NCBI GenBank assembly: GCA_016198685.1
Contig: JACQID010000006.1
Location: 160,001 to 224,000, forward strand
Length of the DNA: 64,000 nucleotides
Direction: 5' to 3'
DNA from: Candidatus Aenigmatarchaeota archaeon
Lineage (GTDB): Archaea; Aenigmatarchaeota; Aenigmatarchaeia; GW2011-AR5
Positions 1-64,000 of the stretch are shown piece after piece. The translations under genes and the position numbers were made by a program. Every line of letters begins with the position of its first letter. The stretch's first letter is position 1. The notes below the pieces were generated by a model. That model worked only from the letters and a program-made list of their open reading frames with translations, searched no databases and was not told where the DNA came from.

Positions 1-1
1 T

Positions 2-775
2 GAATGGCCCATGAAGTTCCCTGAATCATTTAAGCGCTTGGGAATACGCCCGCCGACAGGAATACTGCTTTATGGCCCGCCCGGATGCGGAAAAACGCTG
101 CTTGCAAAGGCCGTAGCAAGCGAGAGTGGGGCCAACTTCATCTCAATAAAAGGACCGGAATTGCTTTCCATGTGGGTGGGCGAATCCGAACGGCACATAC
201 GTGATGTCTTCCGCCGTGCAAAGCAGGTATCCCCAAGCGTAATATTCTTTGATGAAATAGATGCGCTTGTGCCAAGACGCGGTTCCGCAGGAGATACGCA
301 GGCCACGGAGCGTGTAGTATCGCAATTGCTCACGGAAATCTCCGGATTGGAAGACCTGCATGATGTAGTGGTACTGGCCGCAACCAATAGGCCTGACATA
401 GTGGATCCTGCCTTATTGAGACCCGGAAGATTTGACAGGCAGATACTTGTGACCACGCCCGATGAAAAGGCAAGGCTGCAGATATTGAAAGTCCATACGA
501 AAGACATGCCGCTTACAAAGGATGTATCCCTTGAAAGGCTGGCAAAAGAGACGGAAGGATTCTCCGGCGCGGATCTTGAGGCTTACGTCAGGGAAGCTGC
601 AATGAATGCCATGAGAAAGGACATAGATTCCAAGGAAGTCACCAGAAAAGACTTTGAATCCGTATACAAGGAAATGAAGCCTTCTGTCAGCGAAGACATG
701 AACAAGTATTACGAGAACACGATGAAGAAAAAGAAGCAGCAGAAGATGGAAGAAGATGTCATTTACACGGGCTGA
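2..775 (+). CDS. cdc48: CDC48/VCP family AAA+ ATPase, C-terminal D2 domain (5'-partial, gene starts before the window)
   Basis: Walker A GPPGCGKT, Walker [15 protein letters not shown] and LLRPGRFD motifs; the frame is open back to the window edge (EWPMKFP). Confidence 0.95.
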
Positions 776-895
776 TTTTTTTATTTCAGGACTTTTTCCA
801 TTAAAATATCGCCCGTCTCTCTAAACGTGTTCTTTTTATGAAATTTTATAGCCAGGGAATTTCTGTGCGCAAGCATGTACAAATGCGTCACGCCA

Positions 896-1585
896 CTATT
901 CAATTTTATCGTGTTTTTTCAAATTACATTTAGCACAAAGAATTCTAACGTTTTTTTCAGTAATACTACTTCCACCCTTAGAAAATGGCAAATCGTGATC
1001 ATAATGTAAATTTTTGGTGGAATCGCAAAGAACGCATGTACCTTTGTCTCTTTTCCAAACTGCAATTTTAACACCTGTCGGTATAAGTCTATTGTGTTCC
1101 TCAACATCTTTTCCTTTAGGTATTTCAATATGCTCATCAACAGGCTCAAGTATAAATTTTATAACTTTTCTACTATTTGAAATTCTTGTTTCATAATTAA
1201 TCAGGGAAAATAATCCTTTCTCCGACCAAATTCCAGAATTTAATTTTTCAAAAACAAGTATTTTTTCAGGAGAAATCAACCCTTTTTTATAATCCTCAAC
1301 AGCTTTCACAAATTTGCCATTTTCTGTCAATGTTCCATTATCAGTCCATATTGGTTGATCAATTTTCTTTGGTTCAGGATTCTGTTTGGATTTTGGAACA
1401 TCGTGTCCTTCATAAATTAATAAATTTTTAACCATGTCTATTTCATCATCGTAGGGAGCACCCGGTCTAACAGACATTAAAATAACAGAAATTCCTTTTT
1501 TGATATGAAAATTCATTCCTCTTTGAATAGTATTTAGATGAATCTTGTTGCACATTTCACGATAAGATAAAATTTCATCTTTCAT
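896..1585 (-). CDS. HNH endonuclease with N-terminal SRA/YDG-like domain (candidate modification-dependent restriction enzyme)
   Basis: C-terminal CVLC...HYDH...GG...N...LCAKCN HNH motif; N-terminal GAPYDDE...LIYEGHD resembles SRA; visibly AT-richer than its neighbours. Confidence 0.75.
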   Translation of the reverse strand: MKDEILSYREMCNKIHLNTIQRGMNFHIKKGISVILMSVRPGAPYDDEIDMVKNLLIYEGHDVPKSKQNPEPKKIDQPIWTDNGTLTENGKFVKAVEDYKKGLISPEKILVFEKLNSGIWSEKGLFSLINYETRISNSRKVIKFILEPVDEHIEIPKGKDVEEHNRLIPTGVKIAVWKRDKGTCVLCDSTKNLHYDHDLPFSKGGSSITEKNVRILCAKCNLKKHDKIE

Positions 1586-1624
1586 ATAATCATTAATTTA
1601 TCTGAAGTTTATTAATATTTCTAA

Positions 1625-1765
1625 ATGGGCGTCCGGTTAATTATAGGCATAGATCCGTACGAATATGAATGGAAAAGAGACAACGTGAAGATGATACGTT
1701 GCGATGCAACAGATTACGATCGCGTGGCTTTACTATTATGCAGAATACATCCTCCTGATTCATAG
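1625..1765 (+). pseudogene. 46-aa ORF resembling a class I SAM-methyltransferase fragment
   Basis: Hand translation MGVRLIIGIDPYEYEWKRDNVKMIRCDATDYDR...; IIGID and NVxxIxxDATD resemble MTase motifs II/III. Confidence 0.3.
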
Positions 1766-1780
1766 TAGCTGTAAATCGGT

Positions 1781-2314
1781 TTACTTGTGATACTCCTTCC
1801 AGACTTCAACAAACTTCTCAAAGTTTGTAAGAATCTGGCGGCCTTCCATGCCGAGTTCCGGATTGAAGCAGACCACAAAGAATGGGTTCTCGGCTTCCTG
1901 AAGGATTTCATATTCATAGGCTTTTGATGATGCTATGACGTTGAAGTTCTCAGGTACTGACGAGAATCCGAAGTTGGAAGCTTTGCCGGCTATGAAATTC
2001 TTTTTCATATCGAGCGTTAACGGGCAGGGTTTCTTTATCAAGACAGTTTCAGTCTTGCCGAATTTCATCGGGGTTACTTCGGCTTCGTAAGCCGCGCCAA
2101 TGAAGAGTCCGCCTGTGCCTATTCCCAAAACAGGAACTTCGGATTTGTCGAGAATATCGAGATTGGCTTCCATGTTTTTAGGGTCGCCATCAGAGAGTAT
2201 GTAGCCGCCGGCCTTGGCTTTCAGCGCCTCGGCAGGTTTCATAATGATGTTTTTCGATTTTAGAAAGCGCGAAATTTCCTGTGCGCCTGAGCCGTTGTCA
2301 ACTATCACTATCAT
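1781..2314 (-). CDS. Class I glutamine amidotransferase-like protein (GMP synthase subunit A fold), catalytic residues absent
   Basis: MIVIVDNG start; PVLGIGTG in place of PxLGICxG; FNPE in place of FHPE. Confidence 0.8.
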   Translation of the reverse strand: MIVIVDNGSGAQEISRFLKSKNIIMKPAEALKAKAGGYILSDGDPKNMEANLDILDKSEVPVLGIGTGGLFIGAAYEAEVTPMKFGKTETVLIKKPCPLTLDMKKNFIAGKASNFGFSSVPENFNVIASSKAYEYEILQEAENPFFVVCFNPELGMEGRQILTNFEKFVEVWKEYHK

Positions 2315-2365
2315 ATTCCCACTGATTTTATTTCATGAACAACCTTTTTATATTAAATTTATTTC

Positions 2366-3244
2366 TCATAAAGTCGTTACCAATGGTTCAGCGCCCACAA
2401 TTAGCGTGTGTTCATGCTGGCTGACCATCCCGGTTTCTCTAAGAGGCGGATACTCATATAAAATTCCTTTTTCTTTGAGCTCGCGCAGAGAGAGTCTGGT
2501 CTTGAATAATGAATCAAAAGGCAGCCATCTTTCTGCAAACGGAAGACCGCCAAACTTATCCGCAAACTCCATGGCTTTGCGTGCGTCCATGTTGCGTATG
2601 GGCTTCTTGCCGGTAAGCATGTATATGAGAACAGGCGATGATTCTTTGACGAAGCCGCGGCCGTCTGTTGCAAATGGTTCTATGGCAATTGCCTGCCCTT
2701 CCTTGAGACTCACGTTACCTGTTACTGCTATGTTAGGTATCTGGGGTGATGCGTGCAGGAAATATCTGTCAAGGCCATGGCCGGTAAGATTTGAGACGGG
2801 CTTGTATCCGCATGATTTTATTGTCTCTTCTATCTTAGTTGATATTTCTGAGACCTTTACGCCCGGCTTCACAATTTTTATGGCTTCTTCGAGAGCAAGG
2901 CGGGATGCATCGGAAAGCTTCTGTAGCTCAGGAGAAAATGCCACGGTTTTTGCCGTATCAGCAACGTAGCCGTCTACATGAACGCCTATATCTATCTTGA
3001 GTATAGAATTTTCAGGTATTGCGGTTGTATCGTTCTTGTATGGAGTATAATGTGCAGCTATTTCGTTTAGGGAAAGATTGGCCGGGAATGCAGGCTCACC
3101 GCCAAGCTTTCGCGTTTCGGTTTCTATGAACTCAGCAAGGTCAAGAAGCTTCACGCCTGGTTTTGCTTTCTTTGCTGCTGCGTCTCGTACATGCGAAGCT
3201 ATCTTTCCGGCTTTGATATATTTTTCCTTTACGTCAGAATCCAT
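2366..3244 (-). CDS. map: Methionine aminopeptidase type II
   Basis: AAHYTP, KIDIGVHVDGYVADTA, LTGHGL, AIEPF and QHEHT metal-binding motifs. Confidence 0.96.
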   Translation of the reverse strand: MDSDVKEKYIKAGKIASHVRDAAAKKAKPGVKLLDLAEFIETETRKLGGEPAFPANLSLNEIAAHYTPYKNDTTAIPENSILKIDIGVHVDGYVADTAKTVAFSPELQKLSDASRLALEEAIKIVKPGVKVSEISTKIEETIKSCGYKPVSNLTGHGLDRYFLHASPQIPNIAVTGNVSLKEGQAIAIEPFATDGRGFVKESSPVLIYMLTGKKPIRNMDARKAMEFADKFGGLPFAERWLPFDSLFKTRLSLRELKEKGILYEYPPLRETGMVSQHEHTLIVGAEPLVTTL

Positions 3245-3317
3245 GGAGTTAGTTGATGGGTAAAGCTTAAAAAATGCGGCTTATCAGCTTTAAAAAAATT
3301 ATTTCAGATGTAAGATT

Positions 3318-3998
3318 ATGTTTGACAGGGACCATGGCATAATAATATCTTGCGACATTTCGTCAAAACAAAAACTAAAGCAGCTTGTTGCATCAACATG
3401 TTTCATAGATGGAATAGTAGGGTACAAACTTGGTTTTGTCTTGGGCCTAGAACTCGGGCTTCTCAATGCAATGGACGTCATCAGGGATGAGTGCGAGTTG
3501 CCGGTGATATATGATCATCAGAAAGCAGCTAACGACATACCCGGCATGGGCATAAAATTCGCTGAGGTGATGAAAGCCGCACGAATGGATTCTGCCATTC
3601 TTTTCCCTTTTACAGGAATTGAAGCCGAGAAAAGTTGGATAGCCGCGCTTCAGAAAAACGGCATCATGCCCATGGTCGGCGGAGAGATGACGCATCCGGG
3701 ATTTTTCGATTATATTAAACAGGACGCTCCGGAAAAAATATATTCAGTTGCAGCATCGATGGGAGTGGGCTTTTTTGTCGTTCCGGGAACAAAACCGGAG
3801 AGAATAAAGGAAATAAGTCAAATGTTTCCAGAAAAGAAGTTCTGTTTTCCGGGCATAGGAACGCAGGGCGGGGACCTTGCGAAGGCATTTGAAAGCGCGC
3901 CTGGGTCTTCCTATGCCATAATAGGCTCAGCAATCTACGACGCAAAGAACCCTTCAGAAAGCGCAAGGGCGTTTGCGAGCATAGCAAAGAGGTTCTGA
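3318..3998 (+). CDS. pyrF: Orotidine-5'-phosphate decarboxylase (variant motif)
   Basis: ISCD, GYKLG, YDHQKAANDIP, PGIGTQGG and IIGSAIY motifs; first gene of a pyr cluster. Confidence 0.85.
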   Translation: MFDRDHGIIISCDISSKQKLKQLVASTCFIDGIVGYKLGFVLGLELGLLNAMDVIRDECELPVIYDHQKAANDIPGMGIKFAEVMKAARMDSAILFPFTGIEAEKSWIAALQKNGIMPMVGGEMTHPGFFDYIKQDAPEKIYSVAASMGVGFFVVPGTKPERIKEISQMFPEKKFCFPGIGTQGGDLAKAFESAPGSSYAIIGSAIYDAKNPSESARAFASIAKRF

Positions 3999-3999
3999 T

Positions 4000-4707
4000 A
4001 TGGACAAAAAAGATTTCCTGCAATTGTTACTAGAAAAAGGAGCCATGCGCATGGCCCAATATGAAAAAGACTTTTTCGTATTCAAAAGCGGCAGGCGCTC
4101 GCCGAACATGATAAACCTGCGCGGAATGACAGACGGCGAATCGTTGGAGGGACTGAAGAAAGCGTATGCCGATCAAATCAAACAGCTTCTTGACGAAGGC
4201 AAGATAGAGGACTTTGATTTTATATTCGGACCTGCGTATGCTGGGATAAGCCTTGCCTGCCTTGCGTGCGAAGGGCTCTACGAGCTTCATGGCATGAACA
4301 AACGCTACCTTTACGACAGGAAAGAAAGCAAGGGATACGGCGACAAAGCAATGGATGATGCCATAGTCGGCGCGGGCCATTTCACACCCGGCGCGAAGAT
4401 ATTGATGATCGATGACGTCATAACTACAGGCAGCACAAAGACAGATGCAATGAAAAAACTGGAAACGCTTGGTGAGCACAAAATTGTCGGGCTTGTTCTG
4501 GCCGTCGACAGGCAGGAGAAGCTTGGGGATGCGGAACGCGCCGAGGAAAAAAGCGCCACAGAGCGACTGGAAGACGCAGGCATCAAGGTATTTCCGATAT
4601 TAACGATGAAGGATATTTTCAGCATCATAAACGAATATCTTACCCTTCAGGACAAGATAAACTGGATCGAATATTACAGGAAATACGGGGCGGTAAAGCT
4701 TGGCTGA
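4000..4707 (+). CDS. pyrE: Orotate phosphoribosyltransferase
   Basis: FKSGRRSP, FGPAYAGI, YDRKE and PRPP-binding IDDVITTG motifs. Confidence 0.93.
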   Translation: MDKKDFLQLLLEKGAMRMAQYEKDFFVFKSGRRSPNMINLRGMTDGESLEGLKKAYADQIKQLLDEGKIEDFDFIFGPAYAGISLACLACEGLYELHGMNKRYLYDRKESKGYGDKAMDDAIVGAGHFTPGAKILMIDDVITTGSTKTDAMKKLETLGEHKIVGLVLAVDRQEKLGDAERAEEKSATERLEDAGIKVFPILTMKDIFSIINEYLTLQDKINWIEYYRKYGAVKLG

Positions 4708-5623
4708 TCTTTCCGTGAAAATGGCCGGCATGGATTTTCGTTCCTGTATATTCAACGCAGCAGGACCTAAAGATGTCACGCTGAAGGAACTCGAAACAAT
4801 AGGCGCATCGCGTTCTGCCGCCATAACCATGAAATCGTGCACAAAGGAGCCGCGGCAAGGCAACGAGGAGCCGCGATATTACGCGCTTGACATGGGTTCT
4901 ATAAATTCCATGGGATTGCCCAATCTTGGGTACAAGGAATACGTGAAGTTTCCTTCTTTGCTGAAGAGTTTTGGCAAACCTGTAATAGCAAGCGTTTCAG
5001 GACTATGCCTCGAAGATAATATACAGATATTGGAAGCATTCAATGATTCGGAAGTTTCGGCAATCGAATTGAATCTTTCATGCCCCAACATCAAGGGAAA
5101 GCCGCAGATAGGGTATGATTTTGCCCAGATGGACGAGGTGCTTAAGGAGGCTCTGAGAATATCTAAAAAGCCCATGGGAGTGAAGCTTCCGCCATATTTC
5201 GATTTCATACATTTTGAAGAAGCTTCAGGCATACTTAAGAGACGGAAGCCTGCGTTTGTCAGTTGCATCAATTCAATAGGCAATGCGCTTGTGATAGATG
5301 CGGAGAAAGAAGCTCCTGTCATAAAGCCGAAGGGCGGATTCGGGGGATTAGGAGGCGCGTATATAAAATACACGGCTCTTGCAAATGTAAGGAAGTTTTA
5401 TGAAATGATTGAGATGCCCATCATAGGAGTAGGCGGCATTTCCTCAGGGAAAGACGCATTCGAGTTCATACTGGCAGGTGCATCAGCTGTGCAAATAGGC
5501 ACGGCATTCATGGAGGAAGGACCAATGATTTTTGGAAGAGTTCATGATGAATTAGCTTCGTTCATGGCAAGAAAAGGTTATACGCGCCTTGATGATTTTC
5601 GCGGCAGACTCAAGCAGGCATAA
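4700..5623 (+). CDS. pyrD: Dihydroorotate dehydrogenase, class 1A-like
   Basis: NAAG, NSMGLPNLG, ELNLSCPN, KLPPY, GGLGG and VQIGTA motifs. Confidence 0.93.
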   Translation: MADLSVKMAGMDFRSCIFNAAGPKDVTLKELETIGASRSAAITMKSCTKEPRQGNEEPRYYALDMGSINSMGLPNLGYKEYVKFPSLLKSFGKPVIASVSGLCLEDNIQILEAFNDSEVSAIELNLSCPNIKGKPQIGYDFAQMDEVLKEALRISKKPMGVKLPPYFDFIHFEEASGILKRRKPAFVSCINSIGNALVIDAEKEAPVIKPKGGFGGLGGAYIKYTALANVRKFYEMIEMPIIGVGGISSGKDAFEFILAGASAVQIGTAFMEEGPMIFGRVHDELASFMARKGYTRLDDFRGRLKQA

Positions 5624-5720
5624 TATGGAATATGATAGGGTCATACTTTGACTATGCAATCGCAAGAAACTATTAGCATAGGGCAAGCAGGCATGAATAT
5701 GGAATATGATAGGGTCATAC
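5611..5720. repeat. 36/37-bp direct repeat (5611-5646, 5684-5720) flanking a 37-bp hairpin insert at the pyrD/pyrC junction
   Basis: caagcaggcat(g)aatatggaatatgatagggtcatac occurs twice with a 1-nt indel; the insert contains a CTATGC/GCATAG inverted repeat. Confidence 0.9.
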
Positions 5721-6874
5721 ACGGAAGGATAGTCGATCCTGTAACCGGCGTTCAGGAAGCTTACATAGGCATAAATGGAGGAATAATCCGGAAGGTTTCA
5801 GGCAAGGAATTGCGTTCTCCTGACATTACCACGATATTGCAGGATCATTATATTTTTCCGGCATTCATAGACCCGCACGTTCATTTGCGCGAGCCCGGAT
5901 GGGAGCACAAGGAAGATTTTCTTACAGGCAGCGAGGCTGCGCTCAATGGAGGAGTTCATACGGTGCTTGACATGCCCAACCTTCCCGAACCGGTGACAAC
6001 GCCTGAAAGATTGCTGAAGAAAATCACGCTTTCCCGGAAAGCGAAAGTGGACGTGCGCCACTTCGCAGGGATTGGCAAGCTTGATCTTATACGGGAAAAC
6101 GCAAGGCTTGCCATAGGATACAAAATTTACACTGCCAAAAGCACAGGCGGCATGATGCTTGACTGGGAAAATGCCGAGAAAGCATGCCGCTTGATTGCGG
6201 CCACAGGCAAGCCTGTGACATTTCACTGCGAGGACGAGATGCTTTTTACCCAAAATGAATTTCATGGCGATGCGCGGCCCCCTGAATCCGAGGTTTCCGC
6301 GATAGTGAAAGCGGCTGATTTGATAAGAAAAACCCACATAAACGGAAATATAGCTCATGTATCGACAAAAGAAGGGCTGGCGGCTGCTAGGGAACACCAG
6401 CTTATGCATGAGATAACGCCTCATCATCTCTATTTCAACAGGGAAAGCGCAGCAGGCCCGTTGTTTAAAGTGAATCCGCCTTTGCGTAGCCGGGCTGACA
6501 ATGCAGCTTTACTGGATTCTGTACGTCATGGAGAATGCATGCTGGCAACAGATCATGCGCCTCATACTATTGCAGAGAAACTTTCATCCAATCCGCCCTC
6601 AGGGATGCCGGGATTGGATACTTACGGCAATTTTGTTCTATGGCTGCTGCGAGCAAAATATGTCAGCCCGTCTGCTGTTGCCAAGATAACGAGCTATAAT
6701 GCCTCTAAATTTTTCAGCATAGCCGGCGGGCGCATAGCAGAAGGTTTTCCTGCAAAGTTCACTGTTCTTGGAACAGAAGGCGAAAGTATCATAAGAAATG
6801 CAGACATGAAGACGAAATGCGGCTGGACTCCGTTTGATGGAGTCACGTTCCCTGGAAAAATAATACGCCTTTAG
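5693..6874 (+). CDS. pyrC: Dihydroorotase
   Basis: IDPHVHLREPG, DMPN, FHCE, HVST, EITPHHL, KVNPPLR and ATDHAPH motifs. The start is probably the ATG at 5693 or 5699 in the second repeat copy; the ORF track starts at 5648. Confidence 0.93.
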   Translation: MNMEYDRVIHGRIVDPVTGVQEAYIGINGGIIRKVSGKELRSPDITTILQDHYIFPAFIDPHVHLREPGWEHKEDFLTGSEAALNGGVHTVLDMPNLPEPVTTPERLLKKITLSRKAKVDVRHFAGIGKLDLIRENARLAIGYKIYTAKSTGGMMLDWENAEKACRLIAATGKPVTFHCEDEMLFTQNEFHGDARPPESEVSAIVKAADLIRKTHINGNIAHVSTKEGLAAAREHQLMHEITPHHLYFNRESAAGPLFKVNPPLRSRADNAALLDSVRHGECMLATDHAPHTIAEKLSSNPPSGMPGLDTYGNFVLWLLRAKYVSPSAVAKITSYNASKFFSIAGGRIAEGFPAKFTVLGTEGESIIRNADMKTKCGWTPFDGVTFPGKIIRL

Positions 6875-7026
6875 CCGAATTTTCCAAGGATGGTATCCAA
6901 TTCATCCAGTACTATAACAAGAATGAGTGCCAGTATGTTGAAAGGCACGTTATGCACAGCAACAACGTATAAATATACAAGTGTGCCTGTAGGGAGATTT
7001 TTCACAAAACCCGAAATGATGCCCAT
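6871..7026 (-). CDS. Small membrane protein (51 aa)
   Basis: Hand translation MGIISGFVKNLPTGTLVYLYVVAVHNVPFNILALILVIVLDELDTILGKFG; fills the intergenic gap and is hydrophobic. Confidence 0.5.
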   Translation of the reverse strand: MGIISGFVKNLPTGTLVYLYVVAVHNVPFNILALILVIVLDELDTILGKFG

Positions 7027-7085
7027 TATATCACATTGATATATGCAAGTGTCTTTAAATTTTATTGAAGAGAGTAAAAAATGAC

Positions 7086-7817
7086 TTATTTGGACAGCAT
7101 TTCTATCAATTCTTCTGCGTATATATGCGAAAGATCCGGAATAACCAATGTAGCTCCTGCGGTCTTTACGGCATCTTCAGTTGTATATGCATTGGGGACT
7201 GCAATTCTTATTCTATAGCCTGCGTGGGTCGCGTCTCTGATTCCTGACGGAGAGTCGTCTATGGCAGCAGCCTTTGAAGGGTCTATTTGTGCCCATCGTG
7301 CAGCTGCAGCATACTTATTTTCAGTTGTTCCATGGACTGACATGACATGACGAAGCTGATTCCATAACTCAATTCCCGGATACTTGAGAATGCGTTGAAC
7401 AATGTCATGGTCTTGACTTGATGCAGCACCTACAAAAATTTTGTTCCCATATCGGGCAGACAATTCCCTTACAAAATCTGCATTTCTAAAGTTAGGGGAT
7501 AACTGCCCGTAAAGGAATTTTTCTATTTCCATTTTTCGCTGTTCTTCAATAAGTTGATTTATTTCTACTTGGGTGAGTTGTTCTCCTCTATGATCGCCAA
7601 TAATTTTCGCAAGCGTTCCTATACGTTCATCCCTGGATATGCCGACCTCGTTTATCACGGTTTGAGCGTAGCCTTCTGGAACATAGCCAACCCAATGCAT
7701 GGCAAGGTCACCATAAGTCGTATTTTTCAATCCTTCAGCGTAGTGATGGACTTCATCAACGTCAGTAACAACGGAGAGTCCTTCCGGAACATATAACGCA
7801 GCAGCCATTATATCCAT
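7086..7817 (-). CDS. HAD-superfamily hydrolase (beta-PGM/CbbY-like)
   Basis: DVD motif I, ASS motif II, K, and AIDDSPSGI motif IV. Confidence 0.8.
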   Translation of the reverse strand: MDIMAAALYVPEGLSVVTDVDEVHHYAEGLKNTTYGDLAMHWVGYVPEGYAQTVINEVGISRDERIGTLAKIIGDHRGEQLTQVEINQLIEEQRKMEIEKFLYGQLSPNFRNADFVRELSARYGNKIFVGAASSQDHDIVQRILKYPGIELWNQLRHVMSVHGTTENKYAAAARWAQIDPSKAAAIDDSPSGIRDATHAGYRIRIAVPNAYTTEDAVKTAGATLVIPDLSHIYAEELIEMLSK

Positions 7818-8710
7818 CTATTGTGCATTTTACGATATTCATGGAGCGGTATGCTGCGCCTGTCAACGAAGCCGTTTTCTATCGGGGCAAATGCTTCGGA
7901 TAAAAGAAGTTCGTCTGGGCTTATGCCCACAAGCTTGCCTTTCTGCATCGTATAGATTTCGGAAGTCAATCTATTATTGTCCAAGCCTACAAGATAGATG
8001 CCATGGCTATGCGGGACAGCGTCCAGCATTCGTGTATTGGGATTGAATTCATCCTCGCTGTGATGAAGCGATACATCCATATTTTTGAGTTCATCGCCGC
8101 TGAAGTGATATCCATAAACAAGTTGAGCATTATTTTCTGGCAGCCAAAAGAACATTCTCGGATCATCTGCCAGTTGCTTGCCCTCGACAGTTACCGGCGA
8201 GAGAAGCCCTTCTGGCATATATTGAGATGTTGGGCTGCCCTGCAATCTGTAGTCATGGCTCTTGATTGTATCGGCAAATGGCATTCCAGTAATTTCACCG
8301 CCGAGGAAAATTCTGACAACTTTGCCGTCAGGAGTCACAGGAAGAACTTCTTCAGATAGTTCTTCTTTTGCCACATTCAAAGGATTCTGCAGATGCATCT
8401 TGGGAATATAGCCTGAAACGAGCTTCAAGACATTATCTCCAGACGGCCTTTGTTGGCGGACAAGCATAAGATAGGCATCTCGGCCTATGGCTATTGTAGT
8501 TATGACTGAAATACCCGGATACACCGGATTATTTTGGCCTGTCGTTGATGGGCGGCTAACGGGGGTTCTTCTCGATCTCATCTCCTGAAAATCAAGAGTT
8601 TCGTCAACATGCGTAAGATTTACACGATATTCTTCCCTATCCGCAAAGTATCCTGCAAATGTTCCGTCTGGGCGTTTGCTGCCAAGAGGATTTGGAAGTT
8701 CGTAGGTCAT
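7808..8710 (-). CDS. NUDIX-fold protein with atypical Nudix box
   Basis: LMLVRQ...KLVSGY...NVAKEELSEEVL resembles a degenerate Nudix signature. Confidence 0.5.
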   Translation of the reverse strand: MTYELPNPLGSKRPDGTFAGYFADREEYRVNLTHVDETLDFQEMRSRRTPVSRPSTTGQNNPVYPGISVITTIAIGRDAYLMLVRQQRPSGDNVLKLVSGYIPKMHLQNPLNVAKEELSEEVLPVTPDGKVVRIFLGGEITGMPFADTIKSHDYRLQGSPTSQYMPEGLLSPVTVEGKQLADDPRMFFWLPENNAQLVYGYHFSGDELKNMDVSLHHSEDEFNPNTRMLDAVPHSHGIYLVGLDNNRLTSEIYTMQKGKLVGISPDELLLSEAFAPIENGFVDRRSIPLHEYRKMHNRWI

Positions 8711-8740
8711 AAAAAGTATATTTTCAGAAGCTTTTTATTC

Positions 8741-11035
8741 CTAACCAAATCTTTTGAGCCCGTTAGCAAGAAGCTCTTGCTGCTTGTAGCCAAGCGTTTG
8801 TAGAATGCGGAACGCCGCTGGCAAGATTTGATTATTGATGTAATAATCGGCATCATAGTCATCCTTACCCGTCTTGTATGCAAGCTCTGCACGGTCTGAT
8901 ATGGAGCCTGCGCCCTTCTTTATAACATAGCTGAATATCGTGCCTTCTGCGGCAGCTTTTCCTTCCTCGTTAAGTTTTCGCGCGATCACGGAATGTATAT
9001 TTTTGGTTTTGTACTGGCCGGCCGAGCGGGAGAGTTGCGTGCTTATTGCTATCTCATCAATGTCGACTTGCCGGTTCTTTACCTTCTTGACAGTTGTTCT
9101 GACGGCTTCAAGCGCTTCTTTTTCCTTTCCTTCAAGGACCAATCTAATTACTTCGCGCTGGAGGCTCTTTGCAAGATCGCACCAATCGCGGCGCACGGCT
9201 TCGAGACCGCGCAGGGTTATAATTCCTTTCTCATCCATAAGCGCATAGCGCTTCTTGGCAGTGTAGCCTTCAAGTTTTTGCGGGATAAACATGCCTTTGA
9301 TGTAGAATCCTTGCAGATCCAGTTCCATTATTCCAGGGAGGCTTGCATTTATTTTTTTCAGAAAATCTTTGGCGCTTTTTTTGATGTCTTTTTCGTCAGC
9401 CAGCTTGACAAAAAGGGAGTCCGTGTCGGCGTAAATGACCAAGAACCCGTATTTTTCCGCTTCATCTATTGCCTGTTTTATGTAATGCCTGCCATAAGCA
9501 GCCGAGGATTCAGCGCACTCGTAACTGTACCATCTGGCTTTAGGATTAATGAACATGCCGTAGGTTGCATTCGCCAGTATCTTTAGACTGAACTGTTGTT
9601 CGTCCAGTTCTTTTCTATTCTTGGCATTCTTTATCTTCTTCCTTATCTTGCCTCTTTCCTCCAGTATGCTTTCCACCATTTCAGAAACGAACCCTTTCTT
9701 GTCGGCGCAAAACTTATAACGGAATCCGGGCACGTGATTGTATTTCTTGCATTTGATGTTCAGCATCTCTGGTGATATATTGAACGTGACTATGACGCTA
9801 GGATACAAGGAGCGGAAATCGAACACTCCTATGTTCGAGTGAAGCCCTTTCATAGGCTCCTTCACATAGCCGCCTTTTATCGGAACTTTCGCCCGCCTTC
9901 TTTGTATTTCAGCATAGTGGGCAGGGTTCGGGGAAATCATGTTCCTTTCCGCCGCCTTACGGATAAGATACCATTCGGACAAGGCGCCAAAAGTCATGCG
10001 TGAGCAATCGAAAGGCAATTGGCCTGAAACTCTCGATAACGTGAATATTTGCGTGAGAAGATTCTTACATAAGTCAAGCGTGAGCAGGGAATCGTTCATG
10101 CAGTAATCTTCCATCAATTTCCTCTTGTTTTTCCACATGTTTGCCAGCTCTTCCAAGGAAATGGACTCCTTGCCTCGGCCAAGAATTTCTCGTGAAACTT
10201 CGTCAAGCGTGAATACTTCAGACTGTAATTGCTGAAACATCAGGCGGCTGACAAATGCAAAAAGATCAATATGTATGCGCCCTTTTATCTTGGCCGATGA
10301 TGTCCACATGCTTTTTCTGAAATACAGAGAGCTGCCATCTCGCGAGAGCATTAGTTTTATCTTATTTGCCTGAGATCTTTGATTGAGGATGTCGAAATCA
10401 AACAAGTCTCCGTTGTAGGTGGCCACTATGTCCGGATCGCGCTCCAAAAATGTCCTACTTATTTTTTCGAGCACAGCCTTTTCATCTTCGGATGAAAAGA
10501 CTTCTCTGTAGCCTATGTTATCCGCGGCGCTGAACATCACTATTCTGCCGTCTATGACTTCGATATCCAGTGCCATAATCTTGGGCTGCCCAAGGATCCC
10601 GTTCTTCGTTTTCTTGATACGTTCAGCTTCGATAACCGTTGCGAAGCCTTCCCCTTTGCGTGACGGACCCTTGATGTCCAGCCATTCAAGAGGATAGATT
10701 CCCTTGTCGATCAGGTAGCGTTTGTAAAGATTCAAAGAATATTCAAAACATTCGGTCCTGTCTTTTATCATCTCTCTTACTTCTGCCGGACGCTCGCAGT
10801 AAATCTTATAGAAAGACTTTTCCCTTCCGTTAATGATTTTTTTTGTCAGCTCGGTTCGTTTTATTTCTTTTATTTTTTCCAGTTCCGCCTTGAGACCCTT
10901 CTTGCAAAAGGCATAGAAATATGGCTCTATACTGTCCAGAACCATTACGGAATTTCCTTTGTCGTCTGTACCAAAAAGACGGACGTTTGGCTTCTCACTT
11001 GACGAATAATCTGCATCGAAAAGGCAAAACTTCAT
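8741..11035 (-). CDS. polB: Family B DNA polymerase
   Basis: ExoI DIE, ExoII YNGDLFD, DFRSLYPS, KILANATYG, YADTDS and KKRYA motifs. Confidence 0.97.
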   Translation of the reverse strand: MKFCLFDADYSSSEKPNVRLFGTDDKGNSVMVLDSIEPYFYAFCKKGLKAELEKIKEIKRTELTKKIINGREKSFYKIYCERPAEVREMIKDRTECFEYSLNLYKRYLIDKGIYPLEWLDIKGPSRKGEGFATVIEAERIKKTKNGILGQPKIMALDIEVIDGRIVMFSAADNIGYREVFSSEDEKAVLEKISRTFLERDPDIVATYNGDLFDFDILNQRSQANKIKLMLSRDGSSLYFRKSMWTSSAKIKGRIHIDLFAFVSRLMFQQLQSEVFTLDEVSREILGRGKESISLEELANMWKNKRKLMEDYCMNDSLLTLDLCKNLLTQIFTLSRVSGQLPFDCSRMTFGALSEWYLIRKAAERNMISPNPAHYAEIQRRRAKVPIKGGYVKEPMKGLHSNIGVFDFRSLYPSVIVTFNISPEMLNIKCKKYNHVPGFRYKFCADKKGFVSEMVESILEERGKIRKKIKNAKNRKELDEQQFSLKILANATYGMFINPKARWYSYECAESSAAYGRHYIKQAIDEAEKYGFLVIYADTDSLFVKLADEKDIKKSAKDFLKKINASLPGIMELDLQGFYIKGMFIPQKLEGYTAKKRYALMDEKGIITLRGLEAVRRDWCDLAKSLQREVIRLVLEGKEKEALEAVRTTVKKVKNRQVDIDEIAISTQLSRSAGQYKTKNIHSVIARKLNEEGKAAAEGTIFSYVIKKGAGSISDRAELAYKTGKDDYDADYYINNQILPAAFRILQTLGYKQQELLANGLKRFG

Positions 11036-11065
11036 GATTATGTTTCGTTTAGGATGGTAAAAAGG

Positions 11066-13834
11066 TTAGCGCCAGTATTTACTTGTTCTTACGAACGTTT
11101 TTTCTGCTTCGAGCACATCCTTGTATAAACCGCTTCGTTTGACATGAAGCCTTGCGAGTATGCGTGCTGCTGTTTCCGGCCCAACGCCGCGGCCGGCCAT
11201 AGCTTCAACTGCCTTCTTTCCGTAAACTATCACGAGGTCGGCCGTGCGGCGTAGGCGGGCGAACTCCTTCATTTCCTCCTCTGTCATTTCTTTTCGTGTC
11301 TTCTTTTTCTTAATCAGTGCCTGCGCATCGGTGTTGTTCTTATGAGTCACGGCGATCAAATGCGCCCCGCATTTTGGGCATTCAGGCTGTTTTTCCACGT
11401 CTCTTACAGACGTTTCTATGGAATAATCATAGCAATTCATGCACAGAAGCCTTACTCGGGTTCCAAGAAGCCTGCGCTTGAAGATTTTTTCTATTTCTTC
11501 TGCAGGGAGTGCGGGCTTCATTATTTCCGAGAACTGATGAACAAGGCCCAGCTCCCCGAGATGCGACAGCCCTTCGCGCAGGACAAGCTTGATGCGTCCC
11601 TCTTGAATCGCGAGTATCTGGCGCTCTGCTCCTGCGATATCCATCTTCTCGAGGAAAAGCTCATTCATGGCCTCTTTGTATATGGGGGATTCTGCATATG
11701 CCGCTATGAGTTTATTGAGATGTATGCGCTGGAAATCGGCGCGCTTGGTTACTGCCCCGAAACGTTTGGCGACATGCAGGAAGCGCCACTTGAACATCGA
11801 GCTTCGTTCCAGCTCGCTGCGCAGGACAGGTTCTATCTCAACCGCTTTTTCAAGCAATTGTTTGACCTTCTCTTTTGTCCATGCCGCTTGAAGCATTATG
11901 CGGTAAGGGTCTGTCTTGATATTAACAGATATTCCGGTTTCTCTGCTTATTGTCGCTGCAAGATAGCGGCCTATCGTGTCGTTGATGAGAGAGCCGGATG
12001 CAGAGTGTATGATGACAAAGTCCTTGTAGCTTTCTATGAGGAAGTTCTCGTGGTCAGGCACGAAATCCTGCCTGGATATTATTTCCTTCATCTTCTTTGC
12101 TGCCTCGTAGTCGGTTCTGCATTTCTTCATGATTTCATTCTCATCATGCGACTTGACAAAAGAACGCAATCGACCGACATCCTGCGCAACTTCGAAAGGC
12201 ACGGGGATAAGTTCGCCTTCCCATGCAGGAATGGCGCTTTCTATGTCCTGTATCGGCTCCACTACAACCCGGTCTTTTTCCACCTGCACGACTTTCCACG
12301 CCCGGCCTGAACATATGAATTTCTCTCCGGGAAGCCCGTGTTCCGCTACGAATTCCTCATCCAACGAACCTATGGGTTCGTTGCCGATGATTGAAACTAC
12401 CCGGTATTGCCTTGTGTCCGGAATCGTTGAAAGATTTGTAAAATAGTAATTCCATGCCTTCATTCTTCTTTTTATTACAAGGTCCGCAGGCGTTTCGTTT
12501 ATCCATATCATCCTGAGGCTTTCCATGAAACGGACAACTTCTGTGAATTCTCTTTCAGTGAGATTCCTGTAAGGATAACTTCTTTTTACTAGGGAATACA
12601 TCTTGGACAGAGGCGTTTCATATTCGTCCATTGTCATGCCGATTATCTGGTTGCCGAGTACGTCCAGCGCCATCTCATGAAGCTTTATCCCTTCGAGCCT
12701 TTTTTCTGCGGCAAATTTGCCTACTATGGCAGATTCAAAAAGATCCTCATCGCCGGACATTATGATGCCCTTGCTTATGCGATTTATGTTATGCCCGCTT
12801 CTGCCTACACGTTGGATAAGGCGTGCTACTTGACGAGGCGACATATACTGGACTACCAGATCAACTGCACCGATGTCTATGCCGAGCTCAAGCGAGGAAG
12901 TCGCAATGAGGCTTTTCAGTTCTTCCTTCTTGAATGCGATTTCGCTTTTTATTCTGCTTTCCTTGGAGAGCGAGCCGTGGTGCACAGCGTGCTTGAGTTC
13001 CTTGTCAAGGGTAGCGAGCCTTGACGAAAGTACCTCGGCGGTTTCCCTTGTATTTGTGAATATGATGACGCTCTTGTGGGACGTTATAAGTTCCCGCAGC
13101 CTTCTTAAGCGCGCTGTAGTTTCGGGTCCTATAGCAAGCTCCTCAGATAATTCCATGTCCTCTTTTTTTGGATTTGCGAATTCAACGCTTATGTCATATT
13201 GTTTGTCGGCATCGGCCCGAATTATGATCGTTTTGGGCCCTATAAACTCCGCCACAAGTTCGGGGGAACCTATAGTTGCAGAGAGCCCTATTCTCTGGAA
13301 CCCGGAAGAAAGTTCCCGTAATCTTTCCAAGCCTAATGCAAGTTGGATTCCTCGTTTGCTCCCGACGAGTTCGTGTATTTCATCAATAACGACATAACGT
13401 ACATTTTTCATATGTTCTCGGAATTTTTTTCCAGTAAGCACGGCCTGGAGCGACTCGGGAGTGGTTATCAAAATTTTTGGGGGCATATCGCGTTGTGACG
13501 TCCTTTCCCTTGCAGGCGTGTCTCCATGCCGGACTGCTATTTCAACGTCCAGCTTGTCTCCCCATGAAAATAACCTGTCAAGAAGGTCTCGATTGAGGCT
13601 TCTCAATGGCGTTATGTAAAGAGCTGCAACAGGCGGCAGCTCCTTCTGGCTTATCATGTCAAGAAGAGGCAGAAATACCGTCTCGGTTTTGCCCATGCCG
13701 GTCGGGCTGATTATAAGGACATCGCTTCCTTTCAATATTTCAGGTATCCCCATCTTCTGGGGCAGCGTAGGCTCAATGAAACCTTTCTCTTTGATGAGTT
13801 TCTGCATCTTTGCGGAAAATAAGTTGAAGGGCAT
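11066..13834 (-). CDS. lhr: Lhr-family SF2 helicase with C-terminal Zn finger
   Basis: PTGMGKT, DEIH, SAT, SLELGIDIG and QRVGRSGH motifs; C-terminal CxxC...CPxC. Confidence 0.93.
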   Translation of the reverse strand: MPFNLFSAKMQKLIKEKGFIEPTLPQKMGIPEILKGSDVLIISPTGMGKTETVFLPLLDMISQKELPPVAALYITPLRSLNRDLLDRLFSWGDKLDVEIAVRHGDTPARERTSQRDMPPKILITTPESLQAVLTGKKFREHMKNVRYVVIDEIHELVGSKRGIQLALGLERLRELSSGFQRIGLSATIGSPELVAEFIGPKTIIIRADADKQYDISVEFANPKKEDMELSEELAIGPETTARLRRLRELITSHKSVIIFTNTRETAEVLSSRLATLDKELKHAVHHGSLSKESRIKSEIAFKKEELKSLIATSSLELGIDIGAVDLVVQYMSPRQVARLIQRVGRSGHNINRISKGIIMSGDEDLFESAIVGKFAAEKRLEGIKLHEMALDVLGNQIIGMTMDEYETPLSKMYSLVKRSYPYRNLTEREFTEVVRFMESLRMIWINETPADLVIKRRMKAWNYYFTNLSTIPDTRQYRVVSIIGNEPIGSLDEEFVAEHGLPGEKFICSGRAWKVVQVEKDRVVVEPIQDIESAIPAWEGELIPVPFEVAQDVGRLRSFVKSHDENEIMKKCRTDYEAAKKMKEIISRQDFVPDHENFLIESYKDFVIIHSASGSLINDTIGRYLAATISRETGISVNIKTDPYRIMLQAAWTKEKVKQLLEKAVEIEPVLRSELERSSMFKWRFLHVAKRFGAVTKRADFQRIHLNKLIAAYAESPIYKEAMNELFLEKMDIAGAERQILAIQEGRIKLVLREGLSHLGELGLVHQFSEIMKPALPAEEIEKIFKRRLLGTRVRLLCMNCYDYSIETSVRDVEKQPECPKCGAHLIAVTHKNNTDAQALIKKKKTRKEMTEEEMKEFARLRRTADLVIVYGKKAVEAMAGRGVGPETAARILARLHVKRSGLYKDVLEAEKTFVRTSKYWR

Positions 13835-13900
13835 AGTAATCTCTGGATATAATATAGGCGATAAAGATTAAAGCGGGACGCGGCAATGGCAATAAATGCG

Positions 13901-14602
13901 TTATTTGATCGCCAAATCGCGTATTGGCCCAAGGTCAGTGCCGTCCAAAAGCACGGCTCTTGCATCGTGAATATGCCTTGCTATCGGACCCATGAACTGT
14001 TTTGTTTCGTTGACCGGCTCCTTGCCCGACAGTTCGTTGAATGCTGGCATTATTATAAGGTCGTGAGTTTTCTCAAGTTTCACTTTGCCAAGAATCCACG
14101 CGGGTTCCACATAAATTGCCCCGAACCGGTCGCGGAATTTCACCCCCGGATGATTATGCCCCATCACTATCGTGCGTTTCTTCGTTGCAATATTTCGGTG
14201 ACCATGAGTAAAAATATAATCATCTACGGAGAAAGACTTTTTCACTCTGACACGCTCCTTATCCTCTATGAGCGTTTCTATACGTCCGTCATGGTTCCCT
14301 TTCGTTATGATTATTTTCTCAAAATCAAGCTTCCTCAATATTTCCGGAACCTCGCGCTGTTCGGCATAGGAAATCCATGGAATACTGTGCTTGAAATCCC
14401 CTGCAACTATCAAATTTTTCGTATTGGTCTGTTTTTTTAATTCATTGAGTTTCGCGGAAAGCCTGCTTATTTGTGATGGAAGCGAAACGCCGGCCTTGGC
14501 AATCTCTCTGCTTATGCCAATGTGAAGATCCGTTATCACGAGATATTCACCGACAAACAATGCCGGCTCGTTATATACGAACATAAACCTAAGTTTTTTC
14601 AT
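13901..14602 (-). CDS. Lhr-associated metallophosphoesterase
   Basis: DLHIG, GDFKH, GNHD, HGH and GHNHP motifs; lies directly upstream of lhr. Confidence 0.9.
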   Translation of the reverse strand: MKKLRFMFVYNEPALFVGEYLVITDLHIGISREIAKAGVSLPSQISRLSAKLNELKKQTNTKNLIVAGDFKHSIPWISYAEQREVPEILRKLDFEKIIITKGNHDGRIETLIEDKERVRVKKSFSVDDYIFTHGHRNIATKKRTIVMGHNHPGVKFRDRFGAIYVEPAWILGKVKLEKTHDLIIMPAFNELSGKEPVNETKQFMGPIARHIHDARAVLLDGTDLGPIRDLAIK

Positions 14603-14683
14603 TTCATTTAAGCAGTAGAATATTAAATATTTTATTTAATAATCATATAAATCTTTTAATAATAGTGAAAGCGATATAACAGC

Positions 14684-15094
14684 ATGGGAAAAGCAACTCT
14701 CGGCATGGCTGCAGTCTTTTTGATGCTGCCTTTTGCATATGCCCTCCAGCTTGATGTAGGCAGCGTTGAGATAACTCCTGGCGGAATTGTGGAAAAAGTA
14801 ATATCGCAATTCCCGTACGGAGGAATAAAGGGAACTGCCAAGGCCCCTGTCGGAGGCACGGATCTCATACCGGACTCTGTGTGGCTGCTGCCGGGCAATT
14901 ATACAATGGAGCAATTCAAGTATATTGAGTTGCTTTCGTTGCCGTCGGCCCTTAACCTCACAGGCAACTGCAAAACTTCCGTTTACTACAACGATACCGC
15001 CAGCGTGCACGCATACAAAGTAAGCGTCAAAGAAGACGGAAGCTACTGCCTTGCCGCGACAGAAGGGACATACAGGGTAGTGGTGGAGTATTGA
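14684..15094 (+). CDS. Secreted hypothetical protein
   Basis: N-terminal signal peptide ending ...PFAYA. Confidence 0.7.
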   Translation: MGKATLGMAAVFLMLPFAYALQLDVGSVEITPGGIVEKVISQFPYGGIKGTAKAPVGGTDLIPDSVWLLPGNYTMEQFKYIELLSLPSALNLTGNCKTSVYYNDTASVHAYKVSVKEDGSYCLAATEGTYRVVVEY

Positions 15095-15234
15095 ACCTCA
15101 AAGCCGCGTTTCTTTTGGCCCTACTGGCCCTCGTTTTATTTTATCTGCAGCCCACAGGACATGTAGTATTTGGATCGCATGAATCTGGCATGGTCACAAT
15201 AGAAGCCGGGAAAATAATAATCGTTAATTTGTAA
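15091..15234 (+). CDS. Small secreted/membrane peptide (47 aa, TTG start)
   Basis: Hand translation MNLKAAFLLALLALVLFYLQPTGHVVFG...; overlaps the upstream stop (TTGA); TM segment followed by TGxVV. Confidence 0.45.
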   Translation: MNLKAAFLLALLALVLFYLQPTGHVVFGSHESGMVTIEAGKIIIVNL

Positions 15235-15236
15235 TT

Positions 15237-15788
15237 TTATGAAAATGTCTTCAGTATATCTGCTCGCGTGATAATGCCTTCTGTATGACCCTTGCTTGCT
15301 ACGAGCAGGCAGGAACTATATTCAAGCATGGCAGTCAGCATACCAACATCTGCATCCGGTCCTATGGTCGGAGGGGCTTCGGACATGACGTCATTGACGC
15401 TCATGCGGTTCGGATCATTGCCTATGGATGACGCAATATCCTTCTCGCTTATCAATCCTATGACTTTGCCGTTTTCCAGAACCGGAAGCTGGGAAATACC
15501 CCTTCTTTTCATGATTCTTGCCGCATGCGATACCGTTTCAGATGGGGAGATAAAAATTATTTTTTTTGACATAATATCCATGGCATGGAAAGCGCCTGAG
15601 CTTTTCTTTGATGATTCAAGCGCCGAGAATATTTTTTCGGCCTTTGAAAAGGACGGATCGGTTTTGCCAGTTTCAATTCTGGCAATAAGCGGCTGGCTTA
15701 TGCCGCTTACTTCAGAAAGCTTCTGCTGCGTCATGCCGAGGCTTTTTCGTATTCTTCGAATGTCCGCCAGCTTAATATTTTTATGCAT
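15237..15788 (-). CDS. XRE HTH + CBS-pair transcriptional regulator
   Basis: RKSLGMTQQKLSEVSGISQPLIARIETG HTH followed by two CBS domains. Confidence 0.9.
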   Translation of the reverse strand: MHKNIKLADIRRIRKSLGMTQQKLSEVSGISQPLIARIETGKTDPSFSKAEKIFSALESSKKSSGAFHAMDIMSKKIIFISPSETVSHAARIMKRRGISQLPVLENGKVIGLISEKDIASSIGNDPNRMSVNDVMSEAPPTIGPDADVGMLTAMLEYSSCLLVASKGHTEGIITRADILKTFS

Positions 15789-15840
15789 TTTAGCATATTC
15801 TTTCTGATAAATATAAATAAAGAATATGCCATAAAGACAA

Positions 15841-16980
15841 ATGGAAAAGAACTATTTTACTTCCGAATCGGTAACCGAAGGCCACCCGGACAAGTTGTGT
15901 GACCAGGTATCCGACGCAATACTTGACGAAGCATTGCGACAGGATCCTGAGAGCAGGGTGGCCATAGAAACGGGCGCCAAGAACGGCGGTATAACGGTTT
16001 TCGGTGAAATGACTACGCGTGGTTACATAGACGTTTCTCGTGTAGCACGAGAAGTAATACGCAAAATCGGATATACCAAATCCGAATATGGCATAGAATG
16101 GGAAACCTGCTCAGTATGGACCCAGATAACTGAGCAGTCTCCAAACATTGCCCAGGGTGTTGACCAGAAGGAACAAGGCGCCGGGGATCAGGGAATGATG
16201 TTTGGCTATGCATGCCGCGAGACAGATGAATTGATGCCTTTGCCGATAACGTTAGCGCATAAGTTAACCATGCGCCTTGCCGAAGCAAGGAAGAAGGGCG
16301 AGATATCATACTTAAGGCCTGACGGGAAGTCGCAGGTAACAATAGAATACGTTGACGGGCTTCCGAAAAGAGCCGATGCAATAGTAATTTCAACGCAGCA
16401 CGATGATGGAGTGCCGTATGAAAATATAAAGGCAGACATACTGGAGAAGGTCATAAAACCCGTTTGCGGAAAATGGATGGACAACAGCACAAAAATATTT
16501 ATAAATCCTACAGGCAGTTTTGTTCGCGGCGGACCCTACGCTGATGCAGGCCTGACAGGCAGGAAAATAATAGTCGATACATACGGTGGCATGGGCCGAC
16601 ACGGAGGAGGCTGCTTCTCCGGAAAAGACCCTTCAAAAGTCGACAGGTCCGCGGCATATGCTGCCCGTTACGTGGCGAAGAATGTTGTCGCGGCAGGTCT
16701 TGCAGACAAGTGCGAAATCCAGATTGCTTATGCCATAGGAGTTGCCGAACCAGTTTCCGTCTTTGTTGACTGTTTCGGGACAGAAAAAATCAGCAAGGAA
16801 AAAATCTCGGAACTCGTTAGAAAGCATTTCCCCCTCAAACCGGCTCAAATAATATCTTCATTCGGCCTGAAAACCCCTATATACCTCAAAACCGCGGCTT
16901 ATGGTCATTTTGGAAGGCCGGAATTCCCGTGGGAAAAAACAGACAAGGCCGAAATTCTTAGGAAAGAGACAGGCATTTAG
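15841..16980 (+). CDS. metK: S-adenosylmethionine synthetase, bacterial/eukaryal type
   Basis: [32 protein letters not shown] and [16 protein letters not shown] motifs. Confidence 0.97.
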
Positions 16981-17029
16981 TCTTTGCCAATATTTAGCTA
17001 TTTATATTGTCCTTGCTAAAGATGTACTT

Positions 17030-17488
17030 ATGAAAGGAATTACGCCTGTCATCTCCACAATATTGCTGCTCCTCATAACCGTTTCTCTTATTGGCGCCGT
17101 ATACATGTTCTTTATAAGTCAGACAGAGTTGACGACAAAGGGCGTAGAAGAAGGGACGCAGAATACGCTTAACGCGCTTAACACCAAAATAAGAATCGTT
17201 TTCGTGGAGCCAGGTTCTTCTGGCGAACCCTTAAAAATATACGTCCGAAACACAGGTACAGTTACTATCAGGGACTCTGATACAACCGCTCCGTCACTTG
17301 ACAGAATACTCACTGTCTTTGTCGACGGCGTGCCTAAAGACGGGAGCTGGCTAGATTCGAGTGGCAGTTCGGAGACCAACGAGATAACCGTGGGAAGCAC
17401 GGTGCTTTTCCAGACCGATGAAGACATAGATTCCTGCGAGGCAGTCAAGATAGATACGCCAGGGCAGTCCGCAGCAGCAACGTGCTGA
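17030..17488 (+). CDS. Archaeal type IV pilin-like protein (class III signal peptide)
   Basis: MKG/ITPVISTILLLLITV N-terminus; start set at ATG 17030 (the ORF track starts at 16901). Confidence 0.85.
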   Translation: MKGITPVISTILLLLITVSLIGAVYMFFISQTELTTKGVEEGTQNTLNALNTKIRIVFVEPGSSGEPLKIYVRNTGTVTIRDSDTTAPSLDRILTVFVDGVPKDGSWLDSSGSSETNEITVGSTVLFQTDEDIDSCEAVKIDTPGQSAAATC

Positions 17489-18307
17489 TCATTGCTGCAA
17501 GCTTTTCCAGATTTTTGATATACGAGTCTTGGCTTCTTCAATCTCTGCCGGATCGGCAGATGCAAATCTTCGTTGTATTGAGAAATAATTTTCAACGGCA
17601 ACTGAAGTGGGCAGGGAATTGATTTCCGTTTTGCCTGATGTTACCTCATAAAGCGGCCATGCTTTGCTTTCTACTGCAGTGCGAGCAATTTCGACAGAGA
17701 GCGATGTGTCAAAACCCCATTTATCAGGGCAAGGTGTCAAAACTTCTATGTATTTTGTGCCTGAAAGAGACACGGCCTTTTTCATCTTTTTTATAAAGTC
17801 CGATGGATGTGAAATCGAAGCTGTTGCAGCATAATCTGCGTAACGGGAAATCACTCTTGCAAGGCTTTCTGAATAGATGCCTGTTGATTGATTGTTATAG
17901 CAGACATAAATTATATTGCTCTTGGAACGCACCGCGTCCATGATGCTTTCAAGGTGTTCTGTTGTGGCTCCGTCGCCTGCATATACTATGACAAGGTCAG
18001 AAGTGTTTTTTGATATTGCCCGGGCAACTGCAGCAGCGTTTCTACCTGCACCGACAAAAGGCACGGAAACATAAGAATTGGGATATTTGGCAAGAAGGGC
18101 TATCTCGCCCGATGAATGAACAACTATGCCCTTTCCTACTGCATGCAGGGCTATTTTTAATGCAAGAAGCTCGCCGCATCCTATGCAGCCGTGATTGCCG
18201 GTAATGAAAGTTTTGCCATTTTCCAAGATTTCCTTCAATATAGGATCTATAGAAACTTTTTCTTCCGCGACTTCCTCAATTTCCATATCATCTTCCATAC
18301 ATATCAC
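17489..18307 (-). CDS. 2-oxoacid:ferredoxin oxidoreductase beta-subunit-like, divergent
   Basis: HGCIGCGE, YAGDGA...YNNQ and TPCP motifs; several canonical segments are missing. Confidence 0.8.
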   Translation of the reverse strand: MICMEDDMEIEEVAEEKVSIDPILKEILENGKTFITGNHGCIGCGELLALKIALHAVGKGIVVHSSGEIALLAKYPNSYVSVPFVGAGRNAAAVARAISKNTSDLVIVYAGDGATTEHLESIMDAVRSKSNIIYVCYNNQSTGIYSESLARVISRYADYAATASISHPSDFIKKMKKAVSLSGTKYIEVLTPCPDKWGFDTSLSVEIARTAVESKAWPLYEVTSGKTEINSLPTSVAVENYFSIQRRFASADPAEIEEAKTRISKIWKSLQQ

Positions 18308-18735
18308 CCAAATTCCAAAAGACGTTCTAATAACTCTTGTTTCAGTTCTTTATATTTCTTAACAAGCTCAAGCACGCCCTCTTTGAGCTTGTCTTCCTGT
18401 CCTGATACAAAATACCATGTGGAATAATCCCCGAGCTTTTTTGGGAGCATGTAGCGTTTTATTCCCATGCCGCGTCTTGATGCAGTAAGGAATAGCTCGT
18501 TATGTTTGGGAAATTTATTCATCGAAGCTGCAGGCAGAGGACCGTTTTGTTTTATTTCGTCGACGAATGAATTAAGATTCCCCTCATCGGGTTTGCGCAG
18601 GCCGTTGACCCAATGGTAGCACGCAGAATAGGAAACTCCGAGTTGCCTCGCTATATCTTTTATTGCAATGCCCTGACCTGCCAATAAGACCGCTTTTTCG
18701 TAAAGCGCCGGATAAGCTTGCCTTCCTTGTCTCAT
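18304..18735 (-). CDS. HTH-domain hypothetical protein
   Basis: GIAIKDIARQLGVSYSACYHW helix-turn-helix. Confidence 0.7.
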   Translation of the reverse strand: MRQGRQAYPALYEKAVLLAGQGIAIKDIARQLGVSYSACYHWVNGLRKPDEGNLNSFVDEIKQNGPLPAASMNKFPKHNELFLTASRRGMGIKRYMLPKKLGDYSTWYFVSGQEDKLKEGVLELVKKYKELKQELLERLLEFG

Positions 18736-18959
18736 TTTTTCCCTCTACTTCGCATAGCCAGAGTAACAAATACGACTATTATGCCGAATAATACCACGGC
18801 AAGCGGCTCTCCGTACTCTTCCGTATGCCCGAAGAATTTCATGACAAGGTGAACTGCCATGCCGAACAATTCTGTTCCTTGTGCATAGAGCAGAAGGTAA
18901 ATATTTATGAATACTATAAGAGCCACTGCCGCAAGCACATACTTCATCATATGACCCAA
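18732..18959 (-). CDS. Small membrane protein
   Basis: Two hydrophobic segments; overlaps both neighbours as part of the operon. Confidence 0.6.
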   Translation of the reverse strand: MGHMMKYVLAAVALIVFINIYLLLYAQGTELFGMAVHLVMKFFGHTEEYGEPLAVVLFGIIVVFVTLAMRSRGKK

Positions 18960-19972
18960 TGAGTTTTCGCTTCTCCGGAAAGTCTGGCAAACATGTCTTC
19001 AAAGTCCTTTACCGAAGGCCTTTTCATGACAGTGAAATTCGCAGGAGTAGCAGCTTCCCTCTGCAGGGGCGTTTTGCCTCCTAGCGGAGCAGAAAAGTCA
19101 ACTGTAGCCGAGAATTTTGCCTTTGACAATATTTGACTGAGTTCGCTGTACGGGAACGGCCTGAACATGACGATTCTTGCTATTCCTGCCTTAAGGCCAC
19201 GCTCTCTTGCCTTGTCGGCGGCTTTTTTAGCCGTGGCAGAGTGTGAACCCATTGTGACTAATATCAAATCAGCGTCTTCGGTTCTGTAGGTATCTATCAT
19301 GCTGTAAGGTCTTCTGAATTTGGCATTCCATGTTTCAGAAGCTGATTTGTATACAGTAGCTGCGTTTTCCATTGCCTTGAAATGCTGCATCTTAAGAGCC
19401 GGATTCCATGAAGGGCCGCCAAGAGCTGCCGGCTTCTTCGAGTCTATTTTGTGGGGAAGAGATTGATGATTAAGAAATGCTGATATAACCTTGTCGCCAG
19501 GTATGCTTACATCTTCCATGAGTGAAGCATCGTCAAATTGCACAACTGACGGGAGAAGAACCTTGCGGTCTTCTGAAACCCTGCATGCCAGCATTGTCAT
19601 ATCCATCAGTTCCTGAAGATTTTCTGCAGAAAACATTATGCATCCTGTGTCTTCCAGTGAATAGAATGCCGAATGAAGTTCGCCGGGCATGGACTGTGCA
19701 TGGGAGTAGAGAACTGAAATTACCGGAAGTCTCATGGAAGCACAGGTTGAAATATCTCTGCTTTGCAGTTTGTCTGCATCAAGAATTGCAATAGTACGTC
19801 TTCCTGTCATGGACGCCCCTGATGCGGAAACCGACGGAGTGCGTGTTTGAAGATATGTTTGTGCATTCTCTCTGCAGAGCGGAGAATCTTCGGGCGTGAC
19901 GCATGCTTCTGCTTCTGAGAGTTTTGCCGCAAGAAGTGCTGCGGCTTTAGCAGAAATGAAATCGGATGGCAT
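18947..19972 (-). CDS. 2-oxoacid:ferredoxin oxidoreductase alpha-subunit-like, divergent
   Basis: GASMTGRRT, MRLPV, DRKVLLP and YRTEDADLILVTMGS...RIVMFRPFP segments. Confidence 0.8.
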   Translation of the reverse strand: MPSDFISAKAAALLAAKLSEAEACVTPEDSPLCRENAQTYLQTRTPSVSASGASMTGRRTIAILDADKLQSRDISTCASMRLPVISVLYSHAQSMPGELHSAFYSLEDTGCIMFSAENLQELMDMTMLACRVSEDRKVLLPSVVQFDDASLMEDVSIPGDKVISAFLNHQSLPHKIDSKKPAALGGPSWNPALKMQHFKAMENAATVYKSASETWNAKFRRPYSMIDTYRTEDADLILVTMGSHSATAKKAADKARERGLKAGIARIVMFRPFPYSELSQILSKAKFSATVDFSAPLGGKTPLQREAATPANFTVMKRPSVKDFEDMFARLSGEAKTHWVI

Positions 19973-20247
19973 TACTTATCCACCTTCTCCTCTGAGATAG
20001 CATTGAAAGGCGTTTCTCTCAAGCAAACGAGGCAGCCAGTGCATGCGGAATAATTTATTTTCATCTTGCCGTTTTCGATTGTTATCGCGTCATCAGGGCA
20101 GGCTATGGTGCCAGGATAAGGATCCAGCGCCCTCTTAGCGTCGACTTTCGGCACAACTGATTTCCATTTGCTCCTATCCAAGAATGCCGGCACGCAAACT
20201 GGCAGCATCTTCACGTCGTGCTTTATCTCTTCTTCTGAAATTATCAT
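19972..20247 (-). CDS. Oxidoreductase delta subunit (ferredoxin-like), partly degenerate
   Basis: CPDDAI and INYSACTGCLVC; Cys ligands of the first cluster are missing. Confidence 0.75.
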   Translation of the reverse strand: MIISEEEIKHDVKMLPVCVPAFLDRSKWKSVVPKVDAKRALDPYPGTIACPDDAITIENGKMKINYSACTGCLVCLRETPFNAISEEKVDK

Positions 20248-20257
20248 TAAATCACCT

Positions 20258-20788
20258 TTATTTCATGGCTTTATAGCCCGCTTCTATTGCGGAATAAGAA
20301 TCCTTCTTGCCTTCGGCTTCTACAGAGGCTTTTGCATTTTTCAATGGTATTTTGCCGAAAGCTTTCAGCGCGACACCGAGCATAACAGGCACTATGTCTT
20401 GACGTTTTATGGATTCCAGTGCTATGGAAGATGCGTCGACCTCTCCTGCTTTCTTAGGCTTTGAAGTATTTGTCATTACAACGGTTTCCTTTTTCGCTTT
20501 GATATCTGCTGTAGAATCAAGCAATATAAGAAAATCAGGCGCTTCGGGGATTTCTCTGCTTAGTATACCTTCTTTTTCCAGCCTTACATAATGAGAAGAA
20601 GGTGGGCCGTTTCTTTCAGGTGTGGAGTCACTAAAAGATTGGGAACGGAAGCCCGAGAGAAAACCGGCTCTTGCAAGAATGCGGGAGAGGGTTTCAGAGT
20701 CCTTTTTTCTTCTCCCCGTGACCTCGAAAGTAACCATATTACCACAATATGTGCTCAGTATAATATAAAGATGCTGAAAATCTCGCAT
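20258..20788 (-). CDS. Oxidoreductase gamma subunit-like, divergent
   Basis: ILARAGF...ERNGPPSSHYVRL...PDFLILLD...VDASSIAL pattern; probable start MVTFEV near 20740. Confidence 0.75.
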   Translation of the reverse strand: MRDFQHLYIILSTYCGNMVTFEVTGRRKKDSETLSRILARAGFLSGFRSQSFSDSTPERNGPPSSHYVRLEKEGILSREIPEAPDFLILLDSTADIKAKKETVVMTNTSKPKKAGEVDASSIALESIKRQDIVPVMLGVALKAFGKIPLKNAKASVEAEGKKDSYSAIEAGYKAMK

Positions 20789-20847
20789 TCCGTTGGGATG
20801 CGGGACATAAAAAATACTAATTTAGGCAAGTGATGATTTTTCTAAAA

Positions 20848-21141
20848 TCATGCCATGGCTTCCTCTGCAGGCTCCTCACGGTCAGCGCTGACAGGCGTTA
20901 CGTGCTTTATTATTATTATGTCACCCACCGATTTCACGATGGAATAAGGCACCACAACGCCCTTCTTGTCGCCGACGATTGAAGCGAGATGTGATCCCCT
21001 TACGGCATCCACGATGAGCGCCTTGACCTTGAAGCGGTCGAGGTCCAAACTTATATCTGTAACGCGCCCGTAGTAGACTCCTTTGTCAGTGAATACATCC
21101 TTTCTTGCAGTTTCCGAGAAATTGCATACATTCGCGACCAT
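20848..21141 (-). CDS. PRC-barrel domain protein
   Basis: KDVFTDKGVYYGRVTDI...VPYSIVKSVGDIIII. Confidence 0.85.
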   Translation of the reverse strand: MVANVCNFSETARKDVFTDKGVYYGRVTDISLDLDRFKVKALIVDAVRGSHLASIVGDKKGVVVPYSIVKSVGDIIIIKHVTPVSADREEPAEEAMA

Positions 21142-21322
21142 TTTATCACTTCTATTTTTATGTTGCTCAAAGAATTTAAAACCCTGTTACAGCTTTTTCA
21201 TGCTTATCCTATATACATTATCTATTCATTGTCACACTAAATAGCAAGGCGGTTGGTATAAATGCTATTCCTAAAGCTCAAACGTGCTATTATAAAACTT
21301 TTGTCCTAAATAGGAATTGTAT

Positions 21323-21463
21323 GCTGGGATAGCCAAGTTTGGTCCACGGCGCAGATTGGTAACAACCAAGCGCAAGTTTGCTAAACCTGTGTGCGTTTCA
21401 GGCTTTGCGCGTGAAGCACGCAAGCCAGCGAAGCACTCGAGGGTTCAAATCCCTCTCCCAGCG
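21323..21463 (+). tRNA. tRNA-Ser(GCT) with two BHB introns (21355-21375 at 29/30; 21400-21432 in the variable arm)
   Basis: Removing both introns restores acceptor GCTGGGA/TCCCAGC, anticodon arm CAGGT-TTGCTAA-ACCTG, variable arm GTGCG-TTT-CGCAC and the T arm. Both introns have 4-bp helices with 3-nt bulges. Confidence 0.92.
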
Positions 21464-21465
21464 TC

Positions 21466-21565
21466 GGGCCGGTAGTCTAGCGGCTTGTTGCCCGCTTTGC
21501 GGGCGCCTGTAAATGACGTCGCCTTTACACGGCGAAGGCCGGCGGTTCAAATCCGCCCCGGCCCA
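21466..21565 (+). tRNA. tRNA-Val(TAC) with D-loop intron (21486-21512, about 20a/21)
   Basis: GGGCCGG/CCGGCCC acceptor; TCGCC-TTTACAC-GGCGA anticodon arm; BHB helix GCGG/CTGT with bulges CTT and AAA. Confidence 0.9.
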
Positions 21566-21595
21566 TTTTTATAAGATTTCAGAGCGTATATATTC

Positions 21596-21856
21596 ATGGC
21601 GATTTTTGAAGAGTATGCGCAGAAACTGGATTTTCGAGGGCTGATGATAACATCAGTTATAACGGCTCTCGGTATCACAGTAGGTCTTTTCTGGCAGGAT
21701 GCAATAAGCCAAACAATTAATCAACTGCTTCCGCAGGAGGAAGGTTTGTTTTACAAGTATGTGGCAGCCGTGGCAGTGACGATATTGTTGGGAGTGATTG
21801 CTTATGCTCTCATGAAGTGGCAGGAATCACAGATAAAAACAAAGATAACCCGCTAA
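21596..21856 (+). CDS. DUF5654-like small membrane protein
   Basis: TALGITVGLFWQDAI...FYKYVAAVAVT two-TM pattern, recognised from memory. Confidence 0.65.
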   Translation: MAIFEEYAQKLDFRGLMITSVITALGITVGLFWQDAISQTINQLLPQEEGLFYKYVAAVAVTILLGVIAYALMKWQESQIKTKITR

Positions 21857-21897
21857 TGAAAGCATAAAAACCTTCCCTCGGAATGTAAACAGAGCGA

Positions 21898-21996
21898 GCT
21901 CCCGTCGTCTAGCCCGGCCATTTCCGGAGACTCCGGAAACCGTAAGGATAGAAGCCTTTCGAGCTTCGGACACGGGTTCAAATCCCGTCGGGAGCA
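21898..21996 (+). tRNA. tRNA-Glu(TTC) with D-loop intron (about 21920-21944)
   Basis: GCTCCCG/CGGGAGC acceptor; GAAGC-CTTTCGA-GCTTC anticodon arm; 9-bp intron stem TTTCCGGAG/CTCCGGAAA; relaxed BHB, boundaries uncertain by 1 nt. Confidence 0.9.
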
Positions 21997-22144
21997 TTGG
22001 GAATTTCTGCGGAGAAGCTTATGCTTCTCCGAGATATTGAAGGATTCTTCAACATAACCAAGGTTCTTTTTGAAAGCGGTGGATTTTTAAAACGCCCGGA
22101 GGGCCAGTATCCTTTGTGCAAATCCCGTAAGGAGCACATGAGGT

Positions 22145-22708
22145 TTGAGAACAGTTTTTATCCGTTTCGTTTCAATTCACTTCATGTTGTGGCTGCTCGC
22201 TCCCGCGTCGCTGCTGGTAGGCAGCGTTATATTCTTTCTTTTGGGTGGCGCGTCTGCAGTGGTCATATTCTTCATGATTTGGTTTGACAAGATTGTCCTT
22301 CGGAGCGTTACTCCATCGATACTTGGAATAGAACTGACCACAATTTCTACCATACTGATGGGAATTACGCTGGGGTCTGTCACTGCCTTTATACTTGCAA
22401 TTGTGGTCATGCCTATACTCGAAGGCGTGAAAATGCTGTTAGTACCGACGCCTTCAGAAGTTCCGCCTTTTATACCTACGCCTTATCATCTGCTTGACGG
22501 ACTTGTAGCCGCTGTCGCGCCGTTATTTGTATGGCTGCCTTTCTATGGAATAGTTGCCTTGCTGCTTGCCGGAAAATTAGCTCTGGATGCCGCCATAGAC
22601 ATTTTCGTATTTTCGAAGCCATTTGATGTGATATCAGGGGCCACGACGTTCATTTTCAACCTGATTATCAGCTGGCAATTCAGTATCTTCTTAGTGTCAC
22701 TTCTGTGA
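22145..22708 (+). CDS. Multi-pass membrane protein of unknown function
   Basis: Several TM helices; real start may be ATG 22184. Confidence 0.7.
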   Translation: MRTVFIRFVSIHFMLWLLAPASLLVGSVIFFLLGGASAVVIFFMIWFDKIVLRSVTPSILGIELTTISTILMGITLGSVTAFILAIVVMPILEGVKMLLVPTPSEVPPFIPTPYHLLDGLVAAVAPLFVWLPFYGIVALLLAGKLALDAAIDIFVFSKPFDVISGATTFIFNLIISWQFSIFLVSLL

Positions 22709-22746
22709 TACGCCGAGGATTAAAATGTTTAAATACAAGTTTCCAG

Positions 22747-23346
22747 ATGAAAATACTTGCCGTTTCGGATTTGCATAACGATTTTCGCCAGGTAAAAAAG
22801 CTTGCCGAACAGGCGGAGAAAGAAAACGTCGATGCGGTCATAATATGCGGCGATATAACTTATTTCGATGAGTACATGGACGGCATGATAGGGCCATTTC
22901 TCAAGAAAAATAAACAGGTGCTTTTCATCCCAGGAAACCATGACAGCGAAGCAACGACGGATTTCATAACCAAGAAATATGGCATAAAGAACCTGCATGG
23001 GGAAGCGGTTACGATAGGAGATGTATCGATTTTTGGGGCGGGCTGGACTACAAATGTTGGCCCTACGTGCATATCGGAAAAGGATATGAAAAACTACCTT
23101 GAGCGCGGCTTTGAGAAGTCAGAAGAAGGAAAGCGCGTCATGATAACTCACATTCATCCGAAGGGGAGCAGGATAGAGAAAAAATTCAAGTTTCCTGGAA
23201 GCTCGTCGGTCGCAAAAGCAATTTACGAACTGAAGCCGGATGTGCATTTCTGCGGTCATATACACGAGGCCGAAGGCATGGAGGAATTCATGGGCAAGAC
23301 GCATGTTTTTTCTTTGGGCAAGCACGGACGTATAGTAGAGATTTGA
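22747..23346 (+). CDS. Calcineurin-like metallophosphoesterase
   Basis: SDLH, GDIT, PGNHD, HIHP and GHIHE motifs. Confidence 0.92.
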   Translation: MKILAVSDLHNDFRQVKKLAEQAEKENVDAVIICGDITYFDEYMDGMIGPFLKKNKQVLFIPGNHDSEATTDFITKKYGIKNLHGEAVTIGDVSIFGAGWTTNVGPTCISEKDMKNYLERGFEKSEEGKRVMITHIHPKGSRIEKKFKFPGSSSVAKAIYELKPDVHFCGHIHEAEGMEEFMGKTHVFSLGKHGRIVEI

Positions 23347-23351
23347 TATTC

Positions 23352-23456
23352 ATGGATTGTCCGCGATGCGTAACGTTCCTTGATCAAGAAGATGTTGCAG
23401 GAGCGAAGAAACGCTCCAAATGCCTTAGGTGCGGCTATTATTTTGACTGTTGCTAG
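23352..23456 (+). CDS. 34-aa CPxC...CxxCG zinc-ribbon microprotein
   Basis: Hand translation MDCPRCVTFLDQEDVAGAKKRSKCLRCGYYFDCC, starting 5 nt after the upstream stop. Confidence 0.6.
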   Translation: MDCPRCVTFLDQEDVAGAKKRSKCLRCGYYFDCC

Positions 23457-23512
23457 ATTCTTATTTAAGGCACAAGTTGCTTTAAAAATGTTCTGCTAAA
23501 TCTAATAAGCAA

Positions 23513-23628
23513 GCGGGGGTCGTGTAGCCTGGCCAATCACGCAAGGTTGAGGGCCTTGTTCCTTAGTGGATACGGGAGTTCAAATTGGATTTTCCTACGG
23601 GAAGACCATGAAATTCTCTCCCCCCGCA
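23513..23628 (+). tRNA. tRNA-Leu(GAG) with T-loop intron (23585-23614, 59/60)
   Basis: GCGGGGG/CCCCCGC acceptor; CAAGG-TTGAGGG-CCTTG anticodon arm; long variable arm; perfect BHB TTCA/TGAA with bulges AAT and ATT restores TTCAAAT. Confidence 0.92.
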
Positions 23629-23721
23629 TATTTTTTTTCTTAATCGGTGTTTTGGAAGCAATGTATGATTGGCTTAAAATTCCGTATTTTAACCTTTACG
23701 AGTAATTATATAGTGTAGAAA

Positions 23722-25200
23722 ATGCGCATACGTCTCGAAACGTTCTTAGGTATTGCATTGTTATTACTTGTAGCGCCATCATATGCACAATTAGGCAGCC
23801 AGTATTTCTATTATTCGCCTAATGCATCGGATAGCGGCGTGGCAATTCATGACCAATTGATAGAGAGATTGCTTCCAGAAGCGGGAATTTTGTCCGATAA
23901 CGTTTTTTATCCTGCAAAAAGGCTTCTCGAAGACTTGCGGCTCCTGGTTACATTTGATGAGGAAAAAAGAATGTATTTGCATCTAGAATTTGCTGAAAGA
24001 AGGCTCCTTGAGGCAAAAGCCTTGGCAGAAAGAAACCAAACGGCAGAAGCGGTGGCCGCGTTGAACGATTACAAGAAAAGCATTGAAATATTCAGCGAAA
24101 GAGCGGCTGTAAAGAAAATACCGTTTCCTGTACGGAGCGAAATAAATTATGTCCAGCAGAGCGCCGCAAATCTGGAAACTAGACTCATCAGGCCTGAAAC
24201 GGCGCCTGAAGTTGAGAATGACGGCATATCACCTCCGGCAAATGACGTAAAGGAAAGTAGAGAGTCTCCAAGCATAACTCCGCCTAAAGGAGGGGGAGGT
24301 ATTATCATAATTGATGAGCCTGATGAAGAAGTTATCGAGCCTCCGAAAGGCGGCAGTAGTGGCGGAGGTGCGCCGCCTACCGAGCCGGATCCCATAGAAG
24401 AACCAATTACGCCGCCGGAGGATTCTCCTGCGCCAGAGATCACGCCTGAGCCAGTAGACGAGGCAATAGCTGTAACATTATTCAATACTGCCCAATGCAA
24501 AACAGTAGCTGGCAATGCCAGTCTGTTTAAAGATGGGGACTGGATGCTGCTTGTAACCGGCAATTTCGGCAATGAAATAAAGCCTGAATTTGTAACAGAG
24601 TGCCTGAAGATACTAGGCCCGGCAGGCAAGGACTTTAATTATGCCGTATATACAGGCAACATTGGCAAGCTTCAGAGGTTAGCAAGCATATTGGATAGCT
24701 CTGAGATTGACGCGATCGGGACAGTTTACGAACCGAGCGACTATGCTAACTTCAGCTGGGATTTCAACTTCACAATAGCTAACGCAAAAAATATCAGCAA
24801 GATAGCGCATGACGCAGGCTTTAAGAGCAGCATTTTGGTCACTGGAAGACCGTTGAGGGAGCGATCATTAGATAAATATGGTTGGGATTTCGGGCAGCTT
24901 GCTCATGACCTGGACACGATGATAATCCAGACACAGGGGGCCATACCCAGAGGAACGCTGGTCGCGGACATGAGATCACTCATAACGTACCGTAACAGAG
25001 CTGCTACGGAAGACAAGCCTGTGTTCTTGCAGATAACTGTATCGCCGCCCAATACCAACGCGAATGGAGTAGGATTGGATGACGCAAAAAACGCATACAC
25101 AAATATGCTCGCACAAGGCTTCCGGCCATCGATGTGGTGGACATCAACCGATGAAGGGAAGAGCCTTTTCATAAATCTTGTGAAATTTATCCGCAGTTAA
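23722..25200 (+). CDS. Secreted protein: DUF5667-like domain, Pro/Glu-rich linker, C-terminal TIM-barrel glycoside-hydrolase-like domain
   Basis: Signal peptide; AGILSDNVFYPAKRLLEDLRL...AERRLLEA (DUF5667-like); PPKGG/PEP linker; WDFGQLAHDLDTMIIQTQ resembles GH18-type barrels (inferred). Confidence 0.7.
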   Translation: MRIRLETFLGIALLLLVAPSYAQLGSQYFYYSPNASDSGVAIHDQLIERLLPEAGILSDNVFYPAKRLLEDLRLLVTFDEEKRMYLHLEFAERRLLEAKALAERNQTAEAVAALNDYKKSIEIFSERAAVKKIPFPVRSEINYVQQSAANLETRLIRPETAPEVENDGISPPANDVKESRESPSITPPKGGGGIIIIDEPDEEVIEPPKGGSSGGGAPPTEPDPIEEPITPPEDSPAPEITPEPVDEAIAVTLFNTAQCKTVAGNASLFKDGDWMLLVTGNFGNEIKPEFVTECLKILGPAGKDFNYAVYTGNIGKLQRLASILDSSEIDAIGTVYEPSDYANFSWDFNFTIANAKNISKIAHDAGFKSSILVTGRPLRERSLDKYGWDFGQLAHDLDTMIIQTQGAIPRGTLVADMRSLITYRNRAATEDKPVFLQITVSPPNTNANGVGLDDAKNAYTNMLAQGFRPSMWWTSTDEGKSLFINLVKFIRS

Positions 25201-25203
25201 TCT

Positions 25204-26061
25204 TTACTTCAGCCAGAAAACTTTGTTAGTTCTGCCGTATTTTTCCTTTCGCACAAGCTCCTGTTCCTCGAGTTTCGAGACTATCCTTGTGGTTTTGGCC
25301 CTTGAAAAACCAAATTCTTCTTCAATTTCTTTCTGAAGAATCATTTTGTTGGCCTGAAGCCGCTCAAGAACCTTCTTCTCGTCGTTTCTGAAGCCGCGCA
25401 GGAACGCGTCCTTGACTTTGTTTCTGAAATGTGCAAAGAAGATTATAGCAACGACGCTGATAATAAGAAGGACTATGACTATTTCACTGCCTCCTATGGC
25501 GCTATATTTCACGGAAAATATAAGGGGCTCAGTAATATCCTGGCCTGACCATTCAAGCATTATTCTTTTGCCATCGGAGATTGTTCGGGCATCAGGCGGA
25601 AAATAGCCTTGACCATCTATCACATAGCCTACAGGAAGCGTAACTCTTATGTTCATATTACTAACGGCTTGTTCAAATGAGAAACTTGTGCTGAATTGGT
25701 TGGCCGATGAACTGCGAAATACCGTTTCCTTCGAAACGAAACGAATTGTGATGTCTTTTGTGGGACTCTCAAGAAAAATATTGACGGCATAAAGCCCATT
25801 AACTGCAGCCACCTCGTGCCGGAGTTTTTGCGAGCCATCAAGAACTTCCAAATCAGTAATATCATTATTCAGATTATATGTCAGATTAGGGCTAGTTATC
25901 TGTTCCCTGAAATAGAAATGCATTTCCTGAATAACGCTTCCGTCAGGCTGTACGTCCAGTAATACCGTAAGGTTCTCTATAGGATGCCCAGCTGCCCCTG
26001 AGGCGGTTGTACCAAGGACCGCTAACGCAAAAAAGAGGTAGATTCTGGATAAATTTTCCAT
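25204..26061 (-). CDS. Membrane-anchored protein with extracellular domain and C-terminal winged HTH (COG2512-like)
   Basis: Signal peptide, TM helix, then DEKKVL...ILQKEIEEEFGFSRAKTTRIVSKLEEQELVRKEKYGRTNKV. Confidence 0.85.
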   Translation of the reverse strand: MENLSRIYLFFALAVLGTTASGAAGHPIENLTVLLDVQPDGSVIQEMHFYFREQITSPNLTYNLNNDITDLEVLDGSQKLRHEVAAVNGLYAVNIFLESPTKDITIRFVSKETVFRSSSANQFSTSFSFEQAVSNMNIRVTLPVGYVIDGQGYFPPDARTISDGKRIMLEWSGQDITEPLIFSVKYSAIGGSEIVIVLLIISVVAIIFFAHFRNKVKDAFLRGFRNDEKKVLERLQANKMILQKEIEEEFGFSRAKTTRIVSKLEEQELVRKEKYGRTNKVFWLK

Positions 26062-26108
26062 ATAGTAATTATTTAGGCTACTTATTTATTTCAAATCGTC
26101 TGCTGCTC

Positions 26109-26167
26109 TTGAAACGTTTCACAATTGTTTCACCACTGTTTCACCCCATTGTTTTGCACTTGAAACG
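26109..26167. promoter_or_regulatory. Candidate operator array: GTTTCAC x3 at 11-bp spacing plus flanking TTGAAACG
   Basis: GTTTCAC at 26116, 26127 and 26138; TTGAAACG at 26109 and 26160; lies between divergent genes. Confidence 0.6.
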
Positions 26168-26191
26168 GACTATAATTAATCAGGTGAGACG

Positions 26192-26497
26192 ATGCTATCG
26201 GAAACTGTAAAGGGAACTGGAAATGTAGAAAGCCGTCATGAGGTCAGTGCAGCGCTAGTGCACACGCAACGGTACCTCTCTGGCCAACGAAAAGTGTTCT
26301 ATTATACGTGGGATTGCCGGAATTGCGGAGCCTCATATTTTTTCAGCGCTTTTAAGTGCCCGCTATGTGAAGCCGCAGGCATGGATGCTGTAAAGCACAA
26401 GTGCAGCTATTTGAACTCGGCAAACCAGCGGACGAGCGAAAGTGGGAAAGTAAACAAGGGAGGTGTGAAAAAATGGAAAAAGCAGCAGGCCTTATAA
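26192..26497 (+). CDS. Small zinc-ribbon protein
   Basis: CRNCG...CPLC motif; GGTGA Shine-Dalgarno upstream of the ATG. Confidence 0.55.
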   Translation: MLSETVKGTGNVESRHEVSAALVHTQRYLSGQRKVFYYTWDCRNCGASYFFSAFKCPLCEAAGMDAVKHKCSYLNSANQRTSESGKVNKGGVKKWKKQQAL

Positions 26498-28599
26498 TGG
26501 CCGCTCTTCTCGTGTTAGCGCCGGTATATGCCGCAAATCATGCCGTAACGCTTCCGACAGAAAGCGCATTGGGACTCCAGTTGCTGGGGGAGACATTTTC
26601 CGATTTTGTATTTGGTTTAAGGATGGCTCTGGAGTTTGACGAAGAAACAAAGTTGGGAATCCTGCAAGAAAGATTTGATAAACTAGAATCCCAGCAGGAA
26701 GAATGGCTTAAAGTAAAGGCCGTGGCGGCCAATCAAAGCGCCAGCGGTGAGCTTACTAACAGCCAGAAAGAGGCAATCGTAAGCATCCTAAACGCCAAGC
26801 ATGACATGCTCGTCAAGGAGTATGTTGGTTTGGGACGTGCGATTGACAGCCTGATAACACAGGCTAACAAAACAGGGGACGCAGAGCTTCAAGAAGCGGC
26901 AGAAGAGCTTCTCAACAAATTAGATGAATCGAAACTCTCTGACGGATTGAATGCGCCGTTGCCAATAGACATTAACACCATAACATTCGGCACTGAAGGT
27001 CCTGTAAACGCAAGTGAAGCCAAGAAGCGGGCCGAAGAGAAACTCGGTTTCGAAGCTTCCAGCGTCGTTGAAGAAGTTCACGGCAACGTGACTTACTTCG
27101 TAGTGAGAGGAGAAGAAAGCAGCAGTAACGACAGCTTCAAGATAAAAAAGACATATGAAGCCTGGGTTAATGCCAATACCGGAGCGATAGGAGCAGCAAA
27201 CGTTGCTATATCATTCCAGTCTGAATATATACCTGCAGCAAAGCCCCAGAAAGACAACAAAACAACAACGACCACGACAATGTATGACAACAAGGACGAG
27301 AATGATACAAATGGGAAGAACGACGACTCGAAAAAACATGGAATACCAACGCAGGGCTACACGGTCTTCCAGCCGGTAACATACATTAAGATATACCAGG
27401 AAGTCGGCAACATCGTGCAACAGGTATCGGGCGGAAACACGTACGTTTCGGCTCAAGGCACAGCAAACTCGAATACAGCGTCCACATCCAACAGCCAGTC
27501 CGGAAACGGTGATGGATGCAATAACAGCTGTGACAACGATACAAATGACGACTGCGGTAACACATGTGATAACGGCGATCAGGACGGCAACGGCTGCTAC
27601 AGTGGTTGCAACGAAACGGATAACGGAAATGGCGGAGCAGATTACAACAACACGAACACGACAGACTGCCCTTCAGGATGCGGATCCGGATCAGCAACTA
27701 ACTATACCAGCACAGCTAACGCAAACAGCAACACTACCGTGATATCTAGTGCAGGCAGTGGAGGCAGTGCAAACGCGAACGCCGAATCCGACACGAAAGC
27801 GGTGGCAACATCCGGTGACGGAGGAGGAAGCCTTGCAACATCGGATTCCATCACGAAGGGCGTTGCAGTCAGTGGTGACAATGGCTCTAGCACGTCAAGC
27901 GCGGATTCTAAGACAGGAACCGCGGCCAATAGCGGCGACGGGGGCTTGAGCACTGCGGAGAGCGGCTCTTACACAGAAGCAACGTCCAGCACGGGTGACA
28001 ACGGATTGAGTGATGCCGACGCTTCTGGCAACACGCATTCGTCGGCAGTCAGCGGTGACGACGGCACGAGCGGCGCGTCCAGCGACTCTTCGCTTAAGGC
28101 TATAGCCAAGAGCGGATTCGATGGACTAAGCATGGCCACCGGCACGTCCGAAACAGACTCATCCGCGAAAACAGGCGATGAGGGGTCGAGCACGGCAGAC
28201 AGCAACTCTGACACATTATCAGTTGCCAACAGCGGTGACGAAGGTACGAGTTATGCATCGACTGATTCCGAAACCGATGCCTACGCAGAAGGGGGAGACG
28301 ATAGCTGCGCTGCAAGCGATTCGGAATCAGACACGAAGTCTGTAGGCATAAGCGGTGACGACGGAACCAGCAGCGCCGTTTCGACATCCGACACGGACTC
28401 CGTAGCCAAGACTGGCGATGAAGGACAGAGCACAGCCACGTCAGGCTCAGAGACGGATTCCGTATCCCACAGCGGCGATGATGGAACGAGTTACTCAAAC
28501 GCAGACTCGGACACCAAATCCGTCGCCATCAGCGGTGACGACAGTTCAAGCAACGCCAGTGCTTCATCAAGCACGACCGCAGTCGCTGTGAGCGGCTAA
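26473..28599 (+). CDS. Large secreted protein: helical (DUF5667-like) N-domain, PepSY-like domain, Cys-rich acidic linker, 13x 20-aa Ser/Asp/Gly/Thr repeats
   Basis: Signal peptide MEKAAGLIMAALLVLAPVYAA with GGAGGTG SD; ASEAKKRAEEKLG...VNANTGAI resembles PepSY; repeat region at the C-terminus. Confidence 0.85.
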   Translation: MEKAAGLIMAALLVLAPVYAANHAVTLPTESALGLQLLGETFSDFVFGLRMALEFDEETKLGILQERFDKLESQQEEWLKVKAVAANQSASGELTNSQKEAIVSILNAKHDMLVKEYVGLGRAIDSLITQANKTGDAELQEAAEELLNKLDESKLSDGLNAPLPIDINTITFGTEGPVNASEAKKRAEEKLGFEASSVVEEVHGNVTYFVVRGEESSSNDSFKIKKTYEAWVNANTGAIGAANVAISFQSEYIPAAKPQKDNKTTTTTTMYDNKDENDTNGKNDDSKKHGIPTQGYTVFQPVTYIKIYQEVGNIVQQVSGGNTYVSAQGTANSNTASTSNSQSGNGDGCNNSCDNDTNDDCGNTCDNGDQDGNGCYSGCNETDNGNGGADYNNTNTTDCPSGCGSGSATNYTSTANANSNTTVISSAGSGGSANANAESDTKAVATSGDGGGSLATSDSITKGVAVSGDNGSSTSSADSKTGTAANSGDGGLSTAESGSYTEATSSTGDNGLSDADASGNTHSSAVSGDDGTSGASSDSSLKAIAKSGFDGLSMATGTSETDSSAKTGDEGSSTADSNSDTLSVANSGDEGTSYASTDSETDAYAEGGDDSCAASDSESDTKSVGISGDDGTSSAVSTSDTDSVAKTGDEGQSTATSGSETDSVSHSGDDGTSYSNADSDTKSVAISGDDSSSNASASSSTTAVAVSG
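27811..28590 (+). repeat. 13 tandem in-frame 60-bp (20-aa) repeats, consensus about SGDDGxSxAxSxSxTxSxAx
   Basis: Counted by hand from SGD to SGD; the register is exact (27811 + 13x60, then SG-stop). Confidence 0.92.
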
Positions 28600-28604
28600 C
28601 GGAA

Positions 28605-28628
28605 TCATTTTTTATTTTTTCTTTTTCT
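28605..28628 (+). terminator. T-rich tract between convergent genes, probable archaeal terminator
   Basis: tcattttttattttttctttttct downstream of the stop codon. Confidence 0.45.
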
Positions 28629-28694
28629 AAAAATATGTTTGATATTGCGATTGCATTCGCATAAAACGCAACTTGCCAGGGTCTTCTGGACTTA

Positions 28695-29627
28695 TTAGGC
28701 AACGCCCAATGATCGCATAAGCATGCGAGGATTGTCGCCAATATATTTGTCTATATCGTTCTTATCGGGTTCTGGCGCATCAATTTCGTGGCCCAGAACG
28801 TTATTTGCATGCCTTTGCAGAATAGAAGCATCTAAAAGGTACATTCTCTCATGCGCCATATAATCATTACAAATATTTCTCATTGCATTCAATGCACGAC
28901 CAAAAGGATGATGAGATGCATACTCCATTTTTACAAAATGTTCTGCAGCCGAGATTTTCATGGCAACTGAATATTTTCTAAACTCCTCCATTATACCTGC
29001 AAATTTGCCGACTGCTGATATATCATCTGCATAATCTTGAAGAACGCTATCCGAAGCATTACCCCCTTTCCCATGCATGAGCGAATCCAAGGCAGCAAGT
29101 ATCATAGTTTTAGGAGCTGCACATGCAATGCCGGGATAGTCAACAAGTGCGTTCTGCCGGTCACTAAATGTAAAAATGCCCTCTGGAGTCAAAGCCTTGC
29201 CAGGTTGAACTTCATGCAGATAGTTGGCGATCGTGCGTATTCCTAGCGCGGCTTTGTATAATACAGATATTTCCACAGGAAGCGCTCCATATTGTTCTAT
29301 GGGCTTTTCGGCGCGGAAAAAACAATATGCAGGTAATGAAACTCCAAAACATGCAGCTTCAGACAGCTCTTCTGGCAGGACAATATCCCTGCCGCCGGCA
29401 TAATTTGTGTTTATCCACACCAACCCGTCAAGGAGGGCTTTTTTATATGCGGCCGTTTCATGTAAGGCGTCAATATTCATTCCATGTCCGTTCCTGCTGT
29501 CAGGATATGGGCACGTTGTTTTTGGCATATTGTCGTCATACAGAGCTCGTTCCTCTATACGCCTTCCGTTCGCGGCCGACTGGTCTTTCAGCATCATCGA
29601 AAATATTTTCAGTCCTGGCTTTAGCAT
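28695..29627 (-). CDS. Hypothetical protein
   Basis: 310-aa ORF filling the gap; no family recognised. Confidence 0.7.
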   Translation of the reverse strand: MLKPGLKIFSMMLKDQSAANGRRIEERALYDDNMPKTTCPYPDSRNGHGMNIDALHETAAYKKALLDGLVWINTNYAGGRDIVLPEELSEAACFGVSLPAYCFFRAEKPIEQYGALPVEISVLYKAALGIRTIANYLHEVQPGKALTPEGIFTFSDRQNALVDYPGIACAAPKTMILAALDSLMHGKGGNASDSVLQDYADDISAVGKFAGIMEEFRKYSVAMKISAAEHFVKMEYASHHPFGRALNAMRNICNDYMAHERMYLLDASILQRHANNVLGHEIDAPEPDKNDIDKYIGDNPRMLMRSLGVA

Positions 29628-29647
29628 GTTAGGTTCTATGACAGAAG

Positions 29648-29944
29648 CGTTTAAACATCGAATTCCGTCGTATTAACACGGCGGACGAAACAACGGGAAT
29701 TCGATGTGCAAATCCACCGCTTGAAAGCGGCGGATTTTTAAAATGAACGAAATGGGAGATTATCTAGCAAACACAAACATTTACTATGTGGAAATCTGCA
29801 AGAACGTGGAAATATCCCGCCTTTGGAACATCAAGCGTTTTTTGGCATTTGCCATGGCATGTAACATGCAATACAGGAGGAAAAGGATCCGTTGACACTG
29901 AAGGAAAGATATGGCGATTTAATCCGATAATACGTTTAAACATC
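29648..29944. mobile_element. Possible IS200/IS605-like remnant or MITE (two hairpins, 12-bp flanking direct repeat)
   Basis: CGTTTAAACATC at 29648 and 29933; 12-bp stem 29655-29666/29696-29707; hairpin AAATCCACCGCT-TGAA-AGCGGCGGATTT at 29710-29737; frameshifted W-H-V-T-C / Y-R-R-K text resembles the TnpA N-terminus. Confidence 0.35.
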
Positions 29945-29959
29945 TTCTCCAGAAATAAA

Positions 29960-30235
29960 ATGATGTCATGTACCATATGCGGGAAGAACGAGATGCTGCC
30001 TTATATGTGCAAATTCTGTTCGCTTGAATTTTGTTCGCATCACAGATTACCGGAGAGCCATAACTGCGCCGGGCTGGAAGAATGGAAAGGCAATAGGACT
30101 TTCGAGAAAATAATTTATCCGCCGATGCAGGACAACGACACAAAAACAGCTAAGAGGTATTCTAATGATACTATATTAAAGGCGGGGATTGCATTATTCT
30201 TCTTGGTGGCATTGGCAGTGTTCATATTATTGTGA
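29960..30235 (+). CDS. AN1-type zinc finger protein with C-terminal TM anchor
   Basis: CTICG...PYMCKFCSLEFCSHHRLPESHNC motif. Confidence 0.88.
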   Translation: MMSCTICGKNEMLPYMCKFCSLEFCSHHRLPESHNCAGLEEWKGNRTFEKIIYPPMQDNDTKTAKRYSNDTILKAGIALFFLVALAVFILL

Positions 30236-30239
30236 TAGT

Positions 30240-30515
30240 ATGCCCTGCTATAGAGTCATTGTGAGAGGCAAAGTCCAGGGAGTTGGGTATAGAGCTTTCG
30301 CCAAAGCGCAAGCAGATTCGTTGAGCCTTGCAGGATGGTGCAGGAATCTTCCTGTAGGGCATGTCGAAATAACAGTGAAAGGCGCTGAAAGTGAAATGGC
30401 CAAATTTATTACTGCATTAAAAAAAGGTCCTTCAAAGGCAAGAGTCAACGTTGTATCTGTCGAGCCTGCAAAAGACTGCGATGAATATACTAAATTCGAA
30501 ATCAAACACAAATAA
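30240..30515 (+). CDS. acyP: Acylphosphatase
   Basis: VRGKVQGVGYR and GWCRNLPVGHVE signatures. Confidence 0.95.
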   Translation: MPCYRVIVRGKVQGVGYRAFAKAQADSLSLAGWCRNLPVGHVEITVKGAESEMAKFITALKKGPSKARVNVVSVEPAKDCDEYTKFEIKHK

Positions 30516-30549
30516 TTTGGTTTTTATAATTTCAATGCTAAATAACTAA

Positions 30550-30735
30550 ATGGCAAGGAAACACAAAGAAGACGCGCACAGTTATAAAGGATGGCTCAAT
30601 TCCGACAGCTTCATCAAAAGAGCGCTTGCAGTTTTTGCGTATAACCTTGCAGGCTCTTTGATTATATACGGAGTCATTATCGTCATCGCCCTGCTCTTGC
30701 TGGCACTTGCTTTTATCATGAATTTATTTGCTTAA
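30550..30735 (+). CDS. Small membrane protein
   Basis: GWLNSDSFIKRALAVFAY followed by a TM helix. Confidence 0.7.
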   Translation: MARKHKEDAHSYKGWLNSDSFIKRALAVFAYNLAGSLIIYGVIIVIALLLLALAFIMNLFA

Positions 30736-30943
30736 TGAGAGAGGCAAGAGAAAGAATTTTTGATAAAAATAGCTTAATGAGTGGCGCTATGCTTGAAAAA
30801 GGATACTGTAGATAGGGCACTAAATTTCCATACACTGCTTTGTATATAATGGGTAGATGCCTTCGGAGGAGCCGACAAAGCCATTAGGTATATATGGGAA
30901 AGATTTTCAACTCAAACTCTTCGATAATTGCATTTCATAACAA

Positions 30944-31099
30944 CTATGTTCTGTATAAGAAGAACGCTGCAGTAAAAATGAGATACAAAATAGCAAGAGC
31001 TAATGCTATATTAGAAGAAAGTCCTCCGGTCCAAAGCCTTATTGACTCCAATGCAAGAGCAAGGCCGACAAGAAAGCGAATCCAGCTTCCGGCACCCAT
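30944..31099 (-). CDS. Small two-TM membrane protein (51 aa)
   Basis: Hand translation MGAGSWIRFLVGLALALESIRLWTGGLSSNIALALAILYLIFTAAFFLYRT. Confidence 0.55.
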   Translation of the reverse strand: MGAGSWIRFLVGLALALESIRLWTGGLSSNIALALAILYLIFTAAFFLYRT

Positions 31100-31718
31100 C
31101 TCATAACGTTCACGGTAAAACCTTTTAATACTTTAGTCTAAGTCTAATGTATGTTGATGCATAGAACTATGCATCAAGACGGGCATAAAGTTTGGCAACT
31201 TTTTGTGAATATTATTATTATAGCGCTAAACCTTATGCTCTTTATCTGTATTCAAGGCGTTGCTTCCGATTCAGGCAAACGCCTTTGCGTGAAGAAGCAC
31301 TTCAGGATGCGGAATATTATGAAGGCGCGATATTGATTATCATGCCGGATGAAGGCGCAAGCAGGCAATACTCTATTAGTGTGGTGCAGGAACTCTTCCT
31401 GCCAATTCAATTCCGGTTGATCCCGCCGGAGATTACTGCTATCAGGATTCGGCTAAGCCATGCGAGGCATTGTCGCAAGACAAGCCGCACTGCTCAGTAA
31501 CACGTAGTCAACCTGCCCTTGAGCGGGGGATAACCTTGGGAAACTGAGGATAATACCCCATAGGCGATAATGGCTGGAAGGCCTCTTCGTTCAAAGCTTC
31601 GGCACTCAAGGATGGGACTGCGGCGGATTAGCCTGTTGCGGGGGTAAGGTCCCTGCAAAGCTATAATCCGTACGGGTCGTGAGAGCGATAGCCCGGAGAT
31701 GGTTTCTGAGACATGAAA

Positions 31719-31749
<31 letters not shown>

Positions 31750-31873
31750 ACTTCGCAATGCATGAAAGTGTGACGAGGGGATCCTGAGTGAACTCGCAAT
31801 GCGGGTTCTTTTGCCGAATGTAAACAGTTCGGCGAATAAGTGGTGGGCAAGACGGTTGCCAGCCGCCGCGGTA

Positions 31874-31948
31874 ATTCGAAGAATCGTAACCATAATCAGC
31901 TGGTAAATCGGAAAACCGATTCTTGATTTCCGGTTCTTCGAACCGTAA
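31874..31948 (+). other. 16S BHB intron 1 (75 nt, after E. coli position about 532)
   Basis: Helix GCGG/CCGT, bulges TAA and AAA, stem TTCGAAGAA/TTCTTCGAA; splicing restores GCGGTAATAACCG. Confidence 0.92.
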
Positions 31949-31973
31949 ATAACCGCGCCACGAGTGGTAATCG

Positions 31974-32006
<33 letters not shown>

Positions 32007-32209
32007 TGTTAAGTCCCTGGTTAAATCCTACAGCAAACTGTAGGGCTTGCTGGGGATACTATCAGGCTTGGGATCGGGAGAGGTCGAGGGTACGGCATGG
32101 GTAGGGGCAAAATCCTTTAATCCATGTCGGACCACCTGTGGCGAAGGCGCTCGACTGGAACGAGTCCGACGGTGAGGGACGAAAGCTAGGGGAGCGATCG
32201 GGATTAGAT

Positions 32210-32264
32210 ATTGAAAAGTCTCAACTTTTCAATTTAGTGAGAAATGAGATTTTTTCAACTAAAT
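32210..32264 (+). other. 16S BHB intron 2 (55 nt, after E. coli position about 793)
   Basis: Helix TTAG/CTAA with bulges ATA and ATA; splicing restores GGATTAGATACCCCGGTAGTCC. Confidence 0.92.
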
Positions 32265-32840
32265 ACCCCGGTAGTCCTAGCTGTTAACGATGCCCGTTTG
32301 GTGTTACACGTTCTTAGTGAACGTGTAGTGCCGCAGCGAAGGCGTTAAACGGGCCGCCTGGGGACTACGGCCGCAAGGCTCAAACTTAAGGGAATTGGCG
32401 GGGGAGCACTACAAGGGGTGGATGCTACGGTTTAATTGGATTCAACGCCAGGAACCTCACCAGGGAAGACAGCAGAATGAAGGTCACTCTGAAGGGGTTA
32501 CCAGACAAGCTGAGAAGTGCTGCATGGCCGTCGTCAGTTCGTGCTGTGAAGTGTCCTGTTAAGTCAGGAAACGAACGAGACCCGTGCCGCTAGTTGCCAC
32601 TTTCCGCTACGGCGGGGAAGCACTCTAGCGGGACCGCTGGTGCTAAACCAGAGGAAGGAGCGGGCCACGGCAGGTCAGTATGGCCTTAATTCCCTTGGGC
32701 TACACGCGGCATACAATGCGCCGGACAATGGGATGCGACCCCGAAAGGGGAAGCCAATCTCTTAAACCGGCGCTTAGTTCGGATCGAGGGCTGCAACTTG
32801 CCCTCGTGAAGCCGGAATCCCTAGTAAGCGAAGGTCATCA

Positions 32841-33026
32841 TTCCCGCAAGTTCAAATGACCGAGGCATATGCCTCAAACTGCCTGGCGCGGCGTAGAAGC
32901 GCAACGAGAGATGACTGAGAATGGGCGGCTGACTACTTATGTCAGCAGACGGTTTGACAATGATCTCGTAAAAGCTTATTCGTCAGGTAGATACAGCAGC
33001 ACTATGATGGATTTGCGGAAGTGGAA
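32841..33026 (+). other. 16S BHB intron 3 (186 nt, h43 region, E. coli position about 1362)
   Basis: Helix TCAT/GTGG with bulges CAT and AAT; splicing restores GGTCATCATCTTTCGCTGAATACG. Confidence 0.88.
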
Positions 33027-33034
33027 TCTTTCGC

Positions 33035-33072
<38 letters not shown>

Positions 33073-33411
33073 GCCATCTGAGTGGAGTCTTGGTGAAGCC
33101 CATGACGAATGGGTCGAACCATGGTTCTGCAAGGAGGGCTAAGTCGTAACAAGGTAGCCGTACGGGAACGTGCGGCTGGATCACCTCCTATATATCTTTT
33201 GTGTTGCATTATGCCGCACTGATAGACTGCCAATTGCTTGCGCCTTCATTCGGATTTTTTATTGTATTAATTTCTCTACGCAAAGCGCTGTTCTCGGTAT
33301 AAGAAAAATACGTAGAATTGCGGTATATTATTTCGATTACACTGCATACTTATTGCAAAACTGAAATCATAAAATGACTAACAAATATGTTAACTGCCCG
33401 CGTATAGCTTA

Positions 33412-33705
33412 TTGGCACATCGAGTGTTATATGCAACTCATCCGAGCAAGGGTTGGTTTTGTAGGAATAATGAATTTCTAACACAATGGCCGTGTTTTTC
33501 TGAAGTTGTGGCACAAGAGCTTGGCATGCAAGAGTATTTTTCCTGCAACCCTATCGAGGGATTTGGCTTTATATTCGGGCATGTCTTAAATGAAGCGATG
33601 GACTTCCTTGCGCCTATCACATGTTTCTCCTGCGGATGGCAGAGCGAATCAGATCACGAGAAGAGATGCGAAATCTGCACGTCATGGCATGTTTATTTTG
33701 TGTAA
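33412..33705 (+). CDS. Possible zinc-ribbon hypothetical protein
   Basis: C-terminal CFSCG...CEIC; coding status uncertain. Confidence 0.35.
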   Translation: MAHRVLYATHPSKGWFCRNNEFLTQWPCFSEVVAQELGMQEYFSCNPIEGFGFIFGHVLNEAMDFLAPITCFSCGWQSESDHEKRCEICTSWHVYFV

Positions 33706-34296
33706 TCATACTTTCAGATAGACATAGCCCCTGCGTCTTGCGCGCTCATCGGTTACAAAATTTTCTCTTGTGATCACAAGTGCATTCGATAACTCGGACT
33801 TGAGAAGCACTAATGCCTGAGACGCATCCCGTTGTTCAAGCCCGGAACCGTATGCATATAATGGGCGCTGTTCTTCCATATCGGTTTCGATCAACAATTT
33901 CCCTCCCGCACGCAAATTCTTGCTGACAGCCGTTAGGACGGCATCAAGGGGATTATTATGGCAGTTCCGTTGGCGTTCCGACGTGATGATGTCCCATGGA
34001 TTCGGATATAGCCATGTTATTACGGGATATTCTTTGCGTGGCATATGAAAAGTATCATAGCCGTTAAAGGTCAGCATTTTGTTTTCATCCGTGAAATTTC
34101 CAGGGGCTTGGAGATCTACCCCATCGACATACAGCCATTCATCAGTTCCTGCTACCCGCCTGACTTGACATGATGTATTCCTTAGAGACCATCTATAAAC
34201 CGGAAGTTGTATGCCTCCTTGCTCTTTGGTCATTCGGTGATAGGTAGATCTGGGATTGACGTAAGTCATTCCCGCTCCTATGTCAAGTATATCCAT
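33706..34296 (-). CDS. Class I SAM-dependent methyltransferase-like protein
   Basis: ILDIGAG motif I, VDGVD, and KNLRAGGKLLIET. Confidence 0.6.
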   Translation of the reverse strand: MDILDIGAGMTYVNPRSTYHRMTKEQGGIQLPVYRWSLRNTSCQVRRVAGTDEWLYVDGVDLQAPGNFTDENKMLTFNGYDTFHMPRKEYPVITWLYPNPWDIITSERQRNCHNNPLDAVLTAVSKNLRAGGKLLIETDMEEQRPLYAYGSGLEQRDASQALVLLKSELSNALVITRENFVTDERARRRGYVYLKV

Positions 34297-34347
34297 GACA
34301 TGACAGAAGAGGGAAACGGCTAAAAAACCTGCAGTTGCTAGCGAAAC

Positions 34348-35082
34348 TCATTCTCTTCTCTTGCCCATGAGCCTAAGGAGGCTCAGGAACAGGTTTATGA
34401 AATCCAGATAAAGGCGAAGAGCGCCTATCACGGATTCTTTCGTGTCTTCTTCCGTGCCTTCATTGCCTATGACGTTCGTTTCGCGTATCTTCTGCGTATC
34501 ATAAGCAGTAAGGCCGGTGAACACAATGACACCGATAATCGATATTATGTAATCGAGCGGTCCGCTTTTCAGGAAGAAATTGACGACAGAGGCAAGTATT
34601 ATTCCAATAAGGGCCATGAAAAGTATCTGGCCGATTTTTGTCAAATCGGTTTTAGTGACATAGCCATAGACGCTCATTATTCCGAACATCGCAGCTGCAA
34701 TGAAGAACGTCAACCCTATGGATTCGATTGTGTAAACTAGAAATATGACTGACAGCGTCAGTCCCGTGAAGAACGAGTATGCGAGGAACATGATTATTGC
34801 AAGAGTGGCCGGAATCCGCTTGATCAATAATGCAAGCCCGAATACCAGGCCGAGCTCAACGATCATAAGAACATAAAATAGCCCTGTGCCGAGAATGATT
34901 GTGTATATTGCGGGCTCAGTGGCTGCAAAATATGCCGTGGCAGCGGAAATGCCAAGCCCGATAAACATCCATGCATAGACTTTGACGAAGAAGCGCCGTG
35001 TTTCTTCAGCTGCAGCGTGAGCGGATATCATGCTAGTTTTATATTCAGACCGCTTTAAAAGCTCTGCCTTAGTTGTCATCAA
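34348..35082 (-). CDS. Bax inhibitor-1/YccA family membrane protein
   Basis: Seven TM segments; GLTAYDTQKI and GALRLYLDFINLFLSLL motifs. Confidence 0.95.
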   Translation of the reverse strand: MMTTKAELLKRSEYKTSMISAHAAAEETRRFFVKVYAWMFIGLGISAATAYFAATEPAIYTIILGTGLFYVLMIVELGLVFGLALLIKRIPATLAIIMFLAYSFFTGLTLSVIFLVYTIESIGLTFFIAAAMFGIMSVYGYVTKTDLTKIGQILFMALIGIILASVVNFFLKSGPLDYIISIIGVIVFTGLTAYDTQKIRETNVIGNEGTEEDTKESVIGALRLYLDFINLFLSLLRLMGKRRE

Positions 35083-35113
35083 TATTTAAGCAATGCTTCA
35101 TTACTAAAAAGAC

Positions 35114-35248
35114 GGGCTGGTAGATCAACGGAAGATCGCCTGCTTTGCAACGCAAGAAGGGAAGTATCCCTCCTTACAGTCCTATTCAACTCTCGGACGA
35201 TGCGAACAAAACAGCAGGAGGCTTCGGGTTCAAATCCCGACCAGTCCA
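35114..35248 (+). tRNA. tRNA-Ala(TGC) with 63-nt intron at canonical 37/38 (35150-35212)
   Basis: GGGCTGG/CCAGTCC acceptor with G3-U70; CCTGC-TTTGCAA-GCAGG after splicing; helix TTTG/CAAA. Confidence 0.93.
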
Positions 35249-37815
35249 TCCGAAAGTGATTGTTAATCATTTTCTTCTCATTTTTATGCAGGATCAGCGG
35301 ATGCAAAAATCTTTTAATACTTTTTTGAAGTATGTTAGTTGTTGCGGGGTCAGGAATCCCGTGCTACTTAGTGAATGTCGCATACGCGACAGGATACAGG
35401 AAAGCTGATCAGAGCCAAGCAATAGGTTTTAGCAGAACCGTGCTTGCAGCATAAGGGGATGTTATTATCTATTCCGGTTCTGACTTGGCTTTCAAGGACG
35501 ATGACTAACGAATGTTAGTCGTCCGATGCTGAGGAAAAGTCATTCTGATGAAGGCGACCACAGGTCCGAAATAAAGATAGCTAGCTCCCACGCTATTTGG
35601 TGGATGGCTTGGCTTGGTAGCTGACGAAGGTCGTGGCAAGCTGCGATAAGCTCGGGGTAGGCGCATGCAGCCTTTGAACCCGAGATTACCTAATGTCGCA
35701 TAGACGTCAATTCACGGGCAACTGTGAAGAGCAACGGGGAGAATTGAAACATCTTAGTAACCCCAGGAAGAGAAAGCAATCGCGATGCCGTTAGTAAGGG
35801 CGACTGAAAGCGGCACAGGACAAACCGAATCTGTCCCGTAAGGAGACAGAGATGTGGAGTTTGGACCTGGGCTACTCCTATCCGTATATTTCGAAGTTCC
35901 CTGGAAAGGGACGCGACAAAGGGTGAAAGCCCCGTAGAAGGAAAACGGAGGAGGATACCGGGTATCCAGAGTACGATTGGCCGGATAGCCAGTCGGAATA
36001 CGGGTCTCATCTAGATCCAATCCTAAACACTAACCAAGTCCGATAGTGAATTAGTACTGCGAAGGAACGTTGAAAAGAATCCGTGACAGGATTTGAAAAG
36101 AGCCTGAAACCATGTAGCTATAGTTTGACGGTTAAGGCTCTCGCAAGAGAGAAGAACCCGTCGTCCGTTTGGAAAAACGGGGCAGGGAGTTATCTTCTAT
36201 GGCAAGCTTAACCGCATTAAGCGGGGAGGCGGAGCGAAAGCGAGTCTGAAAGGGCGACTAGTCATAGGAGTTAGACTTGATGCCAGATGATCTAGGCCTG
36301 GGTAGGATGAAGCCCCGCGAAAGCGGGGTCGAGGTCCGTAACCGGATTTAGCACTACCTAACCGGGTGACCTGGGTCTAGGGGTGAAAAGCCAATCGAAT
36401 CTGGCAGTAGCGGGTTCCTCCCGAAATGTATGTGAGTACAGCCTGGCAATGAGTGCGGATGGGGTAGAGCACTGATTAGACTGTCGAGGGGAGAAATCCC
36501 CAGCAGTTTTGTCAAACTCCGAATCCATCCGTATATGTGCCGGAGTGAGGGTGTCGGAGTAATTTTGGCATCCGAAAGGGAAAGAACCCTGACCAAAGCT
36601 AAGGTCCCTAATTAGAAACTAAGTGTATCGAAAGTTGTCTTGAACCTTAGACAGAGGGAAGGTTGGCTTAGAAGCAGCCATCCTCCAAGCAACGCGTAAT
36701 AGCGGACCCTCCGAGGTTCAGGGCGCTGAAAATGGACGGGGCTAAGTTTCTAACCGATACTTTGGAGCCTGCGCAAGCAGGTTGGTAGGGAGGCATACCG
36801 CGAGGGCAGAAGCTTCTCCGTGAGGAGGGGTGGACCTCGCGGCATAGAAAATCCTGCCGGGAGTAGCAAATGAGTTGGGTGAAAAACCCAACCGCCTAAA
36901 GAGCAAGGGTTCCCCAGTAAAGTTTATCTGCTGGGGGTTAGTCGGTCCTAACTGCACCCTTAAGAAGAGGTGTGGGAAAGGGAATCCGGTTAATATTCCG
37001 GAACCGAGCAGCAATGCACTTTTGGAAAAATTTCAGGACAGCCTGACCATTGCCGTCGCAATGGCGAAGCGTCGAAGCTTGAGGAGTCTCGTAATGAGGA
37101 GAATTAAGTGAAGGCGTTACAGGATCCCTGTATTGGGGTTTTAGGCCATTCCTGGAGTCCATGAAAAGCCAGAAGATTAGAGTGCTGCCGTCCGTACCGA
37201 GAACCGACACCGGTGCTCGCGCTGAGAAGGCGAAGGCGTACAGGAGAATCCAAACCTAGGGAATTCGGCAAAATAGTGGGGTATCTTTGGTAGAACCCAT
37301 GCCTGCCCAGTGATTGGGCAGGTCGCAGTAACAAGAGGGATCCGACTGTTTAACAAAAACGTATCTGGCTGCTAAATCGAAAGGTCTTGTATAGCCAGTG
37401 AGTCGTGGCCACTAGTGGTGTGTTAAAGCTGGTTTCAACCGGCCCAAGCCCCGCTGTAGGCCGGCCCTAACTCTGAGGGTCTTAAGGTAGCGTAATCCCT
37501 TGCCAACTAATTATTGGCCTGCATGATAGATTCACGAGATCTCTGCTGTCCCGGGGCGGAACCTGGCGAAACTATTGTTCTGGTGATTAGGCCAGAGACC
37601 TCTAGTGGGAAGAGTAGACCCCGTTGAGCTTTACTGCAGCTTGTTGTTGTGGTATAGATCTGGGTGTATAGCGTAAGCAGGAGACGTCGAAGCCTGCCCG
37701 AAAGGGTGGGTGGAGTCGCCAATGTAACACTGCTCATCTGGATCTATACAGCTTACCCGCGAGGGGACAGCAGCAGGCGGGCAGTTTGGCTGGGGCGGTA
37801 CGCCTTTGAAAAGAT

Positions 37816-37859
37816 ATCGAGCATAGCGTCGTATTAATCCTCGCGATGCTCGGCTTAAT
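37816..37859 (+). other. 23S BHB-type intron 1 (44 nt, H81 region near E. coli 2270)
   Basis: Stem TCGAGCAT/ATGCTCGG; relaxed helix AAAG/CTTA; splicing restores GAAAAGATATCAAAGG. Confidence 0.85.
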
Positions 37860-38066
37860 ATCAAAGGCCCTCTATGGTCAGCTCATCCGGGTCAGAAATC
37901 CGGAGATAGAATGTAAGGGTAAAAGCTGGCTTTATTGGACTTCGAAAAGCAAGATGTCCAATTGCGAAAGCATGACCTAGCGAAACGCAGTTCGGCCTAG
38001 ATGGCCGGCTGTGACTTGAGAAAAGCTACCTCGGGGATAATGGTGTCGTAGCGGGCGAGAGTTCTC

Positions 38067-38333
38067 ATCCGTATTGCGGTATCTAGTCTACATTAACCAC
38101 AAAGAAAAGAAAGCACTTAGCTGTCTTTATTAGGACAAGATATAGGCACGGCATTATTTGAGAATGCAAATTCTTGGATAATGCCAAAAACTTCTGGACT
38201 AACCAAGTGGCAGATGGCTGTGAAGGAACACTGTCCCAGAGCGAGTCCTCGAAAGGCTTACGTCTTTCGCAGGGCAATGAGCGCAATCGGTAGCTTCCGA
38301 GCCAATGTAAAAAATCTGCAGTGCGGAGAACAG
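38067..38333 (+). other. 23S BHB intron 2 (267 nt, H89 loop, after E. coli position about 2477)
   Basis: Perfect BHB: helix GTTC/GAAC, bulges TCA and AGA, 12-bp intron stem; splicing restores GAGAGTTCTCATCGACC. Confidence 0.92.
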
Positions 38334-38956
38334 ATCGACCCCGCGTGTTGCGGCGTCGCTGTCGGCTGGCCCTCTCCTGGCTGCGCAGCAGCAGCCAAGG
38401 GTGACGGAGTTCACGTATTAAAAGGGCACCTTAGTTGGGTTCAGAACGGCGCGAGCCAGTTTGGTCTATATCTGCTAGAGGTGTTGCTGCCTGAGAGGAA
38501 GGAAGGATAAGTACGAAAGGAACATCCTTCCGTGGCCACTTGTTCACCAGCTGTCCGACAGGGCAAGCTGGGTAGCTACGCCATACGCTGATAAGGCCTG
38601 AAAGCATCTAAGGCCTAAGCAGCTCTCAAAAATAGGTAGTAGGCAACCGGCAAGACTACCGGTCATGGAAGCGGGATGTACGCACGAAGCTTCGGCGACG
38701 TGTTCAGTCCACGCTCTCCTACGCCAATGCTAGCCTTTAAAACGGAAAAGTTGCGGCTTTTTCGTCCCGCTTGACGGGATTTCGGGCCTGTGGTCGCCTA
38801 ATCTTTTTTATTTTGACGAATTATTTTCCATTTGCATCTTAGCGAATATAAATCGTTATATATAATATAACGCTAATAATAGAACGCGTAAACGCTATCT
38901 GACAGAGATGGGGAACTGTCTGATGCCATATACGCATGTACAAAAGGGGTGTGGTT

Positions 38957-39079
38957 ATGAAAACCATTGGAGAAAATTCAAAGAGTTTGCACAATTGCGG
39001 CAACGGCTTCAAGGGCCATATAGTAAAGGCCAGGGGAGTCAGCTTCTGCGGTTTCTGCGGGAAAGAATTCGGCCTTTAA
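38957..39079 (+). CDS. 40-aa putative zinc-binding microprotein
   Basis: Hand translation MKTIGENSKSLHNCGNGFKGHIVKARGVSFCGFCGKEFGL; G-rich SD upstream. Confidence 0.4.
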   Translation: MKTIGENSKSLHNCGNGFKGHIVKARGVSFCGFCGKEFGL

Positions 39080-39180
39080 TATTCAATAGCCTGATGCTCT
39101 GCATCTTTCTATGCTTATTTAGATTGTATGTTCCATAGGAAATAGTGGTTAAATCTCTGACATAAAAAATAAATACCGGT

Positions 39181-39633
39181 ATGGACAATCTTACTAAGAT
39201 CGTTATGCTTGACTATTTGCAGCCGGCTCATATCACCTTCCTGATTGTAACAGCACTTTCCGTACTTTGCGGTTTTACAATAGGAGCAGAGCGCGAATTA
39301 AGGAATAAGCCGGCAGGCATAAGCACCCATATTCTGATCTGCTTTGGAGGGGCTTTGCTTACATTGATTTCGCAATCCATCGAGCCGAATACGCCTGCAA
39401 GAGTGGCTGCTAATATCGTTACGGGCGTAGGATTCCTGGGGGCAGGCCTGATTCTCAAGGGCAAGAACGGCTATGTGCACGGCCTTACTTCGGCTGCAAG
39501 CATATGGTGCACTGCTGCAATAGGGCTTGCAATAGGCTTCGGATGGTATTTCGAGGCCATCATATCCGCTCTTGTTGCGACTTTAGTTCCAAGAATTCCC
39601 CATATCCGTGGAACCAAGGCACGCGCAAAATGA
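39181..39633 (+). CDS. MgtC/SapB family membrane protein
   Basis: IGAERE...KPAGISTH and NIVTGVGFLGAG...GLTSAASIW motifs. Confidence 0.93.
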   Translation: MDNLTKIVMLDYLQPAHITFLIVTALSVLCGFTIGAERELRNKPAGISTHILICFGGALLTLISQSIEPNTPARVAANIVTGVGFLGAGLILKGKNGYVHGLTSAASIWCTAAIGLAIGFGWYFEAIISALVATLVPRIPHIRGTKARAK

Positions 39634-39695
39634 GCTAGCTTTTCATTTTTGGTCGCCACCACAATCTTTAATATCATAGCGTAGGTATCTTATTC

Positions 39696-40023
39696 GGTGA
39701 CCTGCCAGCAACGGCCATTGTATCTGTAGGTTCCTGTAAAAGGGAATCCGCGGAGCGGTGGAGGAAACTCTGTCCACCCTCCGGCGAAAGCCGAAAATGC
39801 ATCATCCGTCGGAAGGCGGCTGCCGGAAACAGAAACGATACCCTGGCGCTGATCCGTGATGTGCCATTCAGGGATGAAACGGTCCGGCATGCATGGGTGC
39901 AAGCGAGAAGATATGCGAGGCTGTGCTTTGCATTGCTCAATGCTCAGACAAATGTTGCATGGCCTCCTGATGAACCCTTCATAGGGGGAAAGGCCTACAA
40001 AAGACAGGTTATGGCAGGTCACC
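39696..40023 (+). ncRNA. rnpB: Archaeal RNase P RNA
   Basis: P1 GGTGACCTGCCA/TGGCAGGTCACC; GAGGAAACTCTGTC pairs with GACAGGTT (P4 with bulged U); CAGAAAC, TGAAACGG, GGTGCAAG and ACAAAAG conserved regions. Confidence 0.92.
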
Positions 40024-40106
40024 ACTTTATTTTAATCAAGAGTAATTGAAAATTTACAAAACTTCGTGAAGAGTAAACTTAAATGGGCTCCGATTTCAAT
40101 AATTGT

Positions 40107-41012
40107 TTATCGCCCGTTATACGCTTCCTTTAGTTTCGCAATATCAAACTTCTTCATCTGGAGGAAAGCTTGGGTTAGGCGTGCGATTTGTGCAGGCGTG
40201 CCTTTTTGCATCATTTCATTCATTGCTGCGGGAACAATCTGCCACCAGACTCCATATTTGTCTTTGAGCCAGCCGCATTGCTCCGCTTCAGGGACCGCAG
40301 AAAGGTTGTCCCAATAGTAATCTATCTCTTCCTGCGTGTTGCATGAGACAATAAATGATATTGCCTCATTGAAAGCAAAGTTGTGCATATGGGCGCTGTC
40401 CATGGAGGCAAACCATTGCCCCTCAAGCATGAGGTCGGTAAACATTATTGTCCCTTCGTTATCCGGATCCATGCCTTGAGGATAGCGGGCTATAGTTCCT
40501 CGTTTCGTATTTTTGAACACCGACATGTAAAAATTGGTTGCCTGTTCTGCCTTGCCGCACGCAGATCCAACAAACATAAGCGACGGAATAATAAAGGGGC
40601 GCTCTTCGCCTTTGGAATCAGAAAGAATAAGCTGCCACGAAAGCCCGTATTTGTCCTGTATCCAGCCATAGCGTTCGCTGAACGGATACGTCTGCAGCGG
40701 CATGAGTGCTGTGCCGCCCTGCGACAGTTTTTCCCAGAGCTTATCCAAATTCTCCTGCGCGTTTTTGCTCTTTGACGGATCAAAATTAACAATGAATGAT
40801 ATGGAAGGATTGAATTTGAATAAAGGTCCGGCACTGATGGACATGAATGGCCGTCCTGAGAGCTCAAAGGAAACAACGTCACAATCGCCTGAGGGCGTAT
40901 CGTGGAGCGTTATTACATTCGTGATTCTCGATTTGGGAAACGCTTCACAGTAAAACCCAGCAGCTTCCCTGGCTTCTTTATCGAACCATAAATGCGGCAT
41001 GATCTTTTCCAT
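40107..41012 (-). CDS. VOC family PhnB/3-demethylubiquinone-9 3-methyltransferase-like protein, tandem domains
   Basis: PHLWF...EAAGFY, FNPSISF, YGWIQDKYGLSWQ and CGWLKDKYGVWWQ motifs. Confidence 0.92.
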   Translation of the reverse strand: MEKIMPHLWFDKEAREAAGFYCEAFPKSRITNVITLHDTPSGDCDVVSFELSGRPFMSISAGPLFKFNPSISFIVNFDPSKSKNAQENLDKLWEKLSQGGTALMPLQTYPFSERYGWIQDKYGLSWQLILSDSKGEERPFIIPSLMFVGSACGKAEQATNFYMSVFKNTKRGTIARYPQGMDPDNEGTIMFTDLMLEGQWFASMDSAHMHNFAFNEAISFIVSCNTQEEIDYYWDNLSAVPEAEQCGWLKDKYGVWWQIVPAAMNEMMQKGTPAQIARLTQAFLQMKKFDIAKLKEAYNGR

Positions 41013-41292
41013 ATATTTTCACCTCTTGCCCCCTAAATTATTAGGGCATCATTATATATAAAAAATTCCCATATGGCAGATTTGGGGGGTTATTCATCTC
41101 CTATAATCTCCGAATACAACTACTATTACAGGGCAGATTTAATAAAAATAAATTTGTGACTCAATGAGAAAGCTGGATGATTGATTTATTTTGAGGGTAT
41201 AGAGACAAGTGGCAAAAACGATCATAGCAGTAGGCTATTGCCGTAATGGGCTACTCCTTCCGGTGTTCTATCAAAGAGATGGACAAGAAACA

Positions 41293-41685
41293 CTAGTTGC
41301 GAGATTCCATAATTGCCTTGAGCTTGGCAAGATCCGTTTCAATTAGTCCTATATCTTCATTGTATTTCTTATCCTCAATTCCCGGCTGACGGAAAACTGT
41401 AAAGAGCATTTCGCTTCCCTTGGCGTTGCGCAGAACTCTCATGGCATTGAATATCTTGGTGCCTGAAACTATGACGCAGTGGTCCATGACGCCAAACGCG
41501 TTCCTTTCAACGAATTCGATTTTCACAGGGCCGGATGGCGTTTCCGCTATCCATAGGTTTCCTGACTTCTTGACGGATATGCAAAACGACTTGGCCCACT
41601 TCGGCAGGTTTTCCGGATTAGACGCAAATTCATAAACCTCCTTATGGTCGCAGCCAATGGATACGCTCAATGTCCGTGATTCCAT
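41293..41685 (-). CDS. SRPBCC/polyketide cyclase-like protein
   Basis: VYEFASNPENLPKWA...FGVMDH...NAMRV...GSEMLFT; start set at MESRT. Confidence 0.85.
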   Translation of the reverse strand: MESRTLSVSIGCDHKEVYEFASNPENLPKWAKSFCISVKKSGNLWIAETPSGPVKIEFVERNAFGVMDHCVIVSGTKIFNAMRVLRNAKGSEMLFTVFRQPGIEDKKYNEDIGLIETDLAKLKAIMESRN

Positions 41686-41749
41686 AAGAGCATGCATCGT
41701 TATTAATAGCGCTTCAACGGCTTTAAGGCAAGCGGTTGCAAATAATCGA

Positions 41750-42222
41750 ATGCGATTTGCTAAACAGAATATTATTCTTGCTGGAAGTCTGGTTGCGTTA
41801 TTGGTTTTTGGCGTTTGGGATGAGAAAAACTTGAATGCCCCAAACTTGAACGCAATTATCCTGCAGTCATAAAAGGCAATTGGGAGCCTTCTACTTTGCA
41901 CATGGACATGATATTGTCGGAATCGAAGAATCTAAGGAAGCTTGGCGTGAATACCGTATCCGTTGTGCCTCATTATGACTACGAGAATGGCAAAACGGTA
42001 TTAAGAGATAGCATAGAAAGCCATATCAATAGGATAGTGAGGGCCAAGCAGGAAGGCTTTGCAGTCATGCTCGTTCCGGATTTTGCGGGAGGCGACAGCA
42101 AAAAAATCGGCGTGCCGCTTGAACAATTCCTTTCCGATGCAAGAAATATTTCGCTTGACTGGGCATTGATTGCTGAAGAATATAACGTAGAATATTTTGC
42201 AACATTTTATAATGCTATTTAG
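41750..42222 (+). pseudogene. Frameshifted, truncated secreted glycoside-hydrolase-like (GH113-type TIM barrel) gene
   Basis: The signal-peptide frame (MRFAKQNIILAGSLVALLVFGVW) shifts near the A-run at about 41824 into KLGVNTVSVVPH...AKQEGFAVMLVP...AEEYNVEYF, which then stops abruptly. Confidence 0.55.
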
Positions 42223-42303
42223 ATATAATAAATTGCAGATAAAAGTTCCATTATTATTGCAATTTATATAATATCTGCTTATTTATACACCAAACGGGAT
42301 TTA

Positions 42304-43506
42304 ATGCCTATGGCCGAATGGTCGTTGTTTTTGGCAGGTATCATATTCATCATAGGATTTGTCGGCAATCTGGCATTCAAGCGCACGAGAATCCCAGAAG
42401 CGCTCTTTCTCATACTCGCAGGTCTTCTTGCGGGCCCTGCTTTAGGCATCATCGATAGCGCCACTTCGGTAGCCATAATGCCTGTTGTGGCTACTCTAAT
42501 GATAATAGTTGTCATGCTAGATAACGGTCTGTCATTTGACCTGTTCAAGGTTGTGCGTGCGCTGCCCGCTACATTAAGGTTGAGCATATGTATAATGCTT
42601 GTGACTGCCGGACTGATAGCTGCAGTGCTTGTGCTTTTAGGAGTGCCTCCTGTAATAGGCTTGCTTGTAGGCTTCATACTCGCGGGAACTACAACGGACG
42701 TCGTTGCAGGCTTGACGTCAAAAATGCCGGTTCCGCGCGACACGAAGCAATTTCTGGTATTCGAGTCTGTCATTAATGACGTACAGATAATACCATTTTT
42801 TGTCTTGATGGGCTTTATGATTAATTCTGCCGTAGGATTTCCATGGGGAATGCTGTTAGGCATACCGGTTGCAATAGCTATTGGAACTATAATAGCAATA
42901 GCGTGGACATTCGTATTAGGAAGATTTATCGGCAAGCATCCGCTCAACTACGCAGCGACAATAGGAATTCTTCTGGTCGTGTACAGCTTGGTCGAGACAC
43001 TTGGCGGCAATGCCCCTCTTGCAGCGCTTTCTTTCAGCCTTGTACTGGGCAATGCAGTGCGGGTTTTCGATAAATTAAAATTCAAGCTTGATTTACGCAG
43101 AAAATTTACGCCTGCGATAATAAAGGATCTTAAGCAGATAGAAACGGATGTCTCATTTTTCGTGCGCGCATTATTCTTCTTTTTTCTCGGCGCGGCATTT
43201 AGTTTCAAATCCCTTGACGCAGGTGTCGCAGTAGCGATAACCGTTGTGATGGCCGCAATACTGGTGTCGCGTTTCGTGCTATTCAGGATAGCTGCATTGA
43301 AGGCGCCGCATTACGGAGTTCACATAGGCGTTCTGACATGGATAATGCCGCGCGGGTATGTTGCTGCGGTTCTGGCTTTCAGCGCAGCTGGTGCTGGGGC
43401 AATCACGCCTCAGCTTCTGGACGTTATGCTGCTAGCCATATACCTTACCACCTTCGTAAGCATGCTATATGCAACATATTACGGGCAGAGATACGGGAAA
43501 GCGTGA
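42304..43506 (+). CDS. CPA1/NhaP-type cation:proton antiporter
   Basis: Multi-TM; AGTTTD, FESVIND and MPRGYVAAVLA motifs. Confidence 0.9.
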   Translation: MPMAEWSLFLAGIIFIIGFVGNLAFKRTRIPEALFLILAGLLAGPALGIIDSATSVAIMPVVATLMIIVVMLDNGLSFDLFKVVRALPATLRLSICIMLVTAGLIAAVLVLLGVPPVIGLLVGFILAGTTTDVVAGLTSKMPVPRDTKQFLVFESVINDVQIIPFFVLMGFMINSAVGFPWGMLLGIPVAIAIGTIIAIAWTFVLGRFIGKHPLNYAATIGILLVVYSLVETLGGNAPLAALSFSLVLGNAVRVFDKLKFKLDLRRKFTPAIIKDLKQIETDVSFFVRALFFFFLGAAFSFKSLDAGVAVAITVVMAAILVSRFVLFRIAALKAPHYGVHIGVLTWIMPRGYVAAVLAFSAAGAGAITPQLLDVMLLAIYLTTFVSMLYATYYGQRYGKA

Positions 43507-43508
43507 TA

Positions 43509-44033
43509 TCAGGCAGGACATCCGGTCTTATTACCGAGCTCCTGCAGCGTCATCTCTCCGATGATACGCGAGCCATCTTTGAACTCCCATGTCGGATAGC
43601 GACGTATATTGGCACCGATACATGTCTGCGTTTGGCCTGACCTGTCGGCTGTTGAGCATTCGATGTACGGCAGATATTCCGCCGACTGCCCGAATATTGC
43701 TTTTTGATCCGCGCAGTGCGGGCACCAGAAAGCCCCGTAGAATCTAGCGCCGCTTTCTGCTATGCATTTGGCAAAGCCGTCATACTGCCCCGGCGCTGAG
43801 TCCATAGAATAAAGATAATATCCGAGGCTAAAAATGGCTATGAGTATTACGGCATAAAGCACATGCGACATTTTGATTTTGGCCCAAGGCGCAGCTTTTT
43901 CCGGCGTATGTTTTGTTTTGTTATGAGAATATAGTGTGTCTTCCGAAGGCAACAGGCTGGTGCATTGATGGTATTCCATTCCGTCCATAATTATCATGCC
44001 CCCTCCACGGAGCATCCGGTGCCAGAGAAGCAC
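43509..44033 (-). CDS. Membrane-anchored thioredoxin-fold protein
   Basis: FYGAFWCPHCADQK, YIECS and YPTW motifs; the true start is probably downstream of the ORF-track start. Confidence 0.85.
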   Translation of the reverse strand: MLLWHRMLRGGGMIIMDGMEYHQCTSLLPSEDTLYSHNKTKHTPEKAAPWAKIKMSHVLYAVILIAIFSLGYYLYSMDSAPGQYDGFAKCIAESGARFYGAFWCPHCADQKAIFGQSAEYLPYIECSTADRSGQTQTCIGANIRRYPTWEFKDGSRIIGEMTLQELGNKTGCPA

Positions 44034-44617
44034 GATGCCTCATCGGGAGGCAGCCCCCTTTGAGGGCATTTGCCTGAGTATATACATGCATTGTCAGCGA
44101 CAGAATTTATCTGTATCGTCGTGTCTTGTACGGCGCTGCCGTAAGTTATTAGTATTTTGTCAAGGTCTTTTAGGTCATATTCTCCATAGGCATTGCTTTG
44201 CTGGCCGTTGATAAACATTCGCAACCGCGAGCTATCAGTATTGCAATAGGAAGATCCGTTATCAAGCGCAAAGCACGTTGAATTGAAATTCATGTTGAGA
44301 GACCGGAAAAAGAATCCGAGGGTTATGCCTTCTGCATGCTTGTGGATAACTGAGCCTTCCATGTCATGCAGATGCATGAAATTGCTGAGGGTCTTGCTGT
44401 CTGTAGACATGTACTTTTCCTGGGAAAAATTGTAAGGTTCGTTGTTGATATATACCCTGAAATCTGCGTGCTCATGAACTTCGCCTACGATGCCGGATGT
44501 TTTGTTTTGGCTTCCGAAATAAAACATCATGATTCCCAGAGCGATAACGATAGCTGCAGCAGAAATAGCGCGATTCATCATCCTCATATATATGCAGGCC
44601 AAGCGATTTATCCGCAT
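43994..44617 (-). CDS. Membrane-anchored His-rich hypothetical protein
   Basis: TM segment, then HEHADF...MHLHD...IHKHAEGITLGFFF and C-terminal cysteines. Confidence 0.7.
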   Translation of the reverse strand: MRINRLACIYMRMMNRAISAAAIVIALGIMMFYFGSQNKTSGIVGEVHEHADFRVYINNEPYNFSQEKYMSTDSKTLSNFMHLHDMEGSVIHKHAEGITLGFFFRSLNMNFNSTCFALDNGSSYCNTDSSRLRMFINGQQSNAYGEYDLKDLDKILITYGSAVQDTTIQINSVADNACIYSGKCPQRGLPPDEASCFSGTGCSVEGA

Positions 44618-44670
44618 CGAATGCGCCGGCTACGTGCAAGGCTTAAATTCCTTTATCGTGAAGCAAATTA

Positions 44671-44996
44671 TGGACATAAAAAACGTTGCCGGGGAGAAAG
44701 ATAGAATATCGTGCAGCATGGATTATCGGGCACTGGGACTGGAAATTTATATTAATTTTGGATGGGATGGGGATTCCATATGGGGGCCTTATCATACAAT
44801 GCAGGACGTGCATAACGCGGCTCTCTCTTTCCCGAAAGGCAGGGCTTATGATGTCGTTTTTAGATCCGTCTTTGGCCAAGAAGACGCACATATAACATAT
44901 ACGAGAGGTAGAGAGATGCTGGAGATTGAGGAGCCGATGCGAACAGTGACGCAATCGAGACGAGTTATTCCCAGTGTCTATTGTCGCGAAAGCTGA
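44671..44996 (+). CDS. Hypothetical protein
   Basis: ORF from MDIKNVAGEK; no family recognised. Confidence 0.45.
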
Positions 44997-45231
44997 ATAT
45001 TTCCGTCGGGTAAGGATATTGAAGAATCGTGATGCTCTTGCGCAGGATGATATGTCAAATTTTTCCTACGGAAAGCACTTTTCCGCACTTGGGACATATA
45101 TAGAAGACTTTATCTGCCCCGAGGCGCATATCCCTCGTGGTTGTTATCCTTTCCTCGCAGAACGGACATATTGGCTCTTGGTTGTGATAATCGCCTATGG
45201 GCATTGTTTTACCTATCAAGGGAAGATTTAA
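44974..45231 (+). CDS. Hypothetical protein
   Basis: 85-aa ORF filling the gap before secG. Confidence 0.35.
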   Translation: MSIVAKAEYFRRVRILKNRDALAQDDMSNFSYGKHFSALGTYIEDFICPEAHIPRGCYPFLAERTYWLLVVIIAYGHCFTYQGKI

Positions 45232-45254
45232 TAGCTTTCCGGCGAATGTAAATC

Positions 45255-45410
45255 ATGGCCGAAAAGAAAATGAACATGCCTCAGGGCATGGCAGGTCTTA
45301 CGCGATATTACGACGTAAAAGAAGGCGCAATCAGGGTTTCCCCAAAAGCGGTTGTAGCGCTTGCAACAGGCTTCTCATTATTCATCGTCATCCTTAATGC
45401 TGTTGCTTAA
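45255..45410 (+). CDS. secG: Preprotein translocase subunit SecG/Sec61beta (51 aa)
   Basis: Hand translation MAEKKMNMPQGMAGLTRYYDVKEGAIRVSPKAVVALATGFSLFIVIL. Confidence 0.9.
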   Translation: MAEKKMNMPQGMAGLTRYYDVKEGAIRVSPKAVVALATGFSLFIVILNAVA

Positions 45411-45501
45411 CTGTACTGAAGGGCATAATTAATCTTTTTTCTTAATTCTTCGTAAGAATCAAAAATCAAATGCTTAACTGTACTGAAGGGCATAATTAAT
45501 C
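45404..45501. repeat. Perfect 31-bp direct repeat (45404-45434, 45471-45501) flanking a 36-bp insert at the secG 3' end
   Basis: tgcttaactgtactgaagggcataattaatc occurs twice; the insert contains ATTCTT-CGT-AAGAAT. Confidence 0.92.
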
Positions 45502-45587
45502 CCCGATTATGACGCCTTTAATTTATATGATTTGCGCGAGAATTAATGTCTTTAGGTATATTTCTTGGTGCGTATCCATGAATTCTT

Positions 45588-46382
45588 ATGAAAATCAGGA
45601 TAGGCACGGCAGGCTCGCCCACGGGCAGCAACATGACAGGCATAGCTGTGACTGAAAAAGCAGGGTTGCACGCGATGGAAGTGCAATTCGGGCGGGGCAT
45701 ACAGATGGGCAATGATCTTGCCGAAAAAATAGGGGAAGAACGGAAAAAATATAGTATAGGCCTCAGCGTGCACGCGCCCTATTACATAAACCTTCTTTCA
45801 GACAAGGCAGAAGCAAGCAGACAGAGGATAATAGATTCCTGCGATCGGGCAAAGCGCATGGGAGCTTCGCCAGTAGTTTTCCATCCGGGATATTACGGAA
45901 AGCTTTCGAAGCAAGAGGCTTACGAAGAAGCAAAAAGGCAGATATCCATTATACTCGATAAAGTCAAAGGATGGGGTGTTGAAATCGCTCCTGAGAATAC
46001 AGGTAAGGACACGCAATTTGGCACAATCGAAGAAGTTCTTGGACTAGCCAACGACCTCAAAACGTCTTTCTGCATGGACATAGCCCATTTCCGGGCGAAG
46101 TATCGAGGCAAAGAGAACCTTGATGATATGTTCGCCATGGTCCCAAAAAAACACGTTCATTTTCAGTATTCGGGCGTCGAATGGAATTCCGGAGGAGAGA
46201 AGCAACATCTACCCATAGAAAAGGCGCATTTCACGGACTTTGCCCGGAAGATTCTTGAAAGAAAAACCGACTGCACGATAATATGCGAGTCTCCCGACAC
46301 GTTTGAAGACGCGCAGAAAATGAAGAAAATATTTGAAGATTTAGGCTGGGAATTCGAGGCGCAAAAGCGAAGTAAAAGCTAA
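45588..46382 (+). CDS. nfo: Endonuclease IV (AP endonuclease family 2)
   Basis: AMEVQF, SVHAPYYINL, VFHPG, PENTGK, CMDIAH and IICESP motifs. Confidence 0.92.
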   Translation: MKIRIGTAGSPTGSNMTGIAVTEKAGLHAMEVQFGRGIQMGNDLAEKIGEERKKYSIGLSVHAPYYINLLSDKAEASRQRIIDSCDRAKRMGASPVVFHPGYYGKLSKQEAYEEAKRQISIILDKVKGWGVEIAPENTGKDTQFGTIEEVLGLANDLKTSFCMDIAHFRAKYRGKENLDDMFAMVPKKHVHFQYSGVEWNSGGEKQHLPIEKAHFTDFARKILERKTDCTIICESPDTFEDAQKMKKIFEDLGWEFEAQKRSKS

Positions 46383-46409
46383 TTAATTCATGTCGTTAAT
46401 AATATACTT

Positions 46410-47252
46410 ATGATTCTTGTGACTGGCGGAGCCGGTTTCATAGGCTCGCATCTCGTAAAAAAGCTGCAAAAAGGCGGCAATCATGTAAGAGTTCTTGACA
46501 ATCTCTGTTCAGGGAAAAAAGAGAATGTCTCGGGCGTTGATTTCGTGGTGGGCGATGTAAAATCCGAGATAGATGTATCGAAAGTCGTCAAAGGATGCGA
46601 ATATGTGTTTCATCTGGCGGCTTTGACTGATGCGCGCGATATGGGCGATGACGTTTTCAAGGTCAATTTCTTAGGGTCAAAGAATGTCTTTGCCGCGGCA
46701 GAAAGACACGGAGCCAAAGTCATATTTGCATCGTCAGCTGCGGTCTACGGGGAAGGGACTGCGACTGAAGACTCACCTTTGAAGCCGTTAAATGACTACG
46801 GCAAGAGCAAGGCCAAGGCCGAAAAACTGCTGAAAAGCGGGTTCATAGCAAGACTCTTCAATGTCTACGGGCCCGCTGGCAAAAGCGTGATAAACAGATT
46901 TGTCAAGGGCATCTGTGCCGGAAACGGCAACATAACAATTTACGGAAGCGGCCTTCAGACGAGGGATTATGTTTATGTTGACGATGTGGTTGACGCACTC
47001 ATGCTTGGCATGAACAGCGAAGGAATATACAATGTAGGAACAGGCTCCGAGACTTCTTTGTTGAACTTGGTCACGATGATAGAGAGATCCTGCGGTGCCG
47101 GCACTTCTATAAAATTTGAAGATGCAAAAAATGAGATTCAAAGGAGCAAGGCTATCATAACGAAAATAAAGGCGATAGGCTGGTCGCCAAAAGTTGCGCT
47201 TGAAGAAGGCATAAGACGCATATCTAGCGCTTCTTCAGGGCGTTCCGCATGA
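46410..47252 (+). CDS. NAD-dependent epimerase/dehydratase (UDP-glucose 4-epimerase-like)
   Basis: TGGAGFIGSH, ASSAAVYG, YGKSK and RDYVYVDD motifs. Confidence 0.93.
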   Translation: MILVTGGAGFIGSHLVKKLQKGGNHVRVLDNLCSGKKENVSGVDFVVGDVKSEIDVSKVVKGCEYVFHLAALTDARDMGDDVFKVNFLGSKNVFAAAERHGAKVIFASSAAVYGEGTATEDSPLKPLNDYGKSKAKAEKLLKSGFIARLFNVYGPAGKSVINRFVKGICAGNGNITIYGSGLQTRDYVYVDDVVDALMLGMNSEGIYNVGTGSETSLLNLVTMIERSCGAGTSIKFEDAKNEIQRSKAIITKIKAIGWSPKVALEEGIRRISSASSGRSA

Positions 47253-47925
47253 CATATTTGAAATCTATCCAATAATCTTTCATGCTTCTTTCGCGTCTCC
47301 TCATGAGAAACAGGAAGTTCTTTACTCCGTCTGCAATTCCCACGCCTTTGACATATACGGGAGAGGCTATCGGGACATTGGTGTATTTTATGTTGTTTCT
47401 GCCGACTTCAAATATTATTTCCACTGCAATCTCATAACGTTCTGCAATCAAGCGCAGTTTCTTTAGCGAGTCTGCGCTAAAGGCGCGGGATCCTGATTCC
47501 GTGTCTTTCAGTGACGTTCCTGAGATGAAGTTTGTTGCCGCATTAAGGAAAAGATTGCCGAATTTCTTGATAAAAGGGTATTTTGACAGGTCACGCCTGC
47601 CAAGGACAAAGCCGTATCCCTGCTTTATTTTCTCAATGAGTTTAGGAATGTCTGCAGGGTCATGCTGGCCGTCGGCATCTATTGTTATGATAATGTCGGC
47701 CTTCATGGAAAGCGCCTTTGAAAAGCCGGTTCTCAGGGCAGAACCCAGGCCGCGATTCTGTTCGTGGCTCACTACAGTCGCTCCTGCTTTGCGCGCAAGC
47801 GATGCGGTAGCGTCGAAAGAAGCATCATCTACGACAATGATCTTATCAACAAAAGACTTAGTGCGTTGCACTGCCGAGAAAACGGTTTTTTCTTCATTGT
47901 ATGCCGGCATTACTGCTATTATCAT
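47224..47925 (-). CDS. GT2 glycosyltransferase (dolichol-phosphate mannosyltransferase-like)
   Basis: PAYNEE, VVDDASFD, IDADGQH and DTESGSRA motifs. Confidence 0.93.
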   Translation of the reverse strand: MIIAVMPAYNEEKTVFSAVQRTKSFVDKIIVVDDASFDATASLARKAGATVVSHEQNRGLGSALRTGFSKALSMKADIIITIDADGQHDPADIPKLIEKIKQGYGFVLGRRDLSKYPFIKKFGNLFLNAATNFISGTSLKDTESGSRAFSADSLKKLRLIAERYEIAVEIIFEVGRNNIKYTNVPIASPVYVKGVGIADGVKNFLFLMRRRERSMKDYWIDFKYVMRNALKKR

Positions 47926-47948
47926 CGAGTTGAATTGTTAACGAGCCC

Positions 47949-48269
47949 TTAAATTTCAATGCTTGTCATGTACCTAATGGAGCGGCCGAGCCTATAAGCA
48001 GGCTTTGCAACTTTTTCCAGAAACCTTGAAAACCTGGCGGCTCGGTCGGGATTCTCGGGCCAGAAGTCCTTTGCAATGGATTCGGCATTGTAAGATTTTT
48101 TTGCGGTGAGCCCCCTCTGGAAATTAGAGATGGGAGTGCAGATAGGAGCTTGGGTATAGAAGGTAATGTAGGCTCCCATATCAGCCATCAAATCAACGAA
48201 GGGATACAACCTATTTAGAGGCAAACTCAACATCCTCTTTTTTGACAGTACGCCGGCCGGCATGTTCAC
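47949..48269 (-). CDS. Hypothetical protein (true start probably about 48185)
   Basis: The ORF overlaps the histone 3' end; no family recognised. Confidence 0.4.
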   Translation of the reverse strand: MNMPAGVLSKKRMLSLPLNRLYPFVDLMADMGAYITFYTQAPICTPISNFQRGLTAKKSYNAESIAKDFWPENPDRAARFSRFLEKVAKPAYRLGRSIRYMTSIEI

Positions 48270-48405
48270 AGAGCTTCACAGCGCTTGCTGCGATGGAAGA
48301 ACCATATTCTTCGGTCAAATCCCGGAGCTCAGCGGCGGCTTCTCTTGCCATCCTCTTGGCGCCGGCCTTTTTGGCAAGTTTTTCGAACGGCAACATCGGT
48401 AACAT
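48211..48405 (-). CDS. Archaeal histone (HMf/HTk family)
   Basis: LPMLPFEKLAKKAGAKRMAREAA...AVKLCEHAGRRTVKKEDV histone-fold signature. Confidence 0.92.
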   Translation of the reverse strand: MLPMLPFEKLAKKAGAKRMAREAAAELRDLTEEYGSSIAASAVKLCEHAGRRTVKKEDVEFASK

Positions 48406-48556
48406 AGCTATATTTAGCTTCGCATGAATAAAAACCTCCTGTTCCGGGTTTAAAATAGCGAAATCTTTAAATACTTTATTGCTAGAATTTAGAGTTTAGA
48501 GGGCAAATGCTGTGTTACTTCATGGAAGTGACAAATAGTTTTTTCATATATAGAGG

Positions 48557-49492
48557 GTGATGATAATGGCAATTAGTAAATGTCCGGAATGCGGTTCAAC
48601 CAAATTCTATAATGATCCCGACCGCGCAGAGAAGACCTGCGCCAAATGCGGGATGGTAATAGAAGGAAATATTATAGATGTAGGTCAGGAATGGCGTGCT
48701 TTCGACTATGAACAGAAAGTCAAGCGCGCAAGAACAGGCGCTCCACTGACGCACAAGAGGCATGATAAAGGCCTTACTACAGAAATAGGAAAAGGTTCTA
48801 CTGAATTGTTCAAAGTTCCTGCAAAGAAAAGAGGGCAGTTCTTCAGGATAAGGAAATGGCAGAAGAGACTGCTCACAAGCAAGGACAGGAACATGTCTTT
48901 TGCAATGAGCGAACTGCAGAGGCTTGTTTCTTACTTAGGGTTGCCTAAGACGTTGCATGAAGAAGTTGCAAAGCTCTATGAGAAGGCGCTTCAGAAAGGC
49001 CTTGTCAGGGGAAGATCTATAGAAAGCATAATAGCTGCTCTTGTATATTCGCTTTCCAGAGAGTACCATACTCCAAGAACGTTGACTGAAATCTCCCAAG
49101 CTTCCGGTATAGGCAAGCGTGAGCTGGGAAGAACATACAGATACATTTCAAGAAAGCTTGACATAAGAATCCTGCCTGCAAGAGCCGATACATACATTCC
49201 AAGATTCTCTTCGATGCTCAAGCTCTCCGACAGGACGCAGATACATGCAATAAAGATACTCAAAGCTGCCAAGGATAAAGATGTTATTTCTGGCAAGGGG
49301 CCGACGGGGTGCGCCGCCGCCGCAATATACATCGCTTCAGTTCTCGAAGGCGAGAGGAAGACGCAGAGAGAAGTTGCCGATGTTGTAGGCGTAACAGAAG
49401 TTACAATCAGAAACCGCTACAAGGAAATGGCAGAAGCGCTCAACATAGAAGAAGAAGTCGAGAAGAAGGCCAAGGAAGAAGAAGTGAAGTAA
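48557..49492 (+). CDS. tfb: Transcription initiation factor IIB
   Basis: CPECG...CAKCG Zn ribbon, B-reader EWRAF, and two cyclin repeats. Confidence 0.97.
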   Translation: MMIMAISKCPECGSTKFYNDPDRAEKTCAKCGMVIEGNIIDVGQEWRAFDYEQKVKRARTGAPLTHKRHDKGLTTEIGKGSTELFKVPAKKRGQFFRIRKWQKRLLTSKDRNMSFAMSELQRLVSYLGLPKTLHEEVAKLYEKALQKGLVRGRSIESIIAALVYSLSREYHTPRTLTEISQASGIGKRELGRTYRYISRKLDIRILPARADTYIPRFSSMLKLSDRTQIHAIKILKAAKDKDVISGKGPTGCAAAAIYIASVLEGERKTQREVADVVGVTEVTIRNRYKEMAEALNIEEEVEKKAKEEEVK

Positions 49493-50086
49493 TTATCTGA
49501 ACAACAATTCTGGGTCGTAGCCTTGTTCCTTAAGGTAATTCCTTATATCTCGCAGGCCGACTTTAACGCGCGTTCTTATTGTGCTTGCGGGGATGCCGGT
49601 TTGCCGCTGCATAGTAGAATATTTGACTCCCTGAAGATGCATAATTATTGCTTCTCTCGTGTTTTCCGGCAGGGCGTTTATGGCAGTAATTGCGGCATCG
49701 GCCGCATCCTGTACAACAATCATGCAGGTGAAATCAGGCGAGGAAGACAATGCTGCGTCAGCGTAATAGATGAACTCAGGTCGATTGCCGGGATTTCTTC
49801 CTGTGTTATGCCTTTGCTTGTCGATTGAGGCATTACGCACTATAGTGTACATCCAGCCACGGAACCCTGCTTTGTTTGAAGTGTCAAACCCTATCCGGGG
49901 CTCGTTATATACACGATGAATTTTTAGGAGAGCGTCATGCAAACACTCTTCCGAATCTTCAGGAGAAAGCCCCCTACCGACAAGATAGGAACGCAATTCA
50001 TGCGAATAATGCTGGTAAAGGTGTTCTATGACATCTTCAGGATTCTCCTTGCCGGTAAGATTTTGCAGATAAGGGTCTTGGATCAT
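49493..50086 (-). CDS. ECF sigma-70-like protein (regions 2 and 4)
   Basis: LYQHYSHELRSYL...EDSEECLHDALLKI, FRGWMYTIVRNASIDKQR, and ALPENTREAI...TGIPASTIRTR. Confidence 0.8.
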   Translation of the reverse strand: MIQDPYLQNLTGKENPEDVIEHLYQHYSHELRSYLVGRGLSPEDSEECLHDALLKIHRVYNEPRIGFDTSNKAGFRGWMYTIVRNASIDKQRHNTGRNPGNRPEFIYYADAALSSSPDFTCMIVVQDAADAAITAINALPENTREAIIMHLQGVKYSTMQRQTGIPASTIRTRVKVGLRDIRNYLKEQGYDPELLFR

Positions 50087-50120
50087 GATATGAGATTAGA
50101 AAAAAATATTTAAGCGGGCA

Positions 50121-50984
50121 CTATTCGAGCATTCTGACGGAATCTATAGTGCCGTCGCCGTCTTCGTCGATCCCTTCGACAATGGCATAGCCTTTTTCGA
50201 GCTCCTGCTTATAGCGAAATATGGCAAGTATTGCGGCCTTTGTACCGGAATGCCTTCTGCCTGCAAGCAGGAGTATGCTGGCGTCTTTGTTAAGAGGATT
50301 TTTTGCTTTGATTAGAAATCCGACATCGTCTGATTTGTAAGTCTTTCCGGTGTATGAAGAATATATGTTGCTCCCTGCAAAACGTACAGGCAAGGAAGGG
50401 TTCACGAGTTTTGTTACCTTGTTTGTAACAGGCCCGCCCACTATTACGAGGTTATCGTTCATTTCTTCTTTGCCTATGCCTGTATCAAGCAGGACCGAAG
50501 GCGACGCATTGGCTATGCAGGAGCCGATGAAAAGCGCCAAGTCTACTGCATAATAAGCATCACGCGATCTTGCCTTCTCAGGGCCGTGGGGATCAGGGGA
50601 GCCTATGACGATCTTCGCGTTTAGAATGCCGTTTTTTATGAAAGCGGAAAGGAAGCCGGAATATGACGGAGGTCGTTCTGCCGGGACAAAATCTGCAAAG
50701 CGCATCACAAAGGCAGGCCTCGTGAGAGAATAGATTTTTGCGACAGCGCCCCCTATAGCCTCGTGCCGTTCGGCGCGGATAATTTTCATTTTCTCCATTT
50801 TCCGCATATGATAGTATATTTTCTGCTCGTCTTCTTTCAAGAAACGTGATATTTCTTTCGGATATGAAGGCTTCTTTGCAAGATGCTGAAGGATCCTTAT
50901 TGCGAGCTTTGATCGCGGAAATTCCTCAATCTCTTTCGCCGCGATCAACTCCTTTCCGTTTTTATAATCCCGTACTACGAACAT
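50121..50984 (-). CDS. ArsR-like winged-HTH protein fused to an S-layer C-terminal-like domain
   Basis: KPSYPKEIS...QKIYYHMRKM HTH; NLVIVGGPVTN...ILLLAG...GTKAA domain. Confidence 0.7.
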   Translation of the reverse strand: MFVVRDYKNGKELIAAKEIEEFPRSKLAIRILQHLAKKPSYPKEISRFLKEDEQKIYYHMRKMEKMKIIRAERHEAIGGAVAKIYSLTRPAFVMRFADFVPAERPPSYSGFLSAFIKNGILNAKIVIGSPDPHGPEKARSRDAYYAVDLALFIGSCIANASPSVLLDTGIGKEEMNDNLVIVGGPVTNKVTKLVNPSLPVRFAGSNIYSSYTGKTYKSDDVGFLIKAKNPLNKDASILLLAGRRHSGTKAAILAIFRYKQELEKGYAIVEGIDEDGDGTIDSVRMLE

Positions 50985-51065
50985 ATTATCACTAAAAATT
51001 ACTTTTTACTGATATTATAAATTTTTTACTATAAGTATTTAAAAGGCCTGAGTTCATGTAAAACG

Positions 51066-52223
51066 ATGAAAATAATATTTTTTGCCGCCGGAAAAGGCGA
51101 AAGAATGATGCCTTTGACGCAAGATTCATCAAAAGTCATGCTGCCGGTTGGCAATAAGCCGTTTATTCAATGGTCCTTGGAAGCTGCAGGAAAGATAGGG
51201 CCTATAAGCATTGTTTGCAGAGCCGACCAGAAAGATGTGCAATTTCTAGCCCGGAGCATCGGCGCGGAAATCATAATCCAGGAAAAGCCGCTTGGCACTT
51301 TGGATGCATTGAAATCCTGTAAGCCGCACGTTGCAGGCGATTTCTTGCTCGTCAATGGTGACTGCATGTTTTCAGAGAAAGACATGATAAAAATTGCGTC
51401 ATGCAACGCCAATGCCATGGGAATCCTGCGCGTACAATCAGTGAAGAATTTCGGTGCCGTGGAATCTTCAGGCGGGATCCTGCAACGCATACGCGAAAAG
51501 CCTTCCGAAGGCGGGGAAGGATTTGCAAATGCGGCCATATACCGTTTCACCAAAGATATATTTGATTATATAGGTGCGCCTATCTCCAAGAGGGGCGAGT
51601 ACGAACTTACCGATGCTATAAATACCATGGCAAAACGCTTCAATATACAGACCATCGAAGTTCCGAGCTGGATTACGCTGACATACCCTTGGGATATTCT
51701 TGACGTGAATCAGAAGGTTCTTGACAGTTTCGGTAGCGTGATAGCCAAAGGCGCGGAAATAAGGAGCGGGTGCGTCATAGAAGAGCCGGTGGCAATAGAC
51801 GAAGGGGCAGTAATAGGCCCGAACTCTTACATAAGAAAATATTCGTCAATAGGGAAAGGCTGCCATATAGGAAATGCAGTCGAAATCAAAAGTTCTGTAA
51901 TAATGGAAGGAAGCAAAATACCGCATCTTTCGTATGTGGGCGACTCCATTGTCGGGAAAAGATGCAATCTTGGAGCAGGCTTCATCAGTGCAAACCTGCG
52001 GCTCAATGAGCAGAACGTAGGCTCGCTCGTTAAGGGAGTTGCTGTTGATAGCGGCAGGAAAAAGCTGGGCGCGATAATAGGTGATGATGTTAAGACAGGC
52101 GTGCGCGTATCGGTCATGCCGGGCAAGAAGATATGGCCGGGCATTGCAGTGCCCGCAGGAGCTATAATAAAAAATGATGTTGAAAAGCAGCCGAATATAT
52201 CGAAAATGGGGAAAGTGATATAG
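51066..52223 (+). CDS. glmU: Bifunctional sugar-1-phosphate nucleotidylyltransferase/acetyltransferase (GlmU-like)
   Basis: AAGKGERMMPLT, RGEYELTDAI, hexapeptide left-handed beta-helix and HLSYVGDS; adjacent to glmS. Confidence 0.88.
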   Translation: MKIIFFAAGKGERMMPLTQDSSKVMLPVGNKPFIQWSLEAAGKIGPISIVCRADQKDVQFLARSIGAEIIIQEKPLGTLDALKSCKPHVAGDFLLVNGDCMFSEKDMIKIASCNANAMGILRVQSVKNFGAVESSGGILQRIREKPSEGGEGFANAAIYRFTKDIFDYIGAPISKRGEYELTDAINTMAKRFNIQTIEVPSWITLTYPWDILDVNQKVLDSFGSVIAKGAEIRSGCVIEEPVAIDEGAVIGPNSYIRKYSSIGKGCHIGNAVEIKSSVIMEGSKIPHLSYVGDSIVGKRCNLGAGFISANLRLNEQNVGSLVKGVAVDSGRKKLGAIIGDDVKTGVRVSVMPGKKIWPGIAVPAGAIIKNDVEKQPNISKMGKVI

Positions 52224-53945
52224 ATGTGCGGAATCGTGGGATTTGCGTTCAGAGATTCCTTTGAGATTAAGGATAGCGTGAAAGCGCTCAAGAGGCTTGA
52301 GTACAGGGGCTATGATTCTTTTGGGTATGCCGACAATAATGGCGTTGTCGGAAAACATGTGGGCGAAATAGCCATCGATAAAGTCCCTGCATTAAATACG
52401 AAAATTGCAATAACGCACACGCGATGGAGCACACACGGGGGCGTGACAGAAATGAATGCGCATCCCCATACAGATTGCTCAGGAAAAATAGCCATAGTGC
52501 ACAACGGGATCATAAGCAATTATAGGGAAATAAGGGAAGAAATGGAAAAGGCAGGCCATGCATTCAAGTCGCAGACAGATAGCGAGGCTATAGCTCATTT
52601 TTTTGAAAACAAAAACATCAAAGATGCTGCTCCGGAATTTTTCTCCAAATTCCAGGGGGAATTTGCAGTGCTTCTTGTAAAAAAGGCGGAAGAAAAAATA
52701 TATGCGTTTAAACGGGGCTCTCCGCTTGTGCTTGGGATTGCGCCAGAGGGCAATATACTTGCGAGTGACATCTATGCGTTTTCGGACAGGACAAACAGAG
52801 CCGTATTCTTCAATGAAGACGAATTTGCAGAAATAACTTCAGAAGGATTCACGTTCTATTCCATAACAGATACTACAATTCCTATCGAGAAGGAAATCAC
52901 GGTATTTTCATGGAAAGAAGGCGAGGAACTCGGGGAATATCCTCACTATATGATAAAAGAAATAAAGGAAATACCGCGCGCAGCGAGCCGGCTTCTTCTT
53001 TCTCTTGGCGGAGAGCAGAAACCTGCAGTTGAAAAAGTGGTTAGAATGCTAAAGGATGCCAAGCGGGTAATATTCGTGGCATCAGGAAGTTCATATCATG
53101 CTGCACTGATAGGCGTACAATTCCTGGCACGTGCCGGCATGGAAGCGCGTGCAGTAGTAGCTTCTGAATTCAGGAGCTTCATGCTTCTTGATGAAAATAC
53201 GGTTGCCGTGGCAGTGTCGCAATCCGGAGAAACCATGGATGTCATAGAAGCGATGCGCGGCATAAAGGCAAAGGGCGTTAAGATAGCTTCTCTTGTCAAT
53301 GTCCCTTACTCGACTGTACAGAGGATGTCCAATGCCCACCTGAACATAGGTGCAGGGCAGGAAGTCTGCGTTGCAGCCACGAAGACATTCATCAATCAGG
53401 TGATAACTATGGCATACATGGCATCAATGCTCGGATACAGGGCGGATTTTGCTTCCCTGAATGACTGCATAACAAAAGCGCTGTTGCAGGAAGAACGAAT
53501 AAAGGAGATAGCCGCAGAACTGAAAGATGAGAGAGACATTTACATTCTGGGAAGAGGAGTCTGTTATCCTGTCGCAAGGGAGATAGCGCTCAAGCTCAAG
53601 GAGATCGCCTATGTGCATGCCGAAGGCATGATGGCAGGCGAGCTGAAGCACGGCACGCTAGCGCTCATAGAAAAGGGGACGCCAGTCATATGTCTGATGC
53701 CAAAAAATGACAAAGATATAGTCTCAAGCGCCGAGGAAGTAAAGGCGCGTGGCGCTAAAGTCATATCTTTTACAAGCAACGGCTACGATAGTGAAGAAGG
53801 CGTGAAAATAAATGCCACAGATGCAGCGACTTTCGCTATTGCATCTGCCATAGTCGGACAAATTCTTACATATTATATCGCCATGGGGAAAGGGCTGCCG
53901 ATTGACAAGCCCAGAAATCTTGCAAAAAGCGTTACCGTAAAATAG
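52224..53945 (+). CDS. glmS: Glutamine--fructose-6-phosphate aminotransferase
   Basis: MCGIVG, LEYRGYDS, HTRWSTHG, SQSGET and KPRNLAKSVTVK motifs. Confidence 0.97.
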   Translation: MCGIVGFAFRDSFEIKDSVKALKRLEYRGYDSFGYADNNGVVGKHVGEIAIDKVPALNTKIAITHTRWSTHGGVTEMNAHPHTDCSGKIAIVHNGIISNYREIREEMEKAGHAFKSQTDSEAIAHFFENKNIKDAAPEFFSKFQGEFAVLLVKKAEEKIYAFKRGSPLVLGIAPEGNILASDIYAFSDRTNRAVFFNEDEFAEITSEGFTFYSITDTTIPIEKEITVFSWKEGEELGEYPHYMIKEIKEIPRAASRLLLSLGGEQKPAVEKVVRMLKDAKRVIFVASGSSYHAALIGVQFLARAGMEARAVVASEFRSFMLLDENTVAVAVSQSGETMDVIEAMRGIKAKGVKIASLVNVPYSTVQRMSNAHLNIGAGQEVCVAATKTFINQVITMAYMASMLGYRADFASLNDCITKALLQEERIKEIAAELKDERDIYILGRGVCYPVAREIALKLKEIAYVHAEGMMAGELKHGTLALIEKGTPVICLMPKNDKDIVSSAEEVKARGAKVISFTSNGYDSEEGVKINATDAATFAIASAIVGQILTYYIAMGKGLPIDKPRNLAKSVTVK

Positions 53946-53987
53946 CATATACAGCTTGTTTTATAAAAACTCATAACTTATTATGTT

Positions 53988-54692
53988 ATGGAGAGACACC
54001 ATCATCTTATTCTTTGGGATATCGGAGGAGTGCTCCTCAGGCTCAATTACGGCGAATTCTACGATGAAGGTGCCAGGCTTTCAGGAACGCTCACCCCTGA
54101 GCAGTTCAAAGACGCGTATATAGAGTCAAGAATCGACTATCGCGCAATGAAAGGCGTGCTTGACAAGGCCATGTTTATTTCCGAGCTCCGAAGGATTCTG
54201 AAAAGGCCTATTGCAGAGCAGGATGTAAAGAATTTTCTAAAGCTCTCGCTTGGCAGGCCATATCCTCCTACCTTAGAACTTAAGGAACGTGCCCATCGTT
54301 CAGGATATCCCGTAGGCGTGTTATCGAATGCATCGCAAATAGTTCATGAGATACTTAAGGAGGATTTTCCGGAAACGATTGAAACATTTTCTCGGGAGAA
54401 TCCCGCGGTGTTTTCTTACCAAGTTGGATCTGTAAAGCCCGAGGACGAAATTTACAAGGCGGTTCCCAAATTCGATGAAGTTACGTTCATAGACGACAAA
54501 GTGTCTTATGTGAAGAAAGCCATAGATGATTTCGGATGGAACGGGATATTGTTCACTCCTATCATAGACAAGCATGAAGCAATCAGGGCCGAACACAATG
54601 ACGTAAGAAAACCCCTGAAGAATTTTGCAGAAGCCGGCTCTACGGAGCAGCTTGTCGAGGCATTAAACCGGTTCGGCATCTCCCTGCTTTGA
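53988..54692 (+). CDS. HAD-superfamily phosphatase (YihX-like)
   Basis: WDIGGVL, LSN, KPEDEIY and FIDD motifs. Confidence 0.85.
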   Translation: MERHHHLILWDIGGVLLRLNYGEFYDEGARLSGTLTPEQFKDAYIESRIDYRAMKGVLDKAMFISELRRILKRPIAEQDVKNFLKLSLGRPYPPTLELKERAHRSGYPVGVLSNASQIVHEILKEDFPETIETFSRENPAVFSYQVGSVKPEDEIYKAVPKFDEVTFIDDKVSYVKKAIDDFGWNGILFTPIIDKHEAIRAEHNDVRKPLKNFAEAGSTEQLVEALNRFGISLL

Positions 54693-56339
54693 CTTTTCTA
54701 TCGACTGCATCTCGAAAAGTTTCTTCACGCGCTTTATGTTGTCGGCATCTGCCGGTCCCTTGTCATAGCGTATGCGTTTGAGGCGCGGGAAACGCAATGC
54801 CATGCCGCTGCCATAAGTTGGCGATTTCTGTATTTCTTCATACGCGACTTCCACGACTATTTCAGGGCTGACTTCTGCAATTCGGTCCTGCTCCCGGATC
54901 ACCGCTTTCTTCAGCATCTGCGTCAGTTTTTCCAATTCTTCTTCTGTAGTGCCTGATGCCATCTTGCCTATTTCAACTAATTTTTCTTTCTTCTCATCCC
55001 ATACAGAAAGAAGGAATGAGCCGTACCATGCAGAACGCTTGCCCTCGCCAACTATGGCTTTTGTGATAATGCAGTCAAGGGTTTCCATAATTTCCTTGAC
55101 CTTAAGCCAGTATCCGACTCTCTTTCCCGGCTGGTAAGGAGCTTCAATGTTCTTCACCATGACGCCCTCCTGCCCGGCAGACAGTGCCTTCTGGTAAAAA
55201 GCATTCGCTTCCTCGTAATCAGTAGTTTCCAGATGCTCGGCAAAGCCGAACCCGGCGAGAGGTTTCACTGTTTCCTTGAGCTTCATCCACCGTTCCTTTA
55301 ATGGCGATCGCATGAGGTTCTCGCCATCGAGATAAATGATATCGAACATCCTTACATGAACAGGAATTTCTCTGACCATTTCGTCTATCGAATGCTTCCT
55401 TTGTATTCTTCGTGAAAGCATCTGAAACGGAAGCGGATTGCCTTCTTTGCTTATGGCAACGACCTCTCCCTCTGCTATAGACTGTTTTGCACGCATGGAC
55501 TCACGTGCACGTGCAACGATTTCAGGGAACTGGCGTGAAACTTCCTCAAGATTACGGGAAAATATTTTCACATCAGAATTTTTCTTGTGTATTTGAATGC
55601 GAAATCCGTCGTATTTGGTTTCAACTGCAGAACTTTCAAATTTCTCAAGGGCCGTCTTGAGATCTGCAGCCCTTTCGGCAAGCATCATGCGGACAGGAAC
55701 GAAAACTTCCATCTTTGCGGTCTTTCCCTCGGCTGCCATAGCTGCGACCCTGCCAAAATCGCCGGTGACGTCGAAAAGGTGCTCAACTTCTTTAGGATCG
55801 CGTGAGAATGCCTTGGCTATGGCATCTCTTACTGTTCCCGCAGCAACGCCTACGCGCATCTCCCCAAGCACAGTCCTTACTATGTATCTAGCCTCTTTCG
55901 GGGATGCAGCGGACAGAAGTTCGGAAATCAAAGCTATCTTCTTTTCACGCGATCCCTTGCCCTGCATGCCGGGAAGTTTCTTGATATTCTCGACTACTTT
56001 TCGGGCAGTAAGATTTCTATGGCCAAGAGTATTCTGTTTTCTGCTTTTCATGAGTTGTTCTGAAGTAAGGCCGAGATCGCCGGTTTCCCTGAAGACTGCA
56101 TCAAGCTCCTTTTCGGATGCGCCTGTCACATTAATGATTATCTTTTTCATGAGTTCCGATGCGACACCAAGGTTTTCCTGGCCTGAAGGGAATACCTGGC
56201 CTAAAGAAAGCAACACTGTATCATATAGTTCATCTTTCGTCGTCTTGGAATAGAATTCGCTTAATATATCACGTTTCTGCAGTTTCTTCGTTGTGGACTC
56301 AAGCTTCCCGTAGGAATCTGCGAGATCTGAATAATCCAT
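54663..56339 (-). CDS. lig: ATP-dependent DNA ligase
   Basis: ETKYDGFRIQ, EGVMVK, WLKVK and LRFPR motifs. Confidence 0.97.
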   Translation of the reverse strand: MDYSDLADSYGKLESTTKKLQKRDILSEFYSKTTKDELYDTVLLSLGQVFPSGQENLGVASELMKKIIINVTGASEKELDAVFRETGDLGLTSEQLMKSRKQNTLGHRNLTARKVVENIKKLPGMQGKGSREKKIALISELLSAASPKEARYIVRTVLGEMRVGVAAGTVRDAIAKAFSRDPKEVEHLFDVTGDFGRVAAMAAEGKTAKMEVFVPVRMMLAERAADLKTALEKFESSAVETKYDGFRIQIHKKNSDVKIFSRNLEEVSRQFPEIVARARESMRAKQSIAEGEVVAISKEGNPLPFQMLSRRIQRKHSIDEMVREIPVHVRMFDIIYLDGENLMRSPLKERWMKLKETVKPLAGFGFAEHLETTDYEEANAFYQKALSAGQEGVMVKNIEAPYQPGKRVGYWLKVKEIMETLDCIITKAIVGEGKRSAWYGSFLLSVWDEKKEKLVEIGKMASGTTEEELEKLTQMLKKAVIREQDRIAEVSPEIVVEVAYEEIQKSPTYGSGMALRFPRLKRIRYDKGPADADNIKRVKKLFEMQSIEKSKQGDAEPV

Positions 56340-56688
56340 GCTAAAATAAGGCGGCAGCGCCTTAAATGCTTCAACCTTGAGGAATATACTCTTGACATCC
56401 TCTGCGGCGGCTTATTCTTACTATGTGCGGATTGGACGACACGTGAGTCAGATATATGGATGTAATTTACATATTTTGCATCGCGTCTTTCAAGGCCGTC
56501 AGAATAAAATTCTTTCTCTTCGTCTTGGGCTTCCATTATTTGAGCTTGAGGGAGTTATATTTTCAGGGGCTTAGCGTGCTGTTCGTTCCCAAAACATAGA
56601 CTACTATCTATAATTAAGGGCAATCATGCATAAAAACGGGCTCAAACAACCTTTATAAAAATTGCTGTCAATAGAGGAAGGTGCTAAT

Positions 56689-57318
56689 ATGGCCGTAAAG
56701 AAACAATGGTATGATATAGTAACTCCTAAGGCATTCGGAGAAGTAGTGGTAGGGGAAACGCTTGCTGCCGACCCGAAATTTCTGCTTGGAAGGACGCTTA
56801 ATGTAAGCTTTGCAGAGCTTTCCAATGACTTTGGAAAATATTACATAAAAGCCATCTTTCAGATAGAGGCTACAGAAGGACAGAAAGCGAAAACGAAATT
56901 CATAGGCCACGAATGCATGAGAGAACGCCTGTATAGGATGGTGCAGCGCGGGTCCAAGAAAGTTGAAGCTATTCAGGATGTTGAAACTAAGGACGGCATG
57001 CCCATAAGAGTCAAAAGCATAATCATACTGAGAAGCAACGCAGGCACTTCTGTCAAGAATGCAGCAAGAAACGCGATGAAGGAAACTGTGATTGCAGTTG
57101 CGAAAGAAACGGAAGCGGAAAAATTCATAGGCATGATGCTTGCCGGCGAATTACAGGCTAAATTAAGACAGGAATGTAAGAAAATCACGCCTGTGATTAA
57201 CGTTGAAATAAGGAAAAGCGAAGTTCTCGGCCAGAGAAAGATAATAGAAGGCGAAGAGCACAAGGCTCTTCTTGTCGCCCAGGCCAAGGAGCAAGCTGAA
57301 CAGGCCGAAGCTCAGTAA
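56689..57318 (+). CDS. rps3ae: 30S ribosomal protein S3Ae (eS1)
   Basis: KKQWYDIVTPKAFG...VGET...LGRT and KKITPVINVEIRKSEV. Confidence 0.93.
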   Translation: MAVKKQWYDIVTPKAFGEVVVGETLAADPKFLLGRTLNVSFAELSNDFGKYYIKAIFQIEATEGQKAKTKFIGHECMRERLYRMVQRGSKKVEAIQDVETKDGMPIRVKSIIILRSNAGTSVKNAARNAMKETVIAVAKETEAEKFIGMMLAGELQAKLRQECKKITPVINVEIRKSEVLGQRKIIEGEEHKALLVAQAKEQAEQAEAQ

Positions 57319-57713
57319 GGCGTATCGTAATTTTTAAAATATCTGCTGCAAAACTGCCTCAAGTTCTTGGCGAGCTTATGTTCGCCAAGCATATTTATGG
57401 GCAGCCATATCATTTCGCCAAAGATCTCCGGCTCCATGATATCGGGTTCGCCCTCTATTATCTTTGCTAGGAAAATATGGCCTCTTAATTCCTTGTCCTG
57501 ATAACTTACATCATCATAGCCGCCGTATTGCAATATCTGTACGGTGCATCCGATTTCTTCCTTGGCTTCGCGTACGGCTGCCTGTTCAGCGGTTTCTCCC
57601 GGTTCAATCTTGCCGCCCGGAAGCTCATAGTGAGAATGCTTTTTCTTCCAAAGCAATAGAAGCTTGCCGTCTTTGATTATGGCGCAGCCTGCTATTTCTA
57701 TCATGCAAAACAA
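57312..57713 (-). CDS. NUDIX hydrolase (MutT-like)
   Basis: PGGKIEPGETAEQAAVREAKEEIG Nudix box. Confidence 0.92.
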   Translation of the reverse strand: MFCMIEIAGCAIIKDGKLLLLWKKKHSHYELPGGKIEPGETAEQAAVREAKEEIGCTVQILQYGGYDDVSYQDKELRGHIFLAKIIEGEPDIMEPEIFGEMIWLPINMLGEHKLAKNLRQFCSRYFKNYDTPY

Positions 57714-57734
57714 TGGCCGCGAGGGTTAAAAGAA

Positions 57735-57941
57735 TTATCGTTGTTCAACGTTGGCGGCTGAAGATATCCACAAGACACCTGCAGAGAGGAACATTACAAG
57801 CGCGAGGATTAGGGCTACGCCAAAGCTTACCGGGGTAGTTCCTTCAACCCATTCTATATTGCCGGCTATTAATGCGCCGATCATCATGGCAAAAGAACCA
57901 AGTATCCATAGGCCGTGTACATGGAAGTCAAACCCCGTCAT
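57735..57941 (-). CDS. Small two-TM membrane protein
   Basis: Two hydrophobic helices; overlaps the upstream stop. Confidence 0.65.
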   Translation of the reverse strand: MTGFDFHVHGLWILGSFAMMIGALIAGNIEWVEGTTPVSFGVALILALVMFLSAGVLWISSAANVEQR

Positions 57942-59125
57942 TTCTTGCCCCTCTTCTTGTCGGCAACTACAGTCGACATATCCTTCACGAATCTTCGGAC
58001 GTATTCGCGCATGAGTTCTATATCCCTTTGCGGAATCTCGCCTGTGCGGTCCTCGTCAAGCATCTTTCTCATGGACACGACGCGCTTGAGCACTTCATCA
58101 TAGAATTGGTCCAGCCTGCCTGCATCTATAAGATGCGTCTTTATAGCGCCAGGCAGATCCTTCGGGTCGGGAGGAAGCTTGTCTATGTTTTTGAGGCCGG
58201 CGACAGCCGCCTTGATCATTACCTCATAATTGCGCTGCACGAGATCTTTCTTTCTGTTCTTCTGCAGATGCAGAAGCATCTGCTCCATGCGCGAAACGAA
58301 GTTCTTGGATTTTTGTATGAAGTCGTCAAGCTGCACGCCTGTGATGTCCTTTATCTCCTTGTGTTCGACGCGCTTGCGGAAGTCTATGACGCTTTCCAGA
58401 TCCCTCAGGTAATTTTCTTCCAACAGCTTCGCGTCAACTAAATGCTCCTTGACGCTATCGGTTGTATGCTTGGGCGATGGAGGATTGAGACCCATATACA
58501 TAAGCACGGCTTGGGATGAATTGAGCATGGCATAATAAACGTCTTCTGCGACCATGTAGAGCTTTGCCGTTTCCACGCGCGTGATCTTCTGGGGAGCGGA
58601 TTCCATGAATTTTTCAACCGCCTCCAGTGTTGTGGGTATTTTCCCGTATTCCAGGAGCTTTCTTACAGGTATCCAGAAGCCTGTATCATACAGTGCCCAG
58701 CCGTCCCTGACTATTGTATAAAGTAATGGATGCCCGATCCTTGCCATATCCCAGAATTCCGTTAACGTCCAAGCTGGTTGAACCACTATATCTTCGGAAA
58801 GTTTCTTGCCCATGGAATAAAGATCGTCATCAAATCTCGCCTTCATCTCAGGCGTGAATCTTGATAGAGTATCGTCTATTATAACAAGCATGTCTATATC
58901 GCTTTTCTTGTGAAAGTCCGTTCTTGTGAACGATCCAAAGAGCACTACTGCCTTCACGATATCCTTGTATTTTTTGAGGATTTCGTCCTTGTATTTATTT
59001 GCTATAGCAAGTTGTTTTTTCCTGAATTCTTCAAGCGGTTTGTTCTCTATAGATGCTGGCTGCTCTCCGTTTTGGACAGGCGTCTTGACCTTCTTCGTTT
59101 TCTTGACTGCTTTCTTGGTAGGCAT
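57938..59125 (-). CDS. Minimal nucleotidyltransferase-HEPN fusion protein
   Basis: VLFGSFTR...SDIDMLVIIDD (MNT); HEPN-like helices with RKRVEH (R-x4-H); start set at MPTKK. Confidence 0.85.
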   Translation of the reverse strand: MPTKKAVKKTKKVKTPVQNGEQPASIENKPLEEFRKKQLAIANKYKDEILKKYKDIVKAVVLFGSFTRTDFHKKSDIDMLVIIDDTLSRFTPEMKARFDDDLYSMGKKLSEDIVVQPAWTLTEFWDMARIGHPLLYTIVRDGWALYDTGFWIPVRKLLEYGKIPTTLEAVEKFMESAPQKITRVETAKLYMVAEDVYYAMLNSSQAVLMYMGLNPPSPKHTTDSVKEHLVDAKLLEENYLRDLESVIDFRKRVEHKEIKDITGVQLDDFIQKSKNFVSRMEQMLLHLQKNRKKDLVQRNYEVMIKAAVAGLKNIDKLPPDPKDLPGAIKTHLIDAGRLDQFYDEVLKRVVSMRKMLDEDRTGEIPQRDIELMREYVRRFVKDMSTVVADKKRGKK

Positions 59126-59165
59126 ATTATTACTTGAGAAGGGGTTATAAGAATTTATCGCTTTT

Positions 59166-60896
59166 CTAGCGGTATCTGCCTCTTTCCCATTCTTTGGCTT
59201 TTCCGGCATCAACGGCAGCCTTGCCAAGGAATGTATGCTTCTCTTCAGGTATTTTGAGAAGGCCCTGTAATGGATCCCATGCATGCTCGCGCATGGCAAC
59301 AAGCTGTTGTGCATAGATATCCTTGTTTTCGAGGGATAGGCCGTAGAATTCGGGCGGAAGCGCCTCAGGTCTTGTGTCTGTATCAAGATATTTTACTATC
59401 TGCCTAAGCACGTAAACGCTGTATTCAAATATGTTGCTCATTTGCTGGTTGCCCGGTGATCTTCCGCTGCCACGTTCAAATATAATATAGCCGTCTTTGA
59501 AGCCTTTCTGCCTGAACCAGTATATCCATTTATATAGCGTGTCCGCGCCGCGGTCAGCGAGGGCTATAGGAATATGTGCCGTCCCGAAGTACGGTATAGG
59601 ATCGCCCAAGTGGAGTAGGAAGACTTGCGATCCGAAATCGTTGGGTAAGGTAGGAAGTTCAATGTTAAGGTCTATGTTCTGGCCCATCTCCTGCTCGAAG
59701 TCTATGCACTGCATGACTGCCGAGGAGCCTATTTTTTTGAGAAGATGATAGGCATGCAATGGATGATAAAGCCGCGCTATGCCTTCTGTTCCCTGTCCGG
59801 ATTGCGGGCATTCAAGAAGAAGCTTGACATTGTTTTTTTCGCAGAATTCCACGACGCTCATGCCACCCATGTGTTCCCTGTTATAATCCACTCTGCCAGG
59901 GCTTTTTCTGGTGGTAAAATGAGAATACAAGTAAAATGCAGCTACTGCCGCGTTGAATTCTCTCTGTTTCTCTATATATGCGCGGTTGGCGTCTTCTGAA
60001 TTATTGGAATAAGGTTCGCCTACTATCTTCACCCATATGGGATCCTTATTCGCTATCATGTATACGGCAGTGGCAAGATAGGCATCTATTTCTCCGGCCT
60101 CTATCTGATATTTTTCTATTTCGCCCTCTTTCCAGATGTCAAAGAGTCTTTCTTCTCTCATTCTTCTGAGAGTGGAATTTTCGATGTCGTCCCTTTGGGC
60201 GTTTAGAGAGTTTCTTACGTCATGCTCCAATTGCTCATCGCTGAGATCCTTGTACCTTTCGTCTTTTCGGAGCGCTTCTCTCGTGGCTTCTTCGGTCTTT
60301 TTTGCTTCTTCCTGGAAAATTTTGGCGACTTCAGTGCGGTATCTGGGCGTCTGTCTCAGCTCCTGCTCCACACGGCCCCCTACAAGATGCCTCTTAAGCC
60401 AGTCTTTGAGCACTTCAGCGCCTTTATCGCCTTGAGCAATCCGTTCATCGACCCATTCGCCAAATGGTTGTCCTGTAGGAGCTACAACCTGATATGTGTA
60501 ACCGAAAGGTCTTAGCTCGCGCTCATGAAACGACATCCATGTCGTGTTTGAGAGATGGAAGTTGACGTAGATGAATTTCAGGTTAGACGCGCCCTTCATG
60601 GTTATGCAAAGCCTTTCGTGGCTCTGGTCCCATCTTATGCGCTCTGCACTTTCAAACATGGCAACCTCGCCGATCTCGCCATGAAGGCCAAGTTCCATGT
60701 TCAATTTTTCGCGGACGCGATCCACGTAATTCTTTATGTCAGGCTCCAGGAACTCAAGGACTGTATCAAGATCAACCTGGTTGAATTGTATGCCTAGCGT
60801 GGCGCCAAAAGAGCCTGCCTTGCTGCCTAGACCCAAAAGATTCGGATCTTTTCCGATATTCCACCAGCCTGAAGAAATGCCAACTTTGTATGCCAT
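59166..60896 (-). CDS. Xylose-isomerase/AP-endonuclease-like TIM barrel with a large helical insertion
   Basis: LGLHG, VNFH, LLEC, CIDFEQ, LHLGD, HIP and IFERG barrel motifs around a charged coiled insert. Confidence 0.65.
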   Translation of the reverse strand: MAYKVGISSGWWNIGKDPNLLGLGSKAGSFGATLGIQFNQVDLDTVLEFLEPDIKNYVDRVREKLNMELGLHGEIGEVAMFESAERIRWDQSHERLCITMKGASNLKFIYVNFHLSNTTWMSFHERELRPFGYTYQVVAPTGQPFGEWVDERIAQGDKGAEVLKDWLKRHLVGGRVEQELRQTPRYRTEVAKIFQEEAKKTEEATREALRKDERYKDLSDEQLEHDVRNSLNAQRDDIENSTLRRMREERLFDIWKEGEIEKYQIEAGEIDAYLATAVYMIANKDPIWVKIVGEPYSNNSEDANRAYIEKQREFNAAVAAFYLYSHFTTRKSPGRVDYNREHMGGMSVVEFCEKNNVKLLLECPQSGQGTEGIARLYHPLHAYHLLKKIGSSAVMQCIDFEQEMGQNIDLNIELPTLPNDFGSQVFLLHLGDPIPYFGTAHIPIALADRGADTLYKWIYWFRQKGFKDGYIIFERGSGRSPGNQQMSNIFEYSVYVLRQIVKYLDTDTRPEALPPEFYGLSLENKDIYAQQLVAMREHAWDPLQGLLKIPEEKHTFLGKAAVDAGKAKEWERGRYR

Positions 60897-60920
60897 GTTT
60901 TTTACCTATACGTCAAGCGC

Positions 60921-62729
60921 TCAGTGATGCCCGCCGCCCCCGGGTGCAGGAGCCGCCGGTTTTGGCGGAGGAGCGGGAGTCGCCCCGCCTTTGCCGATGC
61001 CTATCTTGTTCTTGAGGAAATTGACTATCGGAGCATATCTTTCTTTTGCCATGCCTCGAAGGTGAATCTTGCCTATCCTTTCATCGAAATCCTTTTCATA
61101 AGGCCTGTTCTTCATGAATTGGAACGCAAACCCTATCTTTGCCAGCGTCTCGCTTATCTTTGCCATGCCCTCATGGAAACCGCCGCCTTCATGATCTTCT
61201 TTTTTATCGTCATGGTCATGCTCATCATGCCCTGAGTCATGGGAATCTCCACTGCTCTTCTGATTCTTTTTTTCTTTTGTCTCTTTCTCTGTTTTTTTGT
61301 TATGTTCAATATCGTGGATCCTATCATGCAATGATTTCTTGAGTCCAAGCAGCTCGTCCACATACCAGTCTAGCTCCTGCTTCATGGCCTCGTATTCAAG
61401 AAGCTTCACAAGCAGCACATTCTGGCTCATGAAGACGCCATAAATAAAAAAATCCGCATCCTCTATTTCATCGCCCGATGCAAGACGCATGTTCATCTTG
61501 TTGATGTCCAATACAAAGAACGAATAATAGAGTTTTCTTGTGGTGATAGATGAAGTTTCGGTAAGTATATGTTTTACTTTTTCATCGACCCAGTCTTTAG
61601 TTATCCACTTGTATTTCACGACAAGCCCGTGATCTTTATGGAATATAAGATTATCCTGCGTCCACTTGTCATAAGGAGTAAAAGTCCCGTCTGCTTGCTC
61701 AACCGCCTGCTCTTCCGAGCCGGCCATACGGGCAAATTCAGTAGCAGTATAAAATCGCCATGCCCATGCCCTTATGTTGTTCACAGCAAGGGCTTGGGAC
61801 GGATTGAAAAGAAAATTTTCGTGCATATGGTGGCTCCCCATCCCCTTGCCCTCAAGGCCTTCTGCCAGGAGCTTGTGCCTCAGTATATTCGGGCCAAGCC
61901 ATTCTCTGTACATATGGACCGTATATTCTCTGCTTCTCACGAGTTCCGTTATTTTCTGATATCGCGATTTGAGCTCTGGTTCAAACAGTTTTTTCCATTC
62001 CTGATATAGACGGTTCTTTGAAGAAAGCACGACTGCTTCAGCTTTAGAGACGTTCAGTTTCTCGGTTATTATGTTGACATCTGTTTCACTGCCCATGCGC
62101 ATGAAATCGGTTATGAGTGTCGGCCATCTGCTTACTATATTGCGCATGGCTATGCTGTCTCCGGTATGTGCGTCTACCTGATCTATAAATACCGCCCTAA
62201 GCGCGTGTTCATCCTTTTTTTCTGCAAATGAGGACCATCGCTTATCTTCGGGCGCGTCTGGATCGTATTTCACGCCAAAATAATCAAGGAATTCCCTGTA
62301 TTTTCTTTCATCGTGCTTCAGAAGCTCAAGATCTGCTATAGATTGCGATATGGATTGCAACCCTGCCTTTATTCTGCCCTCGATTTCCTCTTTCTGGGCA
62401 ATTGTTATATGATAGTACTGGGAGTATGTAGGCGTCACTTCTATTGTCTCGGAAATTTTCTTGACGCCGTTATATTCCCATTTCCTCAACTGCAAAAGAA
62501 GGCTCATCCATATGCCGGATGTCATTCCAGGAGGAGTTGTGGGGTTTATCTTTGTGAACATCTCAAATGGCATGGAGCATACTGCATGGCCAAGATATTT
62601 GCCATGAGGGCCAAAATATTCGGAATCAAACCCTTTGTCGTTTACCCTGGCATTTGGAACCCCTGTTATAGGATTTCTTGTCGTAAACATTTTATCGTCA
62701 AGAATGAAATCCTTAGGTTTTTCAGGCAT
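60921..62729 (-). CDS. Large hypothetical protein with coiled-coil and His/Asp-rich segments
   Basis: 602-aa ORF; DSHDSGHDEHDHDD segment and a Pro/Gly/His C-terminal tail. Confidence 0.75.
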   Translation of the reverse strand: MPEKPKDFILDDKMFTTRNPITGVPNARVNDKGFDSEYFGPHGKYLGHAVCSMPFEMFTKINPTTPPGMTSGIWMSLLLQLRKWEYNGVKKISETIEVTPTYSQYYHITIAQKEEIEGRIKAGLQSISQSIADLELLKHDERKYREFLDYFGVKYDPDAPEDKRWSSFAEKKDEHALRAVFIDQVDAHTGDSIAMRNIVSRWPTLITDFMRMGSETDVNIITEKLNVSKAEAVVLSSKNRLYQEWKKLFEPELKSRYQKITELVRSREYTVHMYREWLGPNILRHKLLAEGLEGKGMGSHHMHENFLFNPSQALAVNNIRAWAWRFYTATEFARMAGSEEQAVEQADGTFTPYDKWTQDNLIFHKDHGLVVKYKWITKDWVDEKVKHILTETSSITTRKLYYSFFVLDINKMNMRLASGDEIEDADFFIYGVFMSQNVLLVKLLEYEAMKQELDWYVDELLGLKKSLHDRIHDIEHNKKTEKETKEKKNQKSSGDSHDSGHDEHDHDDKKEDHEGGGFHEGMAKISETLAKIGFAFQFMKNRPYEKDFDERIGKIHLRGMAKERYAPIVNFLKNKIGIGKGGATPAPPPKPAAPAPGGGGHH

Positions 62730-62762
62730 TATTATACTTATCTTGGTCGTGCTATAAATGGT

Positions 62763-63182
62763 TTATGTAAGAAGCAGCCAGATACCGAGTATGCTAAGCA
62801 CGATGCCTATGAATATTCCGGCCTTGCTCATGCCTTCTTTCTGATAATCAAGTATATCCGGGAAACCTATTACAAGAAACACTCCGATGCCTGCAAGGAA
62901 AAGCGCAAAGAGCTTTTTCAGAACAAAGCCTAGCGTAAGTTTAGAGACATATATCCAGCCGCCGCCAAATATCGACAAGACACCTACTATCAGGACTATC
63001 ATAAGGTGCGTATCTTTAAGGACGCTGCCTCGCTGTTCTATGGAGAAATATATGGAAAGGATGCCAAAAGCTATGAGAACAGCTCCTATGACGTATTCTA
63101 CGACCATGTCATGACCTCTAACGCATAAATAGCGCCATAATTTTATATACCGCGTACTATAATAATAGATAGGTTTTAGCAT
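62763..63182 (-). CDS. Multi-pass membrane protein
   Basis: Four hydrophobic helices; start probably MVVEY. Confidence 0.75.
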   Translation of the reverse strand: MLKPIYYYSTRYIKLWRYLCVRGHDMVVEYVIGAVLIAFGILSIYFSIEQRGSVLKDTHLMIVLIVGVLSIFGGGWIYVSKLTLGFVLKKLFALFLAGIGVFLVIGFPDILDYQKEGMSKAGIFIGIVLSILGIWLLLT

Positions 63183-63702
63183 GGTTTGGGCAAGGACAAG
63201 GTTGCTGATTTGGGACTACATATTCGAGCCAGTAAAGAGAATAAAAGTAAATTACGTCGGCCCCCATCCGGACAAATTCTACAAGGAGGTCAATAAGCTC
63301 ATAAGGACAGTTTTCAACGTCCCTGACGCCTATGTGCAGGAGAAAGAATATACGTGGGAAAAGGGCGAAGAAGCCGAGAAATTCGACATAGACTGGGAAG
63401 TCAACAAGATGCTGGATACTTTCAGCTACATAACGGTTGAAATATCCCTGAGAGGCTTTGTCTCCCATGACCACGGCAAGGCATCAATAGTGCTAAGACC
63501 GAGACTAATAACAGAATACCCTCAAGACACGGTCTGGCAGAACAGCATAGTATACGAAATGCTCAGGCGCGTATGGCACAAGTTTTTCTATCACCAGAGA
63601 AGAATGGAATACCTTGCGATGGGCAAGGAAATGGTAGTGACTTTTGAGAACAGCGTCAAGGCCTATGGAGAGCAGCTTAGGGAGAGCAAGGTGGAAGAGT
63701 GA
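63181..63702 (+). CDS. Hypothetical protein
   Basis: 173-aa ORF, divergent from the preceding cluster. Confidence 0.75.
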   Translation: MVWARTRLLIWDYIFEPVKRIKVNYVGPHPDKFYKEVNKLIRTVFNVPDAYVQEKEYTWEKGEEAEKFDIDWEVNKMLDTFSYITVEISLRGFVSHDHGKASIVLRPRLITEYPQDTVWQNSIVYEMLRRVWHKFFYHQRRMEYLAMGKEMVVTFENSVKAYGEQLRESKVEE

Positions 63703-64000
63703 GCCCAACGGTACAGGTTGAGGATGATATACTTCAGCCATCCGATTCCATGAAGATAGATTTCAAGGGAAAGCATCCTTTTGCCGCATGCGAGAAATTT
63801 CCGGAATATTTGAGGGATATAATGAAGGTATCCCGGAAAGATATAGTTGAAACTGACCTGCGATGGGATATCACTTCCGATCCGCGCACGTTTTACGGCT
63901 GGTGGGCAGGGTCGAGGAAAGAGGACAGGTGGACAAGGACTACCATAAGAATAATTGCACAAGGGGAGCAGGGCACGAATTTCAAGGGCTCCATAAAAAT
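63699..64000 (+). CDS. Hypothetical protein, 3'-partial; possibly a distant paralogue of the upstream gene
   Basis: The GTG start overlaps the upstream TGA; the frame is open to the window end (SPTVQVEDDILQPSDSMKIDFKGKHPF...). Confidence 0.7.
   Translation, partial: MSPTVQVEDDILQPSDSMKIDFKGKHPFAACEKFPEYLRDIMKVSRKDIVETDLRWDITSDPRTFYGWWAGSRKEDRWTRTTIRIIAQGEQGTNFKGSIK

Follow-up and report, generated by a model that had tools for sequence, protein, structure and literature searches.

A 16S rRNA intron of a Candidatus Aenigmatarchaeota archaeon with conserved box C/D-like modules and candidate guides to its own host rRNA

An intron in helix 43 of the 16S rRNA

The window, by which we mean the whole stretch of 64,000 nucleotides that was analyzed, comes from a 0.93-Mb genome (8 contigs, 94% complete) and carries a 16S rRNA gene at 31410-33189 (Rfam RF01959). 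When this gene is aligned to the Rfam covariance model, the loop of helix 43 holds an insert of 188 nt where the model has 2 nt. It had been predicted from the sequence that a BHB intron of 186 nt lies here at 32841-33026, and these coordinates agree with both the sequence and the BHB cut positions. Helix 43 itself (32827-34 with 33028-35) is the exon helix of the BHB; exon bases 32835-38 pair with intron bases 33021-24 to give the central helix of 4 bp, and the inner helix is P1, of 11 bp. Two bulges of 3 nt are therefore separated by a 4-bp helix and flanked by helices on both sides, which is the canonical 3-4-3 arrangement. The 5' bulge comprises 32839-41 and is cut after 32840, while the 3' bulge comprises 33025-27 and is cut after 33026. 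As cleavage falls after the second bulge base, the intron spans exactly 32841-33026.

Splicing is seen in RNA. A joint that skips 186 nt was present in 9, 3 and 1 RNA contigs from three groundwater metatranscriptome studies, some of which may derive from close relatives, and the coverage of the intron interior in the RNA contigs was zero. The best DNA run gave no joints of this kind and retained the insert with no mismatch. Besides, intronless relatives from other families of the same class show the spliced helix-43 loop uninterrupted and as predicted, and the genome encodes both the splicing endonuclease EndA and the ligase RtcB. The canonical BHB, the exact RNA joint and the intronless relatives all point to the predicted borders: the insert is a real 16S intron that is spliced out.

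By scanning genomes and metagenomes we collected 35 distinct introns, 59 to 252 nt in length, at the same 16S site in Ca. Aenigmatarchaeota, and every 16S of the family that covers the region has an intron there. In the other families of the class (L100-L119), helix 43 is either intronless or interrupted at the same position by plain hairpin introns of 34-93 nt, which have neither boxes nor guides. Judged from this comparison, the helix-43 site is an intron hot spot, with guide-like content limited to one family. The introns L008 (from genome G066) and L016 (from G017) belong to different genera and are nearly identical in their 5' parts, and the two layouts of the intron described below occur together in one genus; introns may have moved between lineages, or sequences may have been binned wrongly.

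Other inserts occur in the 16S genes of the family. In the window, the Rfam alignment places a second insert of 78 nt at about 31874-31951, within the 530-loop sequence, and we saw no C/D-like boxes in it by inspection. L016 and L027 (G017) and L002 (G029) have other 16S introns with long ORFs that are LAGLIDADG-like by motif only; the family may thus have ORF-bearing rRNA introns at other 16S sites.

Conserved helices, boxes and antisense elements

The features of the intron and its proposed targets are collected in Table 1.

Table 1. Coordinates in the window of the intron borders, RNA elements and proposed 16S targets
Feature	Positions	Strand	Basis and remarks
5' BHB half	32835..32841	+	sequence, fold, RNA joint 32839/40 to 33026/27
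3' BHB half	33021..33027	+	central-helix strand 33021-24; sequence, fold, RNA joint, intronless relatives
P1, 5' strand	32844..32854	+	pairs with 33008-33018; covariation in homologues
Outer box C-like strand	32855..32860	+	3-nt bulge 32855-57, then GA 32858-59; geometry from sequence
Lineage-specific hairpin (palindrome with GAGG and ATG)	32862..32875	+	fold, homologue comparison
P2, 5' strand	32879..32888	+	pairs with 32981-32990; fold and L070 G.U to G:C changes
K-stem, 5' strand	32904..32909	+	pairs with 32964-32969, closes inner kink-turn; covariation
Inner box C'-like strand	32910..32917	+	bulge 32910-12, GA 32913-14; ATGA(T/C) conserved
Alpha element GGGCGG	32923..32928	+	complementary to 16S 33062-33067 (E. 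coli 1399-1404)
Hx hairpin	32929..32945	+	32929-33 pairs with 32941-45, between alpha and beta; covaries
Beta guide GGTTTGAC (= GGUUUGAC)	32951..32958	+	complementary to 16S 33068-33075 (E. coli 1405-1412)
Inner box D'-like ATGA	32960..32963	+	GA 32962-63; NTGA conserved one base after beta
D guide GCAGCACT (= GCAGCACU)	32996..33003	+	complementary to 16S 32516-32523 (E. coli 1047-1054)
Outer box D-like ATGA	33004..33007	+	GA 33006-07, then P1 3' strand 33008-18; ATGAT invariant
Proposed alpha and beta target	33062..33075	+	3' exon; start of helix 44, decoding site
Proposed D-guide target	32516..32523	+	5' exon; helix 34, 5' strand

The RNA had been suggested to be more than a simple hairpin relic, and three covarying helices together with invariant UGA boxes, kept across the homologues, bear this out. 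P1 is shared by the BHB, as its inner helix, and by an outer kink-turn, as its canonical stem, and 9 to 10 of its pairs are changed on both sides in alignments of 11 and 13 homologues; in the K-stem all 6 to 7 pairs are. Taking P1, the K-stem and Hx together, 17 to 19 pairs show changes on both sides and 87-92% of the cells are paired, against 30-56% with the partners slid, and none of 500 shuffles matched the observed covariation. The K-stem is formed by ACGAGA and TCTCGT, which the original prediction had named as a potential pseudoknot: the pairing is upheld, but it is a nested helix that closes an inner kink-turn, and not a pseudoknot. The palindrome hairpin was seen only in the window's intron and in L070, a near-identical metagenomic copy.

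The four invariant UGA boxes fall into an outer and an inner kink-turn arrangement, both built of a stem, a 3-nt bulge and tandem GA opposite GA. The outer one adjoins P1 (32855-59 with 33004-07) and has the geometry of a terminal box D/C kink-turn with invariant UGA cores, its box C-like ATGA being invariant in alignments A1 and A2; its boxes read AUGAC and AUGA, as compared with RUGAUGA and CUGA, and in many or most homologues the bulge has 4 nt and not 3. The inner one adjoins the K-stem (32910-14 with 32960-63) and resembles an internal C'/D' motif, with a covarying stem, the 3-nt bulge GAU and GA 32913-14 opposite GA 32962-63. The boxes are thus degenerate, with ATGAC or ATGAT for box C and ATGA where CTGA is the normal box D. 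Regarding the spacers, those of the outer module depart from the 12-nt rule, since they run to tens of nucleotides with P2 and Hx inside, while in the inner module the alpha and beta strands have 14 nt each, slightly above the archaeal spacer of 12 nt. Rfam searches with the intron and three homologues gave no sense-strand family at either gathering or permissive thresholds. A pairing of the C' box region with beta, proposed by RNAalifold, was discarded because compensatory changes are missing from it and because introns of the other layout cannot form it.

This other layout is a circular permutation of the inner module. In 15 introns the module follows the canonical order of guide, D', hairpin and C', while in 17, the window's among them, the kink-turn stem has its open end on the side of the outer module, and the cap is on helix Hx. 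In the permuted 'type B' introns it is Hx that is open and continues into the outer part. The outer module is all that the three minimal introns (59-94 nt) retain.

Three unpaired elements of the intron are complementary to the 16S. The alpha element is invariant as GGGCGG, or reads GGGCGA, in 32 introns, and the D guide is found in 33 of the 35, with none of the three minimal introns lacking it. Alpha and beta are antisense to neighbouring stretches of the 16S that adjoin each other, 36-49 nt downstream of the splice site. Both 8-nt guides stand 5' of a D-type box. Counted upstream from the D' box, the fifth base lies in beta and pairs with A33071 (A1408); counted likewise from box D, it lies in the D guide and pairs with C32520 (C1051). 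Under the fifth-base rule, methylation is predicted at the equivalents of C1051 and A1408. The former corresponds to Gm1271 in yeast 18S. In S. acidocaldarius and N. equitans, A1408 has itself been predicted to be targeted by a C/D RNA (PMC4644070).

One could argue that short complementarities to rRNA are to be expected by chance. Indeed, the single intron gave 36 antisense matches of at least 7 nt to the 16S and 23S where 35 were expected, so matches of 7-9 nt in a single sequence are no more frequent than chance gives; in the 23S, positions 37181-88 fit the D guide as well, and 36509-17 fit most of beta. Hence, the case rests on the invariance of the elements, on the adjacency of alpha and beta, and on covariation. 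Position 2 of beta is A in exactly 4 of 32 introns, and these are the ones with U, not C, at the 16S 1411 equivalent; they come from two genera and include both layouts. There is one exception to the match, a C.A mismatch at the third position of beta in L008. The target of the D guide is invariant in the homologues and therefore carries no covariation signal.

Two other candidates were set aside. One was an additional guide-and-box unit made up of GGGCGG and the CTGA behind it; just 9 of 32 introns have an NTGA at that place. The other was a further copy of the GCAGCAC..TGA pattern in the genome, GCAGCACGATGATGG at 16385-16399 of the window; it falls within a 379-aa ORF (15841-16980), and we put its likeness to the D-guide motif down to chance.

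The 58-codon frame of the circle

The intron had also been predicted to encode a protein once circularised. A script confirmed the frame on the circle, which contains a single stop and reads 58 codons from the ATG at 32869-71, across the junction of 33026 with 32841, to the TGA at 32857-59; one minus-strand frame of the circle also has a single stop. Between the GAGG (32862-65) and the ATG downstream of it there are 3 nt and not the 4 first reported, and both are within a 14-nt palindrome (32862-75), as described. The earlier caveat that such a short ORF can arise by chance was justified: among 5000 dinucleotide-preserving shuffles, an ATG ORF of at least 58 aa appeared in 10.6% on the same strand and in 31% on either strand.

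The comparison with the homologues does not sustain the protein. In the 35 distinct introns, the lengths are not constrained by codons (only 10 are multiples of 3), the longest ATG ORF on the circle has as few as 4 or as many as 76 aa, and the introns have neither a frame nor a peptide in common. The frame is missing from 33 other homologous introns and is intact in the near-identical L070, the nearest relative, whose 5 substitutions comprise 3 non-synonymous and 2 synonymous changes; two of the five turn G.U into G:C in helix P2. A Pfam search with the 58-aa ORF gave zero matches, and with neither a Pfam domain nor a frame conserved in the homologues it does not qualify as a homing endonuclease.

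What is shared at the peptide level can be read as RNA. The stop TGA is the UGA of the outer box C-like strand, and the stretch SSTMM corresponds to the D guide plus box D, with 'MM' being the outer box D-like element itself. 'SSTMM' and 'LWN.SK' recur among the introns as translated conserved RNA motifs, while the remaining three box UGAs are out of frame in the window's intron. From these coincidences, the 58-aa frame looks accidental, a by-product of RNA motifs. What is conserved in the intron is RNA and not protein. The appealing idea that an RNA circle of an archaeon is translated here falls for want of support.

A candidate guide RNA and its alternatives

We propose that the intron works as follows. 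EndA would excise the 186 nt and RtcB would, by inference, circularise them. The two predicted kink-turns, the outer C/D-like pair beside the BHB stem and the inner C'/D'-like pair closed by a stem of its own, would bind L7Ae and recruit Nop5-fibrillarin. The single-stranded guides directly 5' of the D-type boxes would then pair with helix 34 and with the start of helix 44, and GGGCGG with the adjoining 1399-1404 as a third element. Acting on its own pre-16S, or in trans once excised, the RNP would 2'-O-methylate the equivalents of C1051 and A1408 and/or hold these strands during assembly of the head and the decoding site. That the intron is an atypical, intron-hosted box C/D guide or chaperone RNA acting on its own 16S seems to us a reasonably probable reading of the conserved elements, with the degenerate boxes, the short guides (8 bp), the spacers far beyond ~12 nt and the lack of an Rfam match as the points against it.

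The protein partners are at hand. L7Ae, Nop5 and fibrillarin are all encoded in the genome, and fibrillarin scores above the Pfam cut-off in 38 of 44 genomes of the family. A strict scan of the 0.93-Mb genome for canonical C/D sRNAs gave only one weak match (G000 C3:20677-20725), and free-standing C/D genes appear to be rare in it.

The RNP could also be a chaperone or checkpoint in cis and nothing else, pairing with the strands of helices 34 and 44 and delaying their folding until splicing, with no methyl transfer. The contiguous targets of alpha and beta, so close behind the splice site, would suit the capture of a strand, an active C/D enzyme of archaea would not typically have such spacers or such a layout, and a chaperone role has been proposed for archaeal C/D sRNAs (PMC4644070). 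Yet both guides sit in the exact register of methylation guides, directly 5' of D-type boxes, and the predicted sites match sites known or predicted elsewhere. The two roles can coexist, and we regard a chaperone role alone as rather unlikely.

Archaeal rRNA introns are usually seen as selfish elements, with or without homing-endonuclease genes. This one could be selfish or neutral as well, with a structure that serves splicing only and motifs held in common by descent; the plain hairpins of 34-93 nt, or no intron at all, in other families of the class indicate that the site tolerates content-free introns. Such a history sits poorly with unpaired motifs that stay invariant though the flanking helices have turned over completely, with an inner module that survives circular permutation and with the covariation of beta and the 16S, and we consider it improbable.

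Very improbable, in our view, is a guide of the pocket type for base modification (acetylation, like snR4, snR45 and U13, or H/ACA), in which two arms expose a nucleotide to another enzyme. Alpha and beta could form a two-armed pocket between the kink-turn stem and Hx, and the genome encodes Cbf5. However, full pairing of alpha and beta with their contiguous targets leaves zero unpaired target bases, no ACA box is conserved after Hx, and no acetyltransferase domain of the Nat10/TmcA type was found in the 94%-complete genome. The likeness to yeast snR4 and snR45 and vertebrate U13 lies in the C/D class, the two antisense arms and a site in helix 34 or near the 3' end of the small-subunit rRNA (snR4 targets helix 34 in yeast; PMC5464676), but those RNAs guide acetylation by Kre33/NAT10 and are not borne by introns in rRNA. 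An acetylation guide might also have been sought in a TTGGCG-type element that follows box C in many homologues and could pair with 16S 1062-1068, framing CCG; we retained this as a minor possibility only, because the window's copy is paired in P2 and not free, and because of the missing Nat10-type domain.

That the excised circle yields a 58-aa protein, with translation starting at the ATG at 32869 and running over the ligation junction, we regard as hardly credible, even with a frame that is present, preceded by GAGG and intact in L070, and with RtcB encoded, as the ATG and GAGG are buried in a GC-rich hairpin, several residues and the stop are RNA boxes, and chance, the other homologues, the L070 changes and Pfam all speak against it.

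Returning to the guide or chaperone RNA, the closest parallel is the intron of tRNA-Trp, to our knowledge the only established archaeal precedent for an intron RNA that acts on its host transcript. In Haloferax and Pyrococcus (sR50), the pre-tRNA-Trp intron contains a C/D sRNA; EndA cuts this intron out, and it can form a circle (PMC7994747). Both are BHB introns with a C/D guide, or here a putative C/D-like one, aimed at their own host transcript; in our case 16S rRNA takes the place of the tRNA as host, the boxes are degenerate, helices are inserted into long spacers, and the intron family adds a third antisense element and two circularly permuted layouts. With the canonical double-guide C/D sRNAs of archaea, the intron shares two kink-turns, guides directly 5' of D and D', encoded protein partners and targets in functional rRNA, A1408 among those predicted elsewhere. 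It differs from them in that the outer module lacks the 12-nt spacing, the elements are nested as C, C', D', D in place of the order C, D', C', D, and the RNA has no free-standing gene. What it has in common with the ORF-bearing introns of the I-DmoI type (LAGLIDADG) is being a BHB intron in rRNA, but those carry conserved homing-endonuclease genes of ~160-200 aa, whereas the 58-aa frame is unconserved and matches no family. Our literature search found no paper with C/D sRNAs in archaeal rRNA introns.

The window provides a second case. Its 23S intron (38067-38333, 267 nt) contains a canonical double-guide box C/D sRNA, with a core at about 38216-38303 and the order C, 13-nt spacer, D', hairpin, C', 14-nt spacer, D and terminal stem. 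Its D guide can pair with 23S 38023-30, a stretch that precedes the intron by 37 nt. The same C/D module is present in homologous 23S introns of three relatives (L092, L080 and L089), and the 60-aa ORF on the circle of the 23S intron is thus probably accidental too. Other relatives have a different conserved module at the same 23S site.

Taken together, the 16S and 23S cases suggest that intron-borne C/D guides aimed at the host rRNA recur in this lineage. We tentatively extend this, as a possibility that falls somewhat short of even, to the idea that Ca. Aenigmatarchaeota keep their C/D guides in rRNA introns, each modifying or folding its own pre-rRNA, with modules permuted perhaps via circles. 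The 16S intron would then address helix 34 and the decoding site, and the 23S intron the peptidyl-transferase region.

If this is true, intron-housed guides would be an archaeal counterpart of the eukaryotic intronic snoRNAs, with splicing coupled to ribosome assembly. Confirmation of the guide reading of the 16S intron would explain why a genome of 0.9 Mb with almost no recognisable free-standing C/D genes has fibrillarin and Nop5, and would provide a natural case of guide modules outliving circular permutation. The maturation of the small subunit would be tied to splicing, through an intron whose content is conserved as RNA and which looks made for work on the rRNA that hosts it, in helix 34 and at the decoding site.
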